Shown: positions 1 through 64,000 of the stretch, piece after piece
Layout of the letters: each line of letters starts with the position of its first letter
Position numbering within the stretch: position 1 is the first letter of the stretch
From: Narcine bancroftii
Taxonomy: Eukaryota
Direction of reading: 5' to 3'
NCBI RefSeq assembly: GCF_036971445.1
Contig: NC_091470.1
Span: 159,340,001-159,404,000 of the forward strand
DNA: 64,000 nt
The notes under the pieces: model-generated
What the model saw: the letters and a program-made list of their open reading frames with translations, nothing else
What the model was told of the DNA's origin: nothing
Database searches by the model: none
Translations under genes and position numbers: made by a program

Positions 1-989
1 CAAAGCGCAATTATTGATGATTTTTTTATGGAGCCACAAAAGACTACAGATGATAGAATATTGAGCTGAGAGCAAACTGCTAGAGTTGGCTTTTTTAGTT
101 TAATGTTATATCCATCACCAATATTCATTCCTTTCTCTTTTCTAGAGGCAATGACTCCTGTCAGAGTATCTTGCCCACAACTGTCCTCAGCACTTTACTG
201 AAAGGGCCATCGTTCACGAAGGGACCTAATCTTCAAGACAGTTTGTTGAAAGGCCATCTTCAAGTAAAAATCTAATCTCCTGCAGTTTATAATTTACACC
301 TCCCTTTCTTTGGTCAATTTGTGGTAGTTTGGCAATTTGCAGATATGCTTACCTTCCTATTACTGGTGCTGGCTCCATGATAACTTCCATAGTTCTCAGA
401 ATGTGGGAAATACACGTCTTCTGTGTTTCCCAACATTTTCAAATCATGTGCATGAGATTAGCCTTCCATTTCCTAATGTTCGGAGATTGGGCCCCCGCCC
501 CCACCCCAAGACTTCTTTATCAAAAAGTATATCTAATTCTGCAGAGACCAGGTTTTGAGGAGAGTAGTACCTGGTCTGAATGACTCAATTACAAGTTACC
601 TTCAATAATCTTGTATTGCACCAATTTAATGCTGAAACTTTATGGAACATCCTCATTTTAGTCAGAGCATTCAAGCATTAATAACCTTGTAATACCATGA
701 ACTACTATGTAAAACACCAACCAAAATATAGTCAAGTCTTTCACTTATATATAAAGTCCTGCCTAACTTTCCTTACTCCTTAGTACTTTGTCTTCCGGTA
801 TTTAAGCCCCCACCCAAAATTCCTCTTTGGTGTTTATACTGATACTATACATATTCTTGAAAATCTAATATATCACTTCAGCTTTAATTTCTCTTATGTA
901 GCAAAAGAAGATCAAAATATCTTTCCGATAAATGGATGACGTATAACATTTCGTCCTGTTCCACTTAAAACAACAAATTTTTTTAAAGG

Positions 990-1220
990 CATACAGTATG
1001 GTAGCAGGTCTTTTTGGCCCACGAGCCTGTGCCACCCAAATATCCCAATTACCTACAATCCTTTCATATGTTTTTTGAAGGGTGGTAGGAAACTGGAGCA
1101 CCCGGAGGAAAGCCACGCAAACACGGGGAGAACGTACAAACTCCTTACAGAGAGCACCGGATTTGAACCCGGGTCACTGGTGCTGTAACAGTGTTGCCCT
1201 AACCCCTATGCTGGCTGTGG
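990..1220 (-). mobile_element. tRNA-derived SINE (V-SINE/HE1-like)
   Basis: B-box-like GGTTCAAATCC, V-core-like gttctccccgtgtttgcgtgg and CR1-like tail; similar copies elsewhere in the window. Confidence 0.65.
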
Positions 1221-1659
1221 TGCTTTTTTTTTTCTCAAGCATTCTCCAGTCACCAAACCCATTCTACATTTCGACCACCACAACTGAGCAATCTACGTTA
1301 CAGAGTCAGATTAATGGGAGAATGAAGCATTTTGCATTGTGGTAAACTTCCCAGCCTGTTTTACACTTCCTCATTTCTGTTAAAGACAGAATTGAGATTC
1401 CTCTAGACTTTCCCATCAGGATTAGGAACAGCATAATCTGATGCAGAATAAGCCTAATATATTCTATCCCTTCACAGTACTTTAAGGCTAACCCCTTTAT
1501 GTTTCTTTCTGACAGATTTCCCAGATTACTTATCCATTGATGAGATTGATAGTTTGGTGCTCATTTTAACTGTGATTTTTTTCAGTCAAAAAAAAAAAGG
1601 CCTTAGCACCAAGAGAAACAAGTAATCCCCACACAGAAGTTCATTACAGATTAACATAC

Positions 1660-1750
1660 TTTTGCCATGATTTCTTTGGTAATGTTGCATGGATTCTTCC
1701 TGCTATTTTAATTCCTCTTTCATAGTTTGCTGCATCATGTCCAACTCTCT
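1660..1750 (-). pseudogene. CCDC30: Disrupted CCDC30-like exon (RELDMMQQTMKEELK*QEESMQH…), in-frame stop plus apparent 1-nt insertion
   Basis: cttgtag|AGA acceptor and AAA|gtatgt donor; 91 nt; TAG at 1703-1705; removing one T near 1681 gives MQHTKEIMAK and a 90-nt phase 0-0 exon. Confidence 0.6.
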
Positions 1751-2248
1751 CTACAAGACAAATCTGTTGGTGATTCAGCTTCACATCTGTAACCTTGTTC
1801 ACGACCAAGTCAAGCTGGCTTCAGTTCCTATACATTAGTGAGCATAGGTGCAATTTTGTTTGTCTCTATCACCAGATTTTGCTAACTATTTACCATTACC
1901 AATTCCATTCGGTAGGTCATGCAGAAACCTCACCTAGAAAGCAGTCTCTTTGCAAAAAGAGCAATTTCTGCCATGCAGCACAGTTACGCTTTATTGAGCA
2001 GAATTTTAACTTTCCTGTCACCTTCCATTATTAATGAAGAGAGTTTTAGAAGCAGATCCTCTGGTAGATTAGATCATAGTTCCAAGATATCATAGATTGT
2101 AATTTTGCTTCATGGTCTATGCTCAACTTCTAAAGTCATAAGTAGTCAACATTTAATAAAAAGAACAATGTAGTCAGGAAATGGAGGAAATAGAAACAAA
2201 CATATAATGAACATGGAGCTGGATTTCAAAGCACTTGTTTAAATTTAC

Positions 2249-2433
2249 CTGCAGGTGTATCCCATGGAGATTCCCAGTAACGTCTTCCACTTTTCTCTCT
2301 GCCAATTCCAATTTTTCCAGCAGTGTAGCACGCTCCACAAGGAGGTAGGCTACTTGTTCACTTGAGCCACTATGAGTTATGTCTGCTAGTCCTTCCTGAT
2401 CCAGCATCTCCTTCACTTCCTTTACTTGCATTT
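2249..2433 (-). CDS. CCDC30: CCDC30-like exon (EMQVKEVKEML…HGIHLQ)
   Basis: gtacag|AA acceptor, CAG|gtaaat donor, 185 nt, phase 1-0, matching the preceding exon. Confidence 0.78.
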
Positions 2434-3861
2434 CTGTACATCCATCAATTCAAAAAAATTTTAGTTAGAGGGGAGGTCTAATTAGATCTTTTTCAACAAG
2501 TGTTTCGCAGAAGTATAGAAAACTACACCCCAGAAACAGGCCCTTTATCCCATCGAGTCTGCACTGAATTATTCTGCCTAGTTTTATTAATCTGCACACA
2601 GACATTAGCGCCCCCACCCCCCCATCCATGTACCTGTGCAACCACTTCCACTGGCAATTTGTTCCACACTCTACCATTCTGTGTGAAGAAGATTCCTCCC
2701 CCTAATAATCCCCTTAAACATTTCACCTTTAATTCTTGTCTTATCTAACTGGTGGAAAAATCCTGCTTGCATTTTTTTTCTATCTATATCACTCCATTTT
2801 GTTTACCTCTATCAAATCTATCTAACACTCCATGGAATAAAATCCTAACCCATTTAACCTTTCCCTGTAACACATCGCCTGAAGAACTAGCAGTATTGGA
2901 AGGGACTGAGTATACAGGGATACAGGCCAAGTGCTAGTAAATGTGATTACTATCCCTGTATATGAACTTGATGGGTGGGCCAAAGGGGCCTGCTTATGTG
3001 CCATGGTACTCTAACTCTATGCTTAGCCTGATTTTACATTCCTCTCAACTTTGCAATCCAACATAAATTAAAAATAAAATACAATGGAAAATTCGGAACT
3101 TCGTGTGAGTTGCACATAATCTAATCCCAAAAATGACCCCTGATGCTGTCATTGCTAAATAATCCTGAACGTGCACTGTGGCATTGCATCATCAAGTGTG
3201 GAATTTTCACTTGAGCATCTGCAACCATTCTTTCAGAAGCAGGTTTTCAACTTCACAGTTCTCGCATTCCTCAACTGACCACCCCTTTTCCCAATGATCT
3301 CTATTGTAAAAGGCCCTCTCTTCCTCCTTTGTCTCTACCCCAACACAATTTTTGCCGGATTCCAACTGATCCTGGCACACCTAACCCATTTACAAACTGT
3401 AAAATTCATAAATTCTATTACCTGTACTTGATGGTGCTTTTTTTTAAAAATCATCTTCATGTGTACTCTTCACTTAACACAGGGCTACAACATCAGAGGG
3501 GTTACAATACAATGCTTGCAAATCATATTTGCATTATAAATATAAACATAATAACATTTAATGGAAACATTTAAAAGTAAATTGGAATGTGCAAAACAGA
3601 ATTTAATTGTCTCCAACATGCTGAATCCATACATTTCTTATTTTAGTCAGCTTTACCTTGTCTCCATATTGGTGACACCCCAAATATTTACTAATATTTG
3701 AAAATCTTTTGTATTAGTCAAGAAACTATATAGCTATAAGATTTGATGCCAAGAATAACCCCTAGAGTATCACTCCTAGTTTCACTCTGACCTCCAGCTA
3801 CATCGCTGCAGAAGCCACCAAGTGATTGGTAATATAAATAAAAACATCAAGCCCTCTGATC

Positions 3862-4070
3862 ACACTGGACAACAAAGATTTTGCTTCCTGAACACTTTTG
3901 GGTGTATTTTATGGATTTTGGGCTACTGATCATGAAAATCACCTTAACTTTTTCCTATCATGTACTTTTTTTTTTAGATATAACCTATTTTTGTGATTCT
4001 TCTGTTATATTTTAAGTCTACTTCAAGCATATATAGCCATGAAGTTCAACATGTCCTCGAAAATATACAA
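3862..4070. mobile_element. Terminal fragment of a Chapaev3-like DNA transposon
   Basis: Begins cactggacaa…ttcctgaacacttttgg, matching the reverse complement of the right end of the 50501-51031 element. Confidence 0.5.
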
Positions 4071-4579
4071 ATTTCTTAACATTTGATTTGTTAAGCTCAT
4101 AAAAAGGATGATTTCTCCAGCTGTAGATTTTAGAATGAAGAATTCATATCTCAGGTCAATGGATTAGTTTTAGGCTCACAGCTAGATTGGGCAATAATAT
4201 TTTTTCAAGTATTAAAAGAAACCAAGGATATGGGTATATGATGGGAATATAAAGCTGATCATGATCCTATTGAATGACAGAGCAGTCTCAATGAATCACG
4301 TGGCTCACACTTGTTTGTACTCCTAGTTCATAAGGTTCTTTCTCACTTCATTGGATGATTAAAAGCATTTTTTAAAAGGGGCAAAGTTTGGCCTTTAGTC
4401 AAGCTGTGACAAAATCTAACGCTATGCATTAATCCTAGATACTTGCACACAAGGCTACTGAGCAAGAGAAAGGTGATGAAAATGTGAGAAGGCCACAATC
4501 CGTTTCTAAATGTAACAATCGCAGAAAAATGTCAGTGATCTTGTGTCAAAGCAAAGTTGAAGGGTCACCACATACTGAC

Positions 4580-4700
4580 CTTGCTCCTGCTTCAGCTGTT
4601 GTAGTTGTGCCCTCAGCAATTCATTTTCCCGCTCATTTTCAGCCATCACTGCCTCACGCTCCACCAACAAATTGCGGATATGATCCACATAATTCTCTAC
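4580..4700 (-). CDS. CCDC30: CCDC30-like exon (VENYVDHIRNLL…QLKQEQ)
   Basis: ttctgcag|GTA acceptor, AAG|gtcagt donor, 121 nt, phase 0-1. Confidence 0.78.
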
Positions 4701-6651
4701 CTGCAGAAATAAGACCATTCTATGTCACTTCTGTAGAGATCTGATGAGAGAACAAAGAAGAATGAGTTGAACAGAAAAACTGGAACAACAAAAAAGGAGA
4801 CGGTCAGGTAAAAGGACAAGTTGATGTCAAGTAACGGCTGACATTTGCTTAGGCAGTGTGGAAAGGTTGCTGTGGCAATTAGCAGCTTTACTATCCCTGA
4901 CGCCAACATAAAGAGGTAGTTTTGAGAAATTGTATACCAGGAAGAGACTGGTGCATAAGAAATTATGAGAACTCATAATAATTTGCAATGAGTAAAGAAA
5001 CATAAAAAGGTAAAGTCAGGTGTGTATTTATTTATTTTTTCATAATAATAAATTTTGAATGTAAACATATGGAAGAGTCAACATGACCATATAATTGTAA
5101 CATCAAAGCAATATTTCGAACATTTAAAGAAATGATATAAAAAAAGTGTCATATGTGTTGATCAATGGATGCAACTCCAGAGAAAACAATTGCAGAAGAA
5201 GACCTCAAGTCTCTTATTTGAGGATACTTCGCTACATCAGACCCTGGCTAAATTTATCTGGAGTGGGTAATATGTGATTACAATGAATGAGTTTTGGGGA
5301 TTGTGAAGTAGATGATTTAAATAATTTGAGTTTGTACTACATATTGTACTAATAAAGAAATACAGTTAAAAGGCAAAGTCATGTCTGGTACGCTTTGCAG
5401 TGTGCTACATTTAATCGGCATTTTAATTAACAACACTTTGGAGGCAATCTAGCTATTCAAGGGAGAGTGAAATAACTATAGACCTGTTGAGAAAAGGCTA
5501 GAATCCATTTTTCATAAGTTTACCAAGGTTTCCGATGTCATACTGAACCTCTACGAACTCCTGAAGAAGCGGAGGCACTGACGTGTTTTCTTCACAATGA
5601 CATTGGTATGATGGTTCCAGGAAAGGTAATTAACTCACAAGAATTTAAATCTGCTCATTTTGTCCACACTGATCCCCAAACGATTACTGGATTGTACACC
5701 CACTGGTTTTCCTTTCCTTGAGCCTACAATCAGGTCCTTGATCTTGGTGACATTAAGTGAGAGCTTGTTGTTAGTTCACTATTCAGTCAGTTTTCAATCT
5801 CCTTCCTCTATGCTAACTCATCACCCTTTCATATATAGCTCACTATGTGGGGGGGGGGGGAAAGGAATATCATCAGAAAAATTGTAAATGTTGTTATCAT
5901 TCCAAGTTACACAGTCATAGTTGTAAAGAGGGAAGAGCAGGGGAAATAAGTACTCAACCGTGTGATGTTCAGTGTTGATGGAGATTGTGGAGTAGATGTT
6001 CTTGCTAATCTGCACTGATCTGGGTCTGGATGTGAGGTCCAGTTGGCAAGGAGCGAAGAAGCGGGAGCATGCTGTGCTGAACAGACGTGAGTAGAGTGGT
6101 CCTAATTTATCTATTTATTTAAAAAGTCAGGTGTGTATTTATTTATTTAAATTGTAAGGGGAAGGGCTTGTTGGTGTAAATTTAAAGTTAAAGTAGTTAA
6201 TTTAATTTTAAGTTAAAATTTAATAGGGGAGGGGGCTAGTGCACAGGCGTGTGGTGACGTCAGCAGGGAGGGAGTTTTAAAATCAAAGAAAACCTTACCT
6301 CAGTTGAGGTCCAGTTGGCAAGGAGTGAAGAGGCGGGAGCGTGCTGTGCTGAACGGACGTGAGTAGAGTGGTCATTTAGTCTTAATTAAGAGTTAATAAT
6401 TTAGGTGGGGATTGCTGTTCAGTGCAGAGACAGTAATTGAATAGGGAGTGCAGGTGGGAGTAATTAAAGGAAACTGGTTAGGATTGGACAGTGCTAGTGG
6501 TCACATTGGGTAGTGTATTAAAGTAAAGGAAAGGTTTTTGGGAGTGGCAGTGAGAGAGCAGCCCAAGCGAGTGAGTGGGAGCACAGGTTGAGGATGAGTC
6601 ACTGCACATTAAGGTAAGATAGTCTTTATTACTACTTCGTTGGGGTAAAGG

Positions 6652-7588
6652 ATGAGTGTTAGGGCTGTGTGTTGTTGGGAGTGCCAGATGTGGGAGGCCC
6701 TGGAGTCTTCAAGACTCCCGGATGTCCATATCTGCACTAGGTGTGTTGAGCTGCAGATTCTTAGGGACCGTGTTAGGGAACTAGAGCTGCAGCTCGATGA
6801 CCTCAGGCTGGTTAGGGAAACAGAGGAAGTCATAGACAGGAGTTACACCCAGGTGGTCACGCCAGGGCCACAGGAGGAGGAAAGGTGGGTAACAGTTAGG
6901 AGAGGGACAGAAAAACGTAAGGTGCCAGAGAGGAGCCCTATGACTGTAACCCTCAGCAATAAGTACGCCTCTTTGAGTACTGTTGAGGAGTACATCAAAG
7001 TTGGGGGGAGCAGCAGTGGCTGTGCCTCTGGCACGGGGTCAGCCCCTGTAGCTCAGAAAGGTAGGGAAAGGAAGAGGAGGGCAATAGTGGTAGGGGACTC
7101 CATAGTTAAGAGGACAGATAGGGGATTCTGTGGACGCAGCAAGGAGAACCAGATGGTGGTTTGCCTCCCTGGTGCCAGGGTCCGGGATGTTGCTGCTCGT
7201 GTCCCGGATATCCTAAAGTGGGAGGGACAGGAGCCAGAGGTCGTGGTACATGTAGGTACCAATGACATAGGGAGGAATAGAGAAGAGGTCCTAAAAAGTG
7301 AGTACAGGCAGTTAGGTAGGGAGTTAAAAAGAAGGACCGCAAAGGGGGTAATCTCTGGATTACTCCCTGTGCCACGTGACAGTGAGAATAGAAATAGAAT
7401 GAGGTGGAGGATTAACACGTAGCTGAAGGGGTGGAGTAAGGGGCAGGGTTTCAAGTTTCTGGATCACTGGGACCTTTTTTGGGGAAAATGTGACCTGTAC
7501 AGTAAGGACAGGTTACACTTAAATCCCAGGGGGGCCAGAATCCTGGCAGGGGTATTTGCTAGGGCTACTCGGGATCCTTTAAACTAGA
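6652..7588 (+). pseudogene. CR1 ORF1: Cys-rich/leucine-zipper N-terminus plus SGNH esterase domain
   Basis: CxxCxxW…CxxC, GDS, GTND and DRLHL motifs; premature TAG at 7420-7422 with homology continuing in frame. Confidence 0.88.
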
Positions 7589-7592
7589 ATGT

Positions 7593-10418
7593 TTGGGGGG
7601 AGGGAGCAAAATAGTACAGAGCAGTAAGGAGAAGGTTAGAATGCAAACAAAGAAAGTTTGTAGTAAGTATTTGAATATGGATGGGCAGGTGATAGAGAAA
7701 GGAAATACTCTGGAAGAAGATGAAGGGCAATTGGCAGAAAAAGGAAATAATGTTGTTATTAAAGATGAGGGAAAACAGGGATTAAGAATTGGGAAATCTC
7801 TGAAATTCATATATTTTAATGCCAGGAGTATTGTAAAAAAGGTGGATGAGCTGAAGGTGTGGATTGATACTTGGAAGTATGATGTGGTAGGATAGATTAG
7901 AGGGCTCGTCCATGGAGGCTATTTGGGTGGAACTGAGGAGTGGGAAAGGAGAGGTTACACTTGTAGGGGTGTATTATAGATCACCTGGAGGGGACCGAGA
8001 CCTAGAGGAGCAAATCTGTAGGGAGGTAGTGGATATTTGTGATAAGCACAGGGTTGTAATTATGGGAGATTTTAATTTTCCACATATAGATTGGGAAACA
8101 TTCTGTGAAAGGGCTGGATGGGTTAGACTTTGTGAAATGTGTGCAAATAGTTTTTTACAAAAATATGTAGAGGTGCTGACCAGAGAAGGAGCAGTGTTAG
8201 ATCTACTGTTGGCAAATGGGGTGGGTCAAGTGACGGAGGTTAGTGTGGGCGAGTACTTCGGGTCCAGTGATCATAATGCCATCAGCTTCAATGTCATTAT
8301 GGAAAGAGATAAGTCAGGGCCAAGGGTTGAGGTTTTTGATTGGGGAAAAGCTAGATTTGAGGAGATGCGAAAGGACTTACAGGGTGTGCATTGGGACAAT
8401 TTGTTTTATAGGCAGGATGTAGTAGAGAGATGGAAGTCTTTTAAAGATCAGATTTTGAGAGTGCAAAAGCTTTATATTCCTGTTAAGTTAAAAGGAGGGG
8501 CAAAAGGTTTGAGAGAGCCATGGTTTTCAAGGAATATTGGAAACTTGGTTCGAAGAAAAAGGGAGGCGTACATTAGGTATAAGAAGCATGGAATTAAGGA
8601 GATGTTTGAAAAATACATTGAATGTAAGAGGAATCTTAAGAGAGGAATTAGGAAAGCTAAAAGAAGGTACGAGGAGACTATAGCAAGCAGGGTGAAAATT
8701 AATCCAAAAGGGTTCTACAAATATGTTAATGGTAAAAGAAAAGCGAGAGACAAAATTGGTCCCTTAGAGAATCAGAGCGGAAAACTGTGTGTGGAGCCTA
8801 ATAGATATTGAAGTTTATTTTCTTCGGTATTCACCAAGGAGAAGGAAATTGGGATATGTGAGATAAAAAAAGCAAATTGGGTAAATATGCAGAATATAGT
8901 GATTACGAAAGATGTAGTGTTAGGGCTTTTGAGGAATATAAAGGTAGATAAGTCTCCGGGACCAGACGGGATCTTCCCCAGGACATTGAGAGAAGTAAAG
9001 GAGGAAATAGCAGAGGCTCTGACAGTAATGTCATTAGAGATGGGGATAGTGCCGGAGGATTGGCGTATTGCGCATGTGGTTCCGTTATTTAAAAAGGGTT
9101 CAAGGAAGAAGCCTGGGAATTATTGGCCTGTAAGTTTGACATCTGTGGTAGGTAAATTAATAGAGAAAGTTCTTAGAGATAGTACTTATAAATATCTGGA
9201 TAGACAGGGTCTGATCAGGAGCACTCAACACGGATTTGTGGGCGGAAGGTCCTGTTTGACCAATCTGATTGAATTTTTTGAAGAGGTGACTAGGAATGTG
9301 GATGAGGGTAGCGCGGTGGATGTTGTCTACATGGACTTCAGTAAGGCCTTCGATAAGGTACCACATGGAAGGTTAGTTAGGAAGGTGCAGTCTTTAGGTA
9401 TAAATTTTGGATTGAACATTGGCTGAAGGAGAGAGGCCAGAGAGTGGTAGTGGATAATTGTCTGTCAGGTTGGAGGCCGGTGACCGGTGGTGTGCGTCAG
9501 GGATCTGTATTGGGCCCATTGTTGTTCGTTATATACATTAATGATCTAGATGATGGGGTGGTGAATTGGATTAGTAAATATGCAGACGATACTAAGATAG
9601 GTGGAATAGTGGATAATGAAGAAGGTTTTCAAGGATTGCAGAGGGATTTGGGCTGCTTAGAAAAGTGGGCTGAAAAATGGCAGATGGAATTTAATGCTGA
9701 TAAGTGTGAGGTGCTTCATTTTGGTAAGAAGAATCAGAACAGGACATAAGTAGTAAATGGGAGAGCATTGATGAATACAGAAGAGCAGAAAGATTTAGGA
9801 GTAACGGTACATCGTTCCCTGAAGGTAGAAACTCATGTGAATAGGGTGGTGAAGAAGGCTTTTAGTATGCTGGCCTTTATCAATCATTGCATGGAATATA
9901 GGAGTTGGGAAGTGATGTTGAGATTGTATAAGGCGTTGGTGCGGCCTAATTTAGAGTTCTGTGTGCAGTTCTGGTCGCCTAATTATAGGAAGGATATAAA
10001 CAGAGTGGAGAGAGTGCAGAGATTTACCAGAATGTTACCTGGGTTTAAGCATCTAGAGTACAGGGAGAGATTGGGCAGATTAGGTCTTTATTCTTTGGAG
10101 CGTAGAAGGTTGAGAGGGGATTTGATAGAGGTATTTAAGATTATGAAAGGGATAGACAGAGTGGATGTGGATAGACTATTTCCGTTAAGAGTAGGAGAGA
10201 TTGAAACAAGAGGACATGAGTTAAGAGTTAAGGGGCAGAGGTTTAGAGGTAACATGAGGGGGAACTTCTTTACTCAGAGAGTGGTAGCGGTGTGGAATGA
10301 GCTTCCGGGAGAAATAGTGGCGGCAGAGTCAATTTTATTATTTAAGAAAAAGTTAGACAGGTGTATGAATGAGAAGAAGGCGGAGGGTTATGGTCATTGT
10401 GCAGGTAGGTGGGACTAG
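7593..10418 (+). pseudogene. CR1 ORF2 (endonuclease and reverse transcriptase), frameshifted with an internal deletion
   Basis: FNARSI, GDFNFP, SDHN, KSPGPDG, DFSKAFDKV, QGSVLGP and YADD spread over five ORF fragments. Confidence 0.92.
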
Positions 10419-11231
10419 AGAGGAGTGTTTGGTTTGGTGCAGACTAGAAGGGCCTAATGGCCTGTTTCCGTGCTGTAATTATTATATATGTTATATGTTA
10501 TCCAATTGCACAGTAGGATATTGAGGCCCAGGTCTTAGTGATTTCTGATTAGTTTTGAAGGGAATGATGGTATTGAATGCCGAAATGTAATCCACAAAGA
10601 GATTTGTGATGTACAAGTCTTTGCTGTCCTGATGTTCCAGGATTTTGTGCATAGCCAGTGAGATGGCATCTGCCGTATACATGTATGGCAAATTGGAATG
10701 GATTTGTGCCACTGCTCAGGCAGGAGCTGATATACTTGAACACCAGCCTCTCAAAGAACTTCATCATTGTGGATGTGAGTGCCAGTGGTTGATAGTCTTT
10801 TAGGCATGTCACCACATTTTCTTGGTCATGTGATGACATGGGTATGATTGAGGCCTGTTTTTGTTTTTTTTTAAAACAGGTGGGTAGCTCACTCTTGTCA
10901 GTGAGATGTTGAAGATATCCATGAATATATTGGCCAGTTAGTCAGTACAGGTTTACTGTACTCGGCCAGGTACTCCATCTGGACCAGATGCTTTCTATGG
11001 ATTCATTCTACTGAAGGCAGACTACACGTCATCTTCGGATACTGACTGGAGGGGATCATCAGGAGACATGGGATGTGCAGTGGACCATCCTTGTTTTGGT
11101 GGTCAAATCAAGCACAGAAGCCATTGAGTTCATCTAGGAGTGAAGCTTCGCTGTCTCCTACTGCACCGGATTTGATTTTGCAGCAGGTTATGTCATTTAG
11201 GCCCTGCCCCAGCTTTTGGGTATCCTTCATT

Positions 11232-11626
11232 AGCCCCTTTCACACTGCCAATGCTCCTAGGAAACGGGAAAACTTACCGGGCATGCGGCACTTGGGATCC
11301 TTTCCCACTGCACTGTGATTTACCTGGTTAATCAGCAACCCGGCATTTTAAGGGCGGGGGGGGGGGGGGGGGGTGGGTCTTGTTTCCAGCAGTGACAATG
11401 TGAGAGCAGGTTGTGCTTTCACACTGCCAGAAGGCGATTAGCCTTCTCAGCCGGGCACTAGCATTTTTCCCCACCAAATGTCAGTGCCAAGTTGAATTTA
11501 ACAGGATTTTAACTTGCCCTGCCAGAGTGGGACATTCCAGGTGTGGAATATACCGCACGATTACCAGGAATGGACCCACTAAAATAGCCGGTTAACCCAC
11601 ATGGAATCGGCGATGTGAAAGGGGCT
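11232..11626. mobile_element. PIF/Harbinger-like MITE
   Basis: TIR agcccctttcaca…tgtgaaaggggct with a 3-bp flanking direct repeat (att). Confidence 0.7.
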
Positions 11627-12135
11627 ATTGTTTCCATTCTCATTTGGAATCTCCACTTCACCTTTCTGTAGATCCCTCCTGCTCCTTGTGTAGTGTTCTG
11701 AATTTCCAGACCTTTGGGTCTGTGATCTGGCTCTCAGCAGGTTCCAGACTTCATTGTTCATCCAAGGCTTCTGACTGGGGAAAACCCTGAACAATTTGGT
11801 GGGGACAAACTCATCCACAGCTGTTTTGATAAAGTCAGAGCTTTTTCCCATCATTTTTGTTGCCTTAATAGTCAAACATCAAACTGAATAACAATGACAG
11901 AATTGGCCAAGTTATCAACTTACAAGAAATACAGCTGGTACTTTGGGGTGGGAGTGGGGGAAGGAAGGATCAGGCACACCAATCAACAGAGTGAAAAATT
12001 TAGCATGGAAACAATTGCTCATATACATTTAATCTGATAAAAGTTACAGGGATAGAGAAGGTAAAAGGCAAACTGTCACAGAAAAGATTTTTTTTGATCG
12101 TTTTCAACATCTCACATGTATGCCATAGATCCCAC

Positions 12136-12321
12136 CTCCATCATCTCGGTGGCCTGTTGCTTTTGCAACCCATTCAGATCTTGCTTGGTGGCTTGTAGCT
12201 TTGCCTCAGATCGTTGGTAGATATGCCAGAGATGACAGAGATGTTCATTTGCACTACAGGCTTTAGTGTTAATTCCATCTTCCTTCAATCTGTTCAATAT
12301 ATCTTCCAATTCCACTTTCTC
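12136..12321 (-). CDS. CCDC30: CCDC30-like exon (EKVELEDILNRL…QQATEMME)
   Basis: tttccag|GAG acceptor, GAG|gtggga donor, 186 nt, phase 0-0; lies within ORF 12112..12360. Confidence 0.75.
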
Positions 12322-12769
12322 CTGGAAAGAAATAGTAGAATCAGGGACAGTTTGCTGCATATAATTTTATATTATAAAAAGCCTAACTCTCCCTTCAACA
12401 TGACAACATTTTCAAAGATGTGATTCTCTATCAATAAATCGCATTTCATGTTGCACTTCATCCAGATCTCTGGGAGAGGCAGTGAGAGAAAATCCAATAC
12501 ACTTAGAACACATAAGGTTGCATCAGTTCAGTGATGAGATTTTCCCACAAAGTATTATTTGGTCTTCAAAAAAGACCATCAGTTTTCAGTGCCCAAGCAG
12601 CCTTACTGGGGCTAGAGTTACCAACCTGATCAAAGGCCAAATGGTTCATTAAGATGCTTCAAGAAAGGAACGTGCTACTTTGTTCGGACTCTAATGAAGA
12701 AGAAAGTTATCATTCCTCTCCAATTATATAGAGTTCCAGTAAAACCACACCTGGAATACTAAGTCCAAA

Positions 12770-25489: not shown

Positions 25490-25719
25490 CACAGCAAACC
25501 GGAAGTAGTCCGGCTGGAAAACAATTCCGGGTAGAAATATACACACGAAAACAAAATCACCAATTGCTTTAAATCCAAACTCGGTAGCTCAAAAAGATAG
25601 GGGTATATTTCCCAGCCCACGTAGCACAGCACAGCTGAGGGCGCGCGTCAGGCTCAGACAGTGACGTCGTTTGCCGGGGCCATTTAGGAAAGGACCCTGG
25701 GCGACTTCCTGTCGGGACC
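25490..25719 (+). promoter_or_regulatory. UTP3 CpG-rich promoter and 5' UTR
   Basis: ETS-type CCGGAAGT (25499-25506), CRE-like TGACGTC (25662-25668) and ACTTCCTG (25704-25711) directly upstream of gaccATG. Confidence 0.6.
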
Positions 25720-25727
25720 ATGCGTCG
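25720..25727 (+). CDS. UTP3: UTP3 exon 1 (ATG CGT CG)
   Basis: accATG context and gtaaga donor; phase 2 fits exon 2. Confidence 0.75.
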
Positions 25728-26059
25728 GTAAGAAACTGTGTGGTAATTAGGGGAAAGGGGTACTGATCCGGAGAGAGTGGGGACTATAGATATGGGTTCT
25801 TCCCCCAGAAGTGGGGGTACGGTTCAGGTCGGAGAGAGACTTCTGGTGGTGTTGCGGCGAGGAGATCGAACGCCTTCGGCCTCAGCGACCCAACTGGGTC
25901 AACCAAGGAACCAAGCGGCCTGTTTGTGTTTGGTGTGATCCCACAAACCTGAGCTGAATTTGGCCAGGTCACTGTTTTACGAGAATATCTACTTCCCTGC
26001 TTGCTCGACTTTAAATGTCCCATCTTCTTTCTTTCTGTGGATGCTGAGTCCCCTCGTGG

Positions 26060-26395
26060 ATCCGGCCCGTCGATCCTGCTTCACCACTCAATGGGATCTT
26101 GGCTGATCTGATGATGGGCTCATCTCCACCTTTTCCCATGTCCCTTAATTCCCCTACTATGTAGAAATCAATCCAACCTTGTCTTAAGTGCATTTATTGA
26201 AGTCAGGGGGTACCAAATTCCACAGATTCTCCGCCCTCTAGGAAAAGCAGTTCCTCCTCGTCTCCATCCTAAATCTACTATCCTGGATCTTGAGGCTGTG
26301 TTCCCGAGTTCTAGTCTCCCCCACCAATACCTACTTCATCCATGTCTTTCATAATTTTATGCATTTCTATATGATCCCCTCTCATTCTTCTAAAT
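26060..26395 (-). mobile_element. CR1-like 3' fragment
   Basis: Decayed homology to the CR1 ORF2 C-terminus (gaggaactgcttttcc…agaatctgtggaat). Confidence 0.6.
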
Positions 26396-26687
26396 TATCT
26401 GTAAAGTAAATTTTAGGTTCTTTAATTGGATGCTGTAGCATAAAAGTACTCATCAGGCATTAATAAACCTACTAAAGACTTTATTCTGTAAATTGCTGTT
26501 TGGTCTGCTAATAATGGTGTAAATGGGTGCAAAATTCTGTATAAAATACATTAGGATAGAAATCAACTGTATCATATTGTGTAAAGGAAGAACAGATTGT
26601 TATCAACTTCTGTTATTCTTATGAAACTCCAGAATTAATCACTTAAGCGTGATATAGTTACATTTTCAATTATTGGCTACTTTGCAG

Positions 26688-26775
26688 AACTAGTAGAAAA
26701 AGACCCAGACAGCAGAAGCTAGATGATGACAGCGATGACCCCCAGAATTACAGCAAATTACCAGGTCCAAATATT
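26688..26775 (+). CDS. UTP3: UTP3 exon 2
   Basis: tttgcag|…|gtgagt; TSRKRPRQQKLDDDSDDPQNYSKLPGPNI. Confidence 0.82.
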
Positions 26776-27345
26776 GTGAGTATTAAAAAGGAACATGTAT
26801 GGTAATTCTTTATTACTCACAGCAGATTATGATTGGCCGGAACATGACATTGGGCTTGTATGTGGAAGCATTCGATTTGATTAACTCTGGTTCAGCTATG
26901 GATTTCAGTCAAAGATTTCATGACTTTAAGCATGCATAAGCTATGAGACTGTAAATCATGGGCACATCTTTTATAGCAAAGCTTTTTGCACCAGATGGAA
27001 ACTATGCATTTTGCTCTGCTGATGTTATTTTTGTCCACTTCTCTTTTCAATACTCCTTTCCATTGGTTATTTTATGATTGAAACAATTTATTGAAGCATT
27101 TCTAACTAGATTGGAGATATTTAAATACCTCATTGACCTCTACAAAAGCAAAATGGCTTTGGTTTTCATTATTGCCTGAAATCTTTTTATTATTTGTTTC
27201 TTGTAATGGTCTCATACTTGTCCTTTCAAATAGTCCAGATAACATATAATTTAAAAGAACCTTCAAACTTCCCACCCTCGTAATAAGATTTTGTCAAAAG
27301 CAATATAGCCATTTACTGCTTGTGTTCCAGCAGTCTCTAAATAAT

Positions 27346-27550
27346 GCGGCACGGTTGGCAGCGCCTTTACACCGCCAGTGATAAGGACCGGTGTTCGAAA
27401 CTCGTGCTGTCTGCAGGGAGTCTGTGTGGGTTTTCCTTGGGGGGGGGGCTCCGGTTTCCTCCCAACGTTCGAAACGTACCAGAGATGTAGGTGAATTGGG
27501 TTGCAAGGACTCGTGGGCTGAAATGGCCTGTTACTGTGCTGTATGTCTAT
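27346..27550 (+). mobile_element. tRNA-derived SINE (V-SINE-like)
   Basis: ggcacggttgg…gtgttcgaaac, ctccggtttcctccca core, and tail gggctgaaatggcctgttactgtgctgtat. Confidence 0.65.
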
Positions 27551-28005
27551 ATTAATTTACATTTTTTAACAAAAAAAATTAATTCAAAAAACTTGTATTT
27601 TATTAATTTATGTGATCCTGTTTTTATTAAGAGCCCAAAAGCAAGAAAGTTGTGCTCGTTAACCTTCACTTCCGATACTATTCAGTTTTAAGTATACTAA
27701 AGGATGTCAAATTTTTAGAGCTAAAAGAAAAAATGTCAGAAAGTACTAAGAATAAAGAAATTCATAAAATATAGATGTCCTTGTAGCAGAATTCAAAAAT
27801 TTGATTTAAAAAAAAACGAAAATTACTGATTTAGATGTGAAGAAGAGACTATCGGAGAACAGTTAGATAGAATGAAAATATGATTGACGATATAATGCAA
27901 ATGAAGTGATATCTTCAATGGTGGGTTCTTGATGACTACACTACAGGGTGTTTGAAGTGGGTTCATTAATGATTTTGAAATGGGGAATGAATAAGCACTT
28001 TAAAG

Positions 28006-28353
28006 CAGTGGTTCTCAACCTTTTTCTTTCCACTCAGAAACCACTTTAAGTAATCCCTATGCCACAGGTGATCTGCGATTAGTGAGGGATTGCTTAAGGT
28101 GGTATGTGGGTGGACAGAAAAAGTTTGAAAACCCCTGTTTTAATCGTACCTCATTGACTCGTTATGTGCACGGTTTCATACCTCCAAAGGAAATGAGCCA
28201 ACGACAATTTTTCTCAAGCAAAATATTTCAGTAACAATTGGGTCTAGAGCAGTGATTCTCAACTTCCCTTCCCATTCACATCCCACCTTAAGCCATCCCT
28301 TTCTAATAACATAAGAGGTATGTGAGTGGAAAGAGAAAGGTTGAGAACCACTG
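28006..28353. mobile_element. hAT (Charlie-like) MITE
   Basis: TIR cagtggttctcaacc…ggttgagaaccactg; perfect 8-bp TSD ctttaaag. Confidence 0.92.
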
Positions 28354-28803
28354 CTTTAAAGGATAAAATTATCAGGGAGTTTGATAGGTGTAGTAAAGTC
28401 AATCGAAAAGAGGAACAGAAAGCTATAAAGTTTCTGGTAACTGAGGATTGTTTAGCATCTGCAGTTTTTTCATAGGAAAGTGGATTTTGGGTGCAGCAAA
28501 ACAGAAACTTTTCATTAATGTCCCTTTAATCATATTTTTAATGTAAGGGGCACAAGTGTATTTTTTATGGAGAGATGCCAGAAAACATTTTTGCAAAATA
28601 CATTGGCAAATATGATGAGATCATGTATTTAGGAACTTGGTGCAAGTCTCTTAAATTTTTAATCACTGGTTCCATGGCAGTGGATAATCTGATGTCCAGA
28701 TTCTGTAAATTAACAAAGTTTCTGAAATTCTGATGCTGAACTGTTAAGTAGCCAAGGAGCAGTTGTGTTTCATCTAAAGGAACTTGTTTTTTTTTTCTTG
28801 TAG

Positions 28804-28860
28804 AATTCCTCAGAATATTATAATGATGATGTTGATGAATTTCATGAAAAGAAATTTAAG
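28804..28860 (+). CDS. UTP3: UTP3 exon 3
   Basis: ttgtag|…|gtgagt; NSSEYYNDDVDEFHEKKFK. Confidence 0.9.
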
Positions 28861-28934
28861 GTGAGTGTGAGAAACTACATTAATCTATAAACTTGCAGCA
28901 TCAAACAAAAATAACCCTGACTGAAATCAAAGTC

Positions 28935-30610
28935 AGAATTTGCTGTTTTTGCAAATTTGCTGTCTTGTGGCAGAATCACAAAAAACTATCATTAAATAAA
29001 TAAATAGATCGATAAATAAATAGTGCGTGAAAAGTAAGGCAGTGCCTTTGGTTCCTTGATCAGGAATCTGATGGCAGAGGGGAAGAAGCTGTCCTTGTGC
29101 TGCTAAGTGCTCATCTTTAGGCTCCTGTACCTTTTTCCTGATGGTAGCAGAATGAAGAGGGCATGGCCTAGATGGTGGGGGTCCTTGAGGATAGAGACTG
29201 CTTTTTTAAGACATCGCCTCTTGTAGATGACCTCAATGGAGTGAAGTCTGGTGCCTGTGATGTCACAGGCCAAGTTAACAACCCTCTGGAGGTTTTCCTG
29301 ACTGAGCATTGGCACCTCCATACCTGTGCACTTCTGCACCTGTAGAAGTTTTCAAGAGCCTTTGGTGACACATCGAATCTCCTCAAACTCTTTCATAAAT
29401 AGTAGCTGCTGGTGGAGATTCTTCATTATTGCATCAACATGGAGACTCCAGAACAGATCCTCAGAGACGTTGACACCCAGAAATTTGAAGTTCTTGACCT
29501 CCACTACTGAGCCCTCAATGAGGACTGGGTCATGTTCTCCTAACTTCCTCCTGAAGTCAACAATTATCTTCTTGGTTTTGCTAACTTTGAGCACAAGGTT
29601 GCTGTCGTGACACCACTCAACAAGCTGGTCTCTCTCCCTCCTGGACGCTTCCTCAATGCCTTTTGTGATTCTGCCAACAACTCTGGGGTCATCGGCAAAT
29701 TTGTAGATAGCATTGGAATTGTGCCTGGCCACTTAGTCATGGGTGTATAGTGAGTAGAGCAATGGACTAAGTATCCTTGAGGTGCACCTGTGTTGATAAT
29801 CAGTGAAGTGGAGACGTTTCTAATTTCTCCTGACTGTGATCTTGTAACATAACATAACATAACAATTACAGCAGCAAGGAAACAGGCCATTAGGCCCTTC
29901 TAGTCCGCACTGAACCAAACACCCCTTTCTAGTCCCACCTCCCTGCACAATGCCCATAACCCTCCATCTTCTTCTCATCCATATACCTGTCCAACCTTTT
30001 CTTAAATAATACAATTGACTCCGCCGCCACTATTTCTCCCGGAAGATCATTCCACACGGCTACCACTCTCTGAGTAAAGAAGTTCCCCCCCATGTTATCT
30101 CTAAACCTCTGCCCCTTAATTGATGGGGAAATCAAGGATCTTGTTGCAGAAGGAGGTGCAGAGGCCTAGAGTTTGTAGCTTCTTGACCAGCACTGAGCAA
30201 ATAATGGTGTTGAAGGCTAAGCCGTATGTATGAGTTGCTGCTTTCGAGTTGATCCAGAGCTGAGTGGAGAGAGCCAGCGATATTGCATCTGCTGTGGAGC
30301 AATTGTAAAGATAGGTGAATTGCAGTGGGTCCAGACCTTTCCTTAGGTACATGCTAATTATGGCCATGACCAGCCTCTCAAAAGCATTTAATCACAGTAG
30401 TTGAGGCAACTCACTCTACTTTTCTTGGACACCAGGAGGATAATTGATGCGCTTTTGAAGGAGGTGGGAACCTCAGACTGGAGCAATGAGAGATTGAAAA
30501 TGTTTGTGAACACTCCAGCTAGTTGGTTGGCGCTGTCATGTACGCTATCATGGCCTTGCGAGGGTTCACTCTCTTGAATGATGTTCTAATGTTGTCCTCA
30601 GAGATCGATA
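28935..30610 (-). mobile_element. Rex1/Babar-like LINE fragment split by a CR1 3' fragment
   Basis: NTGAPQG, SNAIYKFADD, KTKKIIVDFRR and LLPSGKRYRS peptides. Confidence 0.85.
29845..30119 (-). mobile_element. CR1 3' fragment, same family as 6033-10500
   Basis: Near-identical to 10228-10500 (GNFFTQRVVAVWN…YGHCAGRWD) with a (TTATG)n tail. Confidence 0.92.
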
Positions 30611-31309
30611 TCACAAGGTCCTTCACCTTTGTAAGGATTCTAGGAAGCATTGTTGGGTTCTCCTTCTCTTTTTTAATTTTTTTTTAATTTTTCACACTAT
30701 GAACCATATTGACCAAAATACACACAGACATTTCACTCTTGAATATACACAGTGCCATTTTCTCCCCTTTTTTCCCCCTCCCTCACCTTGTGTCTAAGTA
30801 GTATTTGGGGTTTGATGTAGGTAAATTTGAAGTTCTATTGCAATGTTATTATCAAAAGTTGTTGTAATTGGAAAGTGGGAGAGTTGAATGAATCAGCTGT
30901 TTCTTCATAAAAACCAAAATTCTAGAAAAGAGAATGATGTTCAGTTACGACACATTTACAATGTAATCGCGATCGTAAATGTGAACTTTAACTAAAATTA
31001 ATTTGTGACTAACAACCTCGGGTTTGGTTTGGAGCATATTAACGATAATAAGTGAAGCACGAGAAATGTGCTGTGCATTATTTACTGATTATACAGTGTG
31101 AAACAGAGCATATGGCACCTCAAAAATACTCTATTTGGGTAATGTTGTAGAAGGAGGAACAGGAAGATGGCAATTTTTATGCAAGGTAATTTTTAAGCAA
31201 TACCAATTGCTGTTTACAAAAGCAGATTTATCAGAGGAGTCCAGAAGTTCCTTGATACTCTCGTTATAAAGCCTTTTAAATCTGGATAATCCTAAACTTT
31301 GTTTTACAG

Positions 31310-31366
31310 AAGATGCTGGCTGATGGAATAGAACAATATAATTTGAGTGAGGACTCACTGGATGAG
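31310..31366 (+). CDS. UTP3: UTP3 exon 4
   Basis: ttttacag|…|gtatgt; KMLADGIEQYNLSEDSLDE; phase 0-0. Confidence 0.8.
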
Positions 31367-33502
31367 GTATGTCCAATTTTGCTGACTGGCATAGCACTGT
31401 TATTGGGAAAGCTTCTTCATTAGTTTCTAAATTCCCTGTTGAACAAGTTTATTTAAAACAATATCCACAAGTCCTCTCATCCCATCTCTTTTAGCGGAAG
31501 CAGGAGTTCCCTGTGTAGAAAGTAATGTTATGATCTTACTGCTGGTGGAAATGTTTTAAACACTCGCCACTGGAGGGGTTACTGAAGCCAGGTGCTTGCA
31601 GCAGCTGGAACCATCACCAATATGGTAGTAAATGTATAGTAGAAAGATAATGTGTGTGACTATTAGAATTCCCCGACTGTTACTTCAAAATAGCAACATG
31701 GAATCTTTTTTTTTCTGTCTTTTGCAAAGCCAGACAAAGCTTTGTTTAACATGTTAACTAGTAGCGTAGATTTAAATGCTTGTCTCTGTGGAGGTTTTGG
31801 ACCACACTTGCCTCAGTGGCTCTGAAAGGCACTTAAAAATACTCAAACTATCAACAGAGGTCTTGATTAGACTCGACTAGATAAAAGTTAATATGGAACT
31901 TGAATTATCTCTGTGACCCCTTTCTCCGTGCAGGTCCTGCTCCTGTTTGTTCTTGGCAGGTTGTAATGTGCACGTAATGCAGCAAATACATTCTCTAGAG
32001 ATCCATTTTTGCCTGATGACAAATAAGATGTACTGTATTTTGACGCATATAACGTACGCGTACTAGGCCCACATGTGTGTCATGTGTGTGTCTGCACGCG
32101 CTATATGTGAATATTTTTACATGTTTAAAAAACACACAATTTATAGCGGGCGTGAGAAAGTCGCACCGGCAATTTATAGCGAGATTATGAATGAACACAC
32201 AATTTAAAGCCGGCATGGGAATTAGGTAAATACAAAATGGCAAAATTAAAATTTTGATTTGGCCTGAGTATTCTAAGAAACAGGACATTCTGGCTTGGAC
32301 ACTGCATCTTATCAGTGTTGATTGCCTAGACATGTCCCTTGAGAGAGGAGATTAACTTGTCAAGTGTCTCTGATCTGAGACAACATGAGGATGATTCTGT
32401 TCTATGGCATCAGTTTAATCATCCTCATTACATCAAATCAAAACTATAAATTTCTCATTTGCACACTATTTTTAACAAGATCATGTTTCTTTTAAAGAAA
32501 GGCGTTTTAAATCATGTCAAAATTAAAATCCTGCTGAACTCTGAAGCCTGTCTTCAATCTATTTAATTAATTCCTCTCCAAAGCTTGTTAATGTGTTGCA
32601 AGAGGATATTATCTATATAATGGGCAATTGACACCTCTGGGGTAAGTTGAATGGGCATACATTGTGGGAGATTTACTGTGGCAAATAGCGGGAATGTGTT
32701 TTATCTCCTGTCCCAAGTAAATGCAAATTGCTCTTGTGAGTTGAAATGTAGAATACTACACCCACATGGTATTTGCGTGTGCGTTATATGAGTGAAAATA
32801 TGGAAATAACATTTTTACTTTATTCTACTTTATCTGCTGTAGCCAGCTCAATGTGCCATGTAAAGTCTTTTTACCTTACCTGCCTTAAAATCAGTTCATG
32901 TGTTTTATTTGTCTATCACAGTATCTTAATCATTTTCTTTTGGCATACATCCATGTTTTTATTTCAATGGGATGTATCATCACCCAACAACATGGCGTCC
33001 CATTGGTTCTCCCTAAGTCCTGCAGGGATATTGCTGTCTTTTAACATTGATATCTAGCCCTACCATGTACGTTAACAATCTTGATATCACTGCTTATTAA
33101 TTTGCCTCTGATTTATTATTCTATACTCCTGAGGGCCCTGAATGTTCATTTTATTTGAGGCTGCTTTCAATAGATTTTTGCTATTTAACCTATCAGTGGT
33201 TAATGAGAGCTCGGGTAAACCAGCAACAATATTGAATGGAAGAGGTGGCCCAAAGGGTTATATGGAATTCTTTTGTTCATAATGTTCACCTGCTTTTCTC
33301 CTGGTCTTTTCAGTTTTGATGATGGCTTTTACTGTGGAAGTTGGTGCTTCACTAAAATTTTTTTTTAAAAAACAACCATGAACTCTTGAGATTGATACTG
33401 TTGAGTTGCATATCTCTTTATTTCCCTTCAGTGGTCATGCAAGACAGAAATTGATGTGGATCAATGATCATTTCTGACGACTTAGTGTGTCATTTCAAAC
33501 AG

Positions 33503-33635
33503 GAAGAGGTGATGCCCCTGGAGCTTCCTGATTCAGATGAAGAGGCTGACGAGGATGAGGGGGAAGAAGGCGAGGAAGATGAAGACGAGGAAGAGATTGA
33601 CATGGATAGTGACCTTGAGAGCAAATCAGACGACG
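33503..33635 (+). CDS. UTP3: UTP3 exon 5 (acidic)
   Basis: aaacag|GAA…G|gtcagc; EEVMPLELPDSDEE…SKSDD. Confidence 0.88.
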
Positions 33636-33759
33636 GTCAGCCCAGGGCTGTGGGTTACTGAATTTTGTATAATGCATGAGATTTTTTTTTTCATTCCCAA
33701 GCCCACCCAAAGACCTTTGCAGAGAATTGGGGGGAAAGAAAGACTTGCTATGTTGCATA

Positions 33760-34203
33760 CAGATGGTCCCCGTTGTGTCTTAATTCCGTCTGACCGACTG
33801 GTCGGATCTCGAAATGGACGCAGATGTATGTGACTCCAGGCGGACACGTTCTTAAACTGGAACTGCGGCACTTTGTCCACAGCCCAGCCTGTCTGGCATT
33901 GGAAAGACCCATTGTCCACCATCACTGGCACTTGGCCTGCATTCACCTCTTGCCCCCCCCACCTCAAACACCGGACCCAGAAATAGAACACATTCGGTGG
34001 CAGGTGAATCTCGGCGCCCTCCCGGCCTGTGGCTGCCACCGTGTTGGCCCGTCAAAATAAACAACCCCTGGATCCCCAGGACCTGATGCCTAATTTTTAT
34101 ATTTACATATATTTCTTCTTTATTTTTAAAAATTTATAGTTTTTTTTCCACTCGTATGTATGGATGGTCGTAAGTGGCATTGGTCGTAAGTAAGGACCAC
34201 CTG
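33760..34203. mobile_element. Tc1/mariner-pogo-like MITE
   Basis: Imperfect TIR cagatggtcc…ggaccacctg flanked by TA on both sides. Confidence 0.55.
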
Positions 34204-34295
34204 TACACATCAGCATTGATTGAGAACAGTTGATATAAGAAGTTGCTAGGGGAAATGGTGAATTAATTTAAGTTGCTTCACTTTTTCTTTTACAG

Positions 34296-34370
34296 ACCTC
34301 CCCAGCGCATTGGCCTGGGGGCAGAAGAAGAAATCGTATTACGATACTGACTATGATGACGACCTTCCTC
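34296..34370 (+). CDS. UTP3: UTP3 exon 6
   Basis: tttacag|…|gtaagt; DLPSALAWGQKKKSYYDTDYDDDLP. Confidence 0.93.
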
Positions 34371-34624
34371 GTAAGTTCTATAACTTACCATCTTGTTCTA
34401 TCTTCAAAGGGGGAGGTCAACCTATTTCTTCCTTGTGTTGAGTCCATAAAGGAAGTTCTGATTTTGAACCTAAAGAGCACTTGTTCCTTTCCTTGGAATT
34501 AAACCCCAAAAAAATGTTGAATGTAAAGCAAACCAGTTATATATGGGAGAGTAAGTGGATTGGTGTTTTGGGTGGGAATATCTTTGTCAGAAGTGAAGAT
34601 ACTGAAGTCTTTGGATATGCAGTT

Positions 34625-34818
34625 CTGTGGTCACCCAATTGATCTACAACCCCCATATGTTTTGAAGGGTGGGAGAAAACCGGAGCCCCCAGAAAACCCA
34701 TGCATACACGGGGAGAATGTACAAACTCCTTACAGACAGCGCAAGTCTTGAACCCCAGTCCCAGTAGCTGGCATTGTAACAGCGTTGTACTAACCACTCT
34801 GCTGACCGTGCCACCCCT
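34625..34818 (-). mobile_element. tRNA-derived SINE (V-SINE-like)
   Basis: Reverse complement reads gggtggcacggtcagc…ggggttcaagact; same family as 990-1220. Confidence 0.65.
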
Positions 34819-35574
34819 ATATTATATCTTCTACCCATTTGAAGCTAGTTAATGGATCCTGGAGTATTTCAAAACTTATCAGGGGTTGGCAGGTTTTATA
34901 TTGGTCGTTCACTGGTAGCACCAGAGAAATGTCGATAAAGGGCAAGGTGTGTTTTGGTGCACATTTCTCTACCTATCAGTCTGTCTGTTCTTATTGTATT
35001 CTGTAGCTGTTAACTCAGTATTCAGAAGATACTTTGTGCTTCCATTACTATTTCAGGATGTTTTTTTTCCTCCAAGAATTCTGTCTAGACATTTGTATCA
35101 TAATCAGACATCCAAGCTTTCAATTATTGAAACATGGGATCATTTGTGAAAATGGAGCTTCTTTATTTCCAACACTCTGTGCCTTATTTCTGTGCTTTTC
35201 CATTAAGGCAATACAAATCTATCTAAATTACAACACATTCTAGCCATTGACGCACAAATTTAGATGCCTAAATATTGGGTCTGACTTGCAACCAGATCTT
35301 TGAACCAATAGATATTTGCATTGGATGCACTTGCATAGCACTGTTGTTTTCATTTGCTTGTAAGCTACCTTGTTCCTGGGTGGCATGCTTGTACCTCATC
35401 CGAATTCACTATCTTTGATCAGGGAGATGTGTGGATGCAGTAGTATAAACATTTTTTAAATTTCTTCCCTTTTAACGTGAAAATTCTCTTGAAAGTATAG
35501 CCTCTTGCACTTGTTTATGTCACCAAATTTGAGTATTCACAGGGGTGTGCAAGGAAGTATAAGAATTTAATGTG

Positions 35575-36320
35575 GGAGAAGGAAAACCAGTAGTGTATGA
35601 TCCAGTGTTCATTGGGGGATCAGAGATGGAGACAGTGGGCAAATTTAAATTCCTGGAGTCAGCAGACCTTTCCTCCACCCAACATTCTAATGCCTTCATG
35701 AAGAAAGCACCTTGGTGCCTCAACTTCTTCAGGAATGTGTGGAGGTTCCCTATGTCATCGGAAACCTTGGCAAAGCTCTACAGATATGTAGTGGAAAGTG
35801 TGCTGACCGGTTTCCTCATGGCCTGGTATGGGAACACCAATACCTCTGAACGGAAAGCCCAGCAAAAGGTAGTAGACACAGCCCAGTACATCACAGGCAT
35901 AACTATCCCCACCATTGAGAAAATCTACATGGAGTACTGCTGTCAATCATCAAGGATCCACACCATCCAGGACCTGCTCTGTTCTCGCTGCTGCCATCAG
36001 GAAAGAGATGTAGGTGCCACAAAACTCACACCACCAGGTTCAAGAACAGCTGCTCCCCCTCCATAATTAGAATCCTCAACAACAAACTCAATCAGGGACT
36101 CATTTAAGGGCTCTTACTTTGCACATTATTATTAGGACTGAAGATTTTTTCACATTACCTATTCAGTTTGTTTAATCCTCTATCTTTGTTTACATTTCTC
36201 TCTTTTGTTATGTGCGTCTTTTTCTTGAGTCCAGTGTACAGTAGAAATTCTGCCTCGCCCGCAGAAAAAAAGAATCTTCGGGTTGTATGTGATGCATGTA
36301 CTCTAGCAAATGTAAACTTT
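35575..36320 (+). mobile_element. Rex1/Babar-like 3' fragment
   Basis: ETVGKFKFL…YRYVVESVLTGFLMAWYGN. Confidence 0.75.
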
Positions 36321-36363
36321 GAACTTTGGTCTGTTTCTTGACATGCTGTTTATACACTTGCAG

Positions 36364-36485
36364 GTGGAAAGAAAAAAGTAGAAGCACTGGAACAGGCTGA
36401 GGAGGAAGAAGAAGAAGCTATTAATATTCAGAAGCGGTTGGCAGAGGATCTGTCTGAGGATGACTTTGGACTCGATCTTATTCAG
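36364..36485 (+). CDS. UTP3: UTP3 exon 7
   Basis: ttgcag|…|gtcatt; EEEEEEAINIQKRLAEDLSEDDFGLDLIQ. Confidence 0.92.
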
Positions 36486-36658
36486 GTCATTAATAGGGCA
36501 CGTGGAGGTGTGAAAGAGGTGGCTCCAGATTAGTTGATAATTTATGACCAGTGAGATCAGCTGGCAGGCTTTCGTGACATCCTACTCCAACAATCCCCAG
36601 CAACTAGTACCCTGTCAACTTATTTCTGAGATAATTTAATAATGCTTCTCCTCTAGAT

Positions 36659-36997
36659 CCCAACCTTTTTCTTTCCACTCACATACCACTTTAAGTATTC
36701 CCTATGCCTTCGGTGCTCTGTGATTAAGGGATTGCTTAAGAGGGGGTATGTGGGTGGAATGAAAAAGGTTGCAAACCACTGTTTTAATTATACCTCATTG
36801 ACTTGTTATATGACTCCAAAGGAAATGGGCCAATGACAATTTGTCTTGAGGAAAATATTTCAGTAACAATTGGGTTTAGAGCAGTGATTCTCAACCTTCC
36901 CTTCCCACTCACATACCACCTTAAGCAAACAGCACCAATAGCATTGGGATGACTTAAAGTGGTATGTGAGTGGAAAGAAAAAGGTTGGGAACCACTG
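36659..36997. mobile_element. hAT MITE, second copy, left TIR clipped
   Basis: Homologous to 28006-28353; 8-bp TSD ctctagat on both sides. Confidence 0.88.
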
Positions 36998-38149
36998 CTC
37001 TAGATGGTATGTATTTTATTCACTACTAAAAATTGCATTAATTCAATGAGTTCCTGGTTCTGTGTTTGGCACATAGCCTCTTAGAAATTTGATCCCTTAG
37101 CCTAAACTTCTTAGTCAAGGGAAACATCCTCTTCACATCCACTGCAAAGAATGATGTACCCTTTCACAATGTTGCTGCTCTTTTTTTCTAAACTCTTTAA
37201 AAAGTGAAGATCCTGCTCAATTTTTTTTTCTTATTACCAGCCATCCTAGGAACCTCCTTGTTGCACCATCTAAAGAATTAGAGTTGTGTTCTAGCAGTAG
37301 CTAAAGAGAAGAACCATTGGCTGATTTTCTTCTCATTGCAGTCTTCAACCCCAATATGGTTAGCCCTCTGATTGAGATCAAATGTTGTAGTAAAGCAATA
37401 AACGTCAGTTTGAAGGCCTTTCCTATTTAGAATGTGCCTTTCTTCCATCTACTGACCATCCTATTTTTGAAAACCTTCAGAAGGTTACAGGTGAATCACG
37501 GACATGGAGAGATGGGGTATCTGAGATTGTGTTATCTTTTAATTGCAGCTGAACTATTATCATTGCATAAATTAGGTTTCTCCTCAAATCTTCTTGATGG
37601 TGTCTGAATGCCTTTGCTAAATGTTTTTAAGTTCTAGTTCTTAATGCAGAGATAAAGCTATTTTTATCTCCAAATATTTTATATACTTTAATTTTGAGCT
37701 GCAGATTCATTCTGCCAGTGAATCTTTGACTTAACAATCCCTTGAATATCTATCCAAAAGGAGGGATCTTCATTTAGCGTCCCTTTTTTCTCAACTATAA
37801 ATAGCAGGAATAAGTTCTATGCCAATGCAGTCAACTTAGTGTCTGCTGTCAGGGTAAAGGCACCTGCATTTGATTTTGATTCTTAATTTTGTTCCTTGCA
37901 TTTGATTATAGTTGCTATTTCCAACATCAATTTTCAGTCAGTATGGATTGGGCTGAATGAGGTTTGCCTGGTGGAATCTGTATTCAGTGGGAGGTAATTG
38001 ACATGCTGTCAATCCTGTAACTTTTACAGGTGCTCAGTTTGGGTGAGGATTAGAATATGGTATCATTGAGACTGCTGCTCCCCTGGATGTCTATCTCAAA
38101 GAGTTCGCTAAGAAGGATTTGATCATTGTATGGAATTCTTTCGTCACAG

Positions 38150-38302
38150 ACATTTGCCAAGGAGCAGGAAGTGGAGGCGTTAACTGGAAAGGATCTGAAA
38201 ATTACAAAAGATTTGAATAAAATGACCCGGAAAGAGAAGATGAAATTGTTGAAGAAAGAGTCACCTGAGCTTCTGGAACTAATCGAGGATTTCAAAGCAA
38301 AG
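38150..38302 (+). CDS. UTP3: UTP3 exon 8
   Basis: tcacag|…|gtgagc; TFAKE…KESPELLELIEDFKAK. Confidence 0.94.
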
Positions 38303-39412
38303 GTGAGCTCAACTTCTAAAGTTGTTTGAGGTTATTCAATTAATTTACATTGTTAAAATTAAATGACAGGTACAGTAAAATAGTGGAGATGTGATGTTCT
38401 GGAGTTCAAAAATTCTTTCACTGTTAATTTCAAAAAAAATATCATATTTAAATATCAGAAAGTGTTTTCTCATTGGGGTTTTTGCAAGATAGTATTAGAC
38501 CTACTGTCATTGCTGGATTCCAAGTCACAGCTGATCAGTGAATAAAAATTAGTTAATATTCCCAAATGGGAAAAGTTACTTGACTGATCTACCACTGGAT
38601 GAGAAGAGACACTGAACCTCTTGAGTATTGATGGAAATGGAAGAAGGGAAAAGGAGTGAACATAGAAGTTTAATGCACAGGGCTTGGCTTTTTTGGAACC
38701 ATGGCATAAATAACTCTTCATTATCATGGATCAGTTGTATTAACATTTTTTTGATTATAATGTTCTTTGCATGCAAGGTCAGTGCTTAAAGCTCTTTTTT
38801 GGGTAAAGAAAATTACTCGGATTTCAGGGAAGTACAGATTTTATATCACTTCTCAATCCTCACAAAATTAAAAACTATCAAATTAATAGAAATTTTAATT
38901 GCTATCTAGGTAACAGCCATCTCTTAAATATGAAATAATCCTAAGTGGCATAATGAGCTCAACGCTGTTACAATCCAGCATTGTGTGAAAGGCGTTTGTA
39001 CATTTTCCCCGTGTCTGCGTGGGTTTCCTCCAGGTGCTCTGGTTTCCTCCCAGCCTTCAAAACTTACCAGGGTTGTAGGTCAATTGGGGTATTGGGCAGA
39101 TGGGCTCATGGGCTGTATTTAAAAAATGTAATTTAATTTAGTGACAGCTTAATAATCCTGTGGTGATATGCAAGTGGATTTATTTTCCTTTGCACAAAAA
39201 GGTATGAGGTTTGAAACGTAGCAGGAGTGTAGGTCAATTGGCTGCAAATTAGATGGCACAGACTCGTGGGCCGAAATGGCCTGTTACCGAACTATATGTC
39301 TAAGGTTTATAAACCGAGAAATGTTTCTATGTGTGATTTGCACAGCTTATTGGGATTGTGTTTTGAGTTTTTGTGCCAAGCAAAATAATAGTTACTTAAT
39401 CATCTCTTGCAG

Positions 39413-39484
39413 CTTGTGGAATTGAGGGATGAGCTGCAGCCACTTATGGAAATGATACGGAATAGAAGGATACCTGCAGAGAAG
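39413..39484 (+). CDS. UTP3: UTP3 exon 9
   Basis: ttgcag|…|gtatga; LVELRDELQPLMEMIRNRRIPAEK. Confidence 0.92.
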
Positions 39485-39570
39485 GTATGATGGGGATAAC
39501 ACAAAACTAACATGGGGTTGGGTGGGGATTGAAGGCATTGATCATATTTTAATTCTGGTTTTCTTTACAG

Positions 39571-39611
39571 GATGCCCAGTATGTGCAGACAAAGTACCAT
39601 CTGTACCTGAA
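39571..39611 (+). CDS. UTP3: UTP3 exon 10
   Basis: tttacag|…|gtaagt; DAQYVQTKYHLYL. Confidence 0.93.
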
Positions 39612-41392
39612 GTAAGTTTCTTTCCCGTAACTTGAGAAAATCTGTGCTCTTCCCAGACAATGATGGACTGGCTGATCCAGTAATTGCCAGATGTCTAATT
39701 TATCACAGGGCTCCACAAAAATTCAATTGTGGCTAAAATATTTTAAAAAAATTTTTTTAAAAAAAGGATTCCTCTGTTAGACATACGACTTTAAGAGCGT
39801 CTGTCACGTTAACATTTTTATACATTTGTTAGTGAGATGTTCATGCGTTTTTGTAAGAATATGACAATTGGCAGACTTTTGTCGAAATGCCATTATCAAA
39901 GGGAGAAATGTTCTTGGCTTTTAAAAAGAACCATTCCAATGAAAATTTCAGGCATATATAAAAGTAGGAAAGACTCTGATCTCCCATTTAGTTTCAATGA
40001 GAATTCATGGCTGTGGGTTAGGAATTAATTGGTAAGAGGAGTTTTTCATGATCCCATTTAAGTTTCTGCATTCTGTAGCTTAGAACAAATTTCTGAACCA
40101 CAACCATGTTTAAAAACAACACTTCATTTTGCAAAAACTGAGAACTCGGTTCATACGGTGGGGGGGGGGGCGGGGAGGGGAGGGGAGGGGCCATTATGCA
40201 GTTGTTCTGCAGTAAATGAGCCTGTGAACTGGTCAGAATCTTCTGCTTGTATCCAGTTCTTTGCCTTTGATCTCAGCCAGGAGTCAGATTGGATCCTGTG
40301 CATATGTCCTTTTTTACCCTAAATCTGGCACCACTATTCTGCAACTATTTGTTTTGTTCAAGTATTTATAACTCTTAGTGGCACCCAAGAAATATCACAG
40401 TCCCTGTTACTGTGAGCTTTCTTTTCTAAGATAAGAAACTAACATTTGGAATGTGGTATAATTTAGTCACGCCCAAGTTCATACTCCTCCTCTGTCACTC
40501 TAAGAGATAACTCATGGGAGCTCCAAAAGCAGACATCTTGTTTTTTTCATTGAGGGGACACTTTACTCTAAACATTTGGCTTGTTCCTAAGCTTTGCCAC
40601 CTAATCTGAGGAACTCAAAGCTAACGGGAGATTTACTAGCAGCCTAAGGTTTGCCCTAATAAGGGCAGTGTGGGGGCTCATGATGTGTTATGGCATTTGT
40701 GATCCTCCCTTCATTCTCTTACAAAGCAGCAAAGCACATTAGAACATTAAATAAAAATTGATCAATCTACATTATTCTACATTAGGCAGATCCTAACTTC
40801 CACAACCCTTCAAGCTTTTTATTATTAAACATTAGTCTGGTGTTATTAATTATTTCTAAACTGATTTGAATATGTTTACCTATTAAGTTTATTATCACAT
40901 TATTACCTGGCACAGTGAGACGGGTTAGCAAGTCAACCCTTGTCTTCATGTAGCTGATCAAAATAGCAAGGCAAGAGAAAACTGAGTAGAATGGTTGTAT
41001 TTTGTGAAGAGAATCTGATCAGAGCAGCTCACAAACTTCACTGGCACCATTCGCTTTGGTTTTATCAACTTTTATTTACATTAACATTTTTTAAATGTCT
41101 CCAAATGTCATTTTAAAACTGTTACAATCCATTAACAACTGACACAACAAAAGACTGCCTCTCCTTTTGCCTTGTGTCATCATTTGGAAGGACTTCCATA
41201 CTCTAGTGTAGAGGGCCAATGAGGATGGCCATGCATTTCTAAATCGGGTGTCCTAGTAAGTGGCTCCAGATGGTGGCCACATCCAGGAAGGCTTGGACAA
41301 GTTAGAAAAATGGGGATTTGTATATTGAGTTGTATATTTAATAAACACGAACTGTGAAGAGCATCTATTCATGAGATGTCTCTGTTCTATAG

Positions 41393-41489
41393 CTACTGCA
41401 CAAACATTAGTTTTTATCTGGTATTGAAGGCAAAGCGGATCCCAGTTCAGAACCATCCCGTGATTGAGAGGCTGCTCACCTACAGAAAT
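41393..41489 (+). CDS. UTP3: UTP3 exon 11 (GC donor)
   Basis: ctatag|…AAT|gcaagt; YCTNISFYLVLKAKRIPVQNHPVIERLLTYRN. Confidence 0.92.
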
Positions 41490-41873
41490 GCAAGTATTAT
41501 TTTTAACAGCGTTGTTACTGTTCATTGCTTTTCTTTTACCTTGCTCCATCCATGAGTAAAGCCAGGGGATCAGATTGTGCTATTGTCTCCACCTGCAGCA
41601 TTTGGGGTGCAATTATTAGACACTGAGTGAGACTAGAGCATGGAGAAGCTTGTCTCTGTTTTATTGCCTTTCCTTGCCTAACCCACTCTATTCCCTTGGC
41701 AAATCAAATTCATGAGATCGTTCAATGGATTTGATTGAACTTTCTCATTCATAAAGCTTTGAATCAGCTGGGTTTACATTACTGAAGAACCTAATTGCTT
41801 GGGTGTGAGGTTTTCAGTTAAACAATTGTGCTGACTTTCAGAGGGTGTTAAGTTTATGTTTTCTTCTTCCCAG

Positions 41874-42029
41874 CTAATTAATGACTTGCATGTAGTGGAC
41901 ATGAAACGGTTATCCGATATTCAGCAGCATTTGAGCCGCACTGGAAAAGATAAACGCGTCTCCATTTTAAAGAAAAACCTGTCTCAACTGAGAAAACAAT
42001 CAAAAACTGAACAAAAAGCAAAAGGAAAG
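41874..42029 (+). CDS. UTP3: UTP3 exon 12 (GC donor)
   Basis: ttcccag|CTA…AAG|gcaagt; LINDLHVVD…KAKGK. Confidence 0.85.
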
Positions 42030-43146
42030 GCAAGTATAGCAGGGATTTGGATTTATTAGCAGTGGCACAGTTCTGATTTGAGGATGGGATGGCGGGCAAC
42101 TTTATAAATTATATAAAATTTGAACTTTCCCTCATATGACCATAACTGTGTCAAGAATGGCAATCATTGCTTTGGAAGCTGAACATCAGATGAATTGAAT
42201 CTCAACCATGCAGGTCAAATAGTTTGTAGGATTTTAATAATCTAAAAATGTGTTCCCTCTAGTTAGATCTTACAATGGTATAAAGTCAAATTATAAACCT
42301 TTTTTTTTAAAACTAATAATTACACATCTTTAAGCTATTCTTTCTTTCTCACTTGCACCAGGGAGTGATGACCAAGGTATATAATCACATTACCTCACCT
42401 ATATATGGAATACAGAAAACTGTTGTTGAAATTGAAATGGAAAAATGGTGGTTACGCGATAATTATTTCAGAGATCTGAGCGATTGACTCAGACCCCCCC
42501 TAAGCACCAATCTCGCAATAGAAATTGGAGGATTCAGGTTGAGTTAATTAATTTAATTCAAAATTAATGATCAGTAATGGTAAATTTGAAGTTGCTGGAT
42601 TTTGTGGAAACCCCCCCCACAATTTGTAAATTAATGTTAGTAAAACATGAAAGTCTGCAGATACCATGATGAAGTAAAAGCACAATGCTGGGAAATCTCA
42701 GCAGGTCAACACAAAGCGGGGGAAACTTAATGAAGGGCTCAAGCCCAAAACGTTGGTCATGTATCTTTATTTTTGCTATATTAAAGTACAGTTTGACCTG
42801 TTGAGTTTTCCCAGCATTGTGTTTTTAGTTCCTGAATGTTGTTTAAGGAAGATATCTATGTGGTTGATTCTCAGCTAGTCTCTGAAATGACTTAGTAATA
42901 TAATTAAAGAGTAATTGAGAGGTGGTTTCTAAATGCTGGACTCAGCAAATGTGCAATCTCTGAATAAAAACAAAAATCAAAGGGAGAGAATATAACATGA
43001 ATTGGAAGATTTAAAATTATGTTCTTAATATTTTGGCAAGTTAAATGGTAATACAATTTTCTCTTTTTGTAGAATTGCTTTGAAAGGATATGTTCTTGTT
43101 CCTTTCCACATGTAATTGAGTGTTTGGCATTAATGTTTTAATATAG

Positions 43147-43265
43147 CTCACTGGTGATATGTTAAAGGATTTGAAAAATGATGCGGGTGTTAAAGCAGGA
43201 TTCCCATATCATGAACAAATGAAGAGTATTCTGTCTCAAAAGAGAAAAGGAACGCAAGAGGCCAG
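43147..43265 (+). CDS. UTP3: UTP3 exon 13
   Basis: atatag|…AG|gtactg; LTGDMLKDL…QKRKGTQEA; phase 0-2. Confidence 0.78.
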
Positions 43266-44666
43266 GTACTGATTGTGCATGTATCTAGATTTTAAAATAT
43301 TTCTGGGATTGAATCAGATTAGGTGTGTGACTCAAGTACATTTCACTCCAAGTGAGAATTACTGGTAACTCCCCAAGTTACCTAATATCTTTATGTGTAT
43401 GGCATTGTACAAGAATGACTCAGAAGTGAAAACAAATGGGTGTGACTGAGAAAGGCAGTGATTAAATATTGACTTTCAAAAAAAGTTAACATATCAAATT
43501 ATCTAATAAGAGTAAAGAATATGGTACTAGTGTAGCAGTGTTAATTAAAAGCTAATGTAGAAGTAAAATGATTCAAGATTCAATTTATTGTCATTTAATA
43601 AAAACTGTGTCATATTACAAAGAATTGTCTTTTGTCTACCGTAAGGCTGCCTGAAGCACCTCTTACAGTCAGAGAAAGAGAAGTAAAAGAGAGTCGTTTC
43701 CCCCCACCCCCCAGAATCATCTAGTATCCTTAGAATCACCTCCAGCGCTCCCGTAGCCACACAGAGTACAGTTTAAACCATCGGCAACCTGAGTTCCACA
43801 TCTGAATCTCCGAACCGATTAGGGTCCCTTCAGGTTTTAAACACTGTTGGCTCCTTTAACAGGCTGGTTAAAGCCTATGTGGAGCTGATGGTAGTCGGAC
43901 TGGGTGGTTGGACCCTATGGGAGTGCTGTGTCTCTGCTCCCCACTCTCCGTAGATCCACACCAGCAGCAGTGCTGCTGTTACAGCGACTCTGGTAGCACT
44001 GATATTTTTCTCTAATGAGTGAAAACTACTCAGGATGTTTATAGTAGGATCAACTCTCCAAATTTAGTTCTGAGACTGCTTTTGTCAATATTGTGATTGG
44101 TAGTTTAGATGTAAGGTTTATCAATGATAGCCACAAATAATGCTAAAAGGGGAGCATTGCAAGTTGCCATCTTTATAGGAGAAGTACTGTTTATGAATTA
44201 AACATATATGAATGGGGTAAATTCTGCAGCCTGTTTCTATTCTATAATATAGATATGTTTTTCCAGTTTGATTTTCTGGGCAGGCTGCAACTGTTCACAT
44301 CAAAGAAAAAAATCTGGTTACAAAAATAGAAAATCGATAAAGAGTGAATATGTTCTAATGGATTTAGTTTCCTTTTAAATTGAAGTTCCTTGTTTATGAT
44401 ATCCCTGCTCCTTTAATTTTGTGTTGCTACCTCACGAGTATTTGAACATGGAGCAAAGGGCTCTTAATTAATGACATTAAGATTACTTCCTGGATGCAGA
44501 TAAGAGCAACCCACTAGTTGATAACCTATAGAACTCCAGAAATGTCTTTTTTTTTAATGTGGAGCAGTTTTGAAATAATCTGTTGTGCAAGTGTCAGTCC
44601 TAGAGTTCAGTGCTCCACGGTGAAATGATTTGTTCAAATGGTTTAATACTGCGTTTTATATTACAG

Positions 44667-44733
44667 TACCGAGACTGCTGCTGTGCCACAGGGAATTCTT
44701 GGTGCAGATGAAAAGAGAAAGATCACTTATCAG
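44667..44733 (+). CDS. UTP3: UTP3 exon 14
   Basis: ttacag|…|gtatct; …GADEKRKITYQ. Confidence 0.9.
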
Positions 44734-45159
44734 GTATCTGTCTTGTTTCTAATGTGATAAAGCCTGCTATTTTCTAACCTTTCTCTCTGGGCCCACCTAC
44801 CTGATATTGAATCTAATTTAAAAGAAGACGACTTTCCATATATTCCTGAGTTTATTTTCATGAGGATTGATTAAGTAATTTTTTAAAAAAGGTTACCGTT
44901 AATCTACATCAAAAACATTGCTGACAGCTCGGTTTTTGCTGCCGTATAATGTGCAACTTGAAACAGATCAAACAGCAGTCTTTATATCCATCTTTTAATG
45001 CACATCGGCCATGAGATTTTCCATGGAGAATCCAAAGCCAATATGAACAGACTAATGTGGCCTGATCAAAATTTTACAACAGTAAGTTGGGTTTGTGCAC
45101 CCCCAGAAGTAAAAATGATCATGTCTTTGAGAAACACAATGGCTGTAGATCCTGGAATT

Positions 45160-45700
45160 TTCAGCATTGATTTACTGGAGGAACTCAGCAGGTCAGACAG
45201 CATCCATGGATAGAAATGGTCAATTCATATTTTGGATCAGGACCCTTTAATCAAAGCTAAAATATAAGGGTGAATTTCTATCTCCATGGTGGGGGGAAGC
45301 TGATGAAAGGCCCAGAGGTGGTATGGAGCAGAGAGAGACCATTGGTTTGGGGGGGGGAAACTAAGTGCAGGAATAGGTAAAGTTGAAAACAATGGAAGAT
45401 GGGGTGGGAGTTACTAAAAGTGGAAAAATCAATGTTCATGCCATTAGATTTAAGGATGTTTACATTTGGCCTCACCCTGACAATCAGCGAAGCTGAGGAT
45501 AGATATACTGTATCTGTGTAGGAATTGTTGGGAGAGTTATAAATTAGAGATTCTCATAGCCAGCCATTTTAAGTGTAGTGTGCAGGTGTTCGGCAAAGTC
45601 GGCACTCAATGTGCAAGGAAGCCGCACAGTGACCCAATGCAGTAGATTAGATTGAACAATGTGAAACTGCCTCACCTCAAAGGCCTGATTGTGGTCCTGA
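45160..45700 (-). mobile_element. Penelope-like fragment
   Basis: ctggaggaactcagcaggtcagacagcatc terminus and the peptide SNGMNIDFS. Confidence 0.55.
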
Positions 45701-46795
45701 ATGAATATTGGTGTTTGAGATTTTTTTCTTTAGAAGGAAGCAATATACCAACTAATATATTCTTTCTCCATGATTTTCCCTCATCTATTCAGTTTCTTGT
45801 AAACTGCTACTTTATTCTTGTATTAATTTTTGCTTTGTCATTTAACCTCTATTTCTTATTTTCAGCCTGGTTCTAGAATTAATATTAATTGTACATTCAC
45901 ATTATTGTTTAATGTTTACTCACTGCTTTGAGAGAATTTCATATGGGCCTTGGTTTCCTTTCCTTGCCTTAATGTTATATCAGACATTAATGGGTATTTT
46001 AAGTACCCTAACATTACCACTTTAATTTTTGCATTTTTTTTTTGCAATGTTCTCCTCTATTTGATGGCCCATTGGAATATTCACTATAAATAATTGCATC
46101 TTCATTCTTTTTAAGTCTCTCCAACATAAGTCATTTATTGTCATCTAATTGTACAAGTACAACCTGACGAAATAGTGTTCTCCAGTCCTCGGTACAAAAC
46201 ATGATGTAACAACCAGATGTAACACACTTACAGAGAAATAATACATTTGCAGAACAAGTTTTATATGTATAAAAATAAATAGTTTTGTGAATATGAGAGT
46301 CTCGGATGTTTAGTGTGAGCCATTCCTTTGGTCATTCAGTGTTCTCACTGCCCGTGGGAAGAAGCTGTTTCTCAGCCTGGGTGCTAGCTCTGATCCTCCT
46401 GTATCTCTTTCTCGATGGGAGCAGCTGAAAGATGCTGTGTGCAGGGTGGAAAGGGTCCTCAATGATTTTGTGCACAAAAATCACTGAGGACCCCTCCCAC
46501 TAGTCAGGCTGTTAAATTTGGTTCATTCCCTCTCTGCCTGTCTTAATAGAATATTACACCTCTGGTGCTGGGGTGGAAACACACCATGTTAATTGGAGAG
46601 TAACATTCACCCTGAAGATTCATCCAATTGTAGTGTCTGTCCTCTCTGGCTCCAGCTTGAATACTCGCTGAGTTTGATTAGCTGTTTTATTTTATTGAAT
46701 AGAATATTTGATTATGATTTTGGTGCTAGCATTTTATACAGTTGCTTCTAGCATTTTATACAGTTGCTTACTTAAACTTTGCCTGGCAATCACAG

Positions 46796-46903
46796 ATCGC
46801 GAAAAATAAGGGTCTTACGCCCAGGAGGAAGAAAATTGATCGTAATCCTCGTGTCAAGCACAGAGAAAAATTCAGACGAGCCAAAATCAGACGGAAGGGT
46901 CAG
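46796..46903 (+). CDS. UTP3: UTP3 exon 15
   Basis: tcacag|…|gtaagt; IAKNKGLTPRRKKIDRNPRVKHREKFRRAKIRRKGQ. Confidence 0.96.
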
Positions 46904-47898
46904 GTAAGTGAAGGAATTCATGAGATTTTTTTTAAAATTAAAAGATATCAATAGCCTGCAAACCTTTTAAATTTCACTCTGATTCATCTGCTAGATATCT
47001 CGCAAAAGAGGAGATATCAGATAAATTTAAAACTAGAAATAGTTCACTTGACATTTGGCCTTTGAGGACATGTCCACATGAGATTGCTTGTCAAAATGCA
47101 TATAATAGGAATGCAGTGACCTTATTTTAAAAAGGAATGGTGTCTACTAGTAGTAAGTTCTTTTAAATTATCATTCAAAAATAAATAGCTATCGAGTTGA
47201 CGGTGAGAACTCATACAGTACACTAAAGTAAAAATAAGTCTGCATGAATACAGCACCAATCAAATTTCATAAGACAACAGTAGCATCTTTAATTAGCGCC
47301 CCCCCCCCCCCCCCATTCCACTATTCAAAATGCACCTCCATGCTTGTGCTCAACGACTGCAAATGCAGCAATCTTGTCAAGTTTTTGGCACACTAAATCT
47401 GCTTCCTCTGTTACTTGTGAAAACAAGGACAGCATGGAAATGCTTGAAGTTCTCCAAATGTAACACAGTACTGACTTCATTGTCTCATAATCCAATTTCT
47501 GACTTCCTCTCCAACTGAAGAGTTCTTGGCACCAACTTCCCACCATTTTTTGAGAATCAAAGATGGGTAATAAGAGCTGGCACCCACATTCCATGAAGTT
47601 GTATTACAAATAGTTTTATTAATGAGAACAAATGATGGTCCTATTTGCACATTTTGCGCTCTGGTGCTCCTTCATTGACTGAATCACTTGTAAACTAATA
47701 TTGGAAATTTGTACTGAATCGGCATTTCTTGGAATTAAATTGTACGGTAACTAGGCCCTAAAGTACGATAATCGTCATAGGAATGTCAGAGTGGGGTTGT
47801 ATTTCAGATTACCCACAAATTTAAAGGCATGTGAACCCAATAGTTCATACAATGTTGAGATCTTACTAAGCGGAAGCTTGTGTACATCACTTTTACAG

Positions 47899-47988
47899 GT
47901 GCGTGAGGTGCGCAGAGAGGAACAGCGGTATTGCGGTGAGCTCTCTGGTATCCGGGCTGGAGTTAAGAAGAGCATTAAGCTTCACTGA
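47899..47988 (+). CDS. UTP3: UTP3 exon 16 (terminal)
   Basis: tttacag|VREVRREEQRYCGELSGIRAGVKKSIKLH*. Confidence 0.96.
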   Translation: MREVRREEQRYCGELSGIRAGVKKSIKLH

Positions 47989-49692
47989 TTTTGCTGCTAA
48001 GTCACAAACATCTTCAACTTGGAAATTCATAGATCACCAACTGTCTAAGAATTTTGTAAAGGATTTTATTTTTTACTGTTTATAGTAAAACATGTACCAA
48101 TAATGGACTTCCAGATAATGTAATTCCAATCTATTAAATTATTGTATCCAAGAATTTTATAATTGCATTCAATTCCATGTTTATTTCTCCATTTGTGGTT
48201 TTAATGGCAGCCTTAGCCTATTTAAATTGGAGGCAGAAGTTAGAATGAACATGTTGCTGAGGAGGCAAGTGATTTTTCCTCTATCTAAATACTGCAAACT
48301 TATCATTCTATTATTTGTAAACATTGTCCATTTATTCAAATTTTGCAATGCTTAATTGCTGAAGAAATATGTCAATTATTTAACTTTTCCCAAATTGCCC
48401 AATAAGTGCTGTTCATCTCACTGAAATGCTGTTTTGACAAGTATCTCTCCTTTAAGTGTTTGCTGTATACTCAGTGCACACTAAAAATGTCTTTTTTTTT
48501 GAGCTCCACAGTGTGGAAAGTGGCCCTTCAGCCTAACTTGTCTGCTCTCACCAAGCTAGTCCCATATTCTCTAAATGTTTATTATCCATGCACCCGTTCA
48601 AATGTCTTTTAAACATTTTGCTTGTATGAGACCCACTTCCTCTGGCATATCATTCCATATATCCATTGCTCTTTGTGTGAAAATTCTTTTTATATCTTTC
48701 CCCTCTCATTTTAAATCTCAAGACTCTAGGGGAGGGATGGGGGGAGAAGAAAGAATATGACTATTTAGCTTATCACAGAAAGATAGTGCCATGAGACCAC
48801 CAACCATCAGAATGAACCAGCTAAAACCTATGTCCAAATGTCATCATGCCAATCCCATCAAATATAAATTTTATACAGTATTGAATGTCCCTGTTGACGG
48901 GGCCAGATGCTTTTTTTGGAGGGTGGGGCTGGGCTAAGGACGATTACAATTTGTTATTATAAAATTTTTACTTAAGATTTTAAACGTGGAGTTTTAGTGA
49001 TTAACATTATTAATACGGTATCTTGAAAAAATGGTTCAGGTGTAGACAGCAGTGCACTTAAAGGTAGGCTAGAGTTGAATTAACCGTACAGAAAAGATCC
49101 ATATACTCTCCATCCCCTCTGTTCTAACCCTAGTGATCTGTCATGTTCTGGTCCAGTCACTCCAGCTAAAAAAAAACCACATGTTCCAACCACTGCTCTG
49201 CTGTCTCAACAATGACAAATGATTGCAGTGAAAGGAGAGGAACATTTAATAGAAGCTGGCATGTAATGACGATTATTGAAGGAGGGCAATTAAATGGCAG
49301 ATTAAGGTGTATTGTTTTATTTTACATTGAAGTCAATATCTCTATTGTATTTGGCAATCTTTACATCAGTTCTGCTTTGTTCATAATTTATTATAACCAT
49401 TGTTTCACTCACTGTATTACTACTTGCAGTGATACTGGAGCATTTCAGTAATTAAAAATATTCCTTTTAATCATGAATAATTCCACCTATTTACCAAGAT
49501 GCCATGAGGCTTTTTATACTTATAATTATTTACAATTAACCCAGTCCACAAATTCAAGTTTGTGTTTTTAAAAAAAAAACCAAGTTGAACACCAGATCTC
49601 CCAGTTGGCTTTGTTCACAGTTGCAAGATTTCATGCTTTAGTTTCATAATTCCAACCATGTATTCTTTCCTCAGTAATTGATCTCCAATCCA

Positions 49693-50025
49693 TTATTCTG
49701 GACTTTTGCTCTTTTCTATAAAGTTGGTGTGGCATTCACTCAAATGTTGCACAATCTTCTCTTCAATCTCTTGCTGTTGCTTCACCTCATTCTCTGAAAG
49801 TGCCAGATCAATCTGAGAATCCTCAGTGACTATAACAACATACACCCTCCGTGTTTCAAGGGTGTTGGCAACAACAACCTGGTGTCGGTAAGTTGCTAAA
49901 GCTTTACGCGCTCGAGCCACCAGCTGTGATGAATCAGTCTCCAACTTGAAGGATGTGACGAATGCATGAGGAGCCCAGTCCTTCACTAGGGGAGCAAGCA
50001 TCTTGGGAACCATTTGCATCGTTAG
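49693..50025 (-). CDS. PPCS: PPCS exon 3 (terminal)
   Basis: ttttag|LTMQMVPKMLAPLVKDWAP…SFKLETD…KSPE*. Confidence 0.96.
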   Translation of the reverse strand, partial: LTMQMVPKMLAPLVKDWAPHAFVTSFKLETDSSQLVARARKALATYRHQVVVANTLETRRVYVVIVTEDSQIDLALSENEVKQQQEIEEKIVQHLSECHTNFIEKSKSPE

Positions 50026-50260
50026 CTAAAATAAAATATTTAAAAAAAAAGCTTAAATCACCATGTCTTCCACTATATTACAATACTTCCCCCCAAAAAT
50101 TGTTGTATTTCAGTTTTCTTCTTACTGAAGTAAAAGGTAGCCCTACTGGCCATGAAAACTTGTACAAATTTAATCCATATGTCCACCTTATCATGGTGTA
50201 GGAATTTCCCCTTTGTTGTCTCTTAACTTGACTCCAGATGCTGTCAAACACTCAAATCAC

Positions 50261-50364
50261 CTGCAGAGGGCTAGCACCCGATTGAATTTTGTGCTCTGGC
50301 ATCTCTGACGCAGGAATGAAGAAATCCGACACTGCTGCCGCAAGGTAGAACATTGCTTTTGGTC
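50261..50364 (-). CDS. PPCS: PPCS exon 2
   Basis: ttatag|…CAG|gtgatt; [35 protein letters not shown]. Confidence 0.95.
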
Positions 50365-50500
50365 CTATAAAAAGATGTTCAAAGCATACCACAAGTTATT
50401 CAGTATATTCTCTTGATGTGTAAATCATAATAAAGTAGCTGTGGACATTAATTCTTTGTTCTCTGTCCAGCCTCTTTTTACCTGTACCAATGACAGGTTA

Positions 50501-51031
50501 CACTGGACAACAATTATTTTCCCCCCTGCAAAAGGGTTTCTTCCTGAAAAAAATTGATGAACACACAGATAAGTTCAGATTTGCTGCATCACATATTGAA
50601 TTTAGCAGGTTTAATCGCATAATGGTGCTGACACATTACATTACTTCAACTGACCTAAAAATGTTTTGCCACTGATTTTTGTTTGTATTCGGCATCTGAT
50701 GCCTCTCCTGTCAGTGTACAATAGGTGGCCAGCATTGATGGATACCATTTTTCCATGGTCACAATGTCCTGGTGAAATCTTTCACCATGTTTGTCATCAC
50801 CACCAAGATCCACAGGGAAGAAGTCCAAGTGCGAATGCAGAAAATGAATTTTCAATTATGATGCACTTCATGGTTTTGTCGCTTGAAGTAGAATTAAAAG
50901 ATAACAGGAAATCACAAAAATAGGTTACAGCTTTAAAAAAAAGTATGTGATAGGAAAATTTTAAGGTGATTTGTGTAACCATAGAATACATCCAAAAGTG
51001 TTCAGGAAGAAAAAATCTTAATTGTCCAGTG
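50501..51031 (-). mobile_element. Internally deleted Chapaev3-like (CMC) DNA transposon
   Basis: TIR cactggacaa…ttgtccagtg, flanks tta/ttt; transposase remnant KIHFLHSHLDFFP…HGERFHQDI. Confidence 0.7.
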
Positions 51032-51204
51032 TTTCCAACATTTGTTCTCTATCCAGCCCATTTTTTTTCTAGAATCAGTTAATGAACCTCACTGTCTGGT
51101 CACCAAATGTCAAAAGAAATACAAGACAAAAATTGGCTGGAGGAAAAACTTTCATGTTACACCCACTTGTTAATGCGAAAATAAATGGAGTGCTTTTTTA
51201 GAAA

Positions 51205-51410
51205 TACAGAATAACAGGCCCTTTTTGGCGCACGAGTCAATTACACCCAATTGACCAACACCCAGTACATTTTGAAGGGTGGGGGGAAACTGGAGCACTC
51301 AGAGGAAACCCACACAGACACAGAAAATCTACAAACTCCTTGTAGTCAGCATGGGATTCGAAACTTGGTCCCAAACACTGGCGTATCTGCTTTGCGCTGA
51401 CCATGCCACC
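51205..51410 (-). mobile_element. tRNA-derived SINE (V-SINE-like)
   Basis: Same family as 990-1220 and 34625-34818. Confidence 0.6.
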
Positions 51411-51822
51411 CAAATTGGATGATGTACATCGAACAAAAATCATTCTCCTTAGATGGAGCAGATCAAATAACCCTTAATCAAACGTACAGCTAATTTTAAA
51501 TCAGGCTGCTATTTTTCTGTTAATGTCTGCTTAAGGCAATCCTCCAGGTTGAATGACAGTCATCAGTTGGTCTTTGAAAATGACCTTCTATTTCCAACTG
51601 CACCATCATTACATTGTTCAGAATGCTTTCTAGCTTGACTTTTGGAAATCTAAATAGGTAACGTTTATTAACATCTCCCTTATTTTTCCAATGAGAAAAA
51701 TACTTATCGAATACAATTTCCCTTTCATAAATCCAGAGGTAGTGAATCTAGGAAATGGGAAACCAAAACAGAAAATAGCAGGGTATGCAGCAACCGCAGA
51801 GAGAAAAAAGGTAATGTCTCAG

Positions 51823-52042
51823 TGTGATAGTACAGATTCTATCACCAATGTGTATATGTACAGATGGTCATGTAGGATGATTGTGATTGGCTGACACACC
51901 TACTGGCAGGTCTTAAAGGGTTGCTCCTAGCCAGACCAGGTCATTCTGGACTGGTTGACCTACTTGTGATATGCTCCAGTCTTAGATAATAAAAGCCTTG
52001 GTTTGGATCAACAAGTCTTTGGTTCTTTCAACGCACATTACA
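51823..52042 (+). mobile_element. Solo LTR (220 bp)
   Basis: TGTGAT…ATTACA termini, 5-bp TSD ctcag, internal AATAAA. Confidence 0.85.
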
Positions 52043-52767
52043 CTCAGGTCAAATGATCTTTGTGAGATCTGATGAAAGGTTACTGATCTCAGTGACTATG
52101 CCTTCTCGATTGTGTGGCGTACTGCATTTATCCATCATATTACTGATTTTATTGCTTTTCATAAAACCTTGCAGATTCTACCTAATGACGCTCCAAATGC
52201 CTGTTACCGCTTCCTTGCTGATGGAGTCCAGTAATGATAATAGCACAGTTTAGCGTGGTAGTTAGCACAACATTACCACAGCACCAACGACCCAGGTTTA
52301 TTCCTGCTGCCTGTAAGGTGTTTGTATGTTCTCCCTGTTTCCTCCCACCCTTCAATAAAAAGGATTGATTTGGGTGGCACAGGTTTAAATGGCCAGAATC
52401 TGCTTCTACTGTGTTACAAATAAAATTTCAATGTTAGGTAAACTGGCTTAGAGTTTCTTAATTTCTTCCCTTTCTCAAACAGTGATTTCTCTACTCTTTG
52501 CTATCTCATAATCTACTGTGACCTTTCCAGTATTTTGTGAGTTTTAGAAATCCATTAGCATTAGATCTCTTAAACCAGCTCTTTTAGGACCCTAGGTTGT
52601 AATAATAACTTAATTACAAGGCTTCATAAAACTTGCAGCAAAACATCTTAAGGACTACTTAAAGGCACTATACAAATGCATACAAAGTGCTGGAGAAACT
52701 CATCGAGTTAAGCAGCATTCCTATATCGCAAAAAAAAGATGCATAGCCAACAATTTCAGGCTTGAAC

Positions 52768-53271
52768 TGTAAGGTAAAACATCATGAGATGGGAATGTGT
52801 AGGGAGTTACCCTGTACAGGGCAGTAACAAGAAGGGGAGGTGTCCTTGTACTCCTGTTAGGTAAAACATCATGAGATGGGACCGGAGAAGGAGTCACCCA
52901 GTACTAAGGAGTAACAGAATGCATCCTTGTACTTACAAGATAAGAGAGACATTGATGGATTGAGAGGCAGGAAGCTAGCAGGGAAAGGATAGCAACAGTT
53001 TAAGAGAGACATTGATGGATTGAGAGGCAGGAAGCTAGCAGGGAAAGGATAGCAACAGTTTTAGTCATTGGACAAGTAATGATATGATGATGTTCTAAGC
53101 ATGTATCCAAGGGTATAAAAAATCACCATTTTGCTGATAACGGCAGAATGCATTCTCCGACTAACTTTGTTGGTCGCAAGTGTTACAATCCGGTAATAAA
53201 GAACAAAGAACCCTGATTTCGACTCAGCCTGGTGTTTGTCTCACTCATTCATGAACAAAGCAGACCTAACA
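52768..53271 (+). mobile_element. Solo LTR (504 bp), Gypsy-like, nested in a Penelope-like fragment (~52680-53560)
   Basis: TGT…ACA termini, 4-bp TSD gaac, TATAAAA near 53114, AATAAA near 53195, and a perfect 60-bp internal tandem duplication 52941-53060. Confidence 0.87.
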
Positions 53272-53976
53272 GAACTCTGGGTCAAGATATGAGCAAAAAA
53301 AAACCAGACAAGTACCTGAATAAAATGGTGGGTGATGAACGCAAGTCCAAAGGCAAAAGGTCATAGGTGAATATGGATGAGAGGGCACAAGAGAAAAATG
53401 CTGGGAAGTGATAGAGGGAGAGAATAGCTCTCCGAATTGGGAAATGGGGTGGAGAGCTGGAGGAAAGAAGACAGGGGAGGGGCCTAACAGAAACCTGATG
53501 TTAATGCCATCCGGTTGGAGAGTATTAGGTGTTGTTCCTCCAGTTTGCAGGAGGTATAGGTTTGAAAATGCAGAAGCACCAGAAAACGGGGAGACCACCC
53601 CCTGTTAGAGAAGAAGCAGAAGGCTGCGGGCGACTGCAGTGAAAGGTACTCACACCAGCCTGCAGACTGCTAGAGATTGGTTGAAGGGGCATCAAGTACA
53701 GAAACTAGAATGCGAGAGGAAGCTGAAGGCTTCCTGATCGTGTCAGTGGTTTGGATCTGGAGCTCGGGTGCTGATGGATTTGAATGAAGTCTGATGCAGG
53801 AGCGCTGGACGTGAATTCAGGGACATTAGATGACTCTGGGGAGCCTCTGATTTGCTTTTCTTTCTCTTATTGGAAGGGATGCCAGACAATTTCTGCTGAT
53901 GACTAATCTTTGCCTTACTGCAGTCTAAAGTCAATTTTGTGTAATATTACATCTGTTTTATTACATGACAATGAAG

Positions 53977-54480
53977 CAGTAGTTCTTAACCTTTTTATTT
54001 CCACTCACACATTACTAAAGGTGGTACATGAGTGGGAACCACTGCACTAAAGGAATCTTGACATGACAGTGTGTGAGTGGGTGCAGACTTGAAATGGTTG
54101 ACCACTGGAAAGACCCCACTATTGCAGAGGACAGAGCAAAGGTGCTCAACGAAGTGATCTTCTGGTCTCTCCGACGCAGAGGAGACATCAACGGGAACAC
54201 CAGATGCTGAAGATGACCCCTGCAGATTCACAAGTGTTGCTTCACTTGGAAGGACTGTTTGGGGCCTCAAATGGTGGGCACAAGTGTGGCACTTCCTGCA
54301 ATCACGGGGGTAGGTGCCAAGGGGGTGATTAATGGGAAGGGGTGACTGGACAAGGGAGTCACAGAGGCAGAAAGGTGGCGAGAAGAAGATGTATCTGATG
54401 GTAGGATCACTTCTAGGTGGCAGAATATGTTGGACGTGGAGGCTGTTATTACAATCACAGCATCTGCAGACCTTCTTGTT
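53977..54480 (-). mobile_element. Miniature hAT MITE derivative (~53977-54044) followed by a Penelope-like fragment
   Basis: cagtagttcttaacc…gggaaccactg; the next segment is homologous to 19130-19440 in reverse. Confidence 0.6.
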
Positions 54481-54789
54481 TAATCCTTTGGACTCTGGCC
54501 ATTTTTAACCTTTTATAATATCTACTCCACACTGGGTCTATGCATAACCTACACTACAAACACAAGTATGAACCAGCTGGTGGTTGGTAACAAAACCATT
54601 TCCAGAAAAATGAGGACATAGAATATATGCGTTTGTTTGTAGTCCTTAAAAACCAAGACACAGAGTCCAAAGGGATAACTATGCAGCACATTTGTATTGA
54701 TGGACAGAATCTAGGATTGTGCTAAAAGCTATTTTTCTCATCAAACCCATCCTCACACTTGAAATGAAATATTTATAATGCTATCAATC

Positions 54790-55410
54790 ATAGAACACTA
54801 CAGAACAGTACAGGCCGTTCAGCCTCAATGTTTTGCCAACCCATATATTCCTTTCAAAAAAAAAGTATCCCTTTATTTTTATTTCATCCATGTGCCTGTC
54901 TAAGAGTTTCTTAAATGCCCCTAATGTTTCAGTCTCTACTATCACCCTGGCAAAGCATTCCAGGCATCCACAACTCATATAAAAAAAAACCTTACCCCGA
55001 TGTCTTCCCTAAACTTCCCTCCCTTCACTTTGCAGAGATGTTCTCTGGTGTTTGCTATTCCAGCTCTTGGAAAAAGGCACTGACTATTTACCCCATCTTT
55101 GCCTCCCAGAATCTCATAGACCTCTAATAAGTCACCTCTCATCCTTCTTCATCCCAAAGTGAAATATCCCAGCTCTGCTAACCTTGCCTCATAAGACTTG
55201 CTTCCCAATCCAGGCAACAGCCTGGTAAATCCATTCCATAGCTTCCACATCTTCCTATAATGAGACCAGAACTGACCACAATAGTCTCACCATAGATTTG
55301 TAGAGTCGCAACATGACCTCTGGACTCTTTAACTCAATCCTCCGACTAATGAAGCCCAGCATCCCATTGGCCTTCTTAACCATCCTATCAACCTGCACAG
55401 CAATCTTGAA
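54790..55410 (-). mobile_element. CR1-like 3' fragment
   Basis: Decayed ORF2 C-terminus (ETLGAFKKLLDRHMD) and a tail gctgaacggcctgtactgttctgtag. Confidence 0.7.
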
Positions 55411-55826
55411 AGATGTAGAGTGATGAAGATTTGACTGATATTTGGTTCACTAATTATCCCTGCTTAATTTTCAACCAATTCCTCCCTGACACTGAGCTCT
55501 TTTCCCAACATTCCTCATCCAGTCCCTGAACACAGGGGTAAAACACGAAAGTCTGCAGAAACCATGGCTGAAGTAAAAACACAATGTGGAGAAACACAAC
55601 AGGTCAAGCAGTGTCCTGTAAAAAATACGTTACTGACATTTTGGGCTTGGTATGGGAAAATGTCGGCAGGCATCCAAACAAGGGTGGGGGTTGGAGAAGG
55701 TGTAGTCGCAAAGGCCAGAGATGATGGGTGGAAGGAGAAGGGAGGAGGGATTGGTTGGGTGAAGTGAGGGGGAAGGGAACACAAAGCTGGGGAAACTCAG
55801 CAGGTCAAGCAGTGTCCTTTATATTA

Positions 55827-56196
55827 AGCCGCTTTCAGGTGCATTCTCCGCCAAGAATGCCCATGTATAAGCGGACACAGCCCGGTCGTTTAGGTGGCAG
55901 CCCTGAAAGCGCTGCGCTGTCCACCTTAAAGGGATAGCTGCAGGAGAGCCGCCTCGGGGTGCACTCCGGCTCCTGTCCACTTGCGACGCTGGAAACGGGG
56001 GCCGCCAGGCAGCGGGGGAGTTGGGTCACTTTCAGGGGCTCGGGGGGACTCAGTGCTCTGGCGATTATCCCTCCCGGAGGGTTCGAAAATGCCCCTCCGA
56101 GGCGCCTCCTGCTCTTTCAGGTGGGTGCCCCGAGAGCCGCTTAGAGGCAGAATATGCAGCTTGACCTGGAGGTCTTCTGGCCACCAGAAAGAGCCT
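55827..56196. mobile_element. PIF/Harbinger-like MITE in PPCS intron 1
   Basis: TIR agccgctttcaggtg…caccagaaagagcct; TSD tta. Confidence 0.65.
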
Positions 56197-56268
56197 TTAG
56201 CAGCCAACCTCGCCCTTTAATCATCCACAGGAAACCAACCCTTTGAACGTCGAGTGATGTTGTCCTAC

Positions 56269-56794
56269 CTGAGGGGCTGAGCGCCTGAGCGGCGGCCCTG
56301 AGCAGATACAAGTAGTCGGACAAGGTGCTGAACTCCACGGGCAGGAGCAGGCCGGCCTCCCGCACGGCCGTGTATCGCTGCAGCACCGGCACGATGCCGG
56401 GCAGCGCGGCCTGGTCGGCCTCCACCCGCCAGCGGGTGGTCTCCGCGACGGGCACGGCCTTCAGCGCGTCCAGGAGGTTGAGGCCGGAGTACCGGCGGGA
56501 GAAGGGGGAGAGGGAGCGGTGGCGGTGCAGGAAGACCACGGCGTAGCCGAGCTCGAGGAAGTACTCCGCGGACCCGGCGCCGCGCCAGCCGCTGCTGAAG
56601 TTGTCCAGGAAGCGCACAGTCCGCGACTCCAGCGGCACCTTGGTGCCGCCCGACGTCACCAGCACTACCCGGCGGCCTTGCGCCGAGTGCCGCTCCGCGA
56701 ACTCGGCCATGGCCCGGGCCGAGCTGTCCGCATTGGGCGGCGGCACGCAGCCCGAGAAGAACCCGCTCCAGTCCGACTCCTTCTCCGCCGCCAT
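56269..56794 (-). CDS. PPCS: PPCS exon 1 (CpG island)
   Basis: MAAEKESDW…[10 protein letters not shown]|gtagga. Confidence 0.96.
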
Positions 56795-59700
56795 GACGAC
56801 TGATGCCGCTCCGGTCCCACCTCAATTACCGTCCGGCATCAGCCCGTCCGCGGAATCTTCCCCGGCGCACCGTCCTGCCCGCCGTCTTCTGCTCTTTAAC
56901 TTGTCCGCGTTAGGTCTCATTTTTGCAGCGACAGTAGCAAGAGGGGCAGAGGGCTATGCTAGTTCCGAGCATCGTGTCCCAAGCCCGGAGCAACTCGGCC
57001 CCAAATCCCTAGCAACACGACCAAGTCCCAAGCAACGCGTCCCAAGTCGCGAGAAAGACGCCCCCTAGTCCCTGGCAGCGTGGCCCCAAAGTCCCTAGCA
57101 ACACGTCCCAAGTCCCTGGCAACGCGGCCCCGTCCCTGGCAACTTGGCCCCAAATCCCTAGCAACGTGCCCCAAAGTCCCTAGCAACGCGTCACAAGTCC
57201 CTGGGAACCTGGCCCCAAATACCTGGCACGTGGCCTCGTCCCTAGCAACGTGCCCCAAAGTCCCTAGCAATGCGTCGCAAGTCCCTTGCATCGCGGCCCC
57301 GTCCCTGGCAACTCGGCCCCAAGTCCCTAGCAACGCGGCACCAAGTCCCAAGCAATGCGAATCGTCCCTGGCAACGTGCCCCAAAGTCCCTGGAACGTGC
57401 CCCAAAGTCCCTAGCAACGTTCCCCAAAGTCCATAGAAACTCGGCCCCGTCCCTAGCAACGTGCCCCAAAGTCCCTAGCAACGTGCCCCAAAGTCCCTAG
57501 AAACGTGCCCCAAAGTCCCTAGCAACGTGCCCCAAAGTCCCTAGCAACGTGCCCCAAAGTCCCTAGCAACGCGACCCGTCCCTAGCAACGTGCCCCAAAG
57601 TCCCTAGCAACGCGTCCCAAGACGTTTGCAACGCGGCGCCGTCCCTGGCAACGAGACCCCAAGTCCCTAGTAATGCGGACCCACGTCCCTGGCAACTCGG
57701 CCCCAAATCTCTGGCACATGGCCTCAAGTCCCTAGCAACGCGCCCCAAATTCCCAACCAAAGCGGCCCCAAGTCGCTGGCAGCGTGCTCTCGTCCTAGCA
57801 ACGTGCCCCAAAGTGCCCCAAAATTCCTGGCAACGCGGCCCCAAGACCCTGGCAACGCGGCCCCAAGACCCTGGCAACGCGGCCCCAAGACCCTGGCAAC
57901 GCGGCCCCAAGACCCTGGCAACGCGGCCCCAAGACCCTGGCAACTCGGCCCCAAATCCCTGTCAGCGTGGCCCCAATTCCCTAGCAACGTGCCCCAAAGT
58001 CCCTGGAGCGTGCCCCAAAGTCCATAGCAACGTTCCCCAAAGTCCATAGAAACTCGGCCCCGTCCCTAGCAACGTGCCCCAAAGTCCCTAGCAACGTTCC
58101 CCAAAGTCCATAGCAACGCGGCCCGTCCCTAGCAACGTGCCCCAAAGTCCCTAGCAACGCGTCCCAAGTCCCTTGCAACGCGGCGCCGTCCCTGGCAACG
58201 AGACCCCAAGTCCCTAGTAATGCGGACCCACGTCCCTGGCAACTCGGCCCCAAATCTCTGGCACGTGGCCTCAAGTCCCTAGCAACGCGCCCCAAATTCC
58301 CAACCAAAACGGCCCCAAGTCGCTGGCAGCGTGCTCTCGTCCCTAACAACGTGCCCCAAAGTCCCTAGCAACGTGCCCCAAAGTCCCTAGCAACGTGCCC
58401 CAAAGTCCCTAGCAACGTGCCCCAAAGTCCCTAGCAACGTGCCCCAAAGTCCCTAGCAACGTGCCCCAAAGTCCCTAGCAACGGGCCCCAAAGTCCCAAG
58501 CAATGCGGACCTGTCCCTGGCAACGTGCCCCAAAGTTCCTGGCAACGTGCCCCAAAGTTCCTGGCAACGTGCCCCAAAATTCCTGGCAACGTGCCCCAAG
58601 ACCCTGGCAACGCGGCCCCAAGACCCTGGCAACTCGGCCCCAAATCCCTGTCAGCGTGGCCCCAATTCCCTAGCAACGTGCCCCAAAGTCCATAGCAACG
58701 CGGCCCTAAGTCCAAAGCAACGTGCCCCAAAGTCCCTAGCAACGTGCCCCAAAGTCCCAAGCAACGCATCCCTAGTCGCGAGAACGTCGTCCCCAAGTCC
58801 CTAGCAACGCGGCCCCAAGACCCTGGCAACTCGGCCCCAAATCCCTGTCTGCGTGGCCCCAGTTCCCTAGCAACGGGCCCCAATTCCCTAGCAACGTGCC
58901 CCAAAGTCCAAAGCAACGTGCCCCAAAGTCCCTGGCAACGCGGCCCCAAGTCCCCAACAACGCGCCCCAAAATCCTTAGCAACGCATCCCAAGTCCATAG
59001 CAACGCGTCACGAGTCGCGAGAAAGGCGCCCCCAAGTCCCTGGCAACGCGGCCCGATGACCCTGGCAACACGGCCCGAAATCCCTGGCAGCGTGGTCCCC
59101 AATCCCTAGCAACGTGCCCCAAAGTCCCTAGCAACGTGCCCCAAAGTCCCAAGCAACGCGAACCCGTCCCTGGCAACGTGCCCCAAAGTCCCTGGCAACG
59201 TGCCCCAAAGTCCCTGGCAACGTGCCCCAAAGTCCCTGGCAACGTGCCCCAAAGTCCCTGGCAACGTGCCCCAAAGTCCCTTGCAACGCGTCCCAAGTCC
59301 CTTGCAACGTGGCGCCGTCCCTGGCAACTCGGCCCCAAATCCCTGGCAGCGTGGCCCCAAATGCATAGCAACGCGGCCCCAAGTCACTGGCAACGTGCCC
59401 CAAAGTCCCTGGCAACGCGACCCCGTCCCTAGTAACGCGGACCCACGTCCCTGGCAACTCGGCCCCAAATCCCTGGCAACGTGGCCTCAAGTCCCTAGCA
59501 ACGTGCCCCCAAGTCTCTAGCAACGCGTCTCAAGTCCCTAGCAACGCGTCCCCAAGTCCCTGGCAACGCGTCCCCAAGTCCCTGGCAACGCGTCCCCAAG
59601 TCCCTGGCAACGCGTCCCCAAGTCCCTGGCAACGCGTCCCCAAGTCCCTGGCAACGCGTCCCCAAGTCCATGGCAACGCGGCCCGAGTCCATGGCAACGC

Positions 59701-59825
59701 GTCCCAAGTACCTAGCAACGCGTCGCCAAGTCCCTGGCAACGCGGCCTCAAGTCCCTAGCAACGTGCCAAGCCTTCCGTGGCGCAGCGCTTGAGAAGCGG
59801 AGAAAAATCGAGCTCCTCCCAAAGG
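56795..59825. promoter_or_regulatory. Divergent PPCS/ZMYND12 promoter interval with arrayed RFX X-box-like cores
   Basis: Head-to-head ATGs at 56794 and 59826; CpG-rich; repeated CCT(A/G)GCAAC, with CCATGGCAAC variants near 59668-59698. Confidence 0.65.
56960..59770. repeat. 22-bp-period GC-rich minisatellite, consensus GTCCCT(A/G)GCAACG(T/C)GCCCCAA(A), roughly 120-130 units by length
   Basis: Clean runs at 57470-57570, 57825-57945, 58350-58490, 59170-59280 and 59540-59670; it fills almost all the space between the PPCS and ZMYND12 start codons. Confidence 0.97.
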
Positions 59826-59941
59826 ATGCAAAGTTCTTCCATCTATCCCCTTGCTAATCCCAAGGGCGTCAGACTGGGGTGTGAGATGTGCCAAGCAACC
59901 GCTCACGTTATGTGTTCCCGCTGCAGGGTGACGTTTTACTG
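59826..59941 (+). CDS. ZMYND12: ZMYND12 exon 1 (start of the MYND zinc finger); not in the ORF track
   Basis: MQSSSIYPLANPKGVRLGCEMCQATAHVMCSRCRVTFY(C)|gtgagt; resembles the ZMYND12 N-terminus IYPLAxPKG…CExC…CxxCxVTYYC and is head-to-head with PPCS as in human. Confidence 0.92.
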
Positions 59942-60163
59942 GTGAGTTCGTTCAGAAATCCGAAACTGGCTGGGAAACTTGGGTCTTGGGTCCATCTCAG
60001 ACTCTCCACAGTCAGGTAAGCCAAAGTAAAATCATGGAGCCAGAGAAACTCCACCTGGAACAGTGTCCTTTATAGGGCAAAGGTAAAGATACGCCAACGT
60101 TTCGGGCACCTGCCTCCTGCCTGGATGAAGGGCTCCAGCTCGAAACGTTGGTCATGTCTCTTT

Positions 60164-60490
60164 GGCTGCTTTCAGGTGGGAATAGCAGGGAGAAGGCGGC
60201 TCCAGAGCCGGCTCCGGGTGTGTGCGAAGCGACATTTAGGTGGCGGTGCTGCTCTGGCACCCGAAAGGTCTGCAGAGGCGCCGCGGAGCAAACGCCGGCT
60301 CCTGTCGACTGTGACCGCAGTCCCACCCGCTTTCAGGTGCCTAGGAAGCGGAGAGTGCCCCTACCCAAGGAGGGTCGGGTAAGTACTCCTCAGGTCAGGG
60401 TTCTCCACTTTCAGGTGGCCTCCCAGCAGCCGCATCCGGGTATTTTAGGCGGCTTTACGTTGGGGGTATCCTGGCCACCTGAAAGCAGCT
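60164..60490. mobile_element. PIF/Harbinger-like MITE nested in Penelope-like terminal repeats (~60035-60535)
   Basis: TIR ggctgctttcaggtgg…ccacctgaaagcagct; host sequence resumes atataaaggacactgtttgacctgctgag. Confidence 0.65.
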
Positions 60491-62274
60491 ATATAAAGGA
60501 CACTGTTTGACCTGCTGAGTTTCTCCAGCAGTGAGTTTTTACTTCGGTGTTTTACTCCCATTAAACAAAAGTGCCCACCTTCGAAAGGAACCGAGAAAAT
60601 AACCTCCAACTGGTAGTTAAAACAACGGGAGAAATGTCAGATTGAGGTGCACTAGGATTTCTCATTCATGTAACTTTACTGGCAGTAAAAATATTTCCAG
60701 GGTAAACATTTTTTAAATCATGGTAGCAAGTTTATAAAGGCACTCACTGATGAAATCCGAAAACATTGTCAGTGGAATGATGTAATAATGATGAACAAAC
60801 TTTAATCACAGAGCTGAAATCAAATACAATCAGTTTCTTTAAGTATTAAAGACAGGTCGTTAATCTGGTAATGGATTAGCATGGAAACATAGAAAGAAAA
60901 TGCTTCAACTGCACTACTGATAAATTGCTGAATTTGTTCACAAATGCAAGTTTTTATTTTTAGAAAGAATTTAATTTCATGTCGATTATATTATTTTATT
61001 ATTTCTGATCAAAATAAAACTTTCCATTTAAACAAAAACTAAAGAGAAATGGTTTAAAAATCTATCAACCCATTTTTTTTCCCCCATATTTTCACTTTCA
61101 TCTCTTCTCATACTCTCAGCAAATTATTCTGGCGTTTGCTTTTTGCTCTCTGTTGCCAAAAAGATCTTGAAGTATCAGAGCCAGGCTGAGGAAGAGCTTC
61201 CCAGTGAGACTTAAAAAACAACTCTCCATGATTTCTATTTATGAACAATATTTAGTGTGTAGTGTGTCTATGTATTGTGTCTGTATACGTGATTTGCACC
61301 ATCAAACAGAGAATGCTGTTTTGTTGGGTTATAATGGTATCATCGGATGACAAATAATCTCGAACTCAACCCTATTCCTCTTAAACTGCTGGCTGTCCAA
61401 CTTTGTTTCTTGGTTGCAAAACAAACTGATATTTAACTGCACCCCCACTACCACCATTTAAAATAACCATCATCACCTCTTAACTCCTTGACTTTATCCT
61501 TGCGAACTACTATCCAAACACAACCTTATTTTCCTTACCAAATTCTTTATTGTTCAGTTACAAATCTGCTTGTTTTTCCTGCAATTCTCTCCCATCCTTT
61601 CTATCGTCATTGTCTTTGCCCAACTACTTGTCTTCCTCCAGGTCTTTGATGCTGAGATTTCTTTCAGTTGAACATGCAGAAGGTTGAGTTAATTTTTTTT
61701 CATTAAATCTTTTAACTATTGCCACTATCCCCATCACCCAACACTCTCAGACTAAGATCAATTATTCACAGTCTCGGTATCATGTAAATGCTAAATTGAT
61801 ATTCTAACCATCACCAAACCCATTTAATCCACCTCCATTGCATTTTATGACAGTCACCAGCCTTGCCATGTCCAGCTCTTAGATTTATAATGCATGTTTT
61901 TTGTCTGTCTGACCCTTCTTTTCGAGCTCCCTTCAGTGCAAGTGAAATCCATATCGCCCAACCCCACAAACCACATTCATCCATCTTAGGATTCCACATT
62001 GACATCTGGTTCTCCAAACCTAATCCAAAATTCTCACTCTTACATTTTAACCTTTCTTTGAAGGCACCCTCCCGATCTCCTCAATCTTTCTGTCTCCCAA
62101 CTGCATCCCTCATCCTCCCTCTCTTTCACTCACCCCTCTGTGGTTCACCAGTCCTCCACTCACCCCTCCTATTCTGTTCTCATTATACTGGCCATGTCCC
62201 CTCTGCTCTTTCATCTTTGAAGGTTCTGACTTGAAACACTGACAAATCATTTTCTCTCAACAATGCTGCTGGAA

Positions 62275-63278
62275 GGAGTCACGTGATGGAGTAGTGGCCG
62301 GACGGTGAACTCCAGCCCTCTCCAGAAAAGTCGGGAAAAACAAGAGAAAACACAAAGGCACAGAAATAAAAGTTACAGAAAAGTGAGTATAAAGGTGGAA
62401 AGAAGATGGCGACAAAAAAAGAAAAATCGAAAGCAACGGTAAGAAGAGAGGAAGAGAAGACAAAGGAGGAAAAAGGTGAAGGCCTTACCTGTCCGAAGAG
62501 GCCCGCTGCGGAGAGAGAAACCCGCTCCCTCAGGTCGGTAAATAATGGACTACAAAAATGGCTCGCAGAGCCGAGTAAAAGTGCGCAACCGCGCATGCGC
62601 GATACTTGAATGAAAAGAAACACACCGACGGGAGGGGGGACCAGCTGGGGAGTCGATCTCCACAGCCGGCAACGACAGCTGCAGAACACCTGCAGCAAGA
62701 AGAGACCACAGAAGACAATAGAAACAAGAAAGAAGAGGAGGAAAGGGCAACAAAGAAACAACAGATGGTCAACCCAGAGGAAGAAGAAGAGGAAGAGTAT
62801 GGTGAAATAGAAGAAGAAAAGAAAGGCAAGGTAAAGGATATACTTGCTCTTATTAAAGGATACATGGAGTCATTTAAAGAATGGCAAACACAGGAATTTA
62901 AGGATTTAAGAAAAAGAATAAACAACACAGAAGAGAAAATAAATAAAATGGAGATGACCTTAACAGAAATGGGAAAAAAAATGGACAAGATGGAAGAGCG
63001 GGCAGTAGCAGCAGAAATGGAGGTAGAAGACTTAAAAAAGAAATTGGAGAAATCTAATAAAAAAACTAAAGAGACACAAGAACTACTAGCTCAAAAAATA
63101 GATACAATGGAAAACCATAACAGAAGAAACAACATAAAGATAGTGGGCCTTAAGGAAGATGAAGAAGGCAAGAATATGAGGGAGTTTATAAAAGAGTGGA
63201 TCCCTAAGACCCTAGGATGTCCAGAACTACAGCAAGAATTGGAAATAGAAAGGGCACATAGAGTATTGGCCTCTAAAC
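62275..63278 (+). mobile_element. L1-clade LINE 5' UTR and ORF1, interrupted by an RTE insertion
   Basis: Coiled coil followed by ENHNRRNNIKIVGLKE…LEIERAHR (L1 ORF1 RRM motifs); CpG-containing 5' UTR. Confidence 0.88.
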
Positions 63279-64000
63279 CTTCTTTCTTTGGCTTGGCTTC
63301 GCGGACGAAGATTTATGGAGGGGGTAAAAAGTCCACGTCAGCTGCAGACTCGTTTGTGGCTGACAAGTCCGATGCGGGACAGGCAGACACGATTGCAGCG
63401 GTTGCAGGGGAAAATTGGTTGGTTGGGGATGGGTGTTGGGTTTTTCCTCCTTTGCCTTTTGTCAGTGAGGTAGGCTCTGCGGTCTTCTTCAAAGGAGGTT
63501 GCTGCCCGCCAAACTGTGAGGCGCCAAGATGCACGGTTTGAGGTGATATCAGCCCACTGGCGGTGGTCAATGTGGCAGGCACCAAGAGATTTCTTTAGGC
63601 AGTCCTTGTACCTTTTCTTTGGTGCACCTCTGTCACGGTGGCCAGTGGAGAGCTCGCCATATAACACGATCTTGGGAAGGCGATGGTCCTCCATTCTGGA
63701 GACGTGACCCATCCAGCGCAGCCGGATCTTCAGCAGCGTGGACTCGATGCTGTCGACCTCTGCCATCTCGAGTACTTCGACGTTAGGGATGTAAGCGCTC
63801 CAATGGATGTTGAGGATGGAGCGGAGACAACGCTGGTGGAAGCGTTCTAGGAGCCGTAGGTGGTGCCGGTAGAGGACCCATGATTCGGAGCCGAACAGGA
63901 GTGTGGGTATGACAACGGCTCTGTATACGCTTATCTTTGTGAGGTTTTTCAGTTGGTTGTTTTTCCAGACTCTTTTGTGTAGTCTTCCAAAGGCGCTATT
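63279..64000 (-). mobile_element. RTE-clade LINE 3' part, continues beyond the right edge
   Basis: Closely matches 17470-18183; LRWMGHVSRMEDHRLPK…FPCNRCNRVC; tail agccaagccaaagaaagaa. Confidence 0.93.

Follow-up and report, generated by a model that had tools for sequence, protein, structure and literature searches.

The interval between the divergent genes PPCS and ZMYND12 in the electric ray Narcine bancroftii is largely filled by a minisatellite, each unit of which has at its centre a 12-bp X-box, GTCCCT-RGCAAC, oriented toward ZMYND12. The array is best explained as the ZMYND12-proximal ancestral X-box of this promoter, which would have undergone tandem duplication and later grown into a GC-rich, unmethylated minisatellite with mostly redundant copies; we give this reading a probability of about 0.58. 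An ancestral X-box origin, as proposed in the preliminary description, is considered likely because the unit core is that of the validated ALMS1 X-box, and because the mouse Zmynd12 promoter carries an RFX1 peak and responds to Rfx2 and Rfx3 knockout. The window referred to below is the whole 64,000-bp stretch of DNA that was analysed, and the positions of the features within it are collected in Table 1.

Table 1. Features of the PPCS–ZMYND12 region in window coordinates
Feature	Position	Strand	Evidence or details
PPCS coding exon 3 (approximate)	49696..50025	-	tblastn
PPCS coding exon 2 (approximate)	50258..50365	-	tblastn
CpG island over both first exons and the array	56001..60500		GC and CpG o/e
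PPCS coding exon 1	56269..56794	-	ATG 56794, GT donor from 56268; Pfam DFP match
Non-repetitive PPCS-side segment, 165 bp	56795..56959		CpG o/e 1.06
Minisatellite, 131 units of 21-22 bp, commonest AAGTCCCTAGCAACGTGCCCCA	56960..59771	+	TRF, decomposition, matrix scoring
Internal block duplication, 57515-57795 vs 58062-58342	57515..58342	+	offset 547 bp, 273/281 bases identical
Two adjoining GTCCATGGCAAC units, starts 59666 and 59687	59666..59698	+	RFX2-matrix scores 0.84 and 0.86, among the best units
Non-repetitive segment ahead of the ZMYND12 ATG, 54 bp	59772..59825	+	sequence
ZMYND12 coding exon 1	59826..59941	+	ATG 59826, GTGAGT donor at 59942

Structure of the array

TRF reports a single array (56978-59764; period 22, 128.8 copies, 74% matches) and wrap-around decomposition resolves it into 131 full units between 56960 and 59768, in agreement with the ~2.8-kb tandem repeat of a 22-bp unit originally described. 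The units are arranged head-to-tail throughout, and their size and the extent of the array are those of a minisatellite (units of ~10-100 bp, arrays of kilobase length). Unit length is 22 bp (n = 64), 21 bp (n = 45) or some other value (n = 22), the mean period is 21.5 bp, and 92 of the 131 unit sequences are distinct. The array occupies 2,812 of the 3,031 bp separating the PPCS and ZMYND12 start codons, leaving 165 bp ahead of the PPCS ATG and 54 bp (previously given as ~55) ahead of that of ZMYND12. It was also confirmed that the copies face the same way, as CCTRGCAAC has 78 exact matches here, every one of them on the plus strand, and the unit form quoted for the ZMYND12 end was recovered as the two GTCCATGGCAAC units in Table 1. 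A spacing of two helical turns is likewise real, given the mean period, but it is too ordinary to count as evidence, since many periods fall no further than 1 bp from some multiple of 10.5. Four runs of four to five identical neighbouring units are found in the array (one haplotype), which suggests recent turnover; these runs and the block duplications together indicate that turnover is continuing. The left edge of the array decays gradually.

Several other readings of the repeat were considered and set aside. A protein-coding role was rejected, as stops break its frames every 80-220 codons. One array-derived frame, used as a homology query, had no match among 2,218 candidates; HMMER with another frame against the whole library gave nine weak matches (E 4e-21 to 8e-4, 26-42% identity), so that similar arrays may exist elsewhere. 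There were 0 Rfam matches at gathering thresholds across 56000-60500, which speaks against a structured RNA. The N-terminal extensions of the PPCS predictions from Hypanus and Rhincodon account for only ~100-140 nt of the upstream DNA, stop short of the array and are thus uninformative about it.

Flanking genes and promoter layout

PPCS is a housekeeping gene of the CoA pathway and ZMYND12 is a sperm-flagellum gene. The identities originally assigned to both genes hold: PPCS exon 1 matches the named protein of Narcine bancroftii at 100% identity, whilst ZMYND12 exon 1 has 82% identity with ZMYND12 of Pristis pectinata, begins at the equivalent methionine and gives a weak, below-cut-off zf-MYND match. 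The 165-bp PPCS-side segment, which contains one GC-box-like CCCGCC at 56878, is presumed to be the 5' UTR and core promoter of PPCS. Given how short the segment ahead of the ZMYND12 ATG is, transcription of ZMYND12 probably starts within the array or at its end. The array has a GC content of 0.63 and a CpG o/e of 0.83, as compared with an o/e of 0.32 for positions 1-55800; the region thus has the GC content (>0.5), CpG o/e (>0.6) and divergent genes of a CpG-island bidirectional promoter. Bidirectional promoters are defined by start sites within ~1 kb of each other; here 3,031 bp lie between the start codons, and transcription starts could fall within the array. In human, PPCS and ZMYND12 have a CpG-island promoter in common (PMC3573947).

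RFX-site content of the units

The exact core CCTRGCAAC occurs 78 times in the array versus once in the other 61,188 bp of the window (both strands), and it is present in 20 of 20,000 shuffled units of the same composition (0.1%). Scoring with the RFX5 matrix (MA0510.1) placed 85 of the 131 units at or above 0.85 and 98 at or above 0.80; the yield with the RFX2 matrix (MA0600.1) was lower, only 57 of 131 reaching 0.80. Among 20,000 shuffled units, 435 and 447 reach a single matrix score (~2% each) and 126 reach both. The figure of ~125 X-box cores given in the preliminary description is thus too high, with an intact RFX site being present in about 80-100 units.

These sites belong to the imperfect 12-bp, half-site class of X-box, as judged by a relaxed consensus, the JASPAR RFX matrices and a validated site. 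The relaxed consensus GTNRCN-N0-3-RGYAAC gives 68 plus-strand sites with at most one mismatch, whereas the strict form GTNRCC-N0-3-RGYAAC has no perfect match in the array and three sites with one mismatch; the best array match to the classical 14-bp palindromic X-box carries three mismatches. The 15-mer GTCCCTAGCAACGCG, which is the validated ALMS1 X-box in Table S5 of PMC5838959, has nine exact copies in the array, and the 12-mer of that site has 30, neither being found in the other 61,188 bp; an 11-mer that the array has in common with the DYX1C1 and FGF1B sites has 63 exact array matches. Common units score 0.87 on MA0510.1, equal to the ALMS1 site. The ALMS1 X-box is reported to bind in vitro translated RFX1 and HeLa RFX1/RFX2 in EMSA and to be occupied in ChIP, and its mutation lowers reporter activity by ~60% in serum-starved cells (PMC2913254). 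This precedent settles the earlier worry over the imperfect left half-site, as the same core binds RFX1 and RFX2, and the best reading of the ray units is that they would still be RFX-competent. As their core is a validated human site, standard mammalian reporter cells would also be suitable for studying the units.

Further evidence comes from the orthologous mouse promoter, where the offset of peak RFX1_4302 is +32 relative to the Zmynd12 start and -426 relative to that of Ppcs, and where Zmynd12 expression in ependymal cells has a log2FC of -1.44 in Rfx3-/- and -1.82 in Rfx2-/- (PMC7498320). Among the peaks listed, that of RFX1 is the only one at this promoter, with none for RFX2 or RFX3 (PMC7498320), and Ppcs is without an entry in the mouse Rfx2/Rfx3 knockout expression tables, as far as these were available. 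Zmynd12 and Ppcs are both absent from the RFX2 testis, Xenopus Rfx2 and human RFX tables.

Other factor sites were considered too. An MHC-II-type X-Y module was rejected, as none of the four CCAAT words in the array is well placed, and the EBF-type TCCCNNGGGA has 0 matches. By eye, the unit may also bear some resemblance to NF-kB and ZNF143/THAP11 sites. A search for literature on RFX, methylation and SELEX half-sites found none.

Variation, methylation history and G-quadruplex potential

It had been suggested that the core is better conserved than the spacer; this proved to be a trend only, with p values of 0.023-0.258 over 12 core-versus-rest comparisons, two of them below 0.05, and with spacer columns 17, 19 and 21 varying as little as the core. 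No correlation was seen between inferred mutation events and the information content of the matrices (rho 0.02 and -0.05), and a selection test based on these events did not reach significance (p = 0.23 with RFX5, 0.10 with RFX2). The unit variants present in high copy number nevertheless appear to be those that the RFX2 matrix tolerates, according to post hoc tests on 104 of the 131 units (27 indel units being dropped) in which linked variants were counted as independent: permutation within transition/transversion class gave p <=0.006 in 12 of 12 test variants, column permutation gave p <=0.05 in 9 of 12, and the haplotype-level stratified p was 0.037. Copy-number tests with RFX5 reached p <=0.05 in 3 of 12 and 0 of 12 variants, with a haplotype p of 0.083.

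The array contains 207 CpGs. The CpG said to follow each core is kept in 105 of the 131 units and is missing from the remainder. Since the inferred events per CpG column (5.0) are near the mean per column (4.3) and C>T substitutions (20) are not in excess of C>A (26) or C>G (19), the germline history of the array looks unmethylated, and the absence of CpG decay argues against a germline-methylated satellite; methylation in somatic tissue would still be compatible with the sequence. On the minus strand, 41 loose G4 patterns are found, whereas 200 shuffles gave 12 on average and never more than 19; strict patterns (loops <=7) are absent from the array.

Origin of the array and alternative explanations

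The expansion of the ancestral X-box would have begun with the duplication of a bound site through a short germline insertion, and human germline insertions that duplicate bound motifs are indeed documented (PMC8559717). Slippage and unequal exchange could then have enlarged the array, perhaps aided by the G-quadruplex-prone G-runs of the minus strand, whilst units bindable by RFX1-3 would have been preferentially kept or copied, either through selection or through bound sites duplicating more often. Accessible units would be occupied by RFX dimers. Those nearest ZMYND12 would retain the original function, switching on ZMYND12 in germ cells and ciliated cells, and the other units would for the most part be redundant. 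PPCS would be driven by its own 165-bp CpG-rich segment, which may now lie ~2.8 kb from the ZMYND12 start as compared with ~0.4 kb in mouse. A bolder proposal, which we consider rather improbable, is that the site amplifies itself: RFX occupancy in the male germline would duplicate bound units and so regenerate competent copies, and the product would be a copy-number-tuned or repress-then-release ZMYND12 switch with PPCS pushed 2.8 kb off. This predicts the observed pattern, in which only RFX2-tolerated variants appear to reach high copy number and single mutations ignore the motif.

It is conceivable, if rather improbable, that the whole array is a selected, copy-number-dependent element, acting as a synergistic ZMYND12 enhancer or through a MORC3-like flip between repression and activation. 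The RFX2 tolerance of the high-copy variants fits such a role, and bifunctional enhancers are described that consist of tandem repeats bearing as many as 61 homotypic motifs, their output following the number of motifs (PMC13373173), whilst several X-boxes can cooperate non-additively (PMC3245922). However, the RFX5 matrix finds decayed cores in 33 of the 131 units (<0.80) or 46 (<0.85), a purifying signal is absent at the event level, mouse manages with one peak, functional X-boxes are over-represented at distances of up to 500 bp from a start site, and RFX has 0 occurrences in the indexed text of the MORC3 paper (PMC13373173). That the X-box likeness is coincidental, the array being either a GC-rich minisatellite that arose by chance in this CpG island or a member of a dispersed repeat family that landed there, is unlikely. 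The share of shuffled units attaining each matrix score, the many transcription-factor families that can be matched by chance and the lack of a clear difference between core and spacer conservation would all allow it, but it leaves unexplained the independent tie of RFX to the mouse promoter, the rarity of the exact core in shuffles, the lack of a second copy elsewhere in the window (61 kb, best E 1.8) and a copy number that follows RFX2 tolerance.

Three further explanations carry little weight. A methylation-sensitive switch had been proposed on the strength of the CpG directly 3' of the core, and partial, variable methylation of the human promoter (delta beta -0.08; PMC3573947) is in keeping with it. 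We consider such a switch, here taken to be closed in somatic tissue and open in ciliated or germ cells, very unlikely, as CpG decay lends it no support, the adjoining housekeeping gene needs an open island, and RFX1 is able to bind some methylated sites (review PMC8106159). The idea that the 85-98 matrix-positive sites within 2.8 kb act as a sink, titrating RFX from other ciliary genes, is hardly plausible on a global scale, since against 7,440 RFX1 and 9,318 RFX3 peaks in mouse ependymal cells some 100 sites per allele would add about 1-3% (mouse numbers, not those of the ray). Assemblies are error-prone at tandem arrays, yet the array is almost certainly not an assembly or sequencing artefact, given the number of distinct units, the 8 differences in 281 bases between block copies, the gradual decay at the left edge and the intact genes on both sides.

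If the array did arise by amplification of an ancestral X-box, one orthologous promoter would have a single RFX site in mouse and ~100 in the ray. This would join two ideas that have been studied separately, the duplication of bound motifs in the germline and the behaviour of very large homotypic clusters; it could be asked whether site number grows neutrally, through binding-linked mutation bias or by selection, and how a head-to-head gene pair copes with a core that has become several times longer. No prior description of an RFX-motif minisatellite or of the ray array was found in the open-access literature at the level of titles and abstracts.

Comparison with known systems

The insulin VNTR is a promoter minisatellite with repeated factor sites, and hTERT MNS16A is reportedly another. 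Like these, the ray array is a minisatellite near a start site with a transcription-factor site in each unit; length polymorphism and effects on expression are established for the two human loci, whereas the ray array is known from the sequence of one haplotype. The human insertions that duplicate bound motifs (PMC8559717) offer a neutral, binding-linked route by which one bound site could turn into a homotypic cluster within the male germline; as far as that source describes them, they differ in being single 5-20-bp insertions at spermatogonial NRF1, PRDM9 and CTCF sites, with RFX and any growth to 130 copies absent from the description. MORC3-restricted repeats such as IFNB1-MRE (PMC13373173) resemble the array in having tens of one factor's motifs in a tandem repeat, and repeat instability has been put forward there as an amplifier. 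By motif count alone, the ray array exceeds the >15 homotypic motifs per tandem repeat of that class. The MORC3 repeats have PU.1 and other motifs in up to 61 copies, 192-bp units and a distal intronic enhancer location (PMC13373173), whereas the ray has 85-98 matrix-positive RFX sites in 22-bp units within a core bidirectional promoter and CpG island.

The mouse Ppcs/Zmynd12 promoter belongs to an orthologous head-to-head pair, with an RFX1 peak at the Zmynd12 end and with Zmynd12 dependent on Rfx2 and Rfx3; it differs in having one peak and starts ~394 bp apart (from the -426 and +32 positions; PMC7498320). Another close counterpart is the zero-spacer 12-bp X-box of the human ALMS1 promoter, in which 15 bp of core and flank are identical to the ray unit, the orientation relative to the ciliary gene is the same and the surroundings are also a GC-rich promoter. 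ALMS1 has one copy by its start site with demonstrated binding, whereas the ray has ~130 tandem copies of a putative site.

Array structure and genomic setting

The array is real. It is the sole long tandem repeat of the window and resolves into 131 full units, mainly of 21 or 22 bp, with 92 distinct sequences among them; together they fill 2,812 of the 3,031 bp separating the PPCS and ZMYND12 start codons and leave 165 bp on the PPCS side and 54 bp on the ZMYND12 side, which bears out the preliminary description of a 22-bp unit repeated over ~2.8 kb. One internal block of 281 bp has a copy differing at 8 positions, and at the left edge similarity to the unit fades. The left gene was identified as PPCS by its exon 1 translation, which is 100% identical to the named Narcine bancroftii phosphopantothenate-cysteine ligase, and the right gene as ZMYND12, whose product is 82% identical to that of Pristis pectinata and begins at the same first Met. 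ZMYND12 is an axonemal protein and a partner of DNAH1 (review PMC11506864).

In two array units, CCATGG provides an upstream ATG in the reading frame of ZMYND12; the two frames reach a common stop after 29 and 22 codons and would be uORFs if transcription begins upstream of both; eight further ATGs lie deeper in the array. The entire CpG island is bracketed, within the first introns of PPCS and ZMYND12, by a short interspersed-repeat segment present once in each orientation (87.5% over 64 bp). A second CpG-rich patch (o/e 0.65–0.84) lacks an array, matches none of the interspersed repeats of the window self-comparison and may belong to a further gene, as its promoter or an exon. There are also broken LINE-like reverse-transcriptase fragments, which by eye we take to be CR1-like and RTE-like.

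Coordinates of the array, flanking genes and other features (window positions)
Feature	Position	Strand	Basis or remark
PPCS coding exons	~56794-56269, 50365-50258, 50025-49696	minus	protein comparison
Tandem repeat	56978-59764		period 22, 128.8 copies, 74% matches
Unit decomposition	56960-59768		131 full units
TCGCGAGA units	57047, 58776, 59015
ACGTG units	56960-59771		43 units
CCAAT words	57973, 58662, 58880, 59099		directly 5' of cores
CCATGG units	59670-59759		stop at 59759
Interspersed-repeat copies	55778-55841, 60476-60545		opposite orientation
CpG-rich patch	24750-26000
LINE-like fragments	6000-11000, 16300-18200, 20950-21470, 63280-64000
Similar LINE-like copies	17474-18183, 20975-21463, 63279-64000		mutual similarity 89-93%

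The unit as a candidate RFX site

Judged by its sequence, the unit matches an RFX site of the imperfect type. Its identity as a classical palindromic X-box was rejected, as the strict consensus GTNRCC-N0-3-RGYAAC has no perfect site in the array and three with one mismatch. The array holds 78 exact copies of the core CCTRGCAAC, all on the plus strand, in line with the claim that they face one way; the remaining 61,188 bp of the window contain one. The motif of RFX5/RFX7 has been given as CCTAGCAACA (PMC11344851), and equation of the core with the MHC class II X1 box is based on the HLA-DRA row of the PMC5838959 supplement. The same supplement lists the validated human ALMS1 X-box, GTCCCT AGCAAC GCG, whose 15-mer has nine exact copies in the array and whose 12-mer has 30, with none of either elsewhere in the window; its RFX5-matrix score of 0.87 equals that of common array units. 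That X-box is bound by RFX1 and RFX2 in EMSA and ChIP, and its mutation lowers reporter activity by ~60% in serum-starved cells and leaves it unaffected in 10% serum (PMC2913254). An 11-mer common to the EMSA-positive sites of DYX1C1 (PMC5024701) and FGF1B (PMC2859551) has 63 exact array matches. Using JASPAR matrices, 85/131 units score ≥0.85 for RFX5 and 57/131 score ≥0.80 for RFX2, so that the 125 cores first proposed are too many and 80–100 would be a fair count. When 20,000 shuffled units were scored, 435 and 447 attained the two matrix scores singly, 126 attained both and 20 held an exact CCTRGCAAC; taken alone, the RFX match of the unit is modest.

Other motifs are embedded in the array. 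TCGCGAGA, presumably the BANP/CGCG promoter-element core, occurs in three units and not at all on the plus strand in the rest of the window; these units show several differences from the consensus and lie in related blocks, and so may be left over from an earlier promoter element or represent a single copied variant. ACGTG, which we take to be the hypoxia-response core, is created by a common C>T variant at column 16 of the unit. Four cores are directly preceded by CCAAT words with poor-looking flanks; CCAAT boxes often lie near RFX5/RFX7 sites (PMC11344851).

Variation and turnover among units

Better conservation of the core than of the spacer stood as a trend and was not clear-cut: p values were 0.023–0.258 across 12 comparisons, and several columns of the spacer vary as little as those of the core. 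Mutation events were analysed in 104 of the units (27 with indels in columns 4–21 were dropped), giving 55 haplotypes and 78 inferred events, and in these 104 units avoidance of informative matrix positions was not seen (p 0.23 and 0.10; rho ~0). Among core variants, the two with the most copies are A>G at column 9 (37) and C>A at column 7 (11), and each gives a higher RFX2 score; copy number correlated with RFX2 tolerance of variants in 7/7 subsets (rho 0.35–0.48). With transitions controlled, all 12 runs under one null gave p ≤0.006 for RFX2, and 9/12 under a column-permutation null gave p ≤0.05; for RFX5 the corresponding counts were 3/12 and 0/12. Weaker results came from a simpler column-reassignment null (RFX2 p 0.047–0.32); haplotype-level p values were 0.037 (RFX2) and 0.083 (RFX5). 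Preferential spread of RFX2-tolerated variants is suggestive only, because these tests were post hoc and block duplications make them pseudo-replicated; they cannot separate organismal selection from duplication bias toward bound units. More frequent duplication of bound units has been reported for human spermatogonial sites (PMC8559717), with no mention of RFX among them.

CpG o/e is 0.83 in the array versus 0.32 for positions 1–55800, the CpG after the core is kept in 105/131 units, and C>T is not more frequent than C>A or C>G; this agrees with a CpG island that is unmethylated in the germline and disagrees with a methylated satellite. Continuing turnover is indicated by four runs of 4–5 identical units and by divergence that is lower near ZMYND12 (1.85 differences per unit in the first block, 0.6–0.7 in the last two). 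Minisatellites can be subject to G4-driven instability, and the minus strand of the array holds 41 loose G4 patterns versus at most 19 in 200 shuffles, and none with loops ≤7.

RFX at the orthologous promoter

RFX is tied to the PPCS/ZMYND12 promoter INDEPENDENTLY in mouse. In ependymal cells, Zmynd12 expression is 2.7-fold lower in Rfx3-/- and 3.5-fold lower in Rfx2-/- mutants, and one RFX1 peak maps to +32 relative to the Zmynd12 start and to -426 relative to that of Ppcs (PMC7498320); within an interval of ~394 bp, the site in mouse would thus sit at the end nearest Zmynd12. In the part of that supplement that was searched, Ppcs has no entry in the Rfx2-/- and Rfx3-/- data. Counting against the link, the same part shows no peak of RFX2 or RFX3 at Zmynd12, and neither gene was found in supplements on testis RFX2 (PMC4498915) or Xenopus (PMC3889689; gene names may differ), or in that of PMC5838959. 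The neighbouring Ccdc30 is also RFX-bound in mouse data and is lower in Rfx2 and Rfx3 knockouts; no ray counterpart was located within the window. Human PPCS and ZMYND12 have a common CpG-island promoter (PMC3573947).

Origin and function of the array

The array is probably an amplified X-box. On the reading that we favour (probability roughly 0.58), an ancestral X-box duplicated and then expanded; the array would remain RFX-competent, ZMYND12 would be served through proximal units, and most copies would be redundant. A selected cluster, copy-number-dependent or of the MORC3 type (PMC13373173, PMC3245922), is possible yet unlikely, and it is doubtful that the RFX likeness is coincidental or the unit a dispersed repeat. 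A methylation switch is improbable, RFX1 being able to bind methylated DNA (review PMC8106159), and an RFX sink still more so, with ~100 sites per allele set against 7,440–9,318 mouse peaks. Lowest of all we would place an assembly or sequencing artefact, given the diversity of units, the imperfect block copy and the fading left edge.

Minisatellites in promoters and homotypic clusters in tandem are both established kinds; in titles and abstract openings of open-access literature, neither this array nor an RFX minisatellite was found described. The Narcine array differs from these kinds in that its factor is RFX, its sites outnumber the 61 reported for MORC3-restricted tandem repeats (PMC13373173), and it occupies 93% of the start-codon interval of a head-to-head gene pair.
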